64,000 bases of DNA from a virus. The stretch lies in IMG/VR virus record IMGVR_UViG_3300045921_000803, positions 2,893 to 66,892 of that record; one strand, 5' to 3'. Under the pieces are notes generated by a model, which was given only the letters and a program-made list of their open reading frames with translations, did not search any database and was not told the DNA's origin. The position numbers and the translations under genes are program-made. Below, piece by piece: positions 1-64,000 of this stretch (its first letter is position 1; each line of letters begins with the position of its first letter).

Positions 1-40
1 CAATCTCGGAGATGAGTTCTTGTATTTGCTCTATAGTCAT
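1..40 (-). CDS. partial CDS running off the window (MTIEQIQELISEI...)
   Basis: ATG at 40 with AGGAGG RBS just after the stop of 51..431; frame open to window edge. Confidence 0.6.
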   Translation of the reverse strand, partial: MTIEQIQELISEI

Positions 41-50
41 ATGGCCTCCT

Positions 51-431
51 TTATAAGACCTTTGTAATTTTTACTTGTGTGTAGACTTCGGAGTCTCCGT
101 AGGTTAAGGCAGCTCCATAGCCGTCAGTGGTTTTTGTAGTTCCCACTCTGTGTTGAATTTCAAAAGTTGTAGCCACGGATATACTAAAACTTCCATTAAT
201 AATGCTATTACTTAAAGCAAAATCTCCAGTACTGCCTGAAATACCAGATAATCCTATCAATATATCCGCTGGAGTTTGAGAAGTCTGTCTTAATTTTATT
301 TTATGTCCTGAAACTCTATAAGCAGGAGCAGTTGCCTCAATATGATAGGTCCCAGGTTGAAGAGTAAACTGGTTAGAAGCCAAGGATACAAAGCTTGTGT
401 CTCCTTCCAGAGTGTTCAGTGTTCTTGCCAT
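51..431 (-). CDS. putative tail fibre tip/receptor-binding jelly-roll (C1q/BclA-like) protein, paralog A
   Basis: beta-rich; shares RTLNTLEGDTSFVSLASNQFTLQPGTYHIEA and GDSEVYTQVKI with 1233..1760 and 3333..3878; within fibre cluster. Confidence 0.65.
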   Translation of the reverse strand: MARTLNTLEGDTSFVSLASNQFTLQPGTYHIEATAPAYRVSGHKIKLRQTSQTPADILIGLSGISGSTGDFALSNSIINGSFSISVATTFEIQHRVGTTKTTDGYGAALTYGDSEVYTQVKITKVL

Positions 432-441
432 TGCTTTTTTC

Positions 442-1206
442 CTAGTTCACTTTTATAAAATAGTTAATTAGTATATTATTTGGTCGTGTTTCTGAAGATG
501 TTCTAGGAGTTCCGTTTGCACCATCACTTGTTGGGCTTACGTCCCCCCAAGTTTGGTTCGCGATGAATGTCGTACCTTGAGAGAGCCTTGTATTAGTTCC
601 CGAAGCTCCGCTTGTGGGATACTGTATTGTGTGATGGTGACCATGCATGGCATCGTCCTGTCTAGCACCCAAAGCGTTACCACTACTACCGTTTTCACTG
701 CTTTTAACCCTAGCGGAGCTATCAGGATCTTCCCACTGAGTTAGTGTATGAGTACCAGTACCTACAGAAGTTAGATTAATAGCTGTTCCAGCAATAGCGT
801 TAGCTAGGGTGGATGCTACCCTGATGGTGTTAGGATCTACAATAATTACGTAATATGTCTCTGTTGCAACCAGTCCAGCAGGTAGTGTTCCAGAGCTTGT
901 AAATCTCACCTTAAATCCTGTACGGGTTATCCCATGATTTGTGATCGTAATGTTCTCGTTCGTGATGTTAACATCGGTAGTTGCAAATGTTCTGTTGGAA
1001 TAGTTGACCCTTCCTCGTAGAAACTGACCTCTTAAATCAGGAACGGTATTTTCTCCGGTAGCCACAGCATAGGTAGTGCCCGCTACAGACCTACCATCGG
1101 CAAGCACCCAGTCGGTTCCATTTACGCCTTGAAACTGAGCCTCTGTAAGCATGGAGGCAACGATGCTTCCAACCGGCTGTGATAATGCTTTTGTTTTTGC
1201 TGCCAT
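442..1206 (-). CDS. tail fibre protein with tail-collar domain
   Basis: PVGSIVAS...WVLADG...VPDLRGQFLRG collar motif; HHH and ETRPNNILINYFIK C-terminus typical of collar fibres. Confidence 0.8.
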   Translation of the reverse strand: MAAKTKALSQPVGSIVASMLTEAQFQGVNGTDWVLADGRSVAGTTYAVATGENTVPDLRGQFLRGRVNYSNRTFATTDVNITNENITITNHGITRTGFKVRFTSSGTLPAGLVATETYYVIIVDPNTIRVASTLANAIAGTAINLTSVGTGTHTLTQWEDPDSSARVKSSENGSSGNALGARQDDAMHGHHHTIQYPTSGASGTNTRLSQGTTFIANQTWGDVSPTSDGANGTPRTSSETRPNNILINYFIKVN

Positions 1207-1232
1207 AAAATCTCCTAATTATTACGAAACAC

Positions 1233-1760
1233 CTAAGCGCCTACCTTCACTATCTTTACTTGTGTGTAGACTTCGGAGTCTCCAAAGTTTGATGCAGCCC
1301 CAAAACCAAATGTTGTAAATGTAAAGCTGACTCTATGCTGAATTTCAAAAGTTGTAGACGCTGAAATTGTAAAAGTACCAACAATTTGCGAATCGGTTAC
1401 AGCCAAAGTGGATGAAGCGTTGATATTATCGTTGTTCCAACTAACACTGCTTTTTCCGATTATTACATCAGTAGAGTTAGTGATGTTTCTTAGTTTTGCT
1501 TTATGGGATTGAACTTGGTAAGCAGGAGCAGTTGCCTCAATGTGGTAAGTCCCTGGCTGCAAGGTAAACTGGTTAGAAGCCAAGGATACAAAGCTTGTGT
1601 CTCCTTCTAGAGTATTAAGTGTTCTTGTCTGATAAGAACCTGCGGTTGCTGTCCCACCCGCCGTATTATTGGCCTTAACGTCTTTGATGTATACTATGCC
1701 GGAGCCCAGGGCGTTATCTAATCTATTTTCTATGTCATCTATTCTTGGAGTTAAGCTCAT
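1233..1760 (-). CDS. putative tail fibre tip jelly-roll protein, paralog B
   Basis: paralog of 51..431 and 3333..3878. Confidence 0.65.
   Translation of the reverse strand: MSLTPRIDDIENRLDNALGSGIVYIKDVKANNTAGGTATAGSYQTRTLNTLEGDTSFVSLASNQFTLQPGTYHIEATAPAYQVQSHKAKLRNITNSTDVIIGKSSVSWNNDNINASSTLAVTDSQIVGTFTISASTTFEIQHRVSFTFTTFGFGAASNFGDSEVYTQVKIVKVGA
1521..1691. repeat. ~170-bp direct repeat, second copy at ~3642..3812 (partial third copy ~321..428)
   Basis: near-identical DNA (only a handful of mismatches by eye) encoding the shared N-terminal framework of the tip paralogs. Confidence 0.9.
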
Positions 1761-1769
1761 ATTTATATC

Positions 1770-3323
1770 CTATGTCTTGATAATGTAGTTGACAGAAACG
1801 TTGTTAGATCTTGTCTCTCTGCCTAAGTTTGTTGATGCTACGTCCTCATTGTAGCTAGAGACACTGGTTCCACCACTTACACTGACTCCGCCCACAGCGT
1901 TTAAGAAACCACCAGCGTTTCCACTGGCAAATCTATGATTGTGAACCCCAACCGCCCATTCTTCCTGAGAACCAACATTTGGACCAGTAGATCCACCAGA
2001 CTGCAAGGCAAAACGACCTGCAGCATCAGGGGAAACCCACTGTCTGATCACAGCCGAATTTGCTCCAGTGATTGCTATCCTGGTATTAGATAAAGCATTT
2101 GCATGGGTTGTTGCAAAAGCCAAGGTGTTAGCATCAACAACAATCGCATAATAAGTTGTTGTGGTGTTAAGTCCAGACAATGTACCTGAAACCATCCTTA
2201 CTGGCATGCCAGTTCTATTGATACCGTGAGCGGTGAAGGTTGCGGCATTAGATGATGCAGTTCCCGACCCAGTAACTTGTGGAATATTGATATTTCCTCT
2301 TAAAAATTGACCTCTAAGGTCAGGAAGATTAAAAGTGGTAGATCCATCCCCGGCGCCAAAATTTGTGCCTACATTTGCGAATAGTCTAGAGTATGTCGTC
2401 CTGCTGATTTCGGAACCATCACATATAAGATAACCCTGCGGAGCAGTATTTCCGCCATACGCCTGTATGGTTCCCGCTGGGATAAGATTGAGTACAAAGT
2501 CGGCAAAATTCTTAAGATCGACATTATTAGGGGCGGTTTGGAAGGTCGTAGTAGGTACTCCAGCCAACGCAGCTAGGGTAGGAATCATGGCGTCTACCTG
2601 TCCTGCCAGGGTCTCAACAACTGCCATGGTGGAGCCTGCCGGTCTTTCTGCGGTCTGCTCACCAAGAACAAGATATGACCTGTCATTTATTGGATCTGGG
2701 GTGTTCATCTCTATCAGAGAACCTAGTCCTGCGCCTGCGTCAACCTCATAGTAGTTGGCATCTAGATTGGTGTCGCTGTTTCCGGTATTCCTAAACTGCT
2801 GTGCGCCATCGATGAAAACGGTCACCGCGCCAACCTGCTGGCTGGGGTACTTGCCTACAGCAAAAACCTGACCAACATTTATGGTTGTTTGGTTGGCAGG
2901 AAGAACTCCGGTAGCAACTATTCTGTTAGAATCCACCACCTGCAAACCGTCTTTTACTGACGTTTCAATCTCAACTACAAATATCTCGCCGTCTTCTGCC
3001 GTAAATCCTTGAAAATCAATCCGCTCATTGGTTGGTATGGTGTACGAAAGATCTTGAATTAGCTTTCCTTTTGCGGAGGAGGTGATAGTTACGTTTTTCT
3101 TAAAAAACAAAATTTTAGCTGCCTGAATTTCTGAATAGTTTGGATTTACAAACCCTAAGGATGCCATCTCGGATGGCTGAACAAGAGACCCTATATTTAT
3201 GCCGGTTTCTCCGGCAGCAGCCTTGTGGGCAAACACAAGTTTTTTGTAGGCAGACCCTGCCTGCTTCTGCTGAAGCACGTCTTTTTTCTTCAGACTTAAT
3301 GTGTTTCTACCTGTTAAAGACAT
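1770..3323 (-). CDS. tail fibre protein with tail-collar domain
   Basis: IPAGTIQAYGGNTAPQGYLICDGSEISRTTYSRLF...FNLPDLRGQFLRG collar signature; ETRSNNVSVNYIIK end. Confidence 0.85.
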   Translation of the reverse strand: MSLTGRNTLSLKKKDVLQQKQAGSAYKKLVFAHKAAAGETGINIGSLVQPSEMASLGFVNPNYSEIQAAKILFFKKNVTITSSAKGKLIQDLSYTIPTNERIDFQGFTAEDGEIFVVEIETSVKDGLQVVDSNRIVATGVLPANQTTINVGQVFAVGKYPSQQVGAVTVFIDGAQQFRNTGNSDTNLDANYYEVDAGAGLGSLIEMNTPDPINDRSYLVLGEQTAERPAGSTMAVVETLAGQVDAMIPTLAALAGVPTTTFQTAPNNVDLKNFADFVLNLIPAGTIQAYGGNTAPQGYLICDGSEISRTTYSRLFANVGTNFGAGDGSTTFNLPDLRGQFLRGNINIPQVTGSGTASSNAATFTAHGINRTGMPVRMVSGTLSGLNTTTTYYAIVVDANTLAFATTHANALSNTRIAITGANSAVIRQWVSPDAAGRFALQSGGSTGPNVGSQEEWAVGVHNHRFASGNAGGFLNAVGGVSVSGGTSVSSYNEDVASTNLGRETRSNNVSVNYIIKT

Positions 3324-3332
3324 GTTGGCTCC

Positions 3333-3878
3333 TTAGTAAGCTTCATCAATAGTTTCTATTTTAGTGATTTTGACCTGCGTGTAGACTTCGGAGTCTCCAA
3401 AGTTTGCTGCTCTACCAAAACCTTGACCACTTTGCGTGGTTAGTACCCTATGTTGTATTTCAAATGTAGTTGCTGTTGCAATCGTAAATACACCTTTAAG
3501 TAGCGCGGCATCAGCTATATCTACAGTGGTACTGCCAGTAGCCTGGGTCATAGCATTTTGCCCAACTATAGTAGTTGTAGAGTTTGTTATATCTCTAAGC
3601 CTTATTTTGTGCATACCAATACTATTACTTGCTACACTGTTAGCAGGAGCTTCCGCCTCAATGTGGTAAGTCCCTGGCTGCAAGGTAAACTGGTTAGAAG
3701 CCAAGGACACAAAGCTTGTGTCTCCTTCTAGAGTGTTAAGTGTTCTTGTCTGATAAGAACCTGCGGTTGCTGTCCCACCCGCCGTATTATTAGCCTTAAC
3801 GTCTTTGATGTAGCATACTTTTTCTACAACATTAGATAATTTTCCAATATTGCTTAATCTTAAAACTTTGGTGGCCAT
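3333..3878 (-). CDS. putative tail fibre tip jelly-roll protein, paralog C
   Basis: paralog of 51..431 and 1233..1760. Confidence 0.65.
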   Translation of the reverse strand: MATKVLRLSNIGKLSNVVEKVCYIKDVKANNTAGGTATAGSYQTRTLNTLEGDTSFVSLASNQFTLQPGTYHIEAEAPANSVASNSIGMHKIRLRDITNSTTTIVGQNAMTQATGSTTVDIADAALLKGVFTIATATTFEIQHRVLTTQSGQGFGRAANFGDSEVYTQVKITKIETIDEAY

Positions 3879-3880
3879 AA

Positions 3881-4651
3881 TTATAAATCCTTAATAGGAG
3901 TGTTGTTGATGCCGTTACCTTCGTAATCTATTGTGACGAAAGTTCTATCCGTACCTACGGTAATAGTAACGGTGCCGGTACCATTAGAAGTTAAAAGGTC
4001 GATAGTGTCACCAGCATTTAGGTAAACAACAGTAATAGCGTGTATAGTTTCTCCGCCGTTATTATAGGCCAATTGGCCTTGCGCGATAGTTGTAGAACCA
4101 TTTCTTCTTATGGCCAAATTATGGTTTTCATTTCCGCCTGTTGTTCTAGGATATTGCGAAATTATCCTGTAGTATCCAGGAATAACAGCTCTAAAATTCC
4201 ATCCAGCACCCACAGTTACTGTCGCATATTCGTCGTAGCTAGCTGTGTCAAAGTTAATTACGGTAGGCGTCGTGGTGCTGTTTAATGCCGTACTTCTAAA
4301 ATATCTAGCCCTGACATCGGCCATGATGCGATCTTCAATACTTACAAAAAGCCTGAACAAGGAGTTGTTTCCGCTAAAAAAACTACCTACTAGTTTCCAG
4401 CTAGAAAATCCAGCAGGGCCTGAGCTGTTTTCGTTAGCACTGATCCTAAGCTGAACAGAGCCTGAAACAACAACCGCAAAAACTTGATACCTGGTGTTTG
4501 CCGCCATCGTGACGTCTGTAGCTATCGTTCTTGATATGTTGCTTACGACATACTGCTGTCCACCTATGGTTAGGATACCGGAGGCTAAGGTAATAACTCC
4601 TGCGTTATGGCTTAAATTTCCGACTTTATCCTGTTTTAATACTTGTGGCAT
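3881..4651 (-). CDS. tail fibre-associated protein with C-terminal C1q-like domain
   Basis: INFDT...FRAVIPGYYRI...VYLNAGDTIDL resembles a C1q-like beta sandwich; start moved to ATG 4651 (AGGA RBS, after upstream stop). Confidence 0.6.
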   Translation of the reverse strand: MPQVLKQDKVGNLSHNAGVITLASGILTIGGQQYVVSNISRTIATDVTMAANTRYQVFAVVVSGSVQLRISANENSSGPAGFSSWKLVGSFFSGNNSLFRLFVSIEDRIMADVRARYFRSTALNSTTTPTVINFDTASYDEYATVTVGAGWNFRAVIPGYYRIISQYPRTTGGNENHNLAIRRNGSTTIAQGQLAYNNGGETIHAITVVYLNAGDTIDLLTSNGTGTVTITVGTDRTFVTIDYEGNGINNTPIKDL

Positions 4652-4658
4652 AATATTC

Positions 4659-5063
4659 CTAAATCTGATATCCGATAACGTATACATTCCAGCTAAAAGT
4701 TGTAGCTAACACGTTTTGTACCGCCGTTAGACCTATTGACGGACTGTAATCAATAACAAACGTAGAGGTAGCGTCAAGTCTAGCTGTACCGTTCTGGTCG
4801 GTATCATCAGAAGATGCACCAAAAACTAGGGCGCCTATTGTATCGCCTAGAGCAGTTCTGTAAATATAAAATGCTCTAAAATCACTTCCAGATCCACCTC
4901 TAGCCCGTATCATAAAAAACACTTTAGACGGAGTTATGCCATTAAAAATGGATGGAGTCAAATTTACCGTCCTATTTCCTCCGCCAGAAGTCGAGAGTGC
5001 TAAAAATTCTGTTTGGAGTAGTACGAGTCCTGAAGGTATAGTTTTTTGTAAAGTTCTTGCCAT
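4659..5063 (-). CDS. putative tail fibre accessory protein
   Basis: beta-rich, tightly packed in fibre operon. Confidence 0.55.
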   Translation of the reverse strand: MARTLQKTIPSGLVLLQTEFLALSTSGGGNRTVNLTPSIFNGITPSKVFFMIRARGGSGSDFRAFYIYRTALGDTIGALVFGASSDDTDQNGTARLDATSTFVIDYSPSIGLTAVQNVLATTFSWNVYVIGYQI

Positions 5064-5072
5064 GTCTACCGC

Positions 5073-7019
5073 CTACACACTGTAAATTTCAATTTCGTCT
5101 GCATTGTTAATTACTAATTCTCGCAAAGTTCCGTCCGGACGTCTTAAAAATATACCGCGACCAGGAACCGATCTGTCAATACTTGCATCCGTAGAACCAA
5201 GATGGTTACTTGCCAGAAGAAGAGCATTCACATCAGATTGGTCAAACACGGTTCCGTCGATCTGTACAAACCTTAGAAGAATCGTGTCTCCGGGGCTTAG
5301 GAATTGTCCGGCTTCAAATATAACCTTCTGTCCATCCAAGCTGAACGCACCATACGTATAAACCTGTCCAGTATTTACGTCGTAAACCTTAAGAAGATCT
5401 GGGTGTGGCGTGAACTTTGTTAGTGTGAACTCGGTCTCATCGAGGCTTCCATCGAATTCAAATATCTGAACGTTTATCTGCCCATCGGCAACTTTAGCGC
5501 TCAGTGTTTTGTCATAATATAAACCAAAAGCGGCTAATTTTCTTGCAGCAGCAGAACCCGTAACTCTTACCCTAAGATCAAGTTCGACACCTTCTAAAGA
5601 AAATATAGCCTTAAAATTTGTTTCGGTAGACCATGCGCTACCATTAAATCTGCGAACAAAAGGTGCGGAAGCAGAGCTGTCGGCATCCCATCTCAAAGCG
5701 GTAACTCCCGCAGAATATGTACCGGTATACCCTATGGTTCTTAAAACCAGATGGTAGTCGTCAGCGACAACGGTTACTTCCGGAAGTTCTACGGTTAGAG
5801 TTCCTGTGGATATGGATGACATAGCTATGGGGGTTGATTCGGAAAGAACGTCCTGCGATGCGGTTGAAGGATCTCCAGACCCATCATCCCTGACTATGGA
5901 AACTACGAGGAATCCATCGGGAGTACCGATTTTTGTAAGATTTACATCTACCGATCTGATGATAGATTTTTCAGATAGGGAGAACGGTTGTGACATTCTC
6001 TGTCTTGTCGTGGCGTCAAATTCCAGGTTACCAGCACCCGTAGCATTAGAAGCCAAAACCTGCAATACCGACTCTTCTTCGAAAACATGGTAGCCACGAT
6101 AAAGTTCCGTAGAACCAACGCGCTCCATGTTGATGGTTTGCCATTCAAGGCCTCCATTTCTTGAGACTTCGTATGTGGCAGCCGTGTCTATTGCTGTAGA
6201 GTTCCAGAAGGTGAGAAGCTCAATCTCACTCAATGCATTTGAGTTGTTCAAGAATTCATTCGGATCAAGCAGATTGATACTCACAAAAGTCTCACCGCTA
6301 TCTATGTCAAAGGTGTTTGTAACCAGGTTGAATGAGCCCGTAGAGGATAGGTCAGTTTTTAGGTTTTTATCAGTTTTAAAAATAAGTGGAGAGACAAGCT
6401 CGAAGAAAGAATCCAAGAAGTGATTCTTGATTGTTTCCAGGATCTCGTTTGCTGTACCTGCTCCTCCGCCGCCAGTTCCGGTACCGAACTGTCGAATATT
6501 GTTCTGTGTGATGTTCTGGATTGTTCCAGCAATGTTTTGCACCACAACAAAACCAGCCGCCAGAGTTTCATCCGGAGGTGGTGGAAGATTTACGATTGCT
6601 GCAGATTCTGTAGCCGCCTCGTCGCCAACAATCGTGTTTAGATCGCTTGCTCCGTCAATATAGAAAAGCACCGCTGCGAAATTTCCGGAGGCAAGATTTA
6701 ACTGGGTAATTCCGCCTGTAGACGTAGTGATGTTGCCGCCAGACAGGGAAGGAAAGGTAACCGTGCCGGATGTAAATTGTACATATGCGGTTCCGATATG
6801 AGGTATGGCACGACGACGGTTCGACTCGGAGTTTAAAAGATCCCCACCGCCTACGTTAACTACAAGGGAAGCTGGTTCAGTGGCTGAAAGTCTAAGTAGA
6901 GGCGTCAGCTCGTTGTTTGTAGACGAGGCTAGGTTGTCACCCTCAGGATTGGTAGAGGTGCTTAGCTGGTCTAAAACCCCTCTATATATCGTCTGACGTA
7001 GATCTGTTTTGGTAGACAT
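5073..7019 (-). CDS. virion structural/tail appendage protein
   Basis: 648 aa, beta-rich, GGGG linker, in tail operon. Confidence 0.6.
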   Translation of the reverse strand: MSTKTDLRQTIYRGVLDQLSTSTNPEGDNLASSTNNELTPLLRLSATEPASLVVNVGGGDLLNSESNRRRAIPHIGTAYVQFTSGTVTFPSLSGGNITTSTGGITQLNLASGNFAAVLFYIDGASDLNTIVGDEAATESAAIVNLPPPPDETLAAGFVVVQNIAGTIQNITQNNIRQFGTGTGGGGAGTANEILETIKNHFLDSFFELVSPLIFKTDKNLKTDLSSTGSFNLVTNTFDIDSGETFVSINLLDPNEFLNNSNALSEIELLTFWNSTAIDTAATYEVSRNGGLEWQTINMERVGSTELYRGYHVFEEESVLQVLASNATGAGNLEFDATTRQRMSQPFSLSEKSIIRSVDVNLTKIGTPDGFLVVSIVRDDGSGDPSTASQDVLSESTPIAMSSISTGTLTVELPEVTVVADDYHLVLRTIGYTGTYSAGVTALRWDADSSASAPFVRRFNGSAWSTETNFKAIFSLEGVELDLRVRVTGSAAARKLAAFGLYYDKTLSAKVADGQINVQIFEFDGSLDETEFTLTKFTPHPDLLKVYDVNTGQVYTYGAFSLDGQKVIFEAGQFLSPGDTILLRFVQIDGTVFDQSDVNALLLASNHLGSTDASIDRSVPGRGIFLRRPDGTLRELVINNADEIEIYSV

Positions 7020-7046
7020 CTTTATTCCTTTATCTTATATCTTATC

Positions 7047-7072
7047 ATAAACGCGGACCCGAAGGTCCGCGT
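7047..7072 (-). terminator. UUCG-capped hairpin, probable terminator or RNA-stabilising stem
   Basis: - strand ACGCGGACC-TTCG-GGTCCGCGT followed by short TTAT in the intergenic gap; U-tract weak. Confidence 0.55.
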
Positions 7073-7094
7073 CTATATTTTTGTAAATATTATA

Positions 7095-8744
7095 TTACGC
7101 CTCTACGAACGTAATCTGTAGAACATCGCCGACCACAAGCTCGGAAGCTCCTCCGGTAGCGATATCGTTCTCAAAACTGATCCTGGTAACCCCACCAGAA
7201 CCTCCGGTATAGTCTACCGTGTATTCGTATGAAGCACCTTCAAATATAGCTCCCGCACCACGAATAAGCACAGAGATGGAGCCAACCACAGCTTCTGCTG
7301 ATAGGTCTACATACTGGTTTGTGATGTCTCCGGATGCCAATACTATTGTTTGTTTTTGAAAAGCAGGGGCAGAAGAAGCTGGAGTTACCCAGGAAAGTGT
7401 TCCGTTACCATCGGTCTGTAGCACCTGACCACTAGATCCAGGGCTGTTAGGTAATGTTAGATCGTATGAGTTAGCAACAGTATTAGGTGACCTGACACCT
7501 ACGCCTGTAGTACCGGAGCTGGACAAAAACCTAAGAATCCTAGGAGATCCACTGTTTCTTTCCACCAGAAGCTCAGTTCCTTGGAAAGTGAAAGCGACGT
7601 TATTTGCAGAATCAATAAGCTCTCTGGTTTCCCAATTAAAAGCTACACTACTGGCTGAATCTATTAGTTGGCGACCACCGTAATCTAAGGATTGGTCTCC
7701 TGCAGTATCGTAGAGTGTACGAATACTAAAAGCAACAGATAGACCGCCGCTATCGTCTCTTAATTCTCTAAGGGGAACATCTAGTACTGTGTTGCTGCTG
7801 GTATCTAGAATTGCGCTGATATATGCCGTGCTAAAGCTGTTTGCTGCGGAGCCTAGGCTAAGCATCCCCGGATCTCCTGAAATGACGTTTCCGTTCATTA
7901 CTATGGGATTTCCAGAAGAAAGAGCGCTTATAGTGACCCTGTTTGAGGTATCAAGCTTGATTAGAGGAAGATCGGCATCGTTAGCAGCATTCCTGGCTCT
8001 TAAAAACTGATCGTTCTGAAGTCTGATCCTGGAACCGTCAACGGAATTAGCAATAATATCTGCGGTGATGGTGTTTGCTATATCGTCATACGTAAAGTCG
8101 ATACGAGCACTGTCGGTAAGTGCATTGCCTACCGCATCCTGGGCTCTCTCGTCTGTAAAATATAGTGCTGTGCCTTCAGATATGTCGTCGGTATCAAGAA
8201 CCACAACACCCTGTTGGCCATTCACCGAGCTTACCAGGTTTGAGTTGCTTGCCTTCTGCCATACGGTTCCTGAGTACATCACCCAGTCGCCAACCTCGAA
8301 AACTATGTTTCCAGAACCAAGATCTACCGTACCGGCAACCTCTGTCCTGTAAACATCACCAGCATTGCCGGTACCGTCTGCAAGGGTGGGTGTGTTCGTA
8401 TTAGCATTCCACTGACCCTTAAATTCCATTACCGAGTTAGGTAATTGCGAAGCAGGAACTTTTCCACCCGCATCCAGTGTAGCAACACCGTTGTTGGCAC
8501 CAAGTAAGGATTCGTCTACCTTGTCGTCTAGCTGATCCTGTATATCAGAAGTTACGTTGGCCAGGTATTGGAATTCGGTATTACTTACCGAACCATTCGC
8601 TATCTTTGCAGCGTCGAGGCCGGTAGCAACCTTGGCGTTCGTTACCGCATTATCCTGTATCTTTGCGGTAGCTACGGAATCAGCCGCTAGCTTGGCTTGC
8701 GTAACCGACAAGTCTTCTAAAAACTTGGTTTTTATCTGTGACAT
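7095..8744 (-). CDS. tail fibre-like protein
   Basis: VTxAKI repeats, ATLDAGGKVPASQLP, SVNGQQGVVVL and GQVLQTDGNGTLSW motifs typical of phage fibres. Confidence 0.75.
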   Translation of the reverse strand: MSQIKTKFLEDLSVTQAKLAADSVATAKIQDNAVTNAKVATGLDAAKIANGSVSNTEFQYLANVTSDIQDQLDDKVDESLLGANNGVATLDAGGKVPASQLPNSVMEFKGQWNANTNTPTLADGTGNAGDVYRTEVAGTVDLGSGNIVFEVGDWVMYSGTVWQKASNSNLVSSVNGQQGVVVLDTDDISEGTALYFTDERAQDAVGNALTDSARIDFTYDDIANTITADIIANSVDGSRIRLQNDQFLRARNAANDADLPLIKLDTSNRVTISALSSGNPIVMNGNVISGDPGMLSLGSAANSFSTAYISAILDTSSNTVLDVPLRELRDDSGGLSVAFSIRTLYDTAGDQSLDYGGRQLIDSASSVAFNWETRELIDSANNVAFTFQGTELLVERNSGSPRILRFLSSSGTTGVGVRSPNTVANSYDLTLPNSPGSSGQVLQTDGNGTLSWVTPASSAPAFQKQTIVLASGDITNQYVDLSAEAVVGSISVLIRGAGAIFEGASYEYTVDYTGGSGGVTRISFENDIATGGASELVVGDVLQITFVEA

Positions 8745-8777
8745 CCCTCTCTCCCTCTAGGCATATAATAAACTAAC

Positions 8778-9344
8778 CTAGAAATTATAAATAATAACTA
8801 AAACATCTCCGGCATCCAAGATGCCGTCTAAACCTAAACCATTCCAGGTGAGCGCATCGCCCACCACGCTAAAATCAACACCATAGATCTGCACAGGACC
8901 ACCAACAGCAAAAACCTTAACCTTTGTGGGGTCGGAAGGTGTTTCCGACAGGGTCAGCGTTTTTGCCGTAGCTTCACCAGAAGTTATTGTCCTATACTCT
9001 ACCTCTTCGCTGGCTGCAGAGCCTGATTCTACGGCTGTCTCCAAAGCCTCAAGGGCTTCTTTTATCGTAGAATCGTCCGGTATCGTGCTTCCTGGAAACA
9101 TACCCAGATCTACACTTCCGGGGGAAACCCCAGACAGAGTATTAAGACTGTTTATATGTCCTAGGTCAACATCCTCATCAGCAACATTTATGGTTCTTAC
9201 GTCGGTTATCGGTCCAGCGAAGGTGACATGGTCAGGACCGCCTAGGTTTATTTTGAGGTTCTGCACAACAAGGGTGTTCTGCGACAGATTTATATCTGTG
9301 TATATCCCCGAAACAAGCCTAGTTAACCTACTAATATCAGCCAT
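8778..9344 (-). CDS. virion structural protein; C-terminal domain resembles that of 7095..8744
   Basis: C-terminal ...GDVLxIx(F/Y) domain similar in both proteins. Confidence 0.55.
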   Translation of the reverse strand: MADISRLTRLVSGIYTDINLSQNTLVVQNLKINLGGPDHVTFAGPITDVRTINVADEDVDLGHINSLNTLSGVSPGSVDLGMFPGSTIPDDSTIKEALEALETAVESGSAASEEVEYRTITSGEATAKTLTLSETPSDPTKVKVFAVGGPVQIYGVDFSVVGDALTWNGLGLDGILDAGDVLVIIYNF

Positions 9345-9350
9345 AAAAAC

Positions 9351-9575
9351 TTATTTTTTTACCTTCAGATGATTTCTTCTTATAAGATTAGGGTCATTAT
9401 GTTTCAAAATCTCTATGCTTAAAACCGATTCTAGGCCGTATATAGACAGTAAACTGTTTATGTCTAGCGTTGCAGCATCTACGATGTTCCTTATCCTGGC
9501 CCTTAGGGTGCTTTCAACTTCCTGAAACTGCTCTTCTGAAAGGGAATCTAGGTCTATGTACTTATTTTTTTTCAT
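9351..9575 (-). CDS. hypothetical protein
   Basis: ORF translationally coupled within operon. Confidence 0.55.
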   Translation of the reverse strand: MKKNKYIDLDSLSEEQFQEVESTLRARIRNIVDAATLDINSLLSIYGLESVLSIEILKHNDPNLIRRNHLKVKK

Positions 9576-10021
9576 AATTTACCCACAAGCTGCATCTTTA
9601 CCAGAAGATCTTTCTGGGAAGGTGTTGTAGAATTCCTCACTATAACCCCTACCCTTATTATCGCATCACCTTCCAAGAAACCGGCATTCCCGATCGAAGG
9701 CAGAACGTTCGTAAGGCCTCCAGTCTTAGAGACATACAGGTAGTCCCCGTGCGCAAAAGATGTTGTAATATTTTCAATCCTTCCTGCCAAGGCTACGGGG
9801 CCTGAAGAGTTGTTGGCTATGCTGGCGGAGGTTACTCCTGCCAAGGCTACAACGGAATCCTCATCAGAAACGTCAATCAGGGTTAGTCTTCCATCATTAT
9901 CTACCGCAACAGGAGTCAGATTACCTATGGTGTTGCCGGACTGATTTATCATGATAGCAGACAGGTTGCTGTTTGCAGCCTGAGCTTCAGATATGATTGA
10001 CGCGTATGGTCGATAGCTCAT
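9572..10021 (-). CDS. putative structural (cement/fibre-like beta) protein
   Basis: GDYLYVSKTGGLTN motif common in phage decoration/fibre domains. Confidence 0.5.
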   Translation of the reverse strand: MSYRPYASIISEAQAANSNLSAIMINQSGNTIGNLTPVAVDNDGRLTLIDVSDEDSVVALAGVTSASIANNSSGPVALAGRIENITTSFAHGDYLYVSKTGGLTNVLPSIGNAGFLEGDAIIRVGVIVRNSTTPSQKDLLVKMQLVGKL

Positions 10022-10028
10022 TTGTTCC

Positions 10029-12806
10029 CTACACTACGTGCCAGTTTGCGCCATCAGACACCAAAGCAACGCTTTCATATTGAATGGTTACGGCGATAGG
10101 TGTTGTGGTGATGTCCACGCCATCGGCAGTCTGATTTAAGATAGACTCGATGAACATGGTATTTCCTGCGTCAATTTTTTTAATCGTTATAAGTTTTCCT
10201 GAGTTACCTATGGCCGAAGGAAGGGTGACAGTTCTGTTTCCTCCGGAATTTGACAATAAGATATAATCATTAGCGGCGGTTGCTACGTAGTTTGCACCTG
10301 TAACGGTAACTACGTTGTATGTAGGAGCTGAAGGAGTGGCTGAGATGGTTATGTCATTAGTGTTCTGCGTGATGTTTACACCGGCTCCAGCCTGAAGTCT
10401 TCTAAAGTTAAGAGCGGTACCTACCTTGTCCCTGAACACGTTAGCGCCAACACCTACGTTTGCACCTGTATTTATCTCTCCTCCGCCCGCACCAGAACCT
10501 GCTGCTTTACCCGGATCAATCCTGAAGGTTATCTCATCTCCAACTACCAGATCTTGTTGAATCTGTATCGTCACAGACTCGTCGCCAGCGGAGCCAACCT
10601 CTGTCCAGTCGATAGGAATTCTTAGTCTTTGTCCGTTAAGGAAAACTTCTAGGTCGCCTTTTCCTACAACGTAGTTCCTCACCAGATTAAGATCTCTGGA
10701 GTCAAAGGGAAGTGTTAGGTTTGTTCCTGCTAGTACAGGACCAGTAACCTCGTTATCGTCAGCAGGAGGGCCAGCAACTACAGACAAAACCTCTTCGTAG
10801 ATTTTTATATCCTGGCCAGCCAATGCATTAAGATTTGCATCAAGTTTTTTGATAGAAAGCGTCAGATCGTCGCCGTCGGCTATGTAAAAATTTGGAAATC
10901 CATCACCCTGCGATGTTATGGAGATAGAAAGCCCGGTGACGTTCACGTTTGCGGGATCGGTAGAGCTACCTGCTGCGGCAAGAGTAACGGTTACCACATC
11001 GTTCAATACGCTGGCATTGAAATCTAAGAAAGAAGATATTGCAAGTTGGGTAGCGGTAGCAACATCGTTAGCGGTGTCGCCGGTAGATATGCTCACCTCT
11101 ATCGGAATCTTGCCGATAGGAGCAGGATTGCCGCCGGAGCCATCCTTATTATACCAAACATAGTACTCGTTCTGATCTAAGGCAGAATTTATCGTAAAAT
11201 ATTGACCAGAAACTATAGAGGAGGCTGCGGGACAGGTGACATCAAAAACTTCAGTATTGAGAATACCCAATTTAACGGAGTATTCGGGAAAATCATCTAC
11301 CTCACTCGTTGCCCCAATATATGCTATAATCTCTTCTGTTGTGTTGTCAGATATCTCTCTATCTTCGCCCTGTTGAAGCTCTGATCCTAAAAACCTGACA
11401 TACACGCGAGGTGTTGAACCTCCGCTGTCAGATCTCATCAGAAACCAGAACACATCCTCGTTAAAAGGAACATCTTTTCTAGCAGCTATTCTAAGATGTC
11501 GATCGGTAGAAGGAGCGGGATTGGTTTCATAGACACCGAAAGCATATTCTGCTTTGGCCCCAGAAGGACCTGTAGACGTACCTGGATATGCAACAGTAAG
11601 CGTCACCTGTGAGAGGCTGTCTACAGATTGGATCTGCAGATACTGAGTGTCGTCATCAGAAGCTAATTTTATCCAGTCACCGGCCTGAAGAAGACCTGTC
11701 CACGACACGCTTCCTACCGACACTACGGTAGGGTTGCCAGTAGTAAAAACAAGATTTGGTACAACCGCTACGCCTCTTATTAAATTTATATATGCAACCT
11801 GATCATCAGAAAGAGTTATATCCGATGTAGAAGGGTTGGCATTGATTCTGAAACTAAGCCTGCTACCAACAATGGATAGAAATATATCCTGAGACCAATT
11901 AATCTTTCCGGCTACAAATTTGTCGTGTGATATATTTCCGCGACCAGTTACAACGGTATTGCCAAGATCTTGTCTAAGCTTTACTATGGAACCGCCGATA
12001 TTTGGAGAATACCAGTATGTGGTTCCCTTAATCTCCTGAAAAGAGGACATGACCGCATCCATCCATTCCTTCATAGAATAGATCTGCTTGTCGCCGCCCC
12101 GGAAAGGATTCAATGAACTAGATGTGGATGTTACAGGATTTTCAGTTCTTCCTTCTGTGTGATTATTCCAAGGATATAGATATGCAGGATTGGGATTTGT
12201 TCTTCCTGCTGTTCCCAACCGAAACATCATGGGTCTCTGATCTGTTATCTCCACAACGTTTCCTGCGGGGTCTACGGTGACTCTTGCTATTGGAAGTACG
12301 TTGGATGCCCATACCGAAGTTGTGATTACGATATTGTAGCGAAGTATCGAAGCAAGCGGTACGTTTGAGCTGAATTCTGATCTTGAGGTTGGGTTCCAAA
12401 AATAAACGGTGTCTGAAGTGGTGTCGTCTGCAAATCTTTCATACTCTATACCGATATAGTTTACGGCATTGGGAGTAAAGAAACCTCTAACTTTTGGATT
12501 GATGGTTGAGTTTAGAATTTCTGGAGCAGCATTCGAAGGAACTGTGTAAAAAGTACCTGACTGCCTAGATGTGCCGTGAAATATGGTGCCGGAGGAAACC
12601 AAAAGCTGAAGGCCTGCGGCAGCAGAGCCTATAGCCCCCGTCATGTTAAGCTCAAAACCCCTAACTACATACTCTTTGCCAGCACCGGTTACCCACCCTC
12701 TAAGAAGTTCATCAAAGTCGTTTGAAACAGCACTTTCTACAGATCTAAGATGCGGAACATCTATCCTTTGGCTACCTAGCCAACGCTGCCTTCTTCTAAC
12801 ACTCAT
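10029..12806 (-). CDS. baseplate/tail-fibre attachment protein
   Basis: 925 aa; LPIARV...ITDQR motif of fibre N-termini; carries a module shared with the two baseplate proteins. Confidence 0.6.
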   Translation of the reverse strand: MSVRRRQRWLGSQRIDVPHLRSVESAVSNDFDELLRGWVTGAGKEYVVRGFELNMTGAIGSAAAGLQLLVSSGTIFHGTSRQSGTFYTVPSNAAPEILNSTINPKVRGFFTPNAVNYIGIEYERFADDTTSDTVYFWNPTSRSEFSSNVPLASILRYNIVITTSVWASNVLPIARVTVDPAGNVVEITDQRPMMFRLGTAGRTNPNPAYLYPWNNHTEGRTENPVTSTSSSLNPFRGGDKQIYSMKEWMDAVMSSFQEIKGTTYWYSPNIGGSIVKLRQDLGNTVVTGRGNISHDKFVAGKINWSQDIFLSIVGSRLSFRINANPSTSDITLSDDQVAYINLIRGVAVVPNLVFTTGNPTVVSVGSVSWTGLLQAGDWIKLASDDDTQYLQIQSVDSLSQVTLTVAYPGTSTGPSGAKAEYAFGVYETNPAPSTDRHLRIAARKDVPFNEDVFWFLMRSDSGGSTPRVYVRFLGSELQQGEDREISDNTTEEIIAYIGATSEVDDFPEYSVKLGILNTEVFDVTCPAASSIVSGQYFTINSALDQNEYYVWYNKDGSGGNPAPIGKIPIEVSISTGDTANDVATATQLAISSFLDFNASVLNDVVTVTLAAAGSSTDPANVNVTGLSISITSQGDGFPNFYIADGDDLTLSIKKLDANLNALAGQDIKIYEEVLSVVAGPPADDNEVTGPVLAGTNLTLPFDSRDLNLVRNYVVGKGDLEVFLNGQRLRIPIDWTEVGSAGDESVTIQIQQDLVVGDEITFRIDPGKAAGSGAGGGEINTGANVGVGANVFRDKVGTALNFRRLQAGAGVNITQNTNDITISATPSAPTYNVVTVTGANYVATAANDYILLSNSGGNRTVTLPSAIGNSGKLITIKKIDAGNTMFIESILNQTADGVDITTTPIAVTIQYESVALVSDGANWHVV

Positions 12807-12867
12807 GGTCTATTCTCCAATACCTGCAAATTCAAATATTTAGGTAATTTTGAGCTTTTATGTACAC

Positions 12868-12880
12868 CTATAAGATTGTC
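12868..12880 (-). promoter_or_regulatory. AATCTT motif, candidate late promoter
   Basis: gacAATCTTatag on - strand ~65 bp upstream of 12806; motif recurs before other structural units. Confidence 0.6.
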
Positions 12881-12953
12881 TACATGTGAAAAAAATAGAA
12901 GCAATCTAATTTAATGATATCATATAGTGTAGAGCACAAACCTTGGAGTTTTT

Positions 12954-13298
12954 GTGGGCAGAGGCAAGTCTTTCAAGACCGATAAAGAATTCAGCAGAAA
13001 ACAAGAATTGTCTAATAAAAACAAAGAGTTACAGAGAGAAATCAACAAACTCAGAAAGGCACTGGACAAAGTAAACCATGGGTGGTGCCCTAAATGCACA
13101 GGAATTGTTGACGAAAACGACAACAAGACACCGCAAGAGCTTCCAAAAATTAAAGATCGAACGTGTTATCAGTGCGGTAAAGCGAAGCTGGTAATGCTGA
13201 AATACCCTAAGCCTGACGGGTACTGGTACAAAAGAGAGTGTCCGGTATGTGGACATAGGACCAGAGGAAAGAGGCTTACGGATGAGGTGAAGGAATGA
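12954..13298 (+). CDS. coiled-coil plus zinc-ribbon protein
   Basis: three CxxC pairs (CPKC, CYQC, CPVC); GTG start after GGAG. Confidence 0.65.
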   Translation: MGRGKSFKTDKEFSRKQELSNKNKELQREINKLRKALDKVNHGWCPKCTGIVDENDNKTPQELPKIKDRTCYQCGKAKLVMLKYPKPDGYWYKRECPVCGHRTRGKRLTDEVKE

Positions 13299-13603
13299 GA
13301 GTTGTAAAAATTACAAAGACGATGATGAAGGACCCTGAAACGCTGCTTATTAAAATCGGTGCGGTTGTAGGTAGGAATGGCTATCCTAACCATGTTTTTA
13401 TGAACAGCAAAGATTATGAGGTTCTAAAAAGAAACGTAAAAAATAACATAAAAAAGAGCAGTCGCAATATATCGAAGATGAAGGTCGAGTATTATGCTGG
13501 TCTTATCATGCTCAATCTGGGACCTAGATCGCTAAAAAATGGAGTCCAGAAAGGCTATCTGCTTGTGGACGATGCTGCCATAGAAAGAGAGAAGGGAAGT
13601 TGA
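13295..13603 (+). CDS. hypothetical protein
   Basis: ATGA overlap coupling. Confidence 0.6.
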   Translation: MRVVKITKTMMKDPETLLIKIGAVVGRNGYPNHVFMNSKDYEVLKRNVKNNIKKSSRNISKMKVEYYAGLIMLNLGPRSLKNGVQKGYLLVDDAAIEREKGS

Positions 13604-14169
13604 GACTACTTTCTATAGATCTGGAGCTTAATCAGCCCAGTCAAAAAATTATCCAGATAGGTGCCTGCGCTCTGGATCTGAAGACGGGAAAAATAAATGA
13701 CCAGCTATCCATTTTTGTAAACCCGATGGAAAAGATAGCCCCTGAAATAACAGTATTGACAGGGATAACCCAGGATGATGTTGACCACAACGGATATTCA
13801 GTACTGGAAGCGTATTTCTTGTTGAAAAAATTTGCACATAAAAATAAGGTGTTTAAGAATCCAATAGTCTGGGGATCTGGCGCATGGAGCGACTCTTCGC
13901 ATCTTTATAAAGAGGCTTCTCCAGGAGAGTCTAACTTTATGGGGCATCGAGTTATAGATGTAAAGACCATCTATCAGAGCATCAGATTGAGGAACTGGCA
14001 AAAAACAAAAGGCGGCCTTGAAACGGCGATGAGAGAGATGGGGCTTATGTTTGAAGGAAAGCCTCACAACGCCTTGTGTGATGCTATAAATACTGCAAAA
14101 TTTTGGTTCTATATAACCGAAAAACTTAAGAACTTCGGTCCAAAGATTCGAAACCCACAAGACCTTTAA
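13600..14169 (+). CDS. DEDDh 3'-5' exonuclease (DnaQ/KapD-like)
   Basis: SIDLE (ExoI), LTGITQ, WG...D (ExoII), HNALCDA (ExoIII). Confidence 0.9.
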   Translation: MRLLSIDLELNQPSQKIIQIGACALDLKTGKINDQLSIFVNPMEKIAPEITVLTGITQDDVDHNGYSVLEAYFLLKKFAHKNKVFKNPIVWGSGAWSDSSHLYKEASPGESNFMGHRVIDVKTIYQSIRLRNWQKTKGGLETAMREMGLMFEGKPHNALCDAINTAKFWFYITEKLKNFGPKIRNPQDL

Positions 14170-14557
14170 AATTAAAATTCAGCCTTACTATACCTTTTAC
14201 AGACGCCTGTACCGATTGCTGAGTTATCTTGGCGTTAGGTATAAAAAGAAGATCTTCGCCTGACGATCTGTCTTGAATCCTAATACTAACGTATAGGGAT
14301 TTAATAATATCTGTTATCAGTGGCTTTGCATTATAGGATTGTAATCCTCCAGAATTTCTTATCCTTATGCCACTTATGGAACCAGAAACCATTGTCCTTG
14401 TAGACGCTATCTCCTGCGGGAAAGGCGAATCGATACCATAGATTTCAGTTTCTCCTGAATCGAGAACATACTGAACCTGCTGAGCCTCTCTGTAGAGTTT
14501 ATTGTTTATATATATACGAACAAGTGCGCCAGAAAGAACTATTGAAGGCCTAGACAT
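14126..14557 (-). CDS. tail tube-like / tube-initiator protein
   Basis: IYGIDSPFPQEIA...VSGSISGIR pattern typical of myophage tube-fold proteins; adjacent to baseplate genes. Confidence 0.55.
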   Translation of the reverse strand: MSRPSIVLSGALVRIYINNKLYREAQQVQYVLDSGETEIYGIDSPFPQEIASTRTMVSGSISGIRIRNSGGLQSYNAKPLITDIIKSLYVSIRIQDRSSGEDLLFIPNAKITQQSVQASVKGIVRLNFNFKGLVGFESLDRSS

Positions 14558-16592
14558 CTGAATCTTCTCCCCAAATGGCTACTTTTTCTGAATCATCGGT
14601 CTGCCATTTGGCTAGACCTTCATCTCCAGGATATAATATCGTTATTACTAAGTTGATACCGGTAGCCGCAACGGTCTTAATAAGGTCTTCCGCATATATC
14701 CTACCAGCCACTACATCTGTAAGATATGCAGGAAAGTCGTTTCCGCTCTTATCTACTATGACAGGTCCATTCCTGGATATGAGTCTAACATCGGTACCTA
14801 CTGGATGCTGATTTACTATCCTATAGGCAGGAGAAAGCAGTACGGTTGTGCTTGAAGGCCTTGAAAGATAAGGAACAGGGGCTTCCTGCCTATCTGTTCC
14901 GTAACCGATAGAGATGAATCCTGGTTCATCAGGAATATCAGAAGAATCGGAAACCTCTATTATTCTTCCGGTATCGGGACCTATAACCGCCGTAGACTGT
15001 GTGCCGATCTCCGATAACACAAATGGCTGGGATAGATCGTAAGAATAAGGCCCTTCCTGATCTGGAAGTAATTCTGCCGGGTTTGGTAAGCTAGAAGAGA
15101 TCAGCAGATCGTCGGTACCTTCCTGGAATACAGAAAGAGTAAGCCCTGTAACGTTTATGTTAGCTGCCGATGTGGTCTGTCCAACTTCTGCATTGCAGAC
15201 TCTTATCGTAGGACCCGAGGGCTGAGCCACATTAAAATATACGTTTCCGTTTAGGATGTTTGCTGTGATAAGAGCTACGTCAGAAGCCGATGATGCGGTA
15301 GAAATGTCTACACGGATACCTGTTCTGCTTAGCGGAGCTGGGTCTACCAGATTTGATCCGGTCGTGTCAAAATACACATAGTAAAGGATGGCGTCGTTTG
15401 CTGTGTTGATATTAAAATAAGAACCGTCTGCTATAGAGCCGGGAGCGGGAAATACGATGTCGGTTATTTCGTTGACCCCAGGAGTAAAAGTTTCAGACTC
15501 TAAAAAAACCTCGTGAATGTGAGAAGCGCCTTTTCTATCTCTTCTTACAACTCTTGTTGTAGCTGGAATGAAAATTTCAAGAAGTCTTGATTCTTGCTGA
15601 AAAAGCGCTGCATATCTGGTTTTTGTTGTTAGCGTATTTTTAAAAGGCTGAAAAAATAATACAGAATCTGCTGTTCCCTGAGATACAACCTCAGCAACGC
15701 CGTTAGGATTTTCAATCTCAAAGTAGGCACTTCCTAGTATTCCGCCTTTAACGTCCGTAATATTGAAGGTTCCACGATTCTTTTCGTCAAATCCGGTGCC
15801 ATATATATTTACATAATCGCCGATACGCACCTTTCCTATTGACGGGTTCGAGCCTCCGGTCCAGGTAAACCGAAGAGATCCACCGGAAACCAAGGATATT
15901 GTCCACTGGGTAGAAGCTCCGCCTGTGGTGGGCCTAGATTTGTCAAAAAGAAGTTCGTTCTGAGCACGTCCTCCTAGTACTACAACCGATGATTGAGGGC
16001 CTTCCGTATCCGATATTATGGTGACATATGCGCCAGATCCATCGTCTTTTGCAAAAGCCCTTCCGGACCTACCTTGCGATCTGAGAGATTTTGTGATCGC
16101 ATCCGCAACCTCTTGAGCTGTGGCGGTGCTAATATTTACAAATTGAGAAGCAGAGAAAATTATCTCTACCGTGTCTCCTCCGTCAAATTTTACATTCAGA
16201 GTATCGCCATTGGCTAGATTGTACGGCTCAAACTGATTGCTTCTAGCCGTAGCCTGGGTTAGCTCCTCTCCGAATATTACCGAAAGGATAGACATGATAA
16301 GGTTTCTGACCTGTTTTCTGTTTACTACGGAGATTCCCAGATCTCTAAAAACATCGTCAGAAAGACCTACCTGAGGAGGTCTGATCAGATTGTAATCTGC
16401 CAATCTCTGATCTAGATACCTGTCTACGGCAGTAGATATGTACACATTGTCGTGTATGGCCTCCACCGTGTTTATCAGGTAGACAGCAGGATTTGCCAAA
16501 GCCCAAAGTAGGGCATCGGTGTTTTTTCCTCTGATCTGAGAGTTGAGCATTTTTTTAAGACGCTCATACTGTTGCTGCTTAGTGGTAGACAT
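14550..16592 (-). CDS. baseplate wedge protein (gpI-like position)
   Basis: STAVDRYLD...LSDDVFR motif; directly downstream of the J-like gene. Confidence 0.6.
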   Translation of the reverse strand: MSTTKQQQYERLKKMLNSQIRGKNTDALLWALANPAVYLINTVEAIHDNVYISTAVDRYLDQRLADYNLIRPPQVGLSDDVFRDLGISVVNRKQVRNLIMSILSVIFGEELTQATARSNQFEPYNLANGDTLNVKFDGGDTVEIIFSASQFVNISTATAQEVADAITKSLRSQGRSGRAFAKDDGSGAYVTIISDTEGPQSSVVVLGGRAQNELLFDKSRPTTGGASTQWTISLVSGGSLRFTWTGGSNPSIGKVRIGDYVNIYGTGFDEKNRGTFNITDVKGGILGSAYFEIENPNGVAEVVSQGTADSVLFFQPFKNTLTTKTRYAALFQQESRLLEIFIPATTRVVRRDRKGASHIHEVFLESETFTPGVNEITDIVFPAPGSIADGSYFNINTANDAILYYVYFDTTGSNLVDPAPLSRTGIRVDISTASSASDVALITANILNGNVYFNVAQPSGPTIRVCNAEVGQTTSAANINVTGLTLSVFQEGTDDLLISSSLPNPAELLPDQEGPYSYDLSQPFVLSEIGTQSTAVIGPDTGRIIEVSDSSDIPDEPGFISIGYGTDRQEAPVPYLSRPSSTTVLLSPAYRIVNQHPVGTDVRLISRNGPVIVDKSGNDFPAYLTDVVAGRIYAEDLIKTVAATGINLVITILYPGDEGLAKWQTDDSEKVAIWGEDSDV

Positions 16593-16594
16593 AC

Positions 16595-19500
16595 CTAACT
16601 TCCAATCTGCCTTACTGAAATATCAGATACAGGATCAATAACCCTAGATTTTTCAGAAGGAGCTATGGAGATGGTGTCATTGCTAGGATTGTAAAGAGGA
16701 GAGCTGATAGCTACGGCCCTTACGCCAGGTATAGTATTTACTGCTTCTACGATATCACTTATAGCTATAGCCTGACCAATCGGGTTACCATCTATGAGAG
16801 AGGCCACATTTGTCCTGACCTGTTCTGTTATCTGGGCAAAAGGAATACCTGTCTCAATCCTTACGTCGATACCTACGCTGACTCTCTTGAATAAGGGCTC
16901 TCTGATAAAAATTTCAGCACCAGCAGCTCCAACACCGGGATATGTAATTGGATCTCTAGGATCTCCATAAACAACACGGTTAGCTTCCCCGATAAGACCG
17001 GTATGATATCTATAGCTATCCAATCCCCTAACAAGTCTTGTGTCAAAAGAAAGCTTGTTAGTAGTTTCCATGACAACACTTCCTATCGTATTGATCTTAT
17101 TAAATTGCTCTTTAGTATCAAACACCACTATGCCGGTTTGAGGGCTGGAAGGATCATTAACTACAAAGCGAATCTTTTTATATCCTACGTAAGGAAATTC
17201 CTCTTCTACAAAAAGAGATTCTTCAAATCCTGCTATAGACGTAAATTCCTGGCTAAGCATCGTACCAGAAACTATTATGGTGTTTTCGTCCAAAACCTCT
17301 TCCACTAACCACATATTCTGATTTGTTTGAGACAAGAAGTCACTTGAGATAGCAAATATATCTCCGGGAACCGTAGCATCGTATTCGTAAAATTTAATCT
17401 GAGGCCTATGAGCTTCGAAAGCATTGGATATTGTTACTCCAGTTTCCGAAACAACCGCAGGGTTAAGAACCTGTACGGATGTTCTGCGGCCATTCTGAAC
17501 TATCTCTATATCAAAGTTAACGTTCATATTGCCTTCGGTAGCATTTGTAGTTTCGGCAAATCCTGTTGTATTGATGGTCACTATATTCCCGACCGCATCC
17601 GCATCAAAATCAGAAAGCGCGTCTAAGGCAGCAGCCGTTGCGTTCGCTACCTGAATATTTGTATCCAGACTATTTATGGCTACAGATATGCCGGTTTTTC
17701 CTAAGATTAAAGGATCTCCACCGCCTCCATCCACGTCATACCAAACATAATATTCGGTAGCATCACCTGCTGAATTTATCTCCCAGTAGTCTCCTGTTGT
17801 TATCAGGTTTCCGGATACGCACGTTGCTCTTGTAATTTCCTGCAATTTTTCTTTGGAGGTTAATACCGTAAATCTTCCTTGGTTTGCGATGTTGAAATCC
17901 GTTCCTAGGGTCAATTCATCTCCAGGTCTAAGAACAGAGAAATCTGGCTCGGTGCCTACACCATCCCAGATGATTGTCATTTTGTTATTGGTAGACAATA
18001 CATCCAGAGATGTTGTGCCATCTACTCCAGTAGGAATAGGATTTGATGGTAGTGTTACATCCTCGTTTGTAGATATTGGATTATCTATATATATAGAGTT
18101 TTCGTATCTTCTAATTACTCTATGCTTACCTCTGTTTAGTACGTTGAAGGGAGCAGACAACACGACATTGTCTCCCTCAGAAACGGAAGATAAGCAAGAA
18201 AAGGAGGTTGTTGTGTATCCTCTACCTACAAGGAAAGGGTCGGAAACAGATCCTCCACCGCCTCCTCCAAGGTCGTTATAAACAACGGAGATATTTGCAG
18301 CAGGAGATAGGGCTTCTACGGTAACCACAGGACCTAAAGATGTAGCGGAAACTCCTGGTAGGGCACCTACGGCAGAAGCAAGGTTTTCCGCCGTATCAGA
18401 AGCGGTAGCACCAACAGCAAAATCAACACCGGCAATCAAGGAGTTTCCACCTATGATGAACTGATCTCCCGTGATGTTGGTGTTGTCCAAAATATTCAAG
18501 GTTGCGGTAGAGAATTCGCTTATACCGTTTTGATTAAGAACCCTGATGATTTTCCCATTATCAGAAACGCCCGTAACCAGGAACGTTCCGTCATTTTCGG
18601 GATTATCCATTCCAGATATCGACAAAGAATCTCCGATAGATACGTTGGTAAAATTTACAGGTCCTGTCAGTATGTATACGTTCATCTCCGCAGTATTTGG
18701 AATCCTTTCGATGTTAAGCGTACCAGATGCTGTACTGTTAAGATTTAACAGGGTTGAGAAGAATGGTTGGGTTCCAACGCCGTTCCAGCTAATGCAGGTG
18801 AGGTTTCCCTGTTTTTCCACCCTAAAGTTTCTTCCCTGAGATCTGATATGATTTCTTGGTTTTCCAAAATGTCTATCGGTGATCGTTTTACCTGTTAGCT
18901 CGACACGAGATTTTTGGAATACAGGAAAATCCCCATCGATCTTAATAGATGCCGTATTTTTAAATAGAGTCTCTTTTGCTTGTTTAAAAGAGGCAGAGAG
19001 TTTTACGGTCTGGTCGCTATGAAAACTATTTAGGGAAGATCTGTTAAAGGTAGAAAGAGTGTACAGATTATCTATAAGAATAGACGGACTAACAACAAGG
19101 GCAGAAGAAAAATTGGCTCCTCCTCCTACAACCTGGAGAGATCCTGATTGTCCCAGTATCCTGGTAGAAAGCTCCATCCTGCCTTCTCTTGAGGTCAGAA
19201 AAATGTTTCCTATGGTGGAGAAACCGCTTACGGCCAGGACATTAGAAAATCTTACAGCCTGCTCTATAGATGTAGGTACTATCCTAAGCTCTTCCCCGTC
19301 GTTAAAAGAATATCCGGTATCCGTGACGTAGGATAGAGGCCTTTTGAACGTGAACTGTGGAGAGCCGGAGATATTGGATGTTGAGATCCAGTTTACTCCA
19401 TCTAGAAGATAATACGAATCAAAAGAAAAATCATTAGCTTCTGCCGTAGACCTGTCGATCACACCGGCCCCAGAAGTACCGGAATCATCAACAAGCTCTG

Positions 19501-22500
19501 CGGTAACTATGTCGGAAAGCGTTGATGAAGACACATATGTCTCTATCTCCGCAGCAGTAGTTGCTAGGGGTTGAAAGAAAGAAAAGACATTGGCAACAAG
19601 AGTTGCTCTGTCTAATTCCGCAATCGCTTCGCCATTTTTCCTAACTACGGTAAAGCTAGATGCTGTAGGGGCAAAACCGACCTCGGTGCTGACTCTGAAA
19701 GTTCCCGTATTTTTACGATCAAGCTCAGACCCTTGAGATATGGTAACATATTCTCCGCCTGCCAATGTTCCAAGACCTGGGGCGGTTCCTGTTCCAGTCC
19801 AGGTGTAGGTGACCTGGTCAACACCGGCAACAGGAAAATTGGCTGTTATTGTCACATCCCATTCTGTAGTTCCATCTATGGTAGTTAATACTGGGGCACC
19901 TGATTTCAAGGAGATTCTTACATTTATATCTTCACCTACAGACACGGTGTGTAGTATGGGACTGTTGGGAGATGTAGGATAAGAATACCCCACATTGATT
20001 CTTTGTCCAGACCTTCCCCATCTGACTGCTCTGTAAAGGATAGCATCCTCATTGGCAGCTTCATCTACCACTCTTTTTGCTTTCATCAACACCTTAAAGT
20101 TGTCAAAAGCGAAGGAAGGGTCAAAAAATTGAGTGAAAGGCGTTGTGGGTCCAGCGTCTAGATCATAGGCATTAAAAGTGTTTGGATTTGCAGCAAGACT
20201 TGTGTTGGTGATAGCTTTCCTGTAAAAAGGTATGTCAAAAGTCTTGTTGGCAGCATCTCCGTCTACGATAACAACCATCTCATCTTCGTGCCCAAAGTCC
20301 AGAGAATTTGCAAAATAATACCTGTCTCCGGTTCTAAGCCTTTTAACAAGAGGGTCCTGGTTAAGGGTAAGGACAGATCCCGAATAGTTATTAAGTTCTG
20401 TAGTCTCAGACGGACTTAGCGCATCTGCGACCGAACCATACGGTTGTAGATACCCGACTATCTTGTCTGGGTCCATACCTATGGTAGACGGGTTGAGTGC
20501 GCTAGATACCGTCGAAACAAAAGAATCAGGAGGTGATGCAAACGTTCCTGATGCGAATGAGGAGTGTGCGAATATTGGCAACGCACCTTCTTTGTATCCG
20601 CTTTCATAGTATGCAACCAAGGAATCCTTGCTGTCGTCGGTATCTCCTTCCACAAACCCTAGGGGCTTAGAAGGATTGTCAAAAGTAACTACAAAAATAG
20701 AGCCATCTGAGTTTCTAGTTTTGGTGCTGGCGATAAGGATTTCGTCATCTATGGTTGAAAACCGTATTGATTTTGATTGTAGATTTAACTCGTCGGCAAT
20801 CTGACTGAGCTGTTTGGTACCAGAACCAATTTTAAACTTTTGAGGAACCTTACTTGTCCTGACGACCGCAAAACCTTCCTGAAAAAGAATTCCGGATTCA
20901 ACTACCGCCGTAGCAAATTCAGAAGCTGTGACCCTGATGTCTAAAGTAGATGGGCTAGAGGAAGCAACCCTGCCTTCGATTCTGTTGGCAGCAGAAAGCT
21001 CTTCAGACCAGACAATTACATAGTCTCCTTGCTGTACAGCAGAGAATGCTGTGGGAGCAGAAGAGGTAAACCTGATGGTATTGGATACGGGTTTAGATAC
21101 AGCTATTAACGTGGAAGCAACTACGCCAGTATTTACGATGCGGGCATCCTTATCATCAGCCAACAGCCAGATGTAGGCATCGCTAGGTAAAAATATAGAA
21201 CCACCAAGAATCCTAGCGGACTGAATTCTAGCTTCTGTTTCCCTGCTTCCGGCTGTAAGCTCATCTCCAGGAGCAAGAGGCTCTCTAAGTTTTATCTGCG
21301 CTGTGTTTCTTGAGAAAATAAAATCAGAACTCTTACCAAGAGAAACCAGCCCTTGATTGAGGGAGAACATATTCTTAGAGACGAGGGTAGAAGAAAAATC
21401 TATGGAAAGACGCGCTCTGTTAGAGGCGCCTAGATTGGATGTAAGAAAAATCTGCTCACCAACTACGCTTGCGGTAATGCCTGTAACCTTTTTGTTTATA
21501 ATCCTTACCCAGCTTTCTAAAGAATTGGTGGAGGATACTGTTGGATGAGATCCGTCTGCTACAAAATCAGAATCTAAAAACGTATAGGTGATATTTGCAG
21601 TATTGTCGACAGAGATTATCAAGGTGTCGCCAGAAACTATTGTGTTGGACCAGTTTGCCTGTCTTTCTGATTTGATCGTTGCTGTAGCGCCATCCTTGGA
21701 TAAAGGCTTTTTATTCTTAAACAATCTGATTGTCTGGACTTCATTAAAAGGTAGTCCTATAAATTCGGCAGCATTTCTGCCCAGAGTAACATCCACAGCC
21801 TGGACCTGTTCGTTTTGTTCGGATCTTGCCTGTATGGAAACTTTCGTTCCATTCTCTGCGGTTGCAGCCTCAAAATTAAGAGCACTATTCGCATTTATAG
21901 ACGCAACAATCTCAAAAGCAGTAGCGCCTCCAGGGCTTATAAAATCAGAATTTTTAAAAGTGTGCTCGGTAGTGACGCCGCCAACAGAGATGGCTAGCCT
22001 ATCCTGTCCTCTAACATCAAACGGAGCACTGAGGCTGGATACGATGAAGGCCTTAGCAACGCTGGTTTGTCTTCCGCCTGTTTCAAGCTGAAAATCGGTT
22101 TCTCCACCCAAGGCGCTATCTACCAGGAACTCGATACCCACACCGCGTGTTTTCTGCTCATACCCGCTATTGTCATCGATAAAAAGAGTAGTTTGTCCAG
22201 CGCTGGTAACTATCTCTGAAGACTCAACAGAAGCATTTTCGTCGCTAGGCGTAACGCCTACAACAGAATTTTTTACTGCCAATGCTGTACCTAATCCTCT
22301 TGAAAGACGAGCCCTTTTGATGCGGATGCGTAGCTGCTCATCAGTCTCGACATCGCGACCCGTTCTGAAAGGAGAGGTGTTAGTTACAGCAGCACCGGGA
22401 AACGGAGGAGCCCCAAATTCCTTGATGGCTCCGATTGGGATATTTCCTGTAGCTCCAGGTTCCTGTGCGGAAACCTGTACTCCAGAAATGGAGGTTTCTC

Positions 22501-23149
22501 CGTCCAAAATTATCGCTGATTGAGTAACGGTAAAATTAATATCCGGGCTGGCGCCGGTAGCAGGAGCCCGTACAACGGTCCCTGAGGTTATGTTTCTGGT
22601 TCCACCCTGAGCCAGGATAACCGACTCGTTGGTGTTATGAAACTTAGTCGTAGGTACTGCAAGCGTAATTTGCCAGAAGCTACCCAACTGTGTTTTGGAT
22701 AGGTATGGAATAGGGCCTTCTACGTTTGGCGTCTGTCTACCTATATAGATAGAGCCCGTAGCAGGAAAATCGGAGGCGTCTGATACAAGAATTGTTGTAG
22801 AACCTACGTTTGGCGCCCTGGCTCCGGTGTATATCTTTGTTGAAATTTTTTCAAAACTGGTATCGCTAACCGTGACTGTTCCCGTAGCTACCCTGGCTGG
22901 CAAATCACGCAAACCCTCATCTTTTGCAAGACGGCGCAAGGACTCACCTTCCGCCCTGTCTACGCTTAGATCTCTTAGGATCTGAAACGCATCGCCAGAG
23001 GTCCTGGCAACCATCAAAGAGACAACCTCAAAAAGTTGGGTAGATAGAGATCCAACGTTAAGATCGTCAACCCCGGTCCTACTAAGCCAGTCGGAAAGCA
23101 TTTCCCCTAAAATCTGCTCTTGTGATTTAGGATTGGGTGTTTGAGACAT
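16595..23149 (-). CDS. giant baseplate J-like (gpJ/gp6) protein
   Basis: N-terminal J motifs (AQEPGATGNIPIGAI, GRDVETDEQLRIRI); C-terminal IGQAIAISDIVEAVNTIPGV; large internal insertion. Confidence 0.8.
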   Translation of the reverse strand: MSQTPNPKSQEQILGEMLSDWLSRTGVDDLNVGSLSTQLFEVVSLMVARTSGDAFQILRDLSVDRAEGESLRRLAKDEGLRDLPARVATGTVTVSDTSFEKISTKIYTGARAPNVGSTTILVSDASDFPATGSIYIGRQTPNVEGPIPYLSKTQLGSFWQITLAVPTTKFHNTNESVILAQGGTRNITSGTVVRAPATGASPDINFTVTQSAIILDGETSISGVQVSAQEPGATGNIPIGAIKEFGAPPFPGAAVTNTSPFRTGRDVETDEQLRIRIKRARLSRGLGTALAVKNSVVGVTPSDENASVESSEIVTSAGQTTLFIDDNSGYEQKTRGVGIEFLVDSALGGETDFQLETGGRQTSVAKAFIVSSLSAPFDVRGQDRLAISVGGVTTEHTFKNSDFISPGGATAFEIVASINANSALNFEAATAENGTKVSIQARSEQNEQVQAVDVTLGRNAAEFIGLPFNEVQTIRLFKNKKPLSKDGATATIKSERQANWSNTIVSGDTLIISVDNTANITYTFLDSDFVADGSHPTVSSTNSLESWVRIINKKVTGITASVVGEQIFLTSNLGASNRARLSIDFSSTLVSKNMFSLNQGLVSLGKSSDFIFSRNTAQIKLREPLAPGDELTAGSRETEARIQSARILGGSIFLPSDAYIWLLADDKDARIVNTGVVASTLIAVSKPVSNTIRFTSSAPTAFSAVQQGDYVIVWSEELSAANRIEGRVASSSPSTLDIRVTASEFATAVVESGILFQEGFAVVRTSKVPQKFKIGSGTKQLSQIADELNLQSKSIRFSTIDDEILIASTKTRNSDGSIFVVTFDNPSKPLGFVEGDTDDSKDSLVAYYESGYKEGALPIFAHSSFASGTFASPPDSFVSTVSSALNPSTIGMDPDKIVGYLQPYGSVADALSPSETTELNNYSGSVLTLNQDPLVKRLRTGDRYYFANSLDFGHEDEMVVIVDGDAANKTFDIPFYRKAITNTSLAANPNTFNAYDLDAGPTTPFTQFFDPSFAFDNFKVLMKAKRVVDEAANEDAILYRAVRWGRSGQRINVGYSYPTSPNSPILHTVSVGEDINVRISLKSGAPVLTTIDGTTEWDVTITANFPVAGVDQVTYTWTGTGTAPGLGTLAGGEYVTISQGSELDRKNTGTFRVSTEVGFAPTASSFTVVRKNGEAIAELDRATLVANVFSFFQPLATTAAEIETYVSSSTLSDIVTAELVDDSGTSGAGVIDRSTAEANDFSFDSYYLLDGVNWISTSNISGSPQFTFKRPLSYVTDTGYSFNDGEELRIVPTSIEQAVRFSNVLAVSGFSTIGNIFLTSREGRMELSTRILGQSGSLQVVGGGANFSSALVVSPSILIDNLYTLSTFNRSSLNSFHSDQTVKLSASFKQAKETLFKNTASIKIDGDFPVFQKSRVELTGKTITDRHFGKPRNHIRSQGRNFRVEKQGNLTCISWNGVGTQPFFSTLLNLNSTASGTLNIERIPNTAEMNVYILTGPVNFTNVSIGDSLSISGMDNPENDGTFLVTGVSDNGKIIRVLNQNGISEFSTATLNILDNTNITGDQFIIGGNSLIAGVDFAVGATASDTAENLASAVGALPGVSATSLGPVVTVEALSPAANISVVYNDLGGGGGGSVSDPFLVGRGYTTTSFSCLSSVSEGDNVVLSAPFNVLNRGKHRVIRRYENSIYIDNPISTNEDVTLPSNPIPTGVDGTTSLDVLSTNNKMTIIWDGVGTEPDFSVLRPGDELTLGTDFNIANQGRFTVLTSKEKLQEITRATCVSGNLITTGDYWEINSAGDATEYYVWYDVDGGGGDPLILGKTGISVAINSLDTNIQVANATAAALDALSDFDADAVGNIVTINTTGFAETTNATEGNMNVNFDIEIVQNGRRTSVQVLNPAVVSETGVTISNAFEAHRPQIKFYEYDATVPGDIFAISSDFLSQTNQNMWLVEEVLDENTIIVSGTMLSQEFTSIAGFEESLFVEEEFPYVGYKKIRFVVNDPSSPQTGIVVFDTKEQFNKINTIGSVVMETTNKLSFDTRLVRGLDSYRYHTGLIGEANRVVYGDPRDPITYPGVGAAGAEIFIREPLFKRVSVGIDVRIETGIPFAQITEQVRTNVASLIDGNPIGQAIAISDIVEAVNTIPGVRAVAISSPLYNPSNDTISIAPSEKSRVIDPVSDISVRQIGS

Positions 23150-23229
23150 CTGTCCCCCTAAAATCGTAACTCTTTGTGGTCAAATACATAAAATAATGTT
23201 CCATATCAACTATTTACAGGGCTGCCTAT

Positions 23230-23242
23230 ATATAAGATTAGT
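23230..23242 (-). promoter_or_regulatory. AATCTT motif, candidate late promoter
   Basis: actAATCTTatat in the intergenic gap upstream of 23149. Confidence 0.6.
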
Positions 23243-23258
23243 CTGTTGTTATATATTA

Positions 23259-25883
23259 TCATGAGGCGACCCTAAAGCTGATAGGGAAAACACCAAGCCC
23301 ATTGGCTACAGAGATGGACGCTCTTATATCCATATAAGGGCCGTCTATATTTACCTGAAGATTTTCTATGGCAGAAAACCTTGGGTCCTGGGCTACCAGT
23401 ATCGAAAGGGTGTTAAAAATTTCAGAAGCGGTGGTGTCGGAGACAGAAATACCGGGCCTTATTCCGGAGCCAAAATTAGGATGTCTTAGTATCTGACCAG
23501 GTTCTGTTATAAATTTAAGCTTAAGAGCCTGGAATAGGTTTGTAAGACCAAAGCTCAACCTAAAGTCACCGAAGGAATCAACGGCAATATCGTTATCCGA
23601 AGTCAGAAGCAGATCAACCTTGGATAGGCTTGTCAGCTCATCATCCTGCGTCGCAGGTATGGGTCTTATGACCAGGTCATCAGGTACAGGCAGGTCTGAT
23701 GGTATAAATATCTGATCCTGGCTGTTTACCGTTCCAGGCAAAAATGCCTGTATTTTCGCATCGTCGGAAGTTGTAAAAATGTCCAAGTTATCAAAACCAT
23801 CTACAGTTATCAGGAAATTTGTTTCATTGATCTTTTCTATATCGATTATGGTTCTTCTCTGTTTTGGCTGAGTATTGCTGACCAGCGTAATTTTCTGGCC
23901 CACAAATAGATCCTCGGCAGAATTTATATTAAGCTGCCTACCATCTCCGTTGGATAGAAAATTTCTCTCAAAACCCACCTCATCAATATACGGACTTTTT
24001 AACGCATTCAGGGTGACAATCTCATACCATCTTTCTTGATTTCCAAGATATCTGGCAGCAATCTGCTCCACAGTCAAACCAAATGGAACAGGAACTCTAA
24101 TTTTAGATGACGAATCAGAAAAGGGTATATTCGCTTCCTGAGCCTCAGCTTTTACAAAATCGTAAGCGCTCACCTGGTTGATGTTCACATCATCATTGAG
24201 AGTTAGTACCCCTAATCCCTGAATCGCATCGTATAGTTTTTTTAAGAGGTCGTACTCATCTATTGTTATAGGCTGTAATCTCTGTCTAGGCTGGGGTCTT
24301 TTGTAAATTCTAGCAAAAGTTTCATCACCGGTACCAAAATTGTTTGAGATCTGATAAGCCAGCTCCTGAAGTGTTGCCTTGTGCCTTTTAAGATCGTCGG
24401 CGGTAATAAGTGAAGTTCTAGCAATTTCGTTCTCTATCGCATTCTGTACAGAAACGGGAAAATTTACGGAATTTATATCTAGGGAGTTGAACAGATCAAA
24501 ATTTTGCTCCGGACTATCGAATAGGTTGTTGATAGGGCTTGTTTTTGCCAATCCTCCTATCAAGGAAGCTTCGTCGTCAGAGGCATTAGGTAAAGGCTGG
24601 CCTTCGCGCTCGGATTTAAACTCTTTCATCTTACCAATATTTCCAGCAAGCTTCTCCTTCACTGCAAGGGCCTGATATCTAGCCTGATCTAGATTTGCAA
24701 ATGTGTCGGCGATGGCAAATTTGGCATCAGCCAATATATTTCCGGGAAGATCTACTACGGATGCCGCCAAACCAGCAAGACCTTTGATAAAGAGCGAAGA
24801 TTCCCTTAATGCCGTAAATGGTCCATTAATGTCGGATCTAACCGCCCTAATTAAATTGATGGCGGTTCCCAATGCTCTCCTAGCTTCGGTAACAGAGTTC
24901 AGAACTCTCTGAAGATTGCTTAAAGAGTTCGGAGAAGGTACACTGATTTGAGCGCCTTCGCCGATAGAATTGGATATTTTTACTCTTTTATATGCTTTTA
25001 ACTGCAGATTAAACTTGTATTCATTTGGAGAGTCGACAGATTGAGCATATGTATACTGAACAGGGGTAACCAGGAAAGTTTGATTCTGCTTCGGCATGTC
25101 TATGGCAAGTCTATAGTTTGAAGCCTTGGGATGCTTCTTTATCTCAGCATACTGCTCTAAAAATTGATCAAGAAGAAGCGCGTTTGCATATCCGGTGCCA
25201 GCATATCCGCCAAATCCATCCGTCTCAACATTTACAGGACTTGGCCCTGTGCCTGCAGGTTTTCCGGCTATCGTATTAGAAATTCTTCTTATCTGATCGC
25301 TAAGCGCAGAAGCTGCCCGAAGCGTGCCTCCGAACAGTGTATTGAAGGATTTGGAAGAATCAGGAGTCTGCTGGTCTGCACCCACCTGCTTTCGGAAAGG
25401 CCAAACACCAAAAGTCCCAGCGATATTTATCATCTTAAATCTGGTACCGCTATGCTCTTCTACTATACCTCTAAGAGTTGCTGAGTTACTGATGGCAAAT
25501 GGGTTAGATATTGATAGCTGCTGAGGAGTAATGGGTAGCTGAAAAACCCACCTAGAATCTAGTGGCTCGAAAGATATCTGAAACCTATTCTCAGATACCA
25601 GTTTTACGGATGTTGAAGCAGAAGATCCGCCTACTATTGAATATTGGCCTGTAAACTTGTCTCCTGTCGCGACAGGCTCCACTACTAGAATCCTATAGGG
25701 GAATAGCTTATCCCATCTTTTTCCGTCTATCGACATAGGAAGGAAAAAAGATTCTTTATCTATAAGATCGGTTGCAGACCAGGGGCCAACGATATCGGAC
25801 TGGCCCTCTCTGGATTGTCCTTTGGCGGAATTTAAAACGTTTGCCGGGTTTGGTATCTTGTCTTTAAATTTTTGTTTTGCCAT
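23259..25883 (-). CDS. multidomain baseplate protein (LysM-like segment plus C-terminal gp25/sheath-initiator-like domain)
   Basis: TVEQIAARYLGNQERWYEIVTLN LysM-like; GLTNLFQALKLKFITEPGQILRHPNFGSG gp25-like. Confidence 0.65.
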   Translation of the reverse strand: MAKQKFKDKIPNPANVLNSAKGQSREGQSDIVGPWSATDLIDKESFFLPMSIDGKRWDKLFPYRILVVEPVATGDKFTGQYSIVGGSSASTSVKLVSENRFQISFEPLDSRWVFQLPITPQQLSISNPFAISNSATLRGIVEEHSGTRFKMINIAGTFGVWPFRKQVGADQQTPDSSKSFNTLFGGTLRAASALSDQIRRISNTIAGKPAGTGPSPVNVETDGFGGYAGTGYANALLLDQFLEQYAEIKKHPKASNYRLAIDMPKQNQTFLVTPVQYTYAQSVDSPNEYKFNLQLKAYKRVKISNSIGEGAQISVPSPNSLSNLQRVLNSVTEARRALGTAINLIRAVRSDINGPFTALRESSLFIKGLAGLAASVVDLPGNILADAKFAIADTFANLDQARYQALAVKEKLAGNIGKMKEFKSEREGQPLPNASDDEASLIGGLAKTSPINNLFDSPEQNFDLFNSLDINSVNFPVSVQNAIENEIARTSLITADDLKRHKATLQELAYQISNNFGTGDETFARIYKRPQPRQRLQPITIDEYDLLKKLYDAIQGLGVLTLNDDVNINQVSAYDFVKAEAQEANIPFSDSSSKIRVPVPFGLTVEQIAARYLGNQERWYEIVTLNALKSPYIDEVGFERNFLSNGDGRQLNINSAEDLFVGQKITLVSNTQPKQRRTIIDIEKINETNFLITVDGFDNLDIFTTSDDAKIQAFLPGTVNSQDQIFIPSDLPVPDDLVIRPIPATQDDELTSLSKVDLLLTSDNDIAVDSFGDFRLSFGLTNLFQALKLKFITEPGQILRHPNFGSGIRPGISVSDTTASEIFNTLSILVAQDPRFSAIENLQVNIDGPYMDIRASISVANGLGVFPISFRVAS

Positions 25884-25908
25884 CGTTTTCCCTGATTAGT
25901 ACATCCTA

Positions 25909-25921
25909 TGATAAGATTAAT
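25909..25921 (-). promoter_or_regulatory. AATCTT motif, candidate late promoter
   Basis: attAATCTTatca 30 bp upstream of 25883. Confidence 0.6.
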
Positions 25922-25955
25922 TGTATGGCGATATTTTAAAACCGGAGAGTCTTTA

Positions 25956-26525
25956 ATGTTCGAACAGTTCAAAAAAGTTAAGTTGTTGTTATTATTAGTG
26001 TTTTTGATGGCATGCTCCTCCATACAGACAAAAAACGATATAAATCAACAATTTAGAGGCATAGACCCCGAATTTTATCCGTATATAGAACGGTTTAAGC
26101 TCATAACCGACCCATACTATGATATCAGATCGCTTGAGAACCTAAGCATGGGTAAGAGGAAGATAGGCAGAGACTCTACGGTTGGTCTTTGTAAAATTTT
26201 CACAACTAATGGCGGCAAGGAGATAGTCATAGACAGCTATTTCTGGGATAACGTTAGTCTTCAAAGAAGAAGCCTTCTGGCCATGCACGAGCTGGGTCAC
26301 TGCCTATGCGACCTCTACCACGAACACCTGAACGGGCATTACGAGGACGGCGAGGACAATCCCAAGGGGTATTTTCCTGACGGATGTCCGGTAAGTTTTA
26401 TGTACCCGGAGGTTCCATCCGATTTTTGCTACGACGCACACCAGAAAGAGTATGAGGAAGAGCTTAAAGAAAGGTGTAGGATATCAAGCAAATCATCCTT
26501 TGATCAGAAAGAAAAGGCTAGGTAA
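25956..26525 (+). CDS. lipoprotein zinc metalloprotease (matrixin/zincin-like)
   Basis: lipobox FLMAC; HELGHCLCDLYH zinc motif; SFMYP Met-turn; start moved to ATG after GGAGAG. Confidence 0.75.
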   Translation: MFEQFKKVKLLLLLVFLMACSSIQTKNDINQQFRGIDPEFYPYIERFKLITDPYYDIRSLENLSMGKRKIGRDSTVGLCKIFTTNGGKEIVIDSYFWDNVSLQRRSLLAMHELGHCLCDLYHEHLNGHYEDGEDNPKGYFPDGCPVSFMYPEVPSDFCYDAHQKEYEEELKERCRISSKSSFDQKEKAR

Positions 26526-27834
26526 GATCTTTGTAGATCCTAGCCAGCTCATCAGGTCTATATTTTGGAGGAACTTCTTTGCCGACGACGATTTTGTTAA
26601 GCTCGATAGATTCTATGGTGAGCTTGATCTCTTCCTGAGTCTCAGAAACAAGAAAGATGTTGTCTCCAGGCAGAAAACCTGCTGCAGATTTAAGATGTAT
26701 TGCCTTGGTGCCGTTGGTAGGTGAAGACAGCAAGCTTGTCCTAAGCAATGACTCGTAGGTTGCTTTTGACAGGTCTGCCTGATCCTGCTGAGCCTGCTGA
26801 GCATCAACGGCTTTTTCAAAACCTTTGAACTGAACCAGAGAACCTCCAAACAGGTTCAACCTCAACAAAACCCTGTTCCATCGATCAAAATACAGACCAG
26901 AACCGGTAGCCTCTCCGGTCACCATGCTCTGATTGATCGTGCCAAGATAGGAGTTTATCTGAAAAATTCTGGAGGTGATGAAGGCTTGTCTGGAAAGTAG
27001 GGCATTTTTGATAGCAGCAAGGTTTCCTGACTGAAGCCTTGTAGCTCCAAGCAGCGCTGGATTGTAAGAATTAAACCCGGAACAGGTGGACTGTCCATGA
27101 GACGTGTTAAAGGGGGTGACGGCAAGCCATGTATCAATAGCAGAGACTATCGTGTTGATATCTGCTATGGCGGCGTTGTTTTCTGACTGTCTAGTAGTAT
27201 TGGGATCGCTAGTAAGAATGATCGCCTGGGTGCCCAGGGCTTGGCTTTTTATAAAATTTATATCGGCTAAAAGGTTATTATAGTCGTTGTTTAGGTCCGC
27301 ATACGTACTGATAACATCCACCATCATAACGGTGACACATCTTTGTCCGGTAACTCTTTGTATCAACGTGTAGTCGGTCTCTATCTTATTGATAAGAGTT
27401 AGAGCATTGGATATGGTGTTCTGCTCCGCAGGTATGGGCGTGGCAAAGGACTCGTTTGCCAGCTTGCCCACAAGGATAGATCTGGCAAAAGGTTTTGCTT
27501 TTGTCCAAACCTGCGGCGCAGTGCTTGGAGGAGGATTCTGAACATCATTTGGAAACAAAAAATTACCTAAAGCAAAGTTGGCCGATTCCTGTATGATGGA
27601 TTCGGTAAGAACAGTGCGAACTATCCCATCATACCTATCTATCTCACCCTGGTATGCGTTTATGAAAAAATTTACAGAATCAAGCAGGTTTTTATTTGCC
27701 TGGTCAAGATCAAAAGCTTTGTCCTTTTCTGCGGAGATTTTTTCTTTGGACGACTCAATAGAATTCTTTGTCGCCTCTGACGAGATGATCTGTTTACTGA
27801 ATGATATGCGGTCAGACTTACTTAGTGGCATCAA
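26518..27834 (-). CDS. putative structural protein (helical)
   Basis: 438-aa ORF in tail operon. Confidence 0.55.
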   Translation of the reverse strand: MMPLSKSDRISFSKQIISSEATKNSIESSKEKISAEKDKAFDLDQANKNLLDSVNFFINAYQGEIDRYDGIVRTVLTESIIQESANFALGNFLFPNDVQNPPPSTAPQVWTKAKPFARSILVGKLANESFATPIPAEQNTISNALTLINKIETDYTLIQRVTGQRCVTVMMVDVISTYADLNNDYNNLLADINFIKSQALGTQAIILTSDPNTTRQSENNAAIADINTIVSAIDTWLAVTPFNTSHGQSTCSGFNSYNPALLGATRLQSGNLAAIKNALLSRQAFITSRIFQINSYLGTINQSMVTGEATGSGLYFDRWNRVLLRLNLFGGSLVQFKGFEKAVDAQQAQQDQADLSKATYESLLRTSLLSSPTNGTKAIHLKSAAGFLPGDNIFLVSETQEEIKLTIESIELNKIVVGKEVPPKYRPDELARIYKDLT

Positions 27835-28112
27835 TGCACCCTAAAAGGAACCAAATATGTTTTTATAAGGGTGTTCAGATATTCAGAGACTTCTTTATCA
27901 TCACCAGCCATCTTGGCCTCCTCTATCGCCTCTGCGCTACCTCTCGATATCTGCTCAAGCTTATCATTTGCCTCTATAAGATTAAGCTTGACATTGTTGC
28001 TGAACATAGCAACCATTCCGTTCAGAGAGATGTAGTAGTAGCCATTCTCTTCTTTCATGACCTCATCCAGGTCTTTCTGGTTTTTTATAACACCAACTTT
28101 TGTGCTTATCAT
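27831..28112 (-). CDS. hypothetical protein
   Basis: ATGA coupling on both sides. Confidence 0.55.
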   Translation of the reverse strand: MISTKVGVIKNQKDLDEVMKEENGYYYISLNGMVAMFSNNVKLNLIEANDKLEQISRGSAEAIEEAKMAGDDKEVSEYLNTLIKTYLVPFRVH

Positions 28113-28615
28113 CCAACTACCGCCCAAGCCCATAACACTATTGTCATATAAGATATCAGATCAAAAAGTATGTGACAAGCAGCTACCGTCGTCAGTCCAT
28201 TTTTTATGGCGTAATGGATAGCTACTGGTATGTAAAAAAGTGTAACAAATGCCCACGAGACACTCTGGTATAGATGTGCTGAGGCGAAAAGTAGACAGGC
28301 TAGCAGGGTGTAGGGTATGTACACCATACGGGAAACATTATTTCTCATCATCAGTATCGTAGGAAGTACAAACGCCACATCTTCCCACCAAACCATAAAA
28401 AGCCCCAAAGGGGGTATCAAACTTGTTCCCCAGTGATATTCGACATCATACGGGGTGATACCGGAAGAAATTATCAGGTAAACCCTGAAAGCGGTAAATC
28501 CTAACATTAAAAGAAAAAATTTGAGCAGGGGTTTTAGACGAAATTTTAGTATCTCAGAATCGTGATTCCGTACCAACAAAACTACTACAGCAGCTAAGAT
28601 CCAAACCAGTACCAA
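28109..28615 (-). CDS. CPBP (CAAX/Abi) family intramembrane metalloprotease-like protein
   Basis: multi-TM; WWEDVAF, FASAH and CHILFD match the CPBP motifs. Confidence 0.65.
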   Translation of the reverse strand: MVLVWILAAVVVLLVRNHDSEILKFRLKPLLKFFLLMLGFTAFRVYLIISSGITPYDVEYHWGTSLIPPLGLFMVWWEDVAFVLPTILMMRNNVSRMVYIPYTLLACLLFASAHLYQSVSWAFVTLFYIPVAIHYAIKNGLTTVAACHILFDLISYMTIVLWAWAVVG

Positions 28616-28623
28616 GATTCCTC

Positions 28624-29682
28624 CTAGGTTGCAAAGCTTTTAACGGAAAAGGGTCCAACAGGATAGCTAACAACAGGGATGCCTAAATTCCCGACCCCAA
28701 CCATCTGGGTACTCGGTAGTACGATAGGTTGGCCTCCAGGACCTCCCACAAATACTAGGCCGTCAAGGGTTATCATTGCTGACTTCACCATCGCCGAGGA
28801 GCCAGCGTTGACAGAAACCATGGCAGCTTTCAGGTCGATACTGGTCTGCCCGCTTATATCAAAGCTCTGTGCCTTCATCGATGCAGAACCTTGGGCCTCA
28901 AGCACAAAGCTAGCCATCTTCATCGTCGCATCAGCGGCTGCCTCCATGGTGAAGGCATCGGCTGTCTTTATTGTGGTGGATTTTTTAGAATCGATCAGTG
29001 TTGTACCCTGGTTGGAAAGAAGGAAGTTTCCTCCCTTCTCTATCCTTTGGGTTGCACCCTTGTGCTTAAACTGTACGGTGCCATCAGTCTCTATGTCTAT
29101 GGTGGTGTTTCCTTGGGATGCGTCCTTGGGCTTTCCCTCGTTATCGGTCGCACCCTTAAAAGTGAGATTTGCGGACCCGTCGTCCTTCACCTCTATAGAG
29201 ATTCCGTTAAATTCACCAGCCAGTATCTGGCCGTCTCCTTCAAGTTTGGATTTTCTTTCAGGATGACTAAGCGCCCCTATGATGATCGCTTTTTCGGAAG
29301 ATCCGTCTAGGCAGAGAAGTAGAACTATCGCTCCATCCTGACCGGCAAAATCTCGACCTAATGTTTTTTTATTCTTTATCTTCTTTTGAGTTCTTAGTCT
29401 AGCTTCAAAATAATCTGCTATGGACCCGAACGAATCGGAGGCAATGCAGTTTTTGTAGGTTATGGGGGTGATCGCCCTGTTCTCGTCCTGCTCGATAACC
29501 ACGACGTCATACTCAGGGGCCAATTTGGATATGTTTTCCTTGTCTTTCTGTGAATAGGATCTTACTACGATACCGGCTCTCAAAGCGAAATTCCTGTAGG
29601 TCTTATTAAAGCCAGAAATCGCGCTTTTAAAATCCACGCCCATCAGTCCGTGCGGAAGAACTCCTCCTGTTTTAAGTCTCAT
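28624..29682 (-). CDS. baseplate central spike (gpV/gp5-like)
   Basis: OB-fold-like N-terminus ending IIIGALSHP, followed by beta-helix repeats. Confidence 0.7.
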   Translation of the reverse strand: MRLKTGGVLPHGLMGVDFKSAISGFNKTYRNFALRAGIVVRSYSQKDKENISKLAPEYDVVVIEQDENRAITPITYKNCIASDSFGSIADYFEARLRTQKKIKNKKTLGRDFAGQDGAIVLLLCLDGSSEKAIIIGALSHPERKSKLEGDGQILAGEFNGISIEVKDDGSANLTFKGATDNEGKPKDASQGNTTIDIETDGTVQFKHKGATQRIEKGGNFLLSNQGTTLIDSKKSTTIKTADAFTMEAAADATMKMASFVLEAQGSASMKAQSFDISGQTSIDLKAAMVSVNAGSSAMVKSAMITLDGLVFVGGPGGQPIVLPSTQMVGVGNLGIPVVSYPVGPFSVKSFAT

Positions 29683-29684
29683 GG

Positions 29685-31583
29685 TTACTTATCCTTCCTA
29701 TTCGTATCCTTCTTCTTCTCTGGATCTTGTAATCCAGGAATACTAGAAAAGGGACCGTTACTGGTAGTGTTGCGCCCCTGAGTCTGACCTTCTCTTCCTA
29801 CTATCCTTTGCTCGTCGGATAGTCCAGGAATCTTTTTGCTGTTTATTTCATAATCTTCTTCCTGGTTCAGTTGGGCATCGGTATTCCTCATCTGAGCAAA
29901 AATCTTTCCTTTTCCTGCAGAAGTTTTTTCTATGCCGTGCGTCAGCTCAAGGGTGGTTCTAAATATTTTTTTTCCATCAGGAGCTACCGAACACCTATGT
30001 ACAACAGTATCTATGTGATAGACAACTCCGTCAAGCTCAACGTTATCGCCAACAGCTATGGGTTCCACTATACCAAAGGTTTCTATGGTTCCATTAAGTT
30101 TAAGCTGACCACCGATCAAAGCATCTGCCAGCAATTTTGCCCATTGTGGCGCGTTGGTGTTTTGCTTATTTGACAAGATCTCATCAAAAGGAGTGGTTAC
30201 GATATATGGCTTTAGTCCGGATCTTCTTATGTCTAGCGTGTCGGCTACGGAATTTCCCCCACCTATCTGATTTGATACAAAATTCTCCTGCGCAGCTCCT
30301 CCGGTAAAAGGCATGGAGCCAAAAACCTGTACGAAATTTATCCTGGCCGCCTCTTCTCTACCTAGATTTATATCTAGGAGTAGATTTGAATCAATCTGCC
30401 ATCTAGGAAGGTTTAAAAATTTGGTAGACAACCCTTCATACTTATCTGATGAGAATGGCGTTTGCCTAAAAACTACGGTAGGCATCACCTTATTGTTGAT
30501 ATCGAGCCTGAAACATGTAAAAAGTTCATTTATCGGCGAGTTCGTATATTGATTCAGTATCGACCATAGCGTGGTTTGATTCCAGTATTCAGGTTTTAGT
30601 AGGCTTTTTCCTGGACAGCTATTGTTGGTGATATAGAAACGACCCTGAACGGTCGATATGCTGGGATTAACACCGCTGGCGATGGTCTGGTTGGAACCTG
30701 ACACATACTTCTGAACACCGAAAAGATAATTGTAGATATCCTTAGCCGCAGTGACATCCCTTACTCCCAAAAGTTGTCCGACTTTTGATGGCACGTAGAA
30801 ATGAGTATTTTCCGTAAGCCTGATATCTGTCTTCAATCCAATGCCGGAAACGGTATTCAGCTCATTCTGAAGACCTTGGCCTATCAACGACTCTATAAGA
30901 AGTTTTAGGAGATTTTGTACCTCAATAGTGCCTGTCAACTGAGACACATACTGCTCCCATATCTTACTTATCCTGCTAACAAACAGAAACTGCCTATCTC
31001 CCTCATCAGCAACAAGAAATGGGTTAAAGTATATGGTGCTGTCAAATTCTGTGAAACCGTAAGCCGTAATCTGATACATTATTCTTTTTATTCCGGTTGC
31101 GGGGTCTACGGAGAGCATCTGCCTTACCGAGTGCACCTTAAACAAACCTTTAAAGCCGTCGCCTTTTAGTCCTTTTCCAGGAGGTCCCTCGTTTATCGGT
31201 TTGTAAGCTCTAGCTTTGTTACCTACTCTTCTAGCCTCGCTTTCCCACTCCAGCATGTTAACAAAAACAAAATCTCCTGGTGCAATAGCTGTCAGGTAGT
31301 TGATGTCTCCAGGATACAGCATCGCCTGCATGGTTGGAGTGTGGGAGCCCTTTGACTGATGAACAACAACTGATGCGCAATCATTTTCAACAACAAGTAT
31401 CTCTCTGGTAAAAAGAAAATCTTGCGGATTGCCTGCGTTTCTTTGTTCCTGCTCAGGCACGTTCAGATATCTGTTACCCCATCTTAAAAACGAAAGAACC
31501 CAGGCTGGGGAAGTGTCATGCTTCCCGTCTTTGCCGTTAGGTATTATGTTAACCTTATATGCCGTTGATGGGGTGCTTGCCAT
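29685..31583 (-). CDS. baseplate hub (gpD/gp27-like)
   Basis: lies between tape measure and spike; C-terminal IAVGDNVE...YHIDTVVH...TTLELTHG hub pattern. Confidence 0.7.
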   Translation of the reverse strand: MASTPSTAYKVNIIPNGKDGKHDTSPAWVLSFLRWGNRYLNVPEQEQRNAGNPQDFLFTREILVVENDCASVVVHQSKGSHTPTMQAMLYPGDINYLTAIAPGDFVFVNMLEWESEARRVGNKARAYKPINEGPPGKGLKGDGFKGLFKVHSVRQMLSVDPATGIKRIMYQITAYGFTEFDSTIYFNPFLVADEGDRQFLFVSRISKIWEQYVSQLTGTIEVQNLLKLLIESLIGQGLQNELNTVSGIGLKTDIRLTENTHFYVPSKVGQLLGVRDVTAAKDIYNYLFGVQKYVSGSNQTIASGVNPSISTVQGRFYITNNSCPGKSLLKPEYWNQTTLWSILNQYTNSPINELFTCFRLDINNKVMPTVVFRQTPFSSDKYEGLSTKFLNLPRWQIDSNLLLDINLGREEAARINFVQVFGSMPFTGGAAQENFVSNQIGGGNSVADTLDIRRSGLKPYIVTTPFDEILSNKQNTNAPQWAKLLADALIGGQLKLNGTIETFGIVEPIAVGDNVELDGVVYHIDTVVHRCSVAPDGKKIFRTTLELTHGIEKTSAGKGKIFAQMRNTDAQLNQEEDYEINSKKIPGLSDEQRIVGREGQTQGRNTTSNGPFSSIPGLQDPEKKKDTNRKDK

Positions 31584-33976
31584 TACTTATTGCCTCCAAA
31601 CCTAGGCTGCTCTGAGTCAGCAGGAGGAGCAGCCTTTTCTGGAGTTCCTACAAAAGAACTGTTGAGTGTGCTGATCGCCGTGCTAAGCATGCCCTTATCA
31701 ACATCTTCTCCTTTATATGCCCTGGCTATTATGGAGGCGGATTCTCGTATGGCAGTATTGAATTCTGAAAGACCACTAATTACTATACCCACCTCTTTTT
31801 GGAAAGACCCAACAACAGATACTGCGGAGATGTCCTCCTCCGCTTTCTGAGCTTTTAGTTTTTCCCCTGCTGTATCCGGAACACCTCCGGTAGCCATGCT
31901 CATCAGATCTTTTGCTTCCTGTTCCGATCTTTTCTCGTCAGGAGATAGTTCTAAGCCAGCTATGCCTTTTACGAGCGCTTTTCTCTGCTCAGCAGACATC
32001 TTCGCTACAGCATCACCCTGAGGTCCAGAATACATACCTGCTATTATGTCGGAGGAAAGTCTGTTGTATTCATCGCTGTTCGGATCTAGACCTTTTATCT
32101 GCTCCACCTTACTAGCGATGTCACCCCTTGTAACCATAGCAGGCTTCTTGATTTTTTCTATCAGCTCTTCTGGGCTGGAGATTCCTGCCTTTTTCATGAT
32201 GTTCATCATGAAAGGATCTCCTGACTTAGCGTTTGAAAGAATCTGCTCCTCGGTCATTCCCAGAAGTAGATTCTTCTCGTCGATACTTAAAAGTCTTAGC
32301 TTAGGGTCTCTATTTATTGCCGCAGCCTGGAGTGCTCCTCTGATTCCTCCAGAAGCCCCAGAAAGCTGATTCATAAAATTAGACGCGACAGCCGCACCCC
32401 TCATCTGAGACATACTACCGCCTGTCATAAAACCAGAGAAGCGTCCCATCAGCGCCTGCTGCGACCCCACGCTTGTTGCGTCGTTTCGCTGGAACATATC
32501 AAGCATATTTTCTGTGAATACGTTCCTTTCCTGCCTATCCATACCACTGAACTGTGAACCCATGTTCTGTATATTAAGTAGAGCTTGAGCGCTATCTCCG
32601 CCGCCTCCCAATAAAGATGAAAGCCTTCCGTAGGCTCTGGCAGCGTTTGACAAACCTAAATTTCTTTCCAATCTTTGGGAGGTCAAGATTCCGCCGATAT
32701 CTGTCATGGCACCGGTAGACCCTCCAGCAGAGGCTATGGCTCCCATGGCCCTTCTTGTATCGTCAAACTGGAATCCAGATCTGGCGTTTATTAGAAGCAT
32801 CCTCTCCATCTCTCTGTCGCTCATGCCGGTAGCTCTCTGAAGTGGAAGATTCTTCATCGTATCTTCTTGAAATCTCTGAAATGCAAAATTCTTTAAGCCT
32901 GAAGCCCGCTTTAAGGATTCGTAGTTTTCTTCTACTGCAGCTACCCTTCTTGCTTCCATCTGGGCATCATATTTACCGGTTAGCCGGTCAAGACCCTGAT
33001 CGTATATTTCCGATGCTCCCCACACACCCGCACCGATGATGCCTGTCTTTGCAAGCAGACCTGCGCTTGCCAGAGCTGCGGGCGCTAATCCTAGGGTCAG
33101 TGCCCCGGCGGCTATGACTCCTATAGTCGCAGCCCCAAGCTTGATAAGATCGTTACGCCTGGTTGTCCGTATCTCTTCAGCCGCCATCTTTATCGCCCTA
33201 CTTCTTTCCCCTGAGAAGGCAAGAGCATCTAAGGAGCCTCCGGTAAGAGACTGCAGGACAGGGGACGCTGCGCTTTGCATAGCACTGCCCTGTGCCGAAA
33301 GTATATTTCTAGGAGCTTCCGCAAATCTTTGTGATATGTCTGCGACGGTTCCCATACCTGCAGCCAAGAGAGATCCGACGCCGCCAGCAAGTGCTAGTGG
33401 GTTGGCCGCAGCAAAAGCTCCTAATCCTCTACCGACGGCTGTTCCAGCAGCCCCCATCTGACCTAAAAGACCAGCTCCTCCTTGACGAGCACCCATAGCT
33501 GCCATACCAGCCCTCTGGGCGATTCCAAAGAAACCTCCTTCTCCATTAAATCCAGGTGTTCTGATCCTGTTGGAGGCATCTATAGCAAGTTCTCGTGAGG
33601 CCTTTAGCTTTTCCTGGCTTGTAAGTATCTGCTTGTCAATTTCCAGGGTGTCTTTTCCTAGCTTCAACAGCTCTTTTTTCTTCAGAATTTGCTTGTCCAG
33701 CTCCTTGTTTATAAGATCCTGCTGTTTTTGCTGGTCCCTTATAAAGGAAAGTAGCTGCTGTCTTTCCCTCATCTCACCCTGATAGTTTCTAGTCTTCTCG
33801 GCCTCGGTTACAGGCCCTCCGATCCCTACACGACTGCTTGCTATTCGGGACTCGAACTGTGTCCTAGACTGGTCGGATGTTTGATAAATTTTCTGCAGCT
33901 TCTGCTGCATGCCTTCCATCGCCCTGTCGAATTCTTTGGTATCGATTGCTGCAGAAAAACGAATCTCTTTTTTCAT
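31583..33976 (-). CDS. tape measure protein
   Basis: 797 aa, Ala/Gly/Met-rich helical with hydrophobic segments, upstream of hub. Confidence 0.75.
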   Translation of the reverse strand: MKKEIRFSAAIDTKEFDRAMEGMQQKLQKIYQTSDQSRTQFESRIASSRVGIGGPVTEAEKTRNYQGEMRERQQLLSFIRDQQKQQDLINKELDKQILKKKELLKLGKDTLEIDKQILTSQEKLKASRELAIDASNRIRTPGFNGEGGFFGIAQRAGMAAMGARQGGAGLLGQMGAAGTAVGRGLGAFAAANPLALAGGVGSLLAAGMGTVADISQRFAEAPRNILSAQGSAMQSAASPVLQSLTGGSLDALAFSGERSRAIKMAAEEIRTTRRNDLIKLGAATIGVIAAGALTLGLAPAALASAGLLAKTGIIGAGVWGASEIYDQGLDRLTGKYDAQMEARRVAAVEENYESLKRASGLKNFAFQRFQEDTMKNLPLQRATGMSDREMERMLLINARSGFQFDDTRRAMGAIASAGGSTGAMTDIGGILTSQRLERNLGLSNAARAYGRLSSLLGGGGDSAQALLNIQNMGSQFSGMDRQERNVFTENMLDMFQRNDATSVGSQQALMGRFSGFMTGGSMSQMRGAAVASNFMNQLSGASGGIRGALQAAAINRDPKLRLLSIDEKNLLLGMTEEQILSNAKSGDPFMMNIMKKAGISSPEELIEKIKKPAMVTRGDIASKVEQIKGLDPNSDEYNRLSSDIIAGMYSGPQGDAVAKMSAEQRKALVKGIAGLELSPDEKRSEQEAKDLMSMATGGVPDTAGEKLKAQKAEEDISAVSVVGSFQKEVGIVISGLSEFNTAIRESASIIARAYKGEDVDKGMLSTAISTLNSSFVGTPEKAAPPADSEQPRFGGNK

Positions 33977-34050
33977 AAAACCTTAATAATAACAAATATT
34001 TGCATTCATCAAAGCCAAAATTCTTAAAATAATACGCTCAGATGTAATAT

Positions 34051-34063
34051 ATGAAAGATTGTC
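34051..34063 (-). promoter_or_regulatory. AATCTT motif, candidate late promoter for tail operon
   Basis: gacAATCTTtcat upstream of the tape measure gene. Confidence 0.6.
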
Positions 34064-34139
34064 CTGATATCATTATTTTTATAGTATCATGTTGACAACA
34101 ATCAGTGCCTATGTAAAACTGACAAAAAAGGGGGCTCAG

Positions 34140-34349
34140 GTGGACAAGGAAAAGCTTAGGTTTGAGATAAAAAGGAAAAGGTTTATGCTTTATCTGACAG
34201 AAAGGCTCATAAAGACGCCTCCCGACGAAATCTCTAAAACCATGAGCGCTCAGGCCGAAAAAATCAGGGACGAGATAGAAAACATGTCTAAGTTATTAAA
34301 ACAAAAACCCAATAAAACCAATAAGTTAAAAAAGAGGAGTAGAAAATGA
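34140..34349 (+). CDS. hypothetical protein
   Basis: GTG start after G-rich RBS; TTGACA at 34092 upstream. Confidence 0.5.
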   Translation: MDKEKLRFEIKRKRFMLYLTERLIKTPPDEISKTMSAQAEKIRDEIENMSKLLKQKPNKTNKLKKRSRK

Positions 34350-34660
34350 TGATGTTCTTAATATTTATGATCGGTTTAGCGTTAGGGTATGTAATTACTA
34401 CAAAAGTTTTAAACAAAAAGGCTTCAGAAGAAGGCAAAAACGCCTACCATGCAGGTTTTGAGGCTGGCATCGAAAAGGGAAAAGCCGATCTTATAGCCGC
34501 AGCAGAGGCTTTTCAGCAAAAAAGCGATGAAGAGCTAACAAAGCTGCTGGATAAAAGCGAGCCGTTAAGTTACAAAATTTCTATGGAGACTGATGAACCC
34601 AAAGCCAAGAAGAGTGCTCCCAAGAAGGTTGCTAAAAAAGGCAAGCGCAAGAAAAGATAG
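34346..34660 (+). CDS. membrane-anchored protein with Lys-rich tail
   Basis: N-terminal TM; GAGGAG RBS. Confidence 0.65.
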   Translation: MMMFLIFMIGLALGYVITTKVLNKKASEEGKNAYHAGFEAGIEKGKADLIAAAEAFQQKSDEELTKLLDKSEPLSYKISMETDEPKAKKSAPKKVAKKGKRKKR

Positions 34661-34665
34661 ACGAG

Positions 34666-34989
34666 GTGGCTATGAGTACTTTACCAGGTGGTAAGAAAAA
34701 TAAGATAGTCTATCCTGACGGCAGTTTTGGAGATGTGCCGTCTGATGGTACTGTGTTTATAGATCCTTACAGGCTAGGTGAAAGCTATCAGTGGGATGGA
34801 TACCTAAACGAATGGCTAGATGCGAAGGGCGATGTGTTTAAGCCCATCGCCAACTTGTCTGTGGGATTTGATGCTATGGTTATTCCTGAAGAACCCACTC
34901 CCGTGCGCGAACCCAGATGTACTTGTGGGGCATACTCTATAGGTACAGATAGACACTATACCTGGTGCGATTCAAAAGGGAAGCAATAA
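34666..34989 (+). CDS. hypothetical protein with C-terminal CxC...H...C motif
   Basis: RCTCGA...HYTWC. Confidence 0.6.
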   Translation: MAMSTLPGGKKNKIVYPDGSFGDVPSDGTVFIDPYRLGESYQWDGYLNEWLDAKGDVFKPIANLSVGFDAMVIPEEPTPVREPRCTCGAYSIGTDRHYTWCDSKGKQ

Positions 34990-35300
34990 TGCTTAAGAAT
35001 TTTTTAACAAGTGTTTTTAAAACAATGCCTTCGGTATCTACCGTGATGATATTGACGGGTTTCCTGTTTACGAAGAATGTAGGGATCTTATCAGCAGCCA
35101 TGTTTTATCTAGGGGGCATGTTTGGCTTTCTCTCCCAGCTAGACAAAGAAAGGGAAGATATCATAAAAGGGTTGGTGGTTTGGTCCATACTCTCTGTGCC
35201 AATGCTGGACTATTTTTGGGCGATAAACTATAATTATCTATTAATATTCTTTATGGTGCTAAGTATGGGACTTTCTCTTTTACAGAAGGCAGGACGATGA
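34989..35300 (+). CDS. multi-pass membrane protein
   Basis: hydrophobic helices; TAATG coupling. Confidence 0.6.
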   Translation: MLKNFLTSVFKTMPSVSTVMILTGFLFTKNVGILSAAMFYLGGMFGFLSQLDKEREDIIKGLVVWSILSVPMLDYFWAINYNYLLIFFMVLSMGLSLLQKAGR

Positions 35301-35533
35301 AAACAGGAAGCGGATACTATGAAGTGTATGCGGTGATCGAAAAACTCCCCTGGGTTTTCGAGCCACGGATTCTTTTTTATGCAGAGACTGAGAAGGAGGC
35401 TAGCATGGAGGTTAGCAGACTTAATGGCGCCCCTGATTCTCAGTCTACTTTTTACGTTGCTAAGGTGGTTGTTAGCAACCACATCTCATATCCCCCGAAA
35501 TACGTAGGCAAAATCATCATAGGAACATATTGA
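35297..35533 (+). CDS. hypothetical protein
   Basis: ATGA coupling. Confidence 0.55.
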   Translation: MKTGSGYYEVYAVIEKLPWVFEPRILFYAETEKEASMEVSRLNGAPDSQSTFYVAKVVVSNHISYPPKYVGKIIIGTY

Positions 35534-35910
35534 TGGGTGTCAACAGTGTGGTTCTTTCAGGTTTGGTTGGAGTCATGTGCCAAAACTTTGGCGACAATCC
35601 CTTTGACCAAAATATCATAAACTACGAAAGAGCCTGCACATCGGCAATAGAAGCCTCTACCCGCCAGGCAGGTGTGTACGATAGGATAAGAAGCTGGGAA
35701 AAAAGACAGTTGAAGAGTACGGAGAAAGCGCTGAAGAATTATCTGGGACTCAAAACTCTTGAGATAAGCGCAACATCCCTCCTGATAGCCAATGTGCTCA
35801 TGGGAGGAAGGGCTTCGATAAGACTAGGCAAGGGGCCTCTGGATGGTAATTATTACACACAGCTAGGAGGCGGCGGAGATGTCTTTCTCGGAGTTGGATG
35901 GGACTTTTAA
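35533..35910 (+). CDS. putative exported protein with beta-signal-like C-terminus
   Basis: hydrophobic N-terminus with Cys; ends VFLGVGWDF. Confidence 0.55.
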   Translation: MGVNSVVLSGLVGVMCQNFGDNPFDQNIINYERACTSAIEASTRQAGVYDRIRSWEKRQLKSTEKALKNYLGLKTLEISATSLLIANVLMGGRASIRLGKGPLDGNYYTQLGGGGDVFLGVGWDF

Positions 35911-36245
35911 TGGAAAATAGAGGCGGCAGATACCTAGAAGAGAGGGAGGCTGAGTTCGTAGATAATGCTGGATATCTGGTAAAGGTGACGATTGAGCCCA
36001 CAAGATCAACTACAAGGCTGCTTTACTTCTTAGGGCTAAAAAAGCCGCAACACGTTTCTTTAGAAATATACGACTATCAAAAAGACTCTACAGAATTCGT
36101 AGTTCTTTCAGAAACAAAAGAAAAAGGTCTGTATAATGGAATATTTGAAACCAGAAAAGGGACCAAGCTTGTCAGGGTTATTATGGATAGCAATTTCGAC
36201 GATGGATGGAAGGCTGAGATCTACATAGAGAGGCTTTTTAGCTGA
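35910..36245 (+). CDS. hypothetical protein
   Basis: TAATG coupling. Confidence 0.6.
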   Translation: MENRGGRYLEEREAEFVDNAGYLVKVTIEPTRSTTRLLYFLGLKKPQHVSLEIYDYQKDSTEFVVLSETKEKGLYNGIFETRKGTKLVRVIMDSNFDDGWKAEIYIERLFS

Positions 36246-36466
36246 TGGTTTTTTTATTGGCTTACCTATTCATTTCATCCGATGTTTCTTGTCCCGATAC
36301 AATTGTTATCAACGAGACTTCCGTATGGAATACCGTGGACAAAAGATCCCTAAGGTCGGCTAAAAGTCGGTGTGTGGTTTACTATCCGGAAAGCCCCTGT
36401 TTAAAAAAGTTTGTAAAAAAATCAGAAAGAACATACTGGGCCATATGCGGAGACTCCAAGGATTGA
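36245..36466 (+). CDS. small exported Cys-rich protein
   Basis: signal-like N-terminus, four Cys. Confidence 0.55.
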   Translation: MVFLLAYLFISSDVSCPDTIVINETSVWNTVDKRSLRSAKSRCVVYYPESPCLKKFVKKSERTYWAICGDSKD

Positions 36467-36475
36467 TGAAAATAT

Positions 36476-36640
36476 ATGGAAAACAACAGGTACGGGATCA
36501 AACAGAAAGTTGTCCTAACCATCGCCATAATTTTAATTCCAGGTGCCATACCAGCCATCTTGGCAGCCACAATATATAAGAATAGAAAAAAGATACTATC
36601 TTATTTTAAAAAAAATACAAAAGAAGAAGATGAGGTTTGA
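36476..36640 (+). CDS. small membrane protein (54 aa, not in ORF track)
   Basis: MENNRYGIKQKVVLTIAIILIPGAIPAILAATIYKNRKK... TM followed by basic tail. Confidence 0.5.
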   Translation: MENNRYGIKQKVVLTIAIILIPGAIPAILAATIYKNRKKILSYFKKNTKEEDEV

Positions 36641-36664
36641 CGTTTACAGGATTGGTGATAATAT
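36637..36664 (+). promoter_or_regulatory. sigma70-like promoter
   Basis: TTGACG-16-TAATAT with extended TG. Confidence 0.6.
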
Positions 36665-36669
36665 GAATA

Positions 36670-36755
36670 CACCTCCCTTTCGTTGCTTGTGATCCGTCGT
36701 GTAGTAACAAGCTAGATGGGGTCTGGAAGATCGTTTCCAGGCCCCATTGATTTTT
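36670..36755 (+). ncRNA. candidate small RNA or leader with anti-Shine-Dalgarno 5' end and intrinsic terminator
   Basis: starts CACCTCCCTTT; GCTTGT/ACAAGC stem; 13-bp stem ATGGGGTCTGGAA/TTCCAGGCCCCAT followed by TGATTTTT. Confidence 0.5.
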
Positions 36756-36771
36756 GGAGGTAGGAGTTTTC

Positions 36772-37593
36772 ATGTCGAAAAAAAGAATAGACAGAGTCAT
36801 GGAAAATGCCCTTATAAAACGCAAGCTAGAAATATATAGCATGGAACTCGATCGATGGAACTTTGGCTCCATGGTGGATGGTGTGTGGGTAGATGACCAG
36901 AAACCAAAAGCGGACGGCACCTATGACAAGATGGGTTTAGATAGTTCTGATGTGTGCGCATACTGGAAAACGTACTGGTGGAAGCCACATATGTGGAAAG
37001 ATTTTATATCTTCGTTCGGGCCTTATTTTTCCAACATAAAAGAATTCGTGATAGAAGGATTCTTTACAAACCTGATAAAAAGGCCTAAATATCTTTTAAG
37101 ACTGATAAAAAACTGGGTTATCGAAGATTCGCCATTTGCTATAGATAGGAGTGGATGGGTGTGGGTTTGTGATTCAAGAACACGTGTTATACAATCACAC
37201 GCATATGAAATGGCTCAAAAGATGGTTGCTGTTGAGAAGGGATATAAGGATTACTACGACTACTTTGAGAAGACTGGTCACCTTTATGATAGTGAGGCAG
37301 AGAAAGAAAAGATAGACAGTCTAGCAAAAAAACTGATAGGTGCAAATCCAAATTTGGTTTTTGAAGATTTTTTAGATGAGCATGATTACAGACCTGCGGC
37401 ACCTTACCTGTGGCTTAACAAAGCAGACATCACATGCTTTGTCATAGATGAGAAGGTAGCACCTTTTGACATGAGGGATGGATGGTCTAGTGCTGGCCTT
37501 TGCAAGCCCATAGCGGCATGGGTAAAAGTGGCCTACGGCATAGATATCGATGTTGTTTATAAGGCCGAAAAGAAAGAAGACGACCATGACTAA
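36772..37593 (+). CDS. hypothetical protein (Trp-rich)
   Basis: long ORF; GGAGGTAGGAG RBS. Confidence 0.7.
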   Translation: MSKKRIDRVMENALIKRKLEIYSMELDRWNFGSMVDGVWVDDQKPKADGTYDKMGLDSSDVCAYWKTYWWKPHMWKDFISSFGPYFSNIKEFVIEGFFTNLIKRPKYLLRLIKNWVIEDSPFAIDRSGWVWVCDSRTRVIQSHAYEMAQKMVAVEKGYKDYYDYFEKTGHLYDSEAEKEKIDSLAKKLIGANPNLVFEDFLDEHDYRPAAPYLWLNKADITCFVIDEKVAPFDMRDGWSSAGLCKPIAAWVKVAYGIDIDVVYKAEKKEDDHD

Positions 37594-38449
37594 GCTAAGG
37601 TTGGTGAAAAACTTTGTCATAAAGAATGCAGACATGAAAAACCCCAACTGGGCAGGGATAGTGATAGAGTCGTTTAAAGAAACTGGTTTCGCCGTTATAA
37701 GGAATCACGGGATACCTGTAAACATGATCGATGCAGCCTATACACAGTGGGCAGATTTTTTTCGTACAGAAAACAAGTTCAGGTATCAGGCAAAAGACAA
37801 CGGTAACGGATACTTCCCCGTAGGAACAGAAAATGCCAAGGGTTATTCTGTAAAGGATGTGAAAGAATTCTATCATCTGTTCTACCCTTTTGATCGGGTC
37901 CCGTTGGGGATAAGCATCACCACCATGCAGTCCCTATCATACAAATTGATGGAGATAGCAAGGCAGATCCTGTTTGTGCTGCAATCAGAGATACCGAAAG
38001 ATCTTGCCAAGGTTCAGGGAGAGAGTCTCCACCACATGGTGAAAAGCTCCTCGTCTACATTGCTAAGGATACTACACTACCCACCACTACCGGACGATAT
38101 AGAAAAGGGTGCGGTAAGGGCTGCGCCTCATGAGGATATCAACCTGATAACCCTTCTCATAGCCGCAACGCAACCAGGCTTGCAGGTGATGGGTCTTGAT
38201 GGCCAGTGGCAGGATATCGATTGTGAGCCCGGTTCCATAGTCGTAAACGTAGGAGACATGCTACAAAAAGCTACGAACGGACTACTTAAGAGTACGCCCC
38301 ACAGGGTTGTTAACCCTACAGGCCCTAACGTTTCAAGGTATTCTATGCCTCTTTTCGTACACCCTAGGAACGAATGCGTTATTTCGGAAAATTTGACGGC
38401 AGGTCAGTATCTAGAAGAAAGGCTTTTGGAGATTGGATTAAAAAAATGA
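37586..38449 (+). CDS. 2OG-Fe(II) oxygenase, isopenicillin N synthase-like family
   Basis: GFAVIRNHG, LRILHYPP, HED (HxD), STPHRV and RYSMP motifs. Confidence 0.9.
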   Translation: MTKLRLVKNFVIKNADMKNPNWAGIVIESFKETGFAVIRNHGIPVNMIDAAYTQWADFFRTENKFRYQAKDNGNGYFPVGTENAKGYSVKDVKEFYHLFYPFDRVPLGISITTMQSLSYKLMEIARQILFVLQSEIPKDLAKVQGESLHHMVKSSSSTLLRILHYPPLPDDIEKGAVRAAPHEDINLITLLIAATQPGLQVMGLDGQWQDIDCEPGSIVVNVGDMLQKATNGLLKSTPHRVVNPTGPNVSRYSMPLFVHPRNECVISENLTAGQYLEERLLEIGLKK

Positions 38450-38829
38450 GCTATCAGCCAAAAACAGGAAAACAGGAAGATCTTGAGAATATGGTGTCGA
38501 AAAGAATAGATGAGATGCTAGGATCTATAAAGTCCGTCTCCACCATGTATGTAGAACCAGGTGATGTTGTCGTTGTTAAGGTGAGTGATAGGGTCAACGA
38601 CCAGGAAGCTTCAAAGCTTCAGCAGATTTTAGGCTCAGTATTCAATAAGAATAAAGGTGTATTCCTTGCCGAAGATATCGACATCTCGATCGTAAAGCGT
38701 GGCGAGATCGTAGAAGATGTCGAGAAAACCATGCTTAGGGAACAGGTCGCAGATCTTGAGAGGCGTCTACGTATAATCGAAGCCAAGCTCGAATCTAGCG
38801 CAAAAGACACAGGTTTCGTCTCAGAATAA
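38446..38829 (+). CDS. hypothetical protein with C-terminal coiled coil
   Basis: ATGA coupling. Confidence 0.6.
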   Translation: MSYQPKTGKQEDLENMVSKRIDEMLGSIKSVSTMYVEPGDVVVVKVSDRVNDQEASKLQQILGSVFNKNKGVFLAEDIDISIVKRGEIVEDVEKTMLREQVADLERRLRIIEAKLESSAKDTGFVSE

Positions 38830-38858
38830 GACATTATAAAATATTTACAATAAATAAT

Positions 38859-38887
38859 TGGACAACAAAACCACTTCGTGACATACT
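38859..38887 (+). promoter_or_regulatory. sigma70-like promoter
   Basis: TGGACA-17-CATACT with extended TG; AGGAGG RBS follows. Confidence 0.6.
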
Positions 38888-38910
38888 GATCTCAACCAAT
38901 AGGAGGTTTT

Positions 38911-39870
38911 ATGAGTCACGAGGTAGAAAAGATGATGTTTGTAGGTGAGGTTCCCTGGCATAGTTTGGGACACAGATTCTCCCACGCACCAAGCTTAGAA
39001 GAAGCCCTTGTCGCCGCTGGACTTAACTGGAAAGTCACCACTGAGCCAGTTTTCTCAGGATTAGGAGAAAAAGTCGAAGCTCAGCTAACTCGTCGCGACA
39101 GCGATCAATCCATCCTAGGTGTCGTGGGTCCTAAGTATGTTCCACTTCAGAATAGCGAAGCTTTTGAATTCTTCAGACCATTCATCGAACAAAAAGAAGC
39201 ATCCATCGAAACAGCAGGAAGCCTTCGAATGGGTAAGCGAGTGTGGGTTTTGGCAAAGATCAACCGTGACCCGCTTGTAGTAAAAGGCAATGACATCGTT
39301 GACAAGTATGTACTTGTTTCAAACAGTCACGATGGAACACTAGCAGTTCGAGTGGGCTTCACTCCCGTTCGTGTGGTGTGCAATAATACGCTAACCCTAG
39401 CCATCAACTCAGAAGCATCTAAGCTTATCCGGATCAAACACACCAAAAACGTGGTCGACAACATGAACAATATCCGAGACATCATGAACCTTGCAGATTC
39501 TGAGTTTGAAGCTACTGCTGAGCAGTATAGACTCCTAGCCTCAAAAAACATCAACAGCAAAGACCTAGAAAAGTACGTAAAGCTTGTGTTCAATACATCA
39601 AAGCGCATCATCGAGGCTGAAGGAAATCTAGAAGATATCAACAACAAGCGCATCATCGAGCAGATCGAGCCACTTTTTGTGTCTGGAATCGGAAACGATA
39701 TGCCAGAGATCAAAGGAACAATGTGGGCAGCATACAACGCAATCACTGAGTTCTTACAGTATAAAAGAGGCGAAGATCAAGCTAGCCGACTAGACAGTTT
39801 GTGGTTTGGTCAAGGTGCAACACTAAACAAGAAAGCTCTTGAAACCGCTATCGTAATGGCGGCTTCGTAA
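38911..39870 (+). CDS. DUF932/DUF945-family phage-plasmid protein
   Basis: PWHSLG, ETAGSL, NSHDG, TPVRVVCNNT and GTMWAAYNAITE motifs. Confidence 0.85.
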   Translation: MSHEVEKMMFVGEVPWHSLGHRFSHAPSLEEALVAAGLNWKVTTEPVFSGLGEKVEAQLTRRDSDQSILGVVGPKYVPLQNSEAFEFFRPFIEQKEASIETAGSLRMGKRVWVLAKINRDPLVVKGNDIVDKYVLVSNSHDGTLAVRVGFTPVRVVCNNTLTLAINSEASKLIRIKHTKNVVDNMNNIRDIMNLADSEFEATAEQYRLLASKNINSKDLEKYVKLVFNTSKRIIEAEGNLEDINNKRIIEQIEPLFVSGIGNDMPEIKGTMWAAYNAITEFLQYKRGEDQASRLDSLWFGQGATLNKKALETAIVMAAS

Positions 39871-39877
39871 AAATTAC

Positions 39878-39908
39878 AAAGGGGTTGACTAAAAACAACC
39901 CCTTTTTT
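39878..39908 (+). terminator. intrinsic terminator overlapping a sigma70-like promoter
   Basis: AAAGGGGTTG/CAACCCCTTT stem plus T-run; TTGACT(39885)-17-TACAAT(39908) embedded. Confidence 0.65.
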
Positions 39909-39942
39909 ACAATGTAAAAAATAACCAACCTGAGGAGGGTGT

Positions 39943-40179
39943 GTGTCGAACCAAGAACAAGTGCTACCGGTAGGAAACCAGACGTTATCAGCAGAAAAAG
40001 TCGAAGCTGCGGTCACTGAAGCCGTAAAGTTTGAGATCAAGACCCTGTCTGATGTAGAGAAAGAGCATATCCTGTCAATTCTTAGCTACTTTGATGGCAA
40101 CAAAACAAAGACAGCCAGGGCTTTGGGTATCACTCTTAAGACTCTTTATAACAAGCTTCATCTGTACGGCAAAATGTAA
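39943..40179 (+). CDS. stand-alone Fis-type (HTH_8) DNA-binding protein
   Basis: [13 protein letters not shown]...[21 protein letters not shown], as in the C-terminal HTH of NtrC-family activators. Confidence 0.85.
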
Positions 40180-40195
40180 AACGGCGAAGTGATGG

Positions 40196-40753
40196 ATGGA
40201 CAACAGCAAAAAAGGTAAGACGTCAGATCTTCTTAAAGAAGGTAGATATGAGGAAGTATTAAAACTTCACAAACCCATGGTGACCAGCCTGGTAAGAAAG
40301 TTTAAATCCTACGCAGCAAACCTTGGTGTCGATGAGGACGATCTGACGCAGTGGGCTCTAATCGAGATGTACACATCCTGTAAAAGCTACAAACAAGATA
40401 CGGGCATGTCGTTCTCTTCATACGCATACAGAAATGTTCAAAGGACTCTGGTAAACAAGCTTAATGTGTCAAACAATCTAAAAACAGGAGATGTCGGCCT
40501 GGATAGTTGTCCGGTAGCTATATTACACCCTACGTGCGAGGAGGATATAGATCAGGCTCAGAAGATTTCTGAGATTATATCCTATGCGTTTGAATCTATA
40601 GAAAACGATGCACAGTGGGCTGCTTTTGTAGGTTTTATCGAGGATGAAAGCATTACCGACATAGCAAGAGCGATGGGTTGCTCGCAGCAATATTTGAGCT
40701 TCGCTCTCCATACGGTATTTTCAAACGTAAAACGTAAAGTGGGTGTCACATGA
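40196..40753 (+). CDS. sigma70-family RNA polymerase sigma factor
   Basis: region 2 (EDDLTQ...SFSSYAY) and region 4 HTH (ITDIARAMGCSQQY). Confidence 0.8.
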   Translation: MDNSKKGKTSDLLKEGRYEEVLKLHKPMVTSLVRKFKSYAANLGVDEDDLTQWALIEMYTSCKSYKQDTGMSFSSYAYRNVQRTLVNKLNVSNNLKTGDVGLDSCPVAILHPTCEEDIDQAQKISEIISYAFESIENDAQWAAFVGFIEDESITDIARAMGCSQQYLSFALHTVFSNVKRKVGVT

Positions 40754-40965
40754 CAAGAAAACAGGCCAACATGGAAATCCTGAGGATGATGGCCAACTAT
40801 ATCAATTCTAATCCGGACCTGCGTTTTGGACAGGCTTTAAGAGCGCTGGACATCACAAGATATGAGGAAGTTCTCAGCGGAAAGATCCCAAAATCAACCC
40901 CGTTCTACGAGGAGTCGACAGAAACCCTTAATAGGGTTATAAAGGCTTTGAAAGACAATCTTTAG
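40750..40965 (+). CDS. hypothetical protein
   Basis: PDLRFGQ...FYEES motif seen in small phage proteins. Confidence 0.65.
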   Translation: MTRKQANMEILRMMANYINSNPDLRFGQALRALDITRYEEVLSGKIPKSTPFYEESTETLNRVIKALKDNL

Positions 40966-40966
40966 T
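40954..40966 (+). promoter_or_regulatory. AATCTT motif, candidate late promoter
   Basis: gacAATCTTtagt 30 bp upstream of 40993. Confidence 0.5.
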
Positions 40967-40992
40967 ATGTAACTATTACATACGGAGATGGT

Positions 40993-41595
40993 ATGAAAAA
41001 CGCTAATATCCCTTTCTGGCTTTATCTGTGGGCTCCCATAAGCTGGTTCCTTGTCGCCATCGTCGCAAGATCAATTTTTATAGCGATGGGTTTTGTCACA
41101 GTCCCCATAGCCGTACTGTTTGGGGCATGGGAGACAAGGGAATCGAAGATGTATCCGGGAAGACAGGTGAGGGCGTTTAGCTGGCCCATCATGTGGCTAT
41201 GGGGCAACGAGGAAGAAGGTATAGGTCACTATGGCAATCCGGAGTGGCCGCTTTGGCGTCGAATTATTTTTTCAGAGTGTAGGCAGAATCCTGCGAACAA
41301 TTTTAGATATGTTACACTATTTTCAGTAAAGCTTGACCCATCCAGGATAAAATTCTGGGCAACCCCTGAAAAGCCGACAATAGAAGCATACGACTCTGAC
41401 GACGACGATTTCTTCTACATGGCGTGGCAGGGAGGATATTCCTGCCTAAGATGGCAGAGGAAGTTTGGTTGTTTTGGTAGGCGCAGACTATGGATAGGAT
41501 GGAAAATTTATCCCGAAGATGTAAACGGAATACCTGACTGGGATCATAGAAAGGTGAGAGCAGGTGTCGCTACCCAGTTTAGGAGGTTGCGATGA
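40993..41595 (+). CDS. membrane-anchored Trp-rich protein
   Basis: N-terminal TM(s); GGAG RBS. Confidence 0.65.
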   Translation: MKNANIPFWLYLWAPISWFLVAIVARSIFIAMGFVTVPIAVLFGAWETRESKMYPGRQVRAFSWPIMWLWGNEEEGIGHYGNPEWPLWRRIIFSECRQNPANNFRYVTLFSVKLDPSRIKFWATPEKPTIEAYDSDDDDFFYMAWQGGYSCLRWQRKFGCFGRRRLWIGWKIYPEDVNGIPDWDHRKVRAGVATQFRRLR

Positions 41596-41912
41596 TGGAA
41601 AAGCTTAAGCAGTTGGCAAGAAAGATGAACGATCTTGGGATACCACTACCTAACGTCAGAGACCCCAAAACAGGCAAAGGGTCGGTTTCTCTTACTCTGG
41701 TATTCATAAGCTTCAACCTATGTCTTGTAGGGATAGTTGGTAAGTGGTCTAAGGTTTTGGATGTCGATATCAACCAGGCGATAAATCTTTTCATGGTTTG
41801 CGCAGGACTTTATTGGGGTCGAAAATTTCAACACGACAGCGATGAGAAAGGCGTTCTGGATACCAGTGGAAAGGATAAAGAAAATGGAAAAGAAGAGCAC
41901 AAAACTCAGTAA
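41592..41912 (+). CDS. holin-like two-TM protein
   Basis: two hydrophobic segments, charged C-terminal tail, Met-Met start. Confidence 0.5.
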   Translation: MMEKLKQLARKMNDLGIPLPNVRDPKTGKGSVSLTLVFISFNLCLVGIVGKWSKVLDVDINQAINLFMVCAGLYWGRKFQHDSDEKGVLDTSGKDKENGKEEHKTQ

Positions 41913-42129
41913 TGACGATATGTGGAAACTGGTCGCCCTGGAATACGAATACAGCGATGAAGGTATTTCTGACGAGTACTGGGATAAAAATTTTACAAGG
42001 GACATAATAAGAAAGGATGTTAAGTGGCTGATATCCAAGATAAAGGAGCTGGGGCAGGAGAAAGACTCCCTACCCAACTTTTGTGCCAACTGCACGTGCG
42101 GAAAATCCGGAGGATGTGATAGTATATAG
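41884..42129 (+). CDS. hypothetical protein with Cys-rich C-terminus
   Basis: CANCTCG. Confidence 0.5.
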   Translation: MEKKSTKLSNDDMWKLVALEYEYSDEGISDEYWDKNFTRDIIRKDVKWLISKIKELGQEKDSLPNFCANCTCGKSGGCDSI

Positions 42130-42144
42130 TATAGGAGATATACT

Positions 42145-42759
42145 ATGTCTAAAATCGAAAGAAAACCAAATTCTGTGTGGGTTACCGACTTCAACACCGA
42201 CTCCATAAAAAAGTTCTATGAGGATTTTGTTGACATAGAAGCTGACCCATATGTTCAAGCGATCCCAATCTTCATCAACTCGTATGGCGGACAGGTTTAT
42301 AGCCTAATAGCTAAGCGAGATCTTATAAAGACCTCCTCAAAGCCGGTCTGCACCATATGCCTGGGTAAGGCTATGTCTTGCGGGGCTTCTCTCCTGGCTT
42401 CGGGTACGAAAGGCTGGAGGTTTGCCTCCCCAGACTCACGAATACTTATCCACCAGGTAAGCTCCATGACCTTGGGAAAAGCATCGGATATTAAGGAAGA
42501 TGCAGCCCAGGTGCAGGCATTGAACGAAATGATGCTTAGAAACCTTGCGGAAGATACCGGCAACTCCGTAGAAAAACTCAAAAAAGAAATAAAGAACAGG
42601 GATAACGCAGACTGGACAATGACATCTGAGGAGGCCAAAAAATGGGGTATCATCGATCAGATAGGCGTACCAAGGCACGTATATCAGCAGGCGGGCACAG
42701 AGCTGGCTCTTTACGCAGATGTCAAAAATCTAAAAAACACAAAAAAAGCTGGACGATAG
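42145..42759 (+). CDS. clpP: ClpP-like serine protease subunit
   Basis: INSYGG, AMSCG (catalytic Ser), LIHQ (His), D; EEAKKWGIID. Confidence 0.9.
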   Translation: MSKIERKPNSVWVTDFNTDSIKKFYEDFVDIEADPYVQAIPIFINSYGGQVYSLIAKRDLIKTSSKPVCTICLGKAMSCGASLLASGTKGWRFASPDSRILIHQVSSMTLGKASDIKEDAAQVQALNEMMLRNLAEDTGNSVEKLKKEIKNRDNADWTMTSEEAKKWGIIDQIGVPRHVYQQAGTELALYADVKNLKNTKKAGR

Positions 42760-42794
42760 CCGTTTCTAAATATTAGTATTGTTAGAGAGGTTTT

Positions 42795-43055
42795 ATGTCT
42801 AGAATTCACATATCCACAATATCGCTGTCGTCAAAGACGGAGGAAGATCTTAAGCAGCAACTAAAAGACCTGTATGAGAAAACTCAGGGAGACGGTAGAA
42901 TCTACGAGATAGGTAAATTCTATGAGCCTGTTTTAGGGTACATCGCCGTAGACATTTATGTGTTTCTACCACTAGATAAGGTTATGGTGGAGAGAGCGAT
43001 TGAAAGGTTTGAAAAAAATGAAGAAGATTCGGAAGAAAACAAGACCATCCATTAA
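42795..43055 (+). CDS. hypothetical protein
   Basis: GAGG RBS. Confidence 0.6.
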   Translation: MSRIHISTISLSSKTEEDLKQQLKDLYEKTQGDGRIYEIGKFYEPVLGYIAVDIYVFLPLDKVMVERAIERFEKNEEDSEENKTIH

Positions 43056-43227
43056 CACAATTAACATCATGGTGGAGCTGGGTGAGCTGATGGCCGATAT
43101 CGGCTGGGCTGTAGCAATACCCGACCAGAATAGCATAGACCACCTGGTCATAGGTAAGCCTGAAAAGATAAAAGAGATCGTAAAAGAGCTGCAGAAAAAA
43201 TACGACATAATGAAAAAAGATAACTAG
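43018..43227 (+). CDS. hypothetical protein
   Basis: ORF in operon. Confidence 0.55.
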   Translation: MKKIRKKTRPSINTINIMVELGELMADIGWAVAIPDQNSIDHLVIGKPEKIKEIVKELQKKYDIMKKDN

Positions 43228-43446
43228 ATGGATATCCTATTCCTCGTCCTATTAATTTTTTCCGTATATGTCATATCTGGCGCAGTTAGCAGGGCTGAGC
43301 AGAGAAGGATTACAGAAAAATACATCAGGGGCGACTACTGCCCTCCTCACAGATGGGCTAGGAAAGAGCAGCCTGGATCGGATGACAGCTATCTGGTCTG
43401 CGACAAGTGCTCTAGGCTACCCGTTACAGATGGTGAAAGCGTATAG
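43228..43446 (+). CDS. membrane-anchored small Zn-finger-like protein
   Basis: N-terminal TM; CPPH...CDKC. Confidence 0.6.
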   Translation: MDILFLVLLIFSVYVISGAVSRAEQRRITEKYIRGDYCPPHRWARKEQPGSDDSYLVCDKCSRLPVTDGESV

Positions 43447-43449
43447 TTT

Positions 43450-43755
43450 ATGAAAACATTCTACATGCTAAGGCACGAAGACATCCACAACAACTCAGGA
43501 ACAGGTGTCGTTGCGGAGGGTGTGATATTTGATGATGGGTCCGGCGCCTTCACCTGGCTTACGGACATCAAAACTGTTACGGTCTTCATGAAAATTTCTG
43601 AGGTTAAAAGACTTCACGGACACGAAGGCAGAACTGAGATAGTCATCGAAAACGTCAAAAAAGACATCAAAAAATTCCAGATGTGCAAAGAAATGGCAAG
43701 GGCCAAAAAAGACCTTAAAGACAGAAAGTCTCAAAAAGAAACATTAAAAAAATAG
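43450..43755 (+). CDS. conserved phage hypothetical protein
   Basis: SGTGVVAEGVIFDDG...HGHEG motif. Confidence 0.7.
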   Translation: MKTFYMLRHEDIHNNSGTGVVAEGVIFDDGSGAFTWLTDIKTVTVFMKISEVKRLHGHEGRTEIVIENVKKDIKKFQMCKEMARAKKDLKDRKSQKETLKK

Positions 43756-43757
43756 TT

Positions 43758-43786
43758 TTGACATTGTAACTTATACATATTACTAT
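43758..43786 (+). promoter_or_regulatory. sigma70-like promoter
   Basis: TTGACA-17-TACTAT, then AGGAGG RBS. Confidence 0.75.
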
Positions 43787-43805
43787 CTCCATATCAGGAG
43801 GTTTT

Positions 43806-44027
43806 ATGGATAAGGTTCGATGCTCTATCTGCCAAGACAGAGATGCCAAGATTGTCATGCTGCCACACTGGAAAACCGGCCTTATTCAGCCTTTTGTAGA
43901 GGGTACCTGTGGTCATCCCGAATGCGTAAAAGAATACGAACAGGCTCTGGAATACGGATATCAGGAGGCTAGGCAGGAGGCTGAAGAGCGCATGTACGAG
44001 GAGGTTGTAAATGAAGATCGTAACTGA
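43806..44027 (+). CDS. hypothetical Zn-binding protein
   Basis: CSIC...CGHPEC. Confidence 0.65.
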   Translation: MDKVRCSICQDRDAKIVMLPHWKTGLIQPFVEGTCGHPECVKEYEQALEYGYQEARQEAEERMYEEVVNEDRN

Positions 44028-44277
44028 AAAGTTAGGTAGGGGTCTTACAAAGAACTACAGGGAAGATGTGGGTAGCCTTATACAGAGGTTTGCCCAATTT
44101 TTACACGTAAGTCAGTTTGAAAACCTGCCCAGGAATACAAAAGAAATTCCCAAGGACAGGGCCATAGCTTTTAGGATCGACGGATCTCCTACTGTTGCTA
44201 TAGGGGAGATGGTTTTCGCGATAGACAATGAAGGCCGCCTAACATGGCTTCAAGAAATTATCGATTCAACTGATTAG
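44011..44277 (+). CDS. hypothetical protein
   Basis: GGAGGT RBS. Confidence 0.6.
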   Translation: MKIVTEKLGRGLTKNYREDVGSLIQRFAQFLHVSQFENLPRNTKEIPKDRAIAFRIDGSPTVAIGEMVFAIDNEGRLTWLQEIIDSTD

Positions 44278-44285
44278 GATAATAT

Positions 44286-44519
44286 ATGAAAAAATTTCCA
44301 ATAGAACTTAACGGGGTTGCCAATATCAAGATGTTGATGGACTACCCTCTGGAGTGCCCTGTGGTGCAAAGAAAGGCCATCATGGAGCAGCTTGACTATC
44401 TGGAGCGCTACATGCTGGCGCTATCGGACGCAGCCTCAATGGGCCTGCAGCCACCAGCCTGGCATGAGGTGAGGGAAAACAGGAAAACATTCCCAAGCAT
44501 GAAGGAAAGGATGAAGTGA
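44286..44519 (+). CDS. hypothetical protein
   Basis: ORF in operon. Confidence 0.55.
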   Translation: MKKFPIELNGVANIKMLMDYPLECPVVQRKAIMEQLDYLERYMLALSDAASMGLQPPAWHEVRENRKTFPSMKERMK

Positions 44520-44719
44520 TGTGTATCGTCTGCGTTGAGCTTGTAAAGCAGAAGATGAGCATATCTGAGGCTGAGCGAAACCTTGGCGAGATGGTGACAA
44601 ATCCAAAGGACCCCAACAAAGATCACTATGCAGAGCTTGAGCACGCCCTGAAGGAGCTTGAGGCTACCAGATTAGAAAAGCTTTTCAAAAAGGCGATGGA
44701 GGAGTATGACGCAGAATAG
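44516..44719 (+). CDS. hypothetical protein
   Basis: MCIVC start, coupled. Confidence 0.6.
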   Translation: MMCIVCVELVKQKMSISEAERNLGEMVTNPKDPNKDHYAELEHALKELEATRLEKLFKKAMEEYDAE

Positions 44720-45206
44720 CTCAGGAAATAAATCCCCAGCACTACCTAACGGTTTTTATAAGATGCTGCTTACCCTAAACTTCATAATGCTCTGCTCGCT
44801 AACCTGGATGCAGGAGCCAATACAGAAGGTGATCAACGCGATGGATGAGAAAATCAGGGTCAAAGCCTACTACGATGTTTGCAATCATGTGGAGGCCATC
44901 GTTAACGTAGAGGCGGCTATTATAGAGGAAACCTTCATCACAGGATGCGCTTTCACCATGATTGATGCGGCGGTGAAAAAGACTACCAAAGACCCACAGG
45001 AGCAATTCTTAGAAAGGGAACGTCTTATAAAGAGATATAGGGACAAAGACGATAGTCTGAACGATGAGCTTTTTAATGCCTGCGGGGATATTCTAATATC
45101 GTACAATCCCAAACTACACGCAAATTACATGGTAGACAGTATACAGGGCCTATTGAACTGTGATGAGGTTGATCGAAAAGCACGGAAAATGGGTGTCTCA
45201 AATTGA
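44706..45206 (+). CDS. membrane-anchored hypothetical protein
   Basis: N-terminal TM; GGAGG RBS. Confidence 0.6.
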   Translation: MTQNSSGNKSPALPNGFYKMLLTLNFIMLCSLTWMQEPIQKVINAMDEKIRVKAYYDVCNHVEAIVNVEAAIIEETFITGCAFTMIDAAVKKTTKDPQEQFLERERLIKRYRDKDDSLNDELFNACGDILISYNPKLHANYMVDSIQGLLNCDEVDRKARKMGVSN

Positions 45207-45207
45207 T

Positions 45208-45243
45208 AAAATTACAAAAAAGGCTAAAGTTTTTTGTAATTTT
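45208..45243. repeat. 14-bp perfect inverted repeat (operator or terminator candidate)
   Basis: AAAATTACAAAAAA-ggctaaag-TTTTTTGTAATTTT. Confidence 0.75.
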
Positions 45244-45278
45244 TACGATAAGTATAGGGTAAAACAAACGGAGGATTT

Positions 45279-45479
45279 ATGAAAAAAGAACTTAACAACC
45301 TGATCGACGCATCTGACAGATTTGGATCAAACACAAGCCCTGACGCATACCGCATCAGTATGCACATCAGAAACATGATGATTGCATACGGCGAAGATTA
45401 CGTTAGAGACGTCATTACAGAGCTTTTTCTGAAGCAGCAGCCTAAAAAAGGTCGTCAAAAGAAAGTTGTTGGAGCATAA
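45279..45479 (+). CDS. hypothetical protein
   Basis: GGAGG RBS. Confidence 0.65.
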   Translation: MKKELNNLIDASDRFGSNTSPDAYRISMHIRNMMIAYGEDYVRDVITELFLKQQPKKGRQKKVVGA

Positions 45480-45480
45480 T

Positions 45481-45732
45481 ATGAGCAAAACCATGCACGA
45501 TCTGGCGCAGGAATGGCATGACGAAAGAATAAAGGCTTGTGTTGAGGCCTGTGAGGGGATCTCCGATCTTAGACAGGTCAGATATGTAAGACTTATGACA
45601 AAGGCCCTGGAGATCATAGCTACGCCTGTAAAAGACATTGACAGTATGAGCAGGGAGCAGCTACTAAATCTCATCGAGGACTACACCGCAGAAGCCATAA
45701 AAGCCCTGAATAGGCCGAAAGGAAGACTATGA
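45481..45732 (+). CDS. hypothetical protein
   Basis: RIKACVEACEGI motif; GGAG RBS. Confidence 0.6.
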   Translation: MSKTMHDLAQEWHDERIKACVEACEGISDLRQVRYVRLMTKALEIIATPVKDIDSMSREQLLNLIEDYTAEAIKALNRPKGRL

Positions 45733-45977
45733 ACACATTGATTTTCGTATCCATACTCAGTCTTCAGTGTAACCAGGCAGGGGAATTTTACAGGTGCGTA
45801 TACGATACCGAGGTGATAGTGAGGGCGCAGGACATGAAAAAGCTCACCAGCTTCAAATATAGGCTAGGTCCTGTTGCCCAGACACTGAGCGAAGGATGCG
45901 TAATAGAGACGGTTGATGGGAACACGTACAGAAGCGGTAAGAAGTGCAGGGAACACATACTGGGAGGAGAAAAATGA
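45729..45977 (+). CDS. small exported Cys-containing protein
   Basis: signal-like N-terminus. Confidence 0.55.
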   Translation: MNTLIFVSILSLQCNQAGEFYRCVYDTEVIVRAQDMKKLTSFKYRLGPVAQTLSEGCVIETVDGNTYRSGKKCREHILGGEK

Positions 45978-46243
45978 GAAGCGTAATAGAGTTATTTCTT
46001 GATTACCATATATTAGTAGCTGGTGTTGCGGTCTTTTTGGTATACGCACATTCTGCATATGTAGAATATTTTTCAAAAAAAGAAATAAGTGACGACTGGT
46101 TTGATCAGGCTATGACCCGTAGTATCATGAGAAAGTATGGTCCAAGACACGATGGATTCGTCGGAAGCTTGATCCCTCAGAATAAGGATATAAGCCTGAT
46201 TGGAACCACGGATGATGGCCACTTCAGAAAGTTTAAGGAGTAG
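45974..46243 (+). CDS. single-TM hypothetical protein
   Basis: GGAGG RBS; TM. Confidence 0.6.
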   Translation: MRSVIELFLDYHILVAGVAVFLVYAHSAYVEYFSKKEISDDWFDQAMTRSIMRKYGPRHDGFVGSLIPQNKDISLIGTTDDGHFRKFKE

Positions 46244-46245
46244 GT

Positions 46246-46914
46246 ATGAAAGCATTTCATAATGACCCAGAACTTAAACAAAAATATCTAGACAGAGTAT
46301 TGGCTCACCAAAAGGCCGATGAAATTATCAAAGGCAGGTACTGGGAGAACGGTAAAGGGTGTGCTGTGGGATGTACAATTCATAGCGACGACCATTCAGC
46401 ATACGAGACCGAACTGGGCGTGCCAAAGTGGTTAGCTCTATTAGAGGATAGAATTTTTGAAGGCTTACCAAACAATGAGGCCAAAGCCTTTCCAGCACTA
46501 TTTCTGGATGCAATCAATGTTGGTGCTGACTTAGAAAAAATCAAAATCCAGATGCTTATATTTATTGTCGAGTCTGCAAGAGCAAGCACGAAAAACAAAA
46601 GGTCTTTGGCAGCTATTGACGGCGTTTTAGTTGAACTTCGTAAAGATGTTTTGGATTTAGATGCGCTAAAAAAAGCTCGTGCTGCTGCTGCTTATGCTGC
46701 TTATGCTGCTGATGCTGCTGCTTATTCTGCTTATGCTGCTGCTGCTGTTTATGCTGCTGATGCTGCTTATGCTGCTTATGCTGCTTATGCTGCTGTTGCT
46801 GATGCTGCTTCTGCTGCTGCTTATTCTGCTTATGCTGCTACTGATGCTGCTGCTGAAAAAGAATACAGCAAATTTGCTAATAAACTTTTAGAACTAATTA
46901 GGGGGTGCAAATGA
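46246..46914 (+). CDS. hypothetical protein with Ala/Tyr low-complexity insert, paralog 1
   Basis: MKAFHND...GKGCAVGCTIHS...; highly similar to 52923..53609. Confidence 0.8.
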   Translation: MKAFHNDPELKQKYLDRVLAHQKADEIIKGRYWENGKGCAVGCTIHSDDHSAYETELGVPKWLALLEDRIFEGLPNNEAKAFPALFLDAINVGADLEKIKIQMLIFIVESARASTKNKRSLAAIDGVLVELRKDVLDLDALKKARAAAAYAAYAADAAAYSAYAAAAVYAADAAYAAYAAYAAVADAASAAAYSAYAATDAAAEKEYSKFANKLLELIRGCK

Positions 46915-47114
46915 AAACACTAAACTATGGCGGATTCGGAGTAGTTGAGATGGGCCTGCAGGAGTTCCTTTCCCGCATGGAAGATAAAGACATACTTGAG
47001 GTGGTTAAAGTTGAAGGCTACGTGTTCCTACACAGCCCAAAAGACAACCAGCTCTACGCAGTTGGGGAGCCTCATAGTAAAAAGACTGCAGAGGATTATA
47101 AAGATGTCGAGTAG
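46911..47114 (+). CDS. hypothetical protein
   Basis: ATG overlapping upstream stop. Confidence 0.55.
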   Translation: MKTLNYGGFGVVEMGLQEFLSRMEDKDILEVVKVEGYVFLHSPKDNQLYAVGEPHSKKTAEDYKDVE

Positions 47115-47559
47115 GTTTACAGATGACGGGATCTTAAAACCGTCAGAATTTAAAAAAGAATTGGATCTATTATTGCTCAACGTCCCTTTTAACCCAGAGG
47201 GAATACTAACGAATAGAGAGTCGATGATAGTTAATGAGTGGGTTATGGGTAACTCGATTGTAGGTATTGCAGACCGGCTAGGGGTCACAAGAGAAAGGAT
47301 TAGGCAGATCCTGTCAAAAGTTCAAAGAAAGATGGGTGTAGACGTAGTACCTGCGAACACCTGGGACCCAAACGATATCTCAAGTATTGAAGAATGGGTT
47401 GAGTATGAGGGGCTTACCGATCTGCGCAGCGACATTGAAAAGGCAATGGCCGAATCCGGAATTCCATCGGATGCAGGTAAGGATGTTGTAAATTTTATAT
47501 TCTCTAGATTTAGAGAGTTTCTGGTATCGCGAGACATGGAAAGAGATGTGGAGGACTAG
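47104..47559 (+). CDS. sigma70 region-4-like HTH protein
   Basis: LTNRE...IADRLGVTRERIRQI; start moved to ATG 47104 after GAGG. Confidence 0.7.
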   Translation: MSSRFTDDGILKPSEFKKELDLLLLNVPFNPEGILTNRESMIVNEWVMGNSIVGIADRLGVTRERIRQILSKVQRKMGVDVVPANTWDPNDISSIEEWVEYEGLTDLRSDIEKAMAESGIPSDAGKDVVNFIFSRFREFLVSRDMERDVED

Positions 47560-47742
47560 ATGGAAATCTTGTTGACTGTAATTTTTGCAACCTGCCTGCA
47601 GCCTGGAGCTTCTGATTATGATTGGAGCTGCGTAGATTTTATAAACAACTGTGCCGTAGGAAAGGCTGGCAAAATAGAGCAGGAGAAGGTTTCCGAGTGT
47701 TTGAATCGCTGGAAAGATGGCGAAAAATATACGGAAAAATAA
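47560..47742 (+). CDS. small exported Cys-rich protein
   Basis: GGAGG RBS; hydrophobic N-terminus, four Cys. Confidence 0.55.
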   Translation: MEILLTVIFATCLQPGASDYDWSCVDFINNCAVGKAGKIEQEKVSECLNRWKDGEKYTEK

Positions 47743-47793
47743 TTTTTTAGTGTTTTAGATAAATTGTGGTATTGTAGATAAAAAGGAGATTGT

Positions 47794-47958
47794 ATGAGAA
47801 AAGCAAATAACAAGTTACAGCTAGATGTCAGCATGACAACCATGATGAAGATCGGGTTTTCCCTGGTCCTTTTAAAGGTGATGTTCCTAGCTGTAGATAT
47901 AGCTGTAGAGTTGGGTGCAGTAGCTTTTGTTAGATATCTTATGGAGCTATCCTATTAA
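47794..47958 (+). CDS. small membrane protein (54 aa, not in ORF track)
   Basis: AGGAG RBS; hydrophobic. Confidence 0.5.
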   Translation: MRKANNKLQLDVSMTTMMKIGFSLVLLKVMFLAVDIAVELGAVAFVRYLMELSY

Positions 47959-48182
47959 TGGAAAAGATACTTTTAGCAATTCTCTACATATCAGGGAAAG
48001 CATTCGGATGGTGCATGGTGAGCTTTGTATTGTTGGCTTCCTTGTTCGTTCAGGTAGATTACTCTATGGATGTCCTGGGGGTGACCCTTATACTTGGGAT
48101 ATCCCTGCTTGCCATCAGCAACGTTTCATACAGGAGACTTTTAGACATTTCATCAGTAGAGGAAAATAAAGATGGACAATAA
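47958..48182 (+). CDS. membrane protein
   Basis: two TM segments; TAATG coupling. Confidence 0.55.
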   Translation: MEKILLAILYISGKAFGWCMVSFVLLASLFVQVDYSMDVLGVTLILGISLLAISNVSYRRLLDISSVEENKDGQ

Positions 48183-48540
48183 GACGTATAAAACATGGGC
48201 TCTGACAAAAGAACGTAAAGGCTACGATAAGGTTGCTGAGCGCATCCAGGAGGGCACAACAGGAAGCCTTCTGCACGGAGCTTTGGGTATAGCAGGGGAA
48301 GCAGGGGAGCTTCTGGATGCTGTTAAAAAACACGTGATGTACGGAAAGGATCTTGATAAGGCTAACGTCATGGAGGAGATCGGGGATATTCTATGGTATA
48401 TGTCCATAGCCCTTGAATCCGTAGGCAGCTCTTTTGAGGAAGTGATGCAGCTAAACCACGACAAGCTTGAAAAAAGATATCCGGGTGGATTTACGGAGGC
48501 GCTTGCCCAGCTAAGACTGGACAAGAAGTCGGAAGAATGA
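48172..48540 (+). CDS. mazG: MazG-like nucleotide pyrophosphohydrolase
   Basis: LGIAGEAGELLDAVKK...EEIGDILWY...NHDKLEKRYP. Confidence 0.9.
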   Translation: MDNKTYKTWALTKERKGYDKVAERIQEGTTGSLLHGALGIAGEAGELLDAVKKHVMYGKDLDKANVMEEIGDILWYMSIALESVGSSFEEVMQLNHDKLEKRYPGGFTEALAQLRLDKKSEE

Positions 48541-48728
48541 CGAGCCCCATCTTCATGATTTTGGCCATAATTGGTTCTGTATACCTATTTGGCCTTGTTC
48601 TTGGAGGGTTGCTAGGTCTTGCTATCAAATTTTTCGGATTTGCTGGGTTTGCAATGTTCTTTTTGGGTGTATTATTTTTAATAAAAACGATGGTTACTAC
48701 TAACGAAGGGAAGAAAAATGAAAGGTAA
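48537..48728 (+). CDS. membrane protein
   Basis: two TM segments. Confidence 0.55.
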   Translation: MTSPIFMILAIIGSVYLFGLVLGGLLGLAIKFFGFAGFAMFFLGVLFLIKTMVTTNEGKKNER

Positions 48729-49098
48729 ATTAAGTAATGAAAACATGGAAGAGACTATCAAGCTAGCTATGGAATACTTTAAGGACAAGACTACAGTAGA
48801 GTCTGCCTTACTTGTATCTAAGGATGTGATGGAAGACCTAAACAGTAGCATATCAGGAGCAAACATCGTAGCTCTTGTAATGCAAACCCATATGACGGAG
48901 AGAAACAAGAAACTGATCAGCTCGACAGGAGCCAGAGAAGACGGATTCCTGGCGCTTAGGATCATAGTTGAGGATAAGGATTTTGTTAGGCTCATGGATA
49001 TATTAAAAAGCAATAAATTCTCTACGGTTTCTACCCCAAACGCTAAAGCTATTGAGGATTTTTTGAAACAAGGTAGCGATGGAGAAACTATCCAGTGA
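48718..49098 (+). CDS. hypothetical protein
   Basis: ORF in operon. Confidence 0.6.
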   Translation: MKGKLSNENMEETIKLAMEYFKDKTTVESALLVSKDVMEDLNSSISGANIVALVMQTHMTERNKKLISSTGAREDGFLALRIIVEDKDFVRLMDILKSNKFSTVSTPNAKAIEDFLKQGSDGETIQ

Positions 49099-49343
49099 GT
49101 CTATTTGATGTCTACGCCATTATACAAAACGGAAGCCTTCTGTTTGCGGCTGTATTCTTCGCGTACAGGATCATCATGGGAAAACCAACCAAGAAGCTAT
49201 TTGTAAACTTCCTTAAGATATTGGGTGTTGGCCTTGTTTCCTCCCTTTTCCCTTTCTTCCTGATCGGACTACTGATGGGAGCCCCTGCGGTATTGCTAGC
49301 CAGTATCGTGATCACCTTTATGTTTCAGAAAGAACTCATTTAA
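49095..49343 (+). CDS. membrane protein
   Basis: hydrophobic; GTGA coupling. Confidence 0.55.
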   Translation: MSLFDVYAIIQNGSLLFAAVFFAYRIIMGKPTKKLFVNFLKILGVGLVSSLFPFFLIGLLMGAPAVLLASIVITFMFQKELI

Positions 49344-49834
49344 TGAATAAAACGATGCCGCTTCAGATATTATCCTTAGAAGCGGCGCCACTGGTCACCC
49401 CATGTGAGCCTGTAAAAACGTTCGATATGGGTTTGGCTGAACAGCTAGACCAGATGTTTCTAACCATGAAGGGTGCAAAAGGCATCGGGCTTGCCGCAAA
49501 TCAGGTGGGCATCATGCTATCGATGTTCGTGATGGAGCTTCAGAACGGCGAGAGGCGCGACATCGTGAACCCAAGACTCGTCAGTAAGAGCGATAAGATC
49601 GCTGGCTTTCAAGAGGGATGCCTATCACTACCGGGTGCGTTTGTCGACACAGGTGTCAGGAGTGAGGCTGTCGTGATCAGGTATCAGGACAAAACCGGAG
49701 CAGATCAGATTGAGTCATTCACGCAGGTCGATGCTGTCTGTGTGCAGCACGAGATGGAACACCTTATGGGAGAAAGCTTCCTGAAGCATCTAGGAAGGCA
49801 GAAACGCCGTCTCCTTTTGAGAAAACACCTATAA
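49343..49834 (+). CDS. def: peptide deformylase
   Basis: GIGLAANQVG, EGCLS and QHEMEH motifs. Confidence 0.95.
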   Translation: MNKTMPLQILSLEAAPLVTPCEPVKTFDMGLAEQLDQMFLTMKGAKGIGLAANQVGIMLSMFVMELQNGERRDIVNPRLVSKSDKIAGFQEGCLSLPGAFVDTGVRSEAVVIRYQDKTGADQIESFTQVDAVCVQHEMEHLMGESFLKHLGRQKRRLLLRKHL

Positions 49835-49838
49835 ATTC

Positions 49839-49867
49839 TTGTACTTTTTACAAATCCCCTGTATTCT
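49839..49867 (+). promoter_or_regulatory. sigma70-like promoter
   Basis: TTGTAC-17-TATTCT. Confidence 0.5.
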
Positions 49868-49892
49868 ATACCTATACGAACAAGGGGGCTAC

Positions 49893-50114
49893 ATGAACAA
49901 AGTTTACAGAATCCGAATCGGAGAAGAGAACTTCTGGATTGGTGCTGGTTTGCAACTTTTTAGAAGCCAAGACATGGCCATCCCAATCACGTTTGAAGAA
50001 CATATCGCGGTGATGGAAAAGATAGACGTAGAAGCCACAGCGTACAGCGAAGATTTTAATCCCGAGATCCACGTTCTTGGCGCCATCGTAATGAAGGCGA
50101 TGGGGTTACAATGA
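49893..50114 (+). CDS. hypothetical protein
   Basis: start moved to ATG after AGGGGG. Confidence 0.55.
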   Translation: MNKVYRIRIGEENFWIGAGLQLFRSQDMAIPITFEEHIAVMEKIDVEATAYSEDFNPEIHVLGAIVMKAMGLQ

Positions 50115-50845
50115 AAAATCAACAGATCATAGATAAGATTCAAAAGCTACTAGCACTTGCCAACTCTTCAAACGAGCACGAGTCACAGGCTGCTGCAAGG
50201 ATGGCTCAAACCCTTCTTACCAAGCACAACCTGACCATGACGGAGATCGAGAAGGAATCAAGCGACTACACCTCAGAGCTTGTGGATACCGGTAGGCAAC
50301 GACAGGACCCAGCTTGGAAGTTCATACAGAGCCTTCTCCGAGAGTTCTTCTTCATAGAGATAGTGCAGACCAAGCGAAAAGACATGGATAAAAATTACAA
50401 AATCGTCGAGCATCACTGCTACGTAATATTTGGTCAGCCACACAACGTGATTATTGCAAAATACGTTAGGGATTTCTTGACCCGATCTTTCCGTGACCTA
50501 TTCCTTAAATATAAGAAGGAAAGTGGAAGAAAAGACGCATCGCGCAACAGCTTCTACCTAGGTGTGTTCAAGGGTTTACATGAGCAGCTTAAAAGCGCTC
50601 GTATGGGTGCTGAGGAAGAGACAGGTCTTGTGGTTGTAAAAGATTCAAACCTTCATCAGTTCATCCAAGATAGCTTGAACGGTAAGCTCAAGAGCGTACC
50701 ATCTAAGATAGCAGTGCAGACAGACGGTCACGCCTTGAACGCAGGATATGAAGAAGGCAGGAACATGCGCATTGCTATGGGCTTGGGTGGCAACGAGACT
50801 AAGAAGGTTGGAGAAACTTTAAAACTTGGCGATGGGTCAAAATAG
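50111..50845 (+). CDS. DUF2786-domain protein
   Basis: IDKIQKLLALANSSNEHESQAAARMAQTLLTKHNL; SFYLG; GYEEG. Confidence 0.85.
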   Translation: MKNQQIIDKIQKLLALANSSNEHESQAAARMAQTLLTKHNLTMTEIEKESSDYTSELVDTGRQRQDPAWKFIQSLLREFFFIEIVQTKRKDMDKNYKIVEHHCYVIFGQPHNVIIAKYVRDFLTRSFRDLFLKYKKESGRKDASRNSFYLGVFKGLHEQLKSARMGAEEETGLVVVKDSNLHQFIQDSLNGKLKSVPSKIAVQTDGHALNAGYEEGRNMRIAMGLGGNETKKVGETLKLGDGSK

Positions 50846-50906
50846 GGCATTGATTTTTGTAAGATAGTGTAGGAAGATTAAACATAGCCCAGAAAAGAGG
50901 AGATTT

Positions 50907-51482
50907 ATGAAAAAGAAGTTATTGCTAGCCATCATGTTGGTGATGAGTTTTGGCTGTAGTCCCGATAAAGAGCTGGTCGCGATTTATAGAGGAGACGATG
51001 GTCGGGATGGTCGGGATGGTACGGACTGTAGCGTGACCAATGTTTTCGATCAGGATGACAAACATATAGGTGCAATGATAAGCTGTGGCGAGTTTCAGGT
51101 TGTAGTCTACAATGGTCAAGATGGAGAAATTGGAGCTACTGGTCCACAGGGTCCACAGGGTCCACAGGGTCCACAGGGTCCACAGGGTCCACAGGGTCCT
51201 GGAACTAGTGGTATCGGAATCGCAGGCTATATATTCCCTTGTGGTAAAGAATTCCCAAATGACGAAATCCTATTAAGACTAACAGACGGAAATATCTTGG
51301 CGCTTTACGACGGCGGACCAAACGAAGACCGATTGGTCTTACTGGCACCTGGAAACTATAAAACAACCGACCGAACAGGCAATAATCAGTGTTTTTTCAA
51401 TGTTGACAATAATCTACAGATTAACAATCAGCGCATATGCAATCCCTCAGGGAACAGTTGCACAGCCGTAACGGGAGTTTAA
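50907..51482 (+). CDS. collagen-like lipoprotein
   Basis: lipobox SFGC; GxD and (GPQ)n triplets; Cys-containing C-terminal domain. Confidence 0.8.
51141..51199 (+). repeat. (GGTCCACAG)x6 perfect tandem repeat
   Basis: read directly; encodes GPQ collagen triplets. Confidence 0.95.
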
Positions 51483-51483
51483 T

Positions 51484-51972
51484 ATGAAATATTTATCATT
51501 ATTCTTTATTGCGATGTTAGCCCTAAACGCTCAAGCAAGTGACACATGTACTCTCTCTGAGAGCAGCGCCGAGGTTGCCGAGGAGAAGATGGAGATCAAG
51601 ACCGGTGTTCCATCCCACCTTGTAGGTGCCACGATCGTTGTCCGCCTGGCCGATGGTCGAGAGACGTCTGTGCCCGCTGAGAAGTTTAAGGTTGTTCCAC
51701 GAGTTCAGCAGTTTGTTGTTACCAAAACAAAGAAAACGGACACGCTTGTCTGTAAGGGTGAGCAGAAGAAAAACAGGGTCTCTGTCCATGCTGGTAACGG
51801 ACCTAAAGAAGGTCTTAAGAGCACAAACTATGGAACGTTCGTTGAGGTGGAGACAAACGTTGGTGCCATCGGCGGAGTGCAGTATCAGCGCTTGATCACA
51901 GACAAGATCAGCGTCAGTGGCCAGGTGCAGTCAAACGAAAGCGTTCTGATTGGTATCGGATTGGATTTCTAG
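51484..51972 (+). CDS. exported protein with C-terminal beta-strands and beta-signal (outer-membrane candidate)
   Basis: signal peptide ending AQA; ends VLIGIGLDF. Confidence 0.65.
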   Translation: MKYLSLFFIAMLALNAQASDTCTLSESSAEVAEEKMEIKTGVPSHLVGATIVVRLADGRETSVPAEKFKVVPRVQQFVVTKTKKTDTLVCKGEQKKNRVSVHAGNGPKEGLKSTNYGTFVEVETNVGAIGGVQYQRLITDKISVSGQVQSNESVLIGIGLDF

Positions 51973-51973
51973 T

Positions 51974-52234
51974 ATGAAGTCATATGTTTGGACCTATAAT
52001 AAGAACAAAAAACCGGTTGGAAAAGAGTACAACCGGTACTACCTGATCAAGAACGAGAAGCAGTTGGAAGATCTGATCGAGAAGTTTATAGAGATAGATG
52101 CGGTCATCACGCCTGCTACTCTAACTTTTCCTGTGGTGCTTGAGCTTGTGAGTGGGTTTGCTCCACAGTTTAAGATTGCGAATAAGACGGCCATCAAGAA
52201 AGAGTTGAATAAATTACAAAAGATGTTGGGATAG
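51974..52234 (+). CDS. hypothetical protein
   Basis: ORF in operon. Confidence 0.55.
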   Translation: MKSYVWTYNKNKKPVGKEYNRYYLIKNEKQLEDLIEKFIEIDAVITPATLTFPVVLELVSGFAPQFKIANKTAIKKELNKLQKMLG

Positions 52235-52237
52235 TAG

Positions 52238-52681
52238 ATGAGAACTAAGAAAGAGATCGTGAAAAATCACAAAGAGGAGTCCGAGGTTTTGGTCACAACT
52301 GCGGAAGTGATTGAGGTTGATGGTTTAAGGAAAACGCCTGAGTTTGACATTGAGTTCATGAGGGACAAGCGCGGCTGGTATGAGAGACTCATCATGAAGG
52401 CGAGCGCGTCCAAGGGTTCGGTTTGGACCAGTCAGAATAAGGGCACGGAGCGTCTTAGGATTGAAAGTTTTGATATGGACCTTAAGATCACACTGGCAAA
52501 GACAGCCAATAGGAAAGAACAAGTTATAGAGATGAGCTTCTGCGACCTGTGCGACATCGTTACAGGCTTCATGGTGATGAACGAGTTTTACAAGAAGAGA
52601 ACTGGCCGTGATATGTACACGCCTGAAGAGATCAGGAAGATTGTAACAAAAACCATCAAGCGATCGAAAGGAAAGAAATAA
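52238..52681 (+). CDS. hypothetical protein
   Basis: 147-aa ORF. Confidence 0.6.
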   Translation: MRTKKEIVKNHKEESEVLVTTAEVIEVDGLRKTPEFDIEFMRDKRGWYERLIMKASASKGSVWTSQNKGTERLRIESFDMDLKITLAKTANRKEQVIEMSFCDLCDIVTGFMVMNEFYKKRTGRDMYTPEEIRKIVTKTIKRSKGKK

Positions 52682-52682
52682 C

Positions 52683-52856
52683 ATGCTGGCCTACATATTC
52701 CTGTTTGTTTACAACATGACCCTTCTGGGTGGAACCGCCTACATCATCACCTTCCACGGTTGGTCGCCATGGTGGATGCTCATGCCGCTCCTATTGGTTA
52801 TGACCTTCAGTAACGCCGAGAAGTCTCAATTTAAGAAAACGAAGAAGAAAAGTTGA
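52683..52856 (+). CDS. small membrane protein (57 aa, not in ORF track)
   Basis: MLAYIFLFVYNM...GWSPWW...KKTKKKS. Confidence 0.55.
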   Translation: MLAYIFLFVYNMTLLGGTAYIITFHGWSPWWMLMPLLLVMTFSNAEKSQFKKTKKKS

Positions 52857-52903
52857 TTTTGTAATTATTGCAAGCTATCCTGTATCTATCAGGAGGCAAC
52901 ATG
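52851..52903 (+). promoter_or_regulatory. promoter plus RBS cassette, copy 1
   Basis: TTGATT-17-TATCCT...AGGAGG-ATG; 47/53 identical to 57996..58048. Confidence 0.75.
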
Positions 52904-52922
52904 AACTTAAAAGGAGAAAACA

Positions 52923-53609
52923 GTGAAAGCATTTCACAATGACGAAAAAGTTAAACAAAAATATCTAAACCGAATATTGGCTCACCAAGCCGCCGATGAA
53001 ATTATCAAAGGCAAGTACTGGGAGAACGGTAAAGGCTGTGCCGTGGGATGTACAATTCATAGCGACGACCATTCAGCATACGAGACCGAGCTTGGCATAC
53101 CTAAGTGGCTAGCAAGATTAGAAGATAGAATTTTTGAGGGTCTACCAAATGATGAGGCCAAAAACTTTCCGTCGCTATTTCTGGATGCAATCAATGTTGG
53201 CGCAGACTTAAATAAAATTAAGATACCGATGCTTATTTTTATTGTCGAGTCTGTCAGAACACATACTAAAAACGAAAGATCACTTGCTGCGATTGACAGC
53301 GTTTTATTTGAACTACGGAAAGATATTTTAGATCTAGAGGCAATAAAAAAAGCTTATGCCGCTGCTTATGATGCTTATGCTGCTGTTTATGCTGTTACTT
53401 ATGCTTCTGATTATGCCACTGCTTATCCTTCTTATGCTGCTGCTTATGCTGCTGCTGCTGCTTATGCTGCTGACGCTGCTTATGTTGATGCTTATGTTGC
53501 TGCTACTGCTGCGGCTACTGCTGCTGCTGCTTATGCTGCTGATGATTCTGAAAAAGAATACAGCAAATTTGCCAATAAACTTTTGGAACTAATTAGGGGG
53601 TGCAAATGA
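52923..53609 (+). CDS. hypothetical protein with Ala/Tyr low-complexity insert, paralog 2
   Basis: paralog of 46246..46914; GTG start with AGGAG RBS. Confidence 0.8.
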   Translation: MKAFHNDEKVKQKYLNRILAHQAADEIIKGKYWENGKGCAVGCTIHSDDHSAYETELGIPKWLARLEDRIFEGLPNDEAKNFPSLFLDAINVGADLNKIKIPMLIFIVESVRTHTKNERSLAAIDSVLFELRKDILDLEAIKKAYAAAYDAYAAVYAVTYASDYATAYPSYAAAYAAAAAYAADAAYVDAYVAATAAATAAAAYAADDSEKEYSKFANKLLELIRGCK

Positions 53610-53896
53610 ATTCCGAACGCGACAAGGCGGCTGAAGAGTATGCCGATAGAATAATGAACACGCTGGAAGACGCCGACGCAAGAGCTAGATCGTTTAAAGC
53701 AGGATGGGATGCCGCTTTGAAGTCGTCAGTGGTGATGGGGCTGGTAAACCTATCTAAACATCCTGATTTCGAAGAGTTATCGTGTGAATGCGGATATTAT
53801 GGCGAAGATACTGAAGAAACCGGGATGAGTATTTGTTTTAAGTGCGCAATTGCTGAAGCCCTTTCCTTATATCGCGACACTGTGGGGGATGAGTGA
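53606..53896 (+). CDS. hypothetical protein
   Basis: FKAGWDAA motif; CEC/CFKC. Confidence 0.6.
   Translation: MNSERDKAAEEYADRIMNTLEDADARARSFKAGWDAALKSSVVMGLVNLSKHPDFEELSCECGYYGEDTEETGMSICFKCAIAEALSLYRDTVGDE
53856..53896. repeat. 41-bp direct repeat, second copy at 55072..55112
   Basis: 39/41 identical; flanks the octapeptide-repeat gene. Confidence 0.9.
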
Positions 53897-53922
53897 GTAA
53901 ATTAAAACATAATGGAGGGGAA

Positions 53923-55014
53923 ATGAAAACTGTAGTAATCAAAAAACAATCTGATTTAGATGCTTTGCCAGACAGTTTTGAAGAGTTCACGACAATCGAA
54001 ATCAGGTCGGAAAATTCAGACTGGCTTTATGTAAAAAAGGCCTTGGGCAATTCCAATGTCGTCGCCTTTGGCAATTCCAGCGTCGAGGCTAGGGACAACT
54101 CCAGCGTCGTGGCTAGGGACAACTCCAGCGTCGTGGCTAGGGACAACTCCAGCGTTGAGGCTAGGGACAACTCTAGGGTCGTGGCCTGGGATAATTCCAG
54201 CGTTGAGGCCTGGGACAATTCTAGGGTCGTCGCCTTTGGCAATTCCAGCGTCGAGGCTAGGGGCAATTCCAGCGTCGAGGCTAGGGACAACTCCAGCGTC
54301 GTGGCTTGGAACAATTCCAGCGTCGAGGCTAGGGACAACTCCAGCGTCGTGGCTTGGAACAATTCCAGCGTCGTGGCTTTGGGCAAATCTAGGGTCCAGC
54401 TTTTTATTTCTGCTTACGCGATAGTGCTTTCATCAAAAGTTTTAATTAAAAAACTCTTGGACTACTCGACAGCAGTGTTCAAGGGATGCCCTGTCAATGT
54501 TGAGGAAAAATCAAACACCTCTCATGTTCGGGAAATCCCAAAACAAATTGAGCCGTCGTTTGAAGAATGGATAAGGCGTGGTTATGTTTACGCTGACGGC
54601 ATCTGCAAAAAGCTAAAGTCACAGAAAAAGATCGGTGAAATAGAGGTTTTTGAATGCGAAGAGATACTACAGAAAACCATAAGCTATGTCGTTAAGCGTA
54701 ATGACAAATTCTCCCATGGCGAGACGATTGAAAAGGCCATTGAAGATTTGCGTTACAAGGTTTCTGGAAGAGACGTTTCAGAATTTGAGTCATGGAAGGA
54801 TAACCCAGACCAAGAGGTCACAATAGATGACGCAATTGCCGCCTATAGGACAATCACTGGCGCTTGCGAGTTTGGGGTAAAAGAATTTGTTAAATCAATC
54901 GAAGTTCCAAAAAAGCTAACGCCAAGGTTGATTTTGAAAATAACTAAAGGCCATTTTGGAAACGATGATTTTAAGAAATTTTTGGCAGATGGCGGATTGG
55001 ACCGCACGGAATGA
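53923..55014 (+). CDS. octapeptide-repeat (NSSVxAxD) beta-solenoid protein
   Basis: about 14 24-nt units at ~54050-54395; C-terminal YRTITGACEFG motif; start moved to ATG after GGAGG. Confidence 0.8.
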   Translation: MKTVVIKKQSDLDALPDSFEEFTTIEIRSENSDWLYVKKALGNSNVVAFGNSSVEARDNSSVVARDNSSVVARDNSSVEARDNSRVVAWDNSSVEAWDNSRVVAFGNSSVEARGNSSVEARDNSSVVAWNNSSVEARDNSSVVAWNNSSVVALGKSRVQLFISAYAIVLSSKVLIKKLLDYSTAVFKGCPVNVEEKSNTSHVREIPKQIEPSFEEWIRRGYVYADGICKKLKSQKKIGEIEVFECEEILQKTISYVVKRNDKFSHGETIEKAIEDLRYKVSGRDVSEFESWKDNPDQEVTIDDAIAAYRTITGACEFGVKEFVKSIEVPKKLTPRLILKITKGHFGNDDFKKFLADGGLDRTE

Positions 55015-55112
55015 ACAGCAAAGTCCACTGCGCACCTGTCAGGCTAAGCCCAATAACGGAGCGGACAGGACAAGCCCTTTCCTTGTATCGCAACACTGTG
55101 GGGGATGAGTGA
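55011..55112 (+). CDS. 33-aa mini-ORF or remnant sharing its C-terminus with 53606..53896
   Basis: ends ALSLYRNTVGDE versus ALSLYRDTVGDE. Confidence 0.4.
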   Translation: MNSKVHCAPVRLSPITERTGQALSLYRNTVGDE

Positions 55113-55330
55113 AACGAATAGATTGGGACAAATGGAATTACAAAGAACTGGAAGAGCAGAACAAAATTCTTTCTATCGCCCTTATCGAGCTTGCTGATGC
55201 GCTTGAATGTTATGCTTATGGTAAACAATCTGGCATGCCATTAAGTAAAATGGAATCTGTGGCTGGAGAAACCCTAGCCAAACACCGCGACGTTGTTCAG
55301 GCTGCGAGGGAAGCTAAAGGTGATTTATGA
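55109..55330 (+). CDS. hypothetical protein
   Basis: GTGA coupling. Confidence 0.55.
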   Translation: MKRIDWDKWNYKELEEQNKILSIALIELADALECYAYGKQSGMPLSKMESVAGETLAKHRDVVQAAREAKGDL

Positions 55331-55698
55331 GCGACCGAAATGATAGGCTAACAAAAGCCGTAACCAAAATTCAAAATCGAATAAACGAATGGACAGAAGT
55401 TAGATGCGAAGAGTTTATTGCTCAGCTAAAAAAGTCAGGAGACGTTTTTATTGCCCATGCCCCATCCAACAGAATCGTTACTGAAAACGATATAGATAAA
55501 ACAAAAACAATAAACATCAAGGCTCATAATTTGATTTGTTACCAGCCATATCGTGAAGCGATTATCTTAAGGAATAAACTCGAAGCCAGCGAACGTGCGC
55601 TTAGGAAAGCGGCTGAGCTACTTAAAACTAGCACAAGTGTAATGGGCAAAGACATGACCGTTGACCAAATAGTCGAATGGCTGAAGGATGACAAATGA
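55327..55698 (+). CDS. hypothetical protein
   Basis: ATGA coupling; C-terminal block shared with 56333..56635. Confidence 0.6.
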   Translation: MSDRNDRLTKAVTKIQNRINEWTEVRCEEFIAQLKKSGDVFIAHAPSNRIVTENDIDKTKTINIKAHNLICYQPYREAIILRNKLEASERALRKAAELLKTSTSVMGKDMTVDQIVEWLKDDK

Positions 55699-55889
55699 GT
55701 AGGCAGCTCAAAGAGCGATCAGATAGCGAACTATGTATAAGCCTATCAGAGGCAGCCTTGATAATCTCTAAAGAGAAGCAGAGACGAGGGCTTGCTCGTC
55801 TTTTCCTGGATGGTAAGATCAGCGAAGAGCAGAAGCAAACCCTAGAAATTCTACACGAAGAGTTGAAACAATATTATATTGTATTTTAG
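55695..55889 (+). CDS. hypothetical protein
   Basis: ATGA coupling. Confidence 0.55.
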   Translation: MSRQLKERSDSELCISLSEAALIISKEKQRRGLARLFLDGKISEEQKQTLEILHEELKQYYIVF

Positions 55890-55926
55890 GGATATTTGTG
55901 ATAGTTTGATGTCAGGGGAGTGGCAG

Positions 55927-56130
55927 ATGAGTAGGCAGACTAAAAAACATGTTGGCCCTGACCGTCTGGCAAGACCGGAGGTTACCAAGCATCATAATGC
56001 TACTGTGGTGTCGGATACGGAGAATGAGTTGATCGAGTTTTTCAAACCTTATGCAAAACTCAACAAATACGTCAGTGTGGACACGGGCAATTTGCTTCAC
56101 AACAAAGAAGAAGAAGAGAAGAACAAATGA
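55927..56130 (+). CDS. hypothetical protein
   Basis: GGGGAG RBS. Confidence 0.5.
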   Translation: MSRQTKKHVGPDRLARPEVTKHHNATVVSDTENELIEFFKPYAKLNKYVSVDTGNLLHNKEEEEKNK

Positions 56131-56336
56131 GTCATCTGGCAATGACTGAAGAACAATTACAAGAGTTCATACAGAAGATTGCCAACACAGGCGGGGAAGC
56201 ACCCAGCCGAGTGGTTAGTTATAAGCATTATAAAGTGATCGAGTCTATGGTTGCCGATGGGCTTATCAGTGGAGCCCCATATTCAGAATTCAGTGCCTTT
56301 GAAGAATTTACAAAAAGAATGAGGGATGCAAAATGA
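56127..56336 (+). CDS. hypothetical protein
   Basis: ATGA coupling. Confidence 0.55.
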   Translation: MSHLAMTEEQLQEFIQKIANTGGEAPSRVVSYKHYKVIESMVADGLISGAPYSEFSAFEEFTKRMRDAK

Positions 56337-56635
56337 GCGATAAGCACGAAAAGGACACGAATAAAGGTGATGATCTTCACGCTTTGGACACGAATCCGAA
56401 GGAGTTTTGGATTGACCTATCGTATTCTAATGAAGAGGTCTTAATATCCACACATAAAACAAACATGGATAAAAAGTACTGGGAATCATTCCACACAATC
56501 GAATACTCGGCCTATGAAGCCAGCGAGAAAGCATTAAGGAAGGCTGCTGAGATTATCCTTGAAGAGTCGTTAAACAGAAATGGGGCTTGGAAGTCAGTCG
56601 AAGATGTTCTATCCTATCTTAGGGGCAACAAATGA
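56333..56635 (+). CDS. hypothetical protein
   Basis: ATGA coupling. Confidence 0.6.
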   Translation: MSDKHEKDTNKGDDLHALDTNPKEFWIDLSYSNEEVLISTHKTNMDKKYWESFHTIEYSAYEASEKALRKAAEIILEESLNRNGAWKSVEDVLSYLRGNK

Positions 56636-56937
56636 AAATATTATACGAGTTTTGCAAGCGACACCGGGTCGACCACACAGGCACAATATGTAGCGAATGT
56701 TTTGAATTATACAAAAAGCAAGCTAAGAGGCGACAAATGAAAACAGTAGCGCAGATCTTGAAGAAAACTAAGCTTGGCGATGTCCTGGTCTCAGGGGTCT
56801 ACAAGTGGGTGATCGTTGATAAGGACTTCGATGGGGCCACCATCGCAAAGCCTGCAAACAAGCGCACAAGCTTTGAACTTTGGTCCGTAGGGGTTGAAAG
56901 TGTGGCTGTGATCCCAGGACTAAAGGTGAAAAGATGA
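56632..56937 (+). CDS. hypothetical protein
   Basis: ATGA coupling; alternative start at internal MKTVAQ. Confidence 0.55.
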   Translation: MKILYEFCKRHRVDHTGTICSECFELYKKQAKRRQMKTVAQILKKTKLGDVLVSGVYKWVIVDKDFDGATIAKPANKRTSFELWSVGVESVAVIPGLKVKR

Positions 56938-57086
56938 GTGAGCCAGTATCAAAACCAAAAGAGTGGAAATTTAAAATAATCGGCGTTGAGCTTGGCAGTG
57001 ATATTATCTGGAATGGCAACTTCAATATGGACATGAGTCCCGACGATTCGGTTTATTTAAACATTGTAGAATTTACAAAAAATTAG
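56934..57086 (+). CDS. small hypothetical protein (50 aa, not in ORF track)
   Basis: ATGA coupling; ends IVEFTKN. Confidence 0.5.
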   Translation: MSEPVSKPKEWKFKIIGVELGSDIIWNGNFNMDMSPDDSVYLNIVEFTKN

Positions 57087-57100
57087 AAGGAGTAGATTAG

Positions 57101-57295
57101 ATGGAACGAACAAGCCTAACAGGACTTTCATACGAGCAGAAGCGAGATAGGTTTGAATACTTCCTTATGGTTTACAAGACCACCAACGCCTGCATGTCTG
57201 ATTCAGCAAGGGCCGCAAAGCTTAAGCCAGACACAGCCTCCAGGTGGTTTGACAAGTGGGTCAAGGGACAAATTTTTACTGAGGTGGTTAGATGA
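57101..57295 (+). CDS. small HTH-like protein
   Basis: AAGGAG RBS; MSDSARAAKLKPDTASRW HTH-like. Confidence 0.55.
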   Translation: MERTSLTGLSYEQKRDRFEYFLMVYKTTNACMSDSARAAKLKPDTASRWFDKWVKGQIFTEVVR

Positions 57296-57438
57296 AACGC
57301 TACAGACTTATGACGGAGATCGGCCAATACCCTGTAGGAACCCTGTTCACGTTTGAGCAGAAACACAGGCTAATGGAAAGCTTGCCATGGCACATGACCC
57401 GTGCTATCCTTTGGGAAACGGTCGAGATATGGCACTAG
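57292..57438 (+). CDS. small hypothetical protein (48 aa, not in ORF track)
   Basis: GAGGT RBS; a diverged copy of its end at 60070 preserves this frame. Confidence 0.6.
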   Translation: MKRYRLMTEIGQYPVGTLFTFEQKHRLMESLPWHMTRAILWETVEIWH

Positions 57439-57446
57439 GAGGGAAG

Positions 57447-57632
57447 ATGAAAATTGTATGGGTAGTACAGCTTAAAGGCCAAAAAGTTTTATGGGAAACT
57501 TTTCGGGAAGCATGGGAGGACTATTCCCTTCATAAAAATGACTCAGGACTGTTTTCGAATCCGGCATGGATTTATCCAAGATTAATATCTAAAGTTAGAT
57601 TTGACCAACTAAAAGAACACAACGGATGGTAG
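57447..57632 (+). CDS. hypothetical protein
   Basis: AGGAGG RBS. Confidence 0.6.
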   Translation: MKIVWVVQLKGQKVLWETFREAWEDYSLHKNDSGLFSNPAWIYPRLISKVRFDQLKEHNGW

Positions 57633-57636
57633 GACT

Positions 57637-57768
57637 ATGAAGTGGCTTGCTAATTTTGTTTTTGGCAAACAATGTGAACACTGTGGTGTTCGAGGTCATC
57701 TTGATCGCAGGACTGATGGCTGGAAGTTTTATAACTGGTGTCAGTGGTGCTATAAGAGGAGCGAATGA
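57637..57768 (+). CDS. small Zn-finger-like protein (43 aa, not in ORF track)
   Basis: CEHC...CQWC; AGGA RBS. Confidence 0.55.
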   Translation: MKWLANFVFGKQCEHCGVRGHLDRRTDGWKFYNWCQWCYKRSE

Positions 57769-58001
57769 TATCTTGGGAACACGCCCTAATTCAGGAAGAA
57801 AACAAGAACGGACCAAAGTTTGTTCTGGTCACAGACTATCATAGCCTACACCTGAAGGGCCATCTCAGATCAATACACAAGCCAGGTATGATCAAGCACC
57901 TATTTCAGCATCTAATGCTATACGTAAGAGCTAAGAGCCTTGGCCTGCCTAAGCTGTCTCTTGATGAGATAATCAAAGCACAAAATGAAAGAGATAGTTG
58001 A
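57765..58001 (+). CDS. hypothetical protein
   Basis: ATGA coupling; GAGGAG RBS. Confidence 0.55.
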   Translation: MISWEHALIQEENKNGPKFVLVTDYHSLHLKGHLRSIHKPGMIKHLFQHLMLYVRAKSLGLPKLSLDEIIKAQNERDS

Positions 58002-58048
58002 TTTTGTAAGTATTACACGCTATCCTGTATTCATCAGGAGGCAATATG
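57996..58048 (+). promoter_or_regulatory. promoter plus RBS cassette, copy 2
   Basis: TTGATT-17-TATCCT...AGGAGG-ATG; near-identical to 52851..52903. Confidence 0.75.
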
Positions 58049-58333
58049 GATAAAGTTACAAATATCACGGTAGCGTTCAAAGGCAAGAAGAAAAGAGCTA
58101 GAAAGATCGACTTCCATGTGGAGCGACTTAGCCAAATCTTTGATGTAAAGCACCAAGTGTTAACGCCCGAAGATTTTAATAAATATGAGCGCATGGCTTG
58201 GGATCTTATTGACACTCTTGGTTATAAAGAAGTTACTGCTGGATCTATAAATGTAAATTATGGTACTAATGAAGGCGGTATCTTGTCTATAGAGCTTTTA
58301 CCTAAGCAAAAACAGTTAATTATGAGGGGGTAA
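58046..58333 (+). CDS. hypothetical protein
   Basis: strong RBS and promoter upstream. Confidence 0.65.
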   Translation: MDKVTNITVAFKGKKKRARKIDFHVERLSQIFDVKHQVLTPEDFNKYERMAWDLIDTLGYKEVTAGSINVNYGTNEGGILSIELLPKQKQLIMRG

Positions 58334-58425
58334 TATGTTACAGCCTTCCAGGCCATGGAATATCTACATAAGAAAAGAACTGGACGAATTGGCAAGACAC
58401 CTGTTAAGATCGGGAAGGTAAAGAC

Positions 58426-58503
58426 GAGGAAGTTAAAATAAGGAGGTTTAAGAGGAAGTTAAAATAAGGAGGTTTAAGAGGAAGTTAAAATAAGGAGGTT
58501 TAA
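58426..58503 (+). repeat. 26-bp perfect tandem repeat x3, each unit containing TAAGGAGGT
   Basis: GAGGAAGTTAAAATAAGGAGGTTTAA x3, immediately followed by ATG 58504. Confidence 0.95.
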
Positions 58504-58806
58504 ATGGATAGCTGGAAATACAGGAAAATGTGGGAAGAGATACGTAGCGAACTTGATCGCATCTTCTTGCCTCTAACTAAAGATGGTCATCATCTTCATA
58601 TAAGTAAGGATTTCTCAACGGCCCACCTTGCTTTGATCTTAAAGGACAGTAAGACACATATGGACTGGATCTGGTTTAATCCTACGAAATCAATCTCACG
58701 AGATCAACTGCTAAGCCTGGTAAAGGTCACGCCTCCGATATCTACAGACGAGGAGCTGAAATCTTTCATAAGATCCTTGCGGTTTGTAGTAGATCAAGAA
58801 ACTTAA
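58504..58806 (+). CDS. hypothetical protein
   Basis: perfect SD upstream. Confidence 0.65.
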   Translation: MDSWKYRKMWEEIRSELDRIFLPLTKDGHHLHISKDFSTAHLALILKDSKTHMDWIWFNPTKSISRDQLLSLVKVTPPISTDEELKSFIRSLRFVVDQET

Positions 58807-58819
58807 GGAGGGGCATAAC

Positions 58820-59416
58820 ATGTTATCAGAAAAAGTTGCGTTCTATTTCCAGAAGCAAATCCTAGAAAAACTTCCTGAAGATATCAGGGAAAAGGTTGCT
58901 GTGGCAGGCGGAGCGGTTAGGGACAAACTGCTTGATGTTGACATCAAAGATTATGACCTGTTTGTTCAGGATAAAGAAACCGAAGACAAGCTAATAGAGT
59001 TCTATAAGGCTAACGGCAAGGAAGGGAACGTCAATTCTCAACTTGCTAATTACACTTATGAGGGTAAATGGATTCAGATCATTCGTGGTAAATATTACAA
59101 TATGGAAACTACCGAGTTGATCGACTCTTTCGACTTCACAATCACCATGGCCATGGTTACCATGAAACACGGTTTAAGAGTTGGCGAGTTTTTTTATCAA
59201 GGAATTGCCACTAAACATCTTCGCATTAACAGGTTAGACTTCCCTCTTTCATCTTTAGAGCGCATGCAAAAATACATCAAAAAAGGTTACACTGCTTGTA
59301 ACGGCACCTTGTTGACTTTAACCAGAGAGCTGCAAAAAGTTAATCTTGACAATCCACAGGAAAATAGTTTAACATTTTATTCAGATGGAACACCTAGATT
59401 TTTGGGAGTAGATTAA
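58820..59416 (+). CDS. nucleotidyltransferase, CCA-adding enzyme/poly(A) polymerase head-domain-like
   Basis: VAGGAVRD...KDYDLF catalytic motif; FDFTI motif. Confidence 0.8.
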   Translation: MLSEKVAFYFQKQILEKLPEDIREKVAVAGGAVRDKLLDVDIKDYDLFVQDKETEDKLIEFYKANGKEGNVNSQLANYTYEGKWIQIIRGKYYNMETTELIDSFDFTITMAMVTMKHGLRVGEFFYQGIATKHLRINRLDFPLSSLERMQKYIKKGYTACNGTLLTLTRELQKVNLDNPQENSLTFYSDGTPRFLGVD

Positions 59417-59417
59417 T

Positions 59418-59774
59418 ATGACCAAACAAGATTTGCAATTAATTAAAGATTACGCTAACAGCCCTAGCCCGTCGCCTAGGTTACAGGCTGCGCTAAGGAA
59501 GGCTATAGACAAACTTGAAGAGCTAATGAAGGATACTTTTACGCTCAAAGTAGTAGTTAATCGTAGGGGTAAACTTTTAGTTATCGAAGAGTTCCCTCAC
59601 GACGAAATCCATGCAGGCCTGCACGAACTGATTCCAGAGCTTGAGGATGGCGAGTATGATGTAGAACCAGGTACTTATTACGCCAAATGCATACTCGAGA
59701 CCATTGATGTTTCTTCTGGTTTTGATCCTGATTGCTATGACCAGCTAACAATTGTAGAATTTACAAAAGTTTAG
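59418..59774 (+). CDS. hypothetical protein
   Basis: ORF in operon. Confidence 0.6.
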   Translation: MTKQDLQLIKDYANSPSPSPRLQAALRKAIDKLEELMKDTFTLKVVVNRRGKLLVIEEFPHDEIHAGLHELIPELEDGEYDVEPGTYYAKCILETIDVSSGFDPDCYDQLTIVEFTKV

Positions 59775-59826
59775 AGTTTGATATTTTGAAGTCATTAAAC
59801 TTGGTCCGAAAGATATTCAAAGCAAT

Positions 59827-59982
59827 ATGTCCGAGGAAGATAACCTTAAAGCCTTTGCTTTAAAAAAGTGGAATGATTTGCTATCTGAAGAAGACCTTAA
59901 AGACGAGCTTAAACATCTTGCCGAATACGCCGATATTGAATTGGTAGAGTGCGAGATTTTGCCCAAAAAAGAGGACAAATAA
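59827..59982 (+). CDS. small acidic hypothetical protein or fragment
   Basis: 51-aa ORF with weak RBS. Confidence 0.35.
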   Translation: MSEEDNLKAFALKKWNDLLSEEDLKDELKHLAEYADIELVECEILPKKEDK

Positions 59983-60125
59983 TGCAGGCTGAAAAAGTTA
60001 CATTCTACTTCCAGAAGCAAATCCTAGAAAAACTTCCTGAAGATATCAGGGAAAAGGTTGCTGTGGCAGATGTCCCGTGCCATCCTTTGGGAGACGGTAG
60101 AGATGTGGCACTAGGAGGGGTATGA
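59982..60125 (+). pseudogene. chimeric remnant: NTase 5' end fused to the 3' end of a 57292..57438 homolog
   Basis: 60009..60069 identical to 58847..58907; 60070..60119 45/50 identical to 57394..57443. Confidence 0.8.
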
Positions 60126-60433
60126 AATATTTGATTTTAAAAGTACTGCTTATTGCTGGCCTACTTCTCAGCTTATATGTTAGCTTTATGGTTTACGAAA
60201 ACAGAAATAAGTTTTTGGTGGGCGACTGTGTTGAGGTGGTTTATGAAACCGAATTCTATCGAAACGTTTATTATCACATGATCACAAGGGTTGGCAAAAA
60301 GGCTTATCTAACAAGCATAAAAAAGGCTGGTTCCAACCGTTTTTTTAAAACGGATAATTTTGAATGGAAGTTTGAGCTTAATAGGTATAATAAGGCTGAC
60401 GGCAGTAACTGTGAGACGGCCCCTAGTCCATGA
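60122..60433 (+). CDS. membrane-anchored hypothetical protein
   Basis: N-terminal TM; AGGAGG RBS. Confidence 0.6.
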   Translation: MKYLILKVLLIAGLLLSLYVSFMVYENRNKFLVGDCVEVVYETEFYRNVYYHMITRVGKKAYLTSIKKAGSNRFFKTDNFEWKFELNRYNKADGSNCETAPSP

Positions 60434-60795
60434 CAACACCTATAGTCCTGGGGCTACTATACTCAACCCACCTCGCAACACCGGAGCTGGATCGTTTCCA
60501 TCCTGTGGTTGAGTATGGAAACGTGATGTACTACAGGAATAGCTTTGGAAGGGATTCTCTGGCACTGTATAAAAAATACAGTGCAGAAAATCTAAGTTTA
60601 AGGCTTGGGATTACTACAGGATATGAAAGGGAGATAAGACTGGGAAAGGATGTCTACATCACCCCAGGCACCATCGATAAAAACCTTACGTTATTGGTGG
60701 TTCCCAGCTATGATCTGAATATCAAAGACAATGTAGGGATGACCTTCTCGCTGATGGGGAGTGCTCTGGTTACCGGACTCACGGTATCGTTTTAG
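60430..60795 (+). CDS. small outer-membrane beta-barrel candidate (PagP-like pattern)
   Basis: STH...YRNSFGRDS...LGITTGY; alternating beta-strands; terminal Phe. Confidence 0.5.
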   Translation: MTTPIVLGLLYSTHLATPELDRFHPVVEYGNVMYYRNSFGRDSLALYKKYSAENLSLRLGITTGYEREIRLGKDVYITPGTIDKNLTLLVVPSYDLNIKDNVGMTFSLMGSALVTGLTVSF

Positions 60796-60803
60796 AAGGT
60801 ATC

Positions 60804-60858
60804 AAAAAAAACGCACAAATGCCTCGACCCATGCGAAAGCTTTTTTCGGGGCCAAGGC
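60804..60858 (-). terminator. intrinsic terminator-like stem
   Basis: GCCTTGGCCC...GGGTCGAGGC stem, then ATTTGTGCG and T8. Confidence 0.55.
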
Positions 60859-61035
60859 TTCTAGCCGTGGAAAATAAACGCGGCATATCAGATATGGTGA
60901 GCTATTAACATGAAAGCAGCGGGTTAGCCCTGGTTGACCTGCAACCACCCGAAGCTTCCACCCTCATTCGTAGCCATGCTACCAGAAGGCGCCGCGAACC
61001 CTGGCATCGTTACGAGGCTTGTTCAGAACGGCTTA
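60804..61035 (-). ncRNA. candidate structured ncRNA behind an AATCTT motif, ending in a terminator
   Basis: no ORF; nested stems AGCCGT/ACGGCT, CGCGGCG/TGCCGCG, TGGAAGC/GCTTTCA; hairpins; GC stem plus U8. Confidence 0.55.
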
Positions 61036-61036
61036 G

Positions 61037-61049
61037 AATAAAGATTGGG
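61037..61049 (-). promoter_or_regulatory. AATCTT motif, candidate late promoter
   Basis: cccAATCTTtatt directly upstream of the structured non-coding region. Confidence 0.5.
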
Positions 61050-61118
61050 TCTACATGGGCTAGGTGCCAGGACAGAGGCTTACGATCGATCCTGGGGCTT
61101 TTAAAATGGTGGTGGCTT

Positions 61119-61190
61119 CTACAGGTCTTCGCCTGGGTCTTCAACCCTTGTATCGTCTTCGTAGGTGCGAACTACAGGCTTGTCAGGTGG
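61119..61190 (-). pseudogene. displaced alternative C-terminus of 61483..61977
   Basis: translates PPDKPVVRTYEDDTRVEDPGEDL* versus gene end PPKEVVRTFVDDTPDDESGDW*. Confidence 0.7.
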
Positions 61191-61409
61191 TGAGAGGCCA
61201 GGCGCTACTCTGGCTATGTGCTTACTGAGGTTCAACTTAAGCACAGCTAGAACAATCTAGCTTGATAAGCGATTACCCTCTTATTCAGCACCGAGTATTG
61301 TCTTCTCTCTGCGTGTCTCCAGTGGCTTATCGTAAGGTTTGCCCGAAGAATTTATGCCTTACGCTCAAAAGTGCTGTAACACTCCCACAGCTTTCCACGC
61401 CGCTCTCAC
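61188..61409 (-). ncRNA. expanded tRNA-like RNA (~220 nt)
   Basis: acceptor stem GTGAGAG/CTCTCAC with terminal CCA; CG linker; D-stem GCGT/ACGC; T-like stem GCCAG/CTGGC; extra hairpins inserted. Confidence 0.7.
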
Positions 61410-61482
61410 ATATAAACTCTATCACATTATTATTTATAAACGAATAGGTAAAATTTACATGGTATAACTTGTAAGACGTATC

Positions 61483-61977
61483 TTACCAATCACCTGACTC
61501 ATCATCAGGTGTGTCATCTACGAATGTTCGAACCACTTCTTTAGGTGGTGGGTTATTTGTAGGAGCTTGTCCCTTATCTGCGGAGCTAGTGTTGGGAGCT
61601 AGTTTTGGGGTATCCTGAACAGCAAAGCCCTTAGCCTTATCCCTCTCAGCCTTAGCTAGGCGTTTATTCTCTTCCTCTTCCTCAAGCATCTCTATGAACT
61701 CCTGGATGGATTCCTCCTCCTTCTCGTCATAGTCTGGATCTACAGCCTTAAGCATATCCGTTAGCAGGATGTCCTCACCTTCATCAGACTCTGCAATTTT
61801 TTCATACCCTTCCTCGAAGTAGGCTAGAAAAACCTGATCCATGGGCATGTCGTAAACCTCTCTCAGAGGTGTGTGAAAGGTTTTGGAAAACCACCTGCAG
61901 ACATATCGGTAGTAGTATTCGTAGCTGGGATCGGACACGTTAGCAAGGGCTATCTCCTTGAGGATCTTCAGGTCCAT
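61483..61977 (-). CDS. putative tail assembly chaperone (T-like)
   Basis: RWFSKTFHTPLREVYDMP...YFE pattern plus acidic tail; paired with upstream ORF. Confidence 0.5.
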   Translation of the reverse strand: MDLKILKEIALANVSDPSYEYYYRYVCRWFSKTFHTPLREVYDMPMDQVFLAYFEEGYEKIAESDEGEDILLTDMLKAVDPDYDEKEEESIQEFIEMLEEEEENKRLAKAERDKAKGFAVQDTPKLAPNTSSADKGQAPTNNPPPKEVVRTFVDDTPDDESGDW

Positions 61978-61979
61978 CC

Positions 61980-62474
61980 CTAATCCTTCTTATCCTTGGA
62001 CCTGGAGGTTTCCGCTTCCTGAGCCTCTTTTTCCTGCTGCTCCCTCATCTCGATGGCTTTTGCAAGCTTCTCCACCGAAAGCTTGTGCTTTTCCTGAAGC
62101 ATCTTCCTATACTTGGTCTCAGCAACAACCGAAGCCTCAAAAACCTTCTCGATGATCTCCTTGTCCCTAACCTGGGAACCTGGAAACTTCGATATTCCGT
62201 CAAACCAGAAGGGAGGGCCAGATATAACCCTCTGTTTTAGCTGGGTTAGAGCGTAGGCAAGGTTTTCGATATGGGAGCTGATAAGCTCAGTATTCTTACC
62301 CAGAAGCTCGCGGTAGTCACGATCAGCCTCTATCTCCTGCATAGGCGTTATGCCTGTCCTAAGCTTGAAAACACCCTGGTAGGTGCCGTTGATGGGGGCT
62401 GTGGTGTTCATCTCCCAGGTGGCCACCCCTTGGGCATCTATAGAAATATCGTTCTCGTCTACAGTATCGATCAT
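61980..62474 (-). CDS. putative tail assembly chaperone (G-like)
   Basis: YQGVFKLR...LKQRVISGPPFW pattern; start moved to ATG after GGAGG. Confidence 0.5.
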   Translation of the reverse strand: MIDTVDENDISIDAQGVATWEMNTTAPINGTYQGVFKLRTGITPMQEIEADRDYRELLGKNTELISSHIENLAYALTQLKQRVISGPPFWFDGISKFPGSQVRDKEIIEKVFEASVVAETKYRKMLQEKHKLSVEKLAKAIEMREQQEKEAQEAETSRSKDKKD

Positions 62475-62524
62475 AAAATCCTCCGGACACACTTTCATAT
62501 ATCATATCATGAGTAACGAAGAGT

Positions 62525-62537
62525 GATAATCTTTAGA
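62525..62537 (+). promoter_or_regulatory. AATCTT motif, candidate late promoter
   Basis: gatAATCTTtaga 25 bp upstream of 62558. Confidence 0.55.
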
Positions 62538-62557
62538 TGGTGTAGAGAGGGAGTAGG

Positions 62558-62926
62558 ATGTCAAGTTCAGAAATACTAGGTGCGGTTGTAGGTGCTTTAG
62601 GATCTATAGGAGCCGTGGCTGTAACTTTTACAACACTTAAGAATTCATTCAAAAAAGAGCTGCAGAAAGAGATAGCAGATTCGATAGCATCAGCCAGGGA
62701 TATCGCCGATGCGGACATCAGAGCCTTCAATCTTAGGATCGATTCCTTATCAAAAGAGATAGCCAGTCTGGAAAATAAGATAGATAAGGATATCGACCAT
62801 GTAAAAAATATATATAATGGTGAGATAAGGTCCTTGGCCGATAAGATTGAGAATCTAAGAGAAGAGGTTAGACACCAGCACTCCCAGCTAGTATCCCTTC
62901 TCACCAAGCTTGTAACAGAAAAATAA
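62558..62926 (+). CDS. single-TM coiled-coil protein (lysis-related candidate)
   Basis: N-terminal TM followed by long heptad coiled coil. Confidence 0.6.
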   Translation: MSSSEILGAVVGALGSIGAVAVTFTTLKNSFKKELQKEIADSIASARDIADADIRAFNLRIDSLSKEIASLENKIDKDIDHVKNIYNGEIRSLADKIENLREEVRHQHSQLVSLLTKLVTEK

Positions 62927-63217
62927 CTATCTTGTAAGAACAAAACCCTGAGCTTCGGCCTCGGATTTGGCCAGGACATTGCCTCCACGCTCCCCAGGTT
63001 TGGAGGTGCGCTTGTAGGCTATCGTCTGAAACTCCACGTAGGTTCCCTTAGGCTCCTCGATCTTATAAACTATACCGGTAAGAGGGTCCTGATGATAGGT
63101 GTTGTAGTCAAGCTTCTGCATAACCAGATTAAGCTCCTCCTTCACCTTCTTCATCTCATCCTTAAGACGTTCGTATTCGGTAGCAAGCTCAAAAAAACGT
63201 TTCTGCAAATCATTCAT
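62927..63217 (-). CDS. hypothetical protein
   Basis: coiled-coil N-terminus; coupled. Confidence 0.65.
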   Translation of the reverse strand: MNDLQKRFFELATEYERLKDEMKKVKEELNLVMQKLDYNTYHQDPLTGIVYKIEEPKGTYVEFQTIAYKRTSKPGERGGNVLAKSEAEAQGFVLTR

Positions 63218-63449
63218 GGGTAAAGCCCTTTCTGTTTTCTACCAGATATTTTAGTGTCATGCATATCTCCTCAGAGATGAAGCCAGGGTCAAAATAAACA
63301 ACGATATCGGACAAGGAGCTGTCTTTTGATCTTAGGTGAAGTCGTTTTACCGCAGGCCTGCCGGTGGCCACCACGGACCAACCAGCATCGTGATTGTTTA
63401 TCAAGTCCCAAAACTTTTCTTTGTAGTTATCCACAACCATCTCCATCAC
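63210..63449 (-). CDS. hypothetical protein
   Basis: ORF in operon. Confidence 0.55.
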   Translation of the reverse strand: MMEMVVDNYKEKFWDLINNHDAGWSVVATGRPAVKRLHLRSKDSSLSDIVVYFDPGFISEEICMTLKYLVENRKGFTHE

Positions 63450-63487
63450 CTGATAAAGATATCGAAAAATCGAGAAGGAAGCAAGCC

Positions 63488-63769
63488 CTAGGCTGCTTCC
63501 TGTTTTTTCTTTGAAACTTTTACAGTCTTGAAGGTTGATCGCGTAACAACTTCCTTGGCAAGTACTGCAGCCTCACCAAAAGCTTCAAACAGGGCATCAA
63601 CGCCTTTTGAATAGTATCGCGTAGTTTCAGAAACAGCAATATCAAATTCTCGTGTTTGGAAGGAACCCTTATCCTTAAACTCAGTCTCGATCGAAGACTT
63701 TTCTTTCTCCAAGGAAGAGATGAGTGCTTTAATCTCTATCAATCTCTGTGCTTTTTCGTTTAATGTCAT
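63488..63769 (-). CDS. hypothetical protein
   Basis: GGAGG RBS; promoter upstream. Confidence 0.65.
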   Translation of the reverse strand: MTLNEKAQRLIEIKALISSLEKEKSSIETEFKDKGSFQTREFDIAVSETTRYYSKGVDALFEAFGEAAVLAKEVVTRSTFKTVKVSKKKQEAA

Positions 63770-63794
63770 ATTTCCTCCAATTTGTTATATATAC

Positions 63795-63822
63795 AGTATA
63801 CAGGAGGCATTTATTTTGTCAA
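63795..63822 (-). promoter_or_regulatory. sigma70-like promoter
   Basis: TTGACA-16-TATACT. Confidence 0.7.
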
Positions 63823-63844
63823 TTTTTCATGGTTATGAAGTATC

Positions 63845-64000
63845 TTATTGAGAATCCTCAGAAGTTTCGGGAACATGTGGCGTCTCAAAAGGAACAATCT
63901 CGCTATATTTATAAAATTTTATAAGCCTTTCCCTACATCTTAAAAGCTCCGGATCGTTAGGGAACAGGTAGGTGAGCATATATTCGCACACAGCTAGTAC
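63845..64000 (-). CDS. partial CDS (3' end) entering from the window edge
   Basis: frame open from 64000 to TAA at 63845. Confidence 0.45.
   Translation of the reverse strand, partial: VLAVCEYMLTYLFPNDPELLRCRERLIKFYKYSEIVPFETPHVPETSEDSQ

Follow-up and report, generated by a model that had tools for sequence, protein, structure and literature searches.

The window analysed here is a stretch of 64,000 nucleotides, bases 2893-66892 of a 66.9-kb IMG/VR record, which is a contig of an uncultured myovirus with an estimated completeness of 42%. DNA near-identical to positions 60300-62100 was found in only 4 DNA runs from 3 studies (hot-spring/microbial-mat, possibly the source itself). The gene blocks of the window and the features of the gap between the last two of them are as follows.

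1-34 kb, minus strand: virion block (baseplate, tail-fibre and other genes)
34-60.8 kb, plus strand: small early-type genes, including ClpP, a 2OG oxygenase, a sigma-like ORF and a nucleotidyltransferase
60804-60866, both strands: bidirectional terminator region between convergent blocks (minus strand, hairpin then U8; plus strand, A8, the same hairpin and AAAGC-U6)
60804-61049, minus strand: orphan G+C-rich non-coding segment with a plausible nested fold (fold prediction), flagged by the first-pass annotation
61041-61051, minus strand: promoter-like motif GACCCAATCTT, in its extended form AATCTTTA (motif scan)
61050-61189, minus strand: ORF-free spacer of 140 nt, G+C 0.529, with local hairpins; a variant contig from this community lacks it
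61190-61409, minus strand: conserved RNA element of 220 nt
61416-61426, minus strand: promoter-like extended -10 element TGTGA-TAGAGT, ending 6 nt before the conserved RNA
From 61.5 kb, minus strand: further gene block

The window is tightly packed, and the gap at 60796-61482 (687 nt) is its largest ORF-free stretch. The gap is flanked by convergent genes, one on the plus strand at 60430-60795 and one on the minus strand at 61483-61977. The first of these, the last gene before the terminator, encodes 121 aa that match a PagP-like lipid A acylation family in the C-terminal part of that family (phrog_3600, E 2e-10). In the virion block, a 2184-aa protein (16595-23149, minus strand) shows baseplate-wedge similarity near its N-terminus (phrog_6; best stretch residues 185-297) and is very large for a baseplate protein.

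The last 246 nt of the gap, read on the minus strand (60804-61049), had been described in the first-pass annotation as a late-expressed structured RNA of about 230 nt lying in an ORF-free, GC-richer region. No ORF longer than 48 aa is present. The G+C content of the segment is 0.508, which is among the highest 4.4% for windows of 246 nt, the mean of the whole window being 0.437, but the region concerned spans the whole 687 nt and not 246. For positions 60836-61409 the G+C content is 0.507, which is in the top 1.2% of windows. The small ORFs of the region were compared with PHROG and gave no family match. On the minus strand the segment ends, as described, in a terminator-like stem of 9 pairs (60835-60812) followed by U8 at 60811-60804, so that the G+C-containing stem and the U-run of an intrinsic terminator are both found at 60835-60804. 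A longer hairpin (60866-60826) is present in the folds of both strands, and the same hairpin, with its A8/U6 flanks, can also end the plus-strand operon.

Six helices had been named in the segment, and all six exist in the sequence. The long-range helices AGCCGU/ACGGCU, CGCGGCG/UGCCGCG and UGGAAGC/GCUUUCA, together with the hairpin GUAGC/GCUAC, are all in the minimum free energy fold of 60804-61049 (minus strand), with pair probabilities of 0.9-1.0 whether the RNA starts at 61049 or at 61036. The two remaining hairpins, UGGUUG/CAACCA (probability 0.18) and GGG-CUAA-CCC (0.00), are not favoured. Folding energy was proposed as a check on the candidate and gave a value not above chance: -83.1 kcal/mol compared with a shuffle mean of -75.9 (sd 4.9), z -1.47, where 15 of 200 shuffles were as good. 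Folding from 61036 gave z -1.25 and the plus strand of the segment z -0.92. The energy score has no power at this locus, because the RNA next door (61190-61409), which is proven by covariation as described below, itself scores just z -1.28. Folding in a long sequence context was considered as evidence against the flagged helices and was rejected; it also erases the proven helices P0, P1 and P2 of the neighbouring RNA.

Relatives of the phage were collected using a 632-aa virion protein, which gave eight related records; three of the eight are complete, with about 164 kb each. Proteins next to the gap were used in the same way: the 164-aa protein found no relative in IMG/VR or the JGI metagenomes, the 121-aa protein none, and the 172-aa protein one weak match. 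The nucleotidyltransferase led to 3 records, carrying neither the conserved RNA nor the gap. When the gap was compared with the relatives by blastn, matches were found only in 61403-61195 (E 1e-13 in G005), with collinear short matches to this same stretch in G004, at two places, and in G008. Inspection of the matching places revealed three blocks in common and, by eye, compensatory changes in helices. The gap had no blastn match in cultured phages. The conserved element of the gap is thus the 220 nt at 61190-61409, which lies 140 nt upstream of the flagged segment and had been missed by the first-pass annotation.

For the flagged segment itself, homologs were likewise to be collected and used for covariation. 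None was found in the 8, 28 and 4 related phage records searched, the best match being 19 nt at the terminator, and positions 60796-61195 as a whole had no homolog in these 40 records. A hairpin pattern taken from the segment gave 0 matches in IMG/VR and, in genomes, 1 chance coding match in a MAG. In its own community the segment is covered by its own contig only, with no differences. The proposed Rfam search (Rfam 15, 4227 models) returned 0 matches at the gathering score in the whole window, and at E up to 10 positions 60600-61700 gave three chance-level matches.

The conserved RNA of the window has the following parts, all on the minus strand.

61409-61403 with 61196-61190, minus strand: closing stem P0, GUGAGAG/CUCUCAC
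61400-61396 with 61315-61311, minus strand: helix P1
Between P1 and P2, minus strand: internal loop GAAAG/AGA
61390-61385 with 61325-61319, minus strand: helix P2, with a variable arm
61214-61197, minus strand: 3' hairpin GCCAG-AGUAGCGC-CUGGC, with no gap to the closing stem

A gapped pattern was built from the 5' and middle blocks of this RNA only, and a scan of IMG/VR with it gave 33 loci. The 3' hairpin and the closing stem were not part of the search pattern, and both were found in 32 of the 34 sequences (the window and the 33 loci), in the same register in 29 of the 32. Two loci, L029 and L050, were chance coding matches lacking the architecture and were rejected. The common architecture is a closing stem of 5-9 bp, a 2-nt linker, P1 (5 bp), the GAAAG/AGA loop, P2, variable arms, and a 3' hairpin of 5 bp with an 8-nt loop N-R-U-N-G-C-G-N, which abuts the 3' strand of the closing stem. 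Part of the invariance seen in the 5' and middle blocks is a consequence of the search pattern. At 61190-61409 we find the fixed-register closing stem, the 2-nt linker and the abutting U-N-GCG hairpin by which family members are recognised.

An alignment of 28 distinct copies (A1) was used for evaluation of the structure. L029 and L050 were left out for want of the architecture, L043 had an irregular closing stem, L030 was a near-duplicate of L031, and L036, L038 and L040 were identical to L034 or L033. In A1, 97.1% of 627 cells were paired compared with 77.0% in shuffled alignments, a value reached by 0 of 500 shuffles, where the fraction for the outermost closing-stem pairs is inflated in that these pairs, like the row ends, were set by our own script. 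There were 129 cells with a double change compared with 32.7 in shuffles, and compensatory change was found in 17 of the 24 pairs. As controls, the positions were slid within A1, and this gave 29-42% paired. RNAalifold, run with no given structure, returned the same four helices with 23 pairs, 15 of them with compensatory change; P2 consists here of C-G, U-G (U-A in 5 copies), a bulged U and GUGG/CCAC, with the loop GAAAG opposite AGA. A mutual information analysis gave no tertiary covariation for the hairpin loop. Because G.U and A.C cells are equally numerous (12 and 12, five of the A.C cells being at one doubtful pair), the strand of the family RNA is assigned from the promoter and U-run context.

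A covariance model (R1) was made of the 5' module only, covering 85 positions. It scores 63.4 bits on 61310-61409 of the window, a copy that belongs to the training set. R1 gave 18 matches in 11 of 16 records, and all 9 records at least 90% complete carry 1-3 copies. The model also led to 12 further copies, several with variant motifs and all with the hairpin and closing stem, although three of them needed relaxed loops (by eye). Altogether the family comprises about 40 copies, 1-3 per genome, on carrier records of 36 to 165 kb. The element at 61190-61409 is a member of a widespread phage-borne family of structured RNAs. In a run of R1 on the entire window with filters off (E up to 10), 60804-61049 gave no match and 61310-61409 was the only one; as judged by this model, the flagged segment is not a diverged copy of the family RNA and the gap holds no second copy. 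Pairing between the two was also considered, with UUUUCCACG (60873) as an antisense partner of the family's CGUGGAAAG, and was rejected: across 100 kb of family loci the anti-motif was found 4 times, 1.5 being expected, and its position was not consistent.

Additionally, the pattern was run on 185,579 species genomes, where it gave 11 loci, 3 of them real by R1 (>50 bits) and located on two MAG contigs. The 5' module had no blastn match (E up to 10) in 50,697 deposited phage genomes, and R1 had none in Mx1, a Myxococcus phage and the sole cultured one whose recombinase is related. No match was obtained in a metagenome scan with 23 nt of the RNA of the window. Word depth in the source community climbs about tenfold over 61375-61401, reaching 105-195 from a level of 7-12. 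Community contigs of 2.9, 16.7 and 18 kb match 61310-61410 only and then diverge; the 5' module is therefore common to co-occurring phages. Community contigs break or branch at 61368-61410, where the conserved 5' module behaves in assembly as an inter-phage repeat. A variant contig of 368 nt keeps both ends of the RNA and has 150 nt inside replaced by 106 others; directly after the RNA 3' end it carries ACUUUUUU, a U-run, in place of the spacer.

In 18 of the 28 copies a hexamer resembling a -10 element is found 3-12 nt before the closing stem, compared with 6-14 of 28 at shifted positions, which is a modest enrichment. A U-run of at least 4 within 14 nt after the closing stem is found in half of them (14/28). 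The copy of the window is followed by CACCUGAC and has no U-run after the closing stem. Among individual copies, each tandem copy of G004 (L013 1270-1900, minus strand) is preceded by an extended -10 of the TGTGATATAAT type, and the copy near the contig start of L024 (100-145) is preceded by a perfect TTGACA-17-TATAAT.

The gene next to the RNA encodes a UvsX-like recombinase (phrog_97) in 5 loci, an Erf-like protein in 1 and a Cas4-like exonuclease in 1. Four phages (L011 375-2569, L033, L034 and L026) have the same order of UvsX-like recombinase, RNA and a protein of about 300 aa, the latter being 41-44% identical between them. This protein had no match in Pfam, NCBIfam, PHROG or PDB, and its AlphaFold model is poor (pLDDT 59). 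It is unrelated both to the Mx1 primase and to the sigma-like ORF of the window; an Atlas lead is Sigma70_r2, which was seen in one neighbouring cluster at 15%. A gene begins 15-60 nt after the RNA in about 11 of 27 copies. An obligate cis-acting leader or riboswitch was rejected, as at least 4 of 28 copies (window, L023, L024 and L039) have a convergent gene or no gene downstream, and copies in tandem are common.

Judged by its sequence features, the family matches no model of Rfam 15 and is not a tRNA, tmRNA or Y RNA. Rfam 15 run on 17 family loci at E up to 1 gave nothing at the RNA. ARAGORN found 0 tRNA or tmRNA genes in the window and called the RNA in 0 of 37 family loci. The family resembles tRNAs and tRNA-like domains in having an end stem of about 7 bp, a 2-nt linker and an abutting 5-bp hairpin, comparable to acceptor and T arms; unlike in tRNA, the loop is 8 nt with U-N-GCG in place of the T-loop UUCRA, and there is no CCA/discriminator pattern. 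In L026 (about 1540-1575) and L039 the sequence GGGTTCGA(G/T)TCC, which resembles a tRNA T-arm, occurs in the variable arm within P2. Genes for tRNA flank 2 of 37 family loci. On the Deltaproteobacteria MAG contig L083 (1169-2109) the RNA has tRNA-Met on one side and tRNA-Asn on the other, all on one strand, as if it belonged to a tRNA cluster.

YrlA-type Y RNAs are characterised, in the sections of PMC4201824 that deal with their structure, by canonical T and D arms and, close to the 5' end, a GNCGAAN0-1G motif. Set against that description, the family has the 5' end CG-GCGUG-GAAAG (by eye), with neither GNCGAAN0-1G nor a T-loop. Furthermore, Ro60/TROVE (PF05731) was absent from 5 of 5 near-complete carrier genomes, with Deinococcus radiodurans positive as a control, and a YrlA Y RNA was rejected. 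The stable RNAs C and D of T4 (rnaC and rnaD; species 1 and 2) are given in an excerpt of PMC3014915 as phage-encoded, structured RNAs of 120-140 nt, with an undefined role. They lie in a tRNA cluster, and the two family loci beside tRNA genes are alike in this. In T4 rnaC (L076 2909-3047, minus strand) GAGUAGCG occurs twice, once as UUGA-GUAGCG-UCAA, whose hexaloop is by eye the same as that of the family 3' hairpin; rnaC ends in a canonical tRNA T-arm, whereas the family has none, and the two have no common 5' module. Identity with rnaC or rnaD was rejected, R1 having no credible match in the T4 genome as a whole or in its tRNA region, where the best E was 0.87.

Packaging RNA of the phi29 type is alike in being a phage-encoded structured RNA, here of about 170-230 nt. 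Rfam includes a pRNA model. The differences are the lack of any Rfam match (E up to 10), neighbouring genes other than packaging genes, and a phage that is a large myovirus and unlike phi29. A structural or packaging role had been suggested for the flagged segment; nothing points to it.

A published survey reports 8,495 structured-RNA candidates from intergenic regions of IMG/VR with covariation evidence (PMC10690425, main findings). The family comes from the same data source and has the same kind of evidence as the candidates outlined there, and may already be among the unnamed ones. Two 12-nt family motifs, in RNA and DNA spellings, were not found in 6 of its supplementary files, which form part of the supplement. 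Full-text literature searched for the family motif strings gave unrelated primers only, among the matches listed, and the literature on tRNA-like phage RNAs searched held nothing matching the family.

The flagged segment had been assigned a promoter on the basis of an AATCTT motif. AATCTT alone is at chance level in the window (70 sites compared with 65.1 expected), whereas the longer form GAC-N0-3-AATCTT is enriched, with 7 sites compared with 2.5 +/- 1.5 in shuffles, and is found upstream of genes. Five of the 7 sites are 31-85 nt upstream of a same-strand gene start, one is the flagged site and one is intragenic. The five upstream sites, of the form GAC-N0-3-AATCTT(T/A), are listed here.

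9384-9395, minus strand: site before the gene start at 9344
12872-12880, minus strand: site before the gene start at 12806
23234-23243, minus strand: site before the gene start at 23149
34055-34063, minus strand: site before the gene start at 33976
40954-40962, plus strand: site before the gene start at 40993

Four of the genes behind these sites belong to the virion block and one is a plus-strand gene. In the closest relatives (G001-G003) the motif is again found upstream of genes, and so it is in L012 at about 1865-1873. GAC-N0-3-AATCTT is probably a phage-specific promoter. The earlier proposal that the flagged segment and virion genes have a promoter type in common is plausible with the longer motif, which lies upstream of baseplate and tail genes and is promoter-like by sequence; the 'late' expression of the segment would follow from this shared motif only. 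A 204-aa ORF (46945-47559, plus strand) has Sigma70 region 4 and LuxR-type HTH matches. This ORF may encode a sigma-like factor of the phage itself, one that could recognise GAC-N0-3-AATCTT.

We read the gap as a two-part non-coding RNA locus, consisting of the family RNA and a lineage-specific non-coding tail (the flagged 246 nt) that ends in the terminator, and give this reading a probability of about 55%. The family RNA would be made as a discrete small RNA, as suggested by the -10-like element upstream and by the U-run after the closing stem in half of the copies. It would probably act in trans as a protein-binding scaffold, often in replication-recombination modules. Because the window copy has no U-run after its closing stem, we propose that transcripts here probably run past the RNA to the strong terminator at 60835-60804, which may also serve the convergent plus-strand operon. 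The internal promoter-like GACCCAATCTT may additionally start a transcript of about 230 nt, for which the predicted fold is possible. Also counting for a tail are the terminator itself, the U-run of the variant contig in place of the spacer, the 60796-61195 stretch for which the 40 records hold no homolog, and the single R1 match in the gap. Three observations count against it. GAC-N0-3-AATCTT at 61041-61051, as found upstream of virion genes, favours an independent transcript; the G+C content of the tail (0.51-0.53, top 1-4%) is unusual for a spacer and fits selection on RNA structure; and four of the flagged helices have a probability of at least 0.9 in isolation.

A wider interpretation, which we put forward tentatively, takes both parts as RNAs in tandem. 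The family would then be a new class of phage RNA with a tRNA-shaped closure, its own invariant internal loop and the U-N-GCG hairpin, expressed early, from host-type promoters, often in 2-3 copies per genome and in replication-recombination modules (UvsX-, Erf- and Cas4-like), serving in trans as the RNA subunit, or a decoy, of some protein from the phage or its host. The flagged segment would be a second, phage-specific RNA made from the promoter type of the virion genes.

That 61035-60804 is by itself an independent structured RNA of about 230 nt, with a phage-specific (probably late) promoter, a U8 terminator and a regulatory or structural role, we consider rather doubtful. The promoter-like motif as at virion genes, the terminator, the raised G+C and the absence of an ORF with a family match all agree with it, and helices H1, H2, H3 and H6 reach a probability of at least 0.9 with the start at the motif. 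It is weakened by z -1.47 with 15 of 200 shuffles as good, although this measure fails to discriminate even for the proven neighbour, and by the two of six helices that are not favoured. With no Rfam match and no homolog in any search there is no covariation support either, and nothing speaks for a packaging role.

It is improbable that the flagged segment is an inert relic of DNA that was inserted or has decayed, with termination as its sole function. Its orphan status in all searches and the variant contig lacking the adjoining spacer would be expected of such a remnant, but it lies in the largest gap of a tightly packed genome, has raised G+C and is not AT-rich, and carries a promoter-like motif. 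Least probable is a small protein encoded by a 27-codon ORF with ATG at 61007: its start 33 nt after the promoter-like motif falls inside the 31-85 nt spacing of real genes, and several genes of the same phage likewise have no clear Shine-Dalgarno sequence, but besides lacking one the ORF is G+C-rich unlike the phage genes, is buried in predicted helices and would be followed by about 130 nt of untranslated RNA, and PHROG gave no match for the longer of the small ORFs in the gap.

On the reading of a family RNA with a lineage-specific tail, the cues used in the first-pass annotation (ORF-free, G+C-rich, terminator) did locate a true non-coding RNA locus, but the RNA was placed in the wrong third of it. 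What is novel belongs to the RNA family at 61190-61409, outside the flagged coordinates, possibly already present without a name in a published candidate list. To our knowledge, functional structured RNAs of phages are few. Conservation of this one across unrelated phages, with near-invariant loops and abundant compensatory change, implies a general function, and its recombinase-adjacent position together with the invariant internal loop suggests a protein partner.
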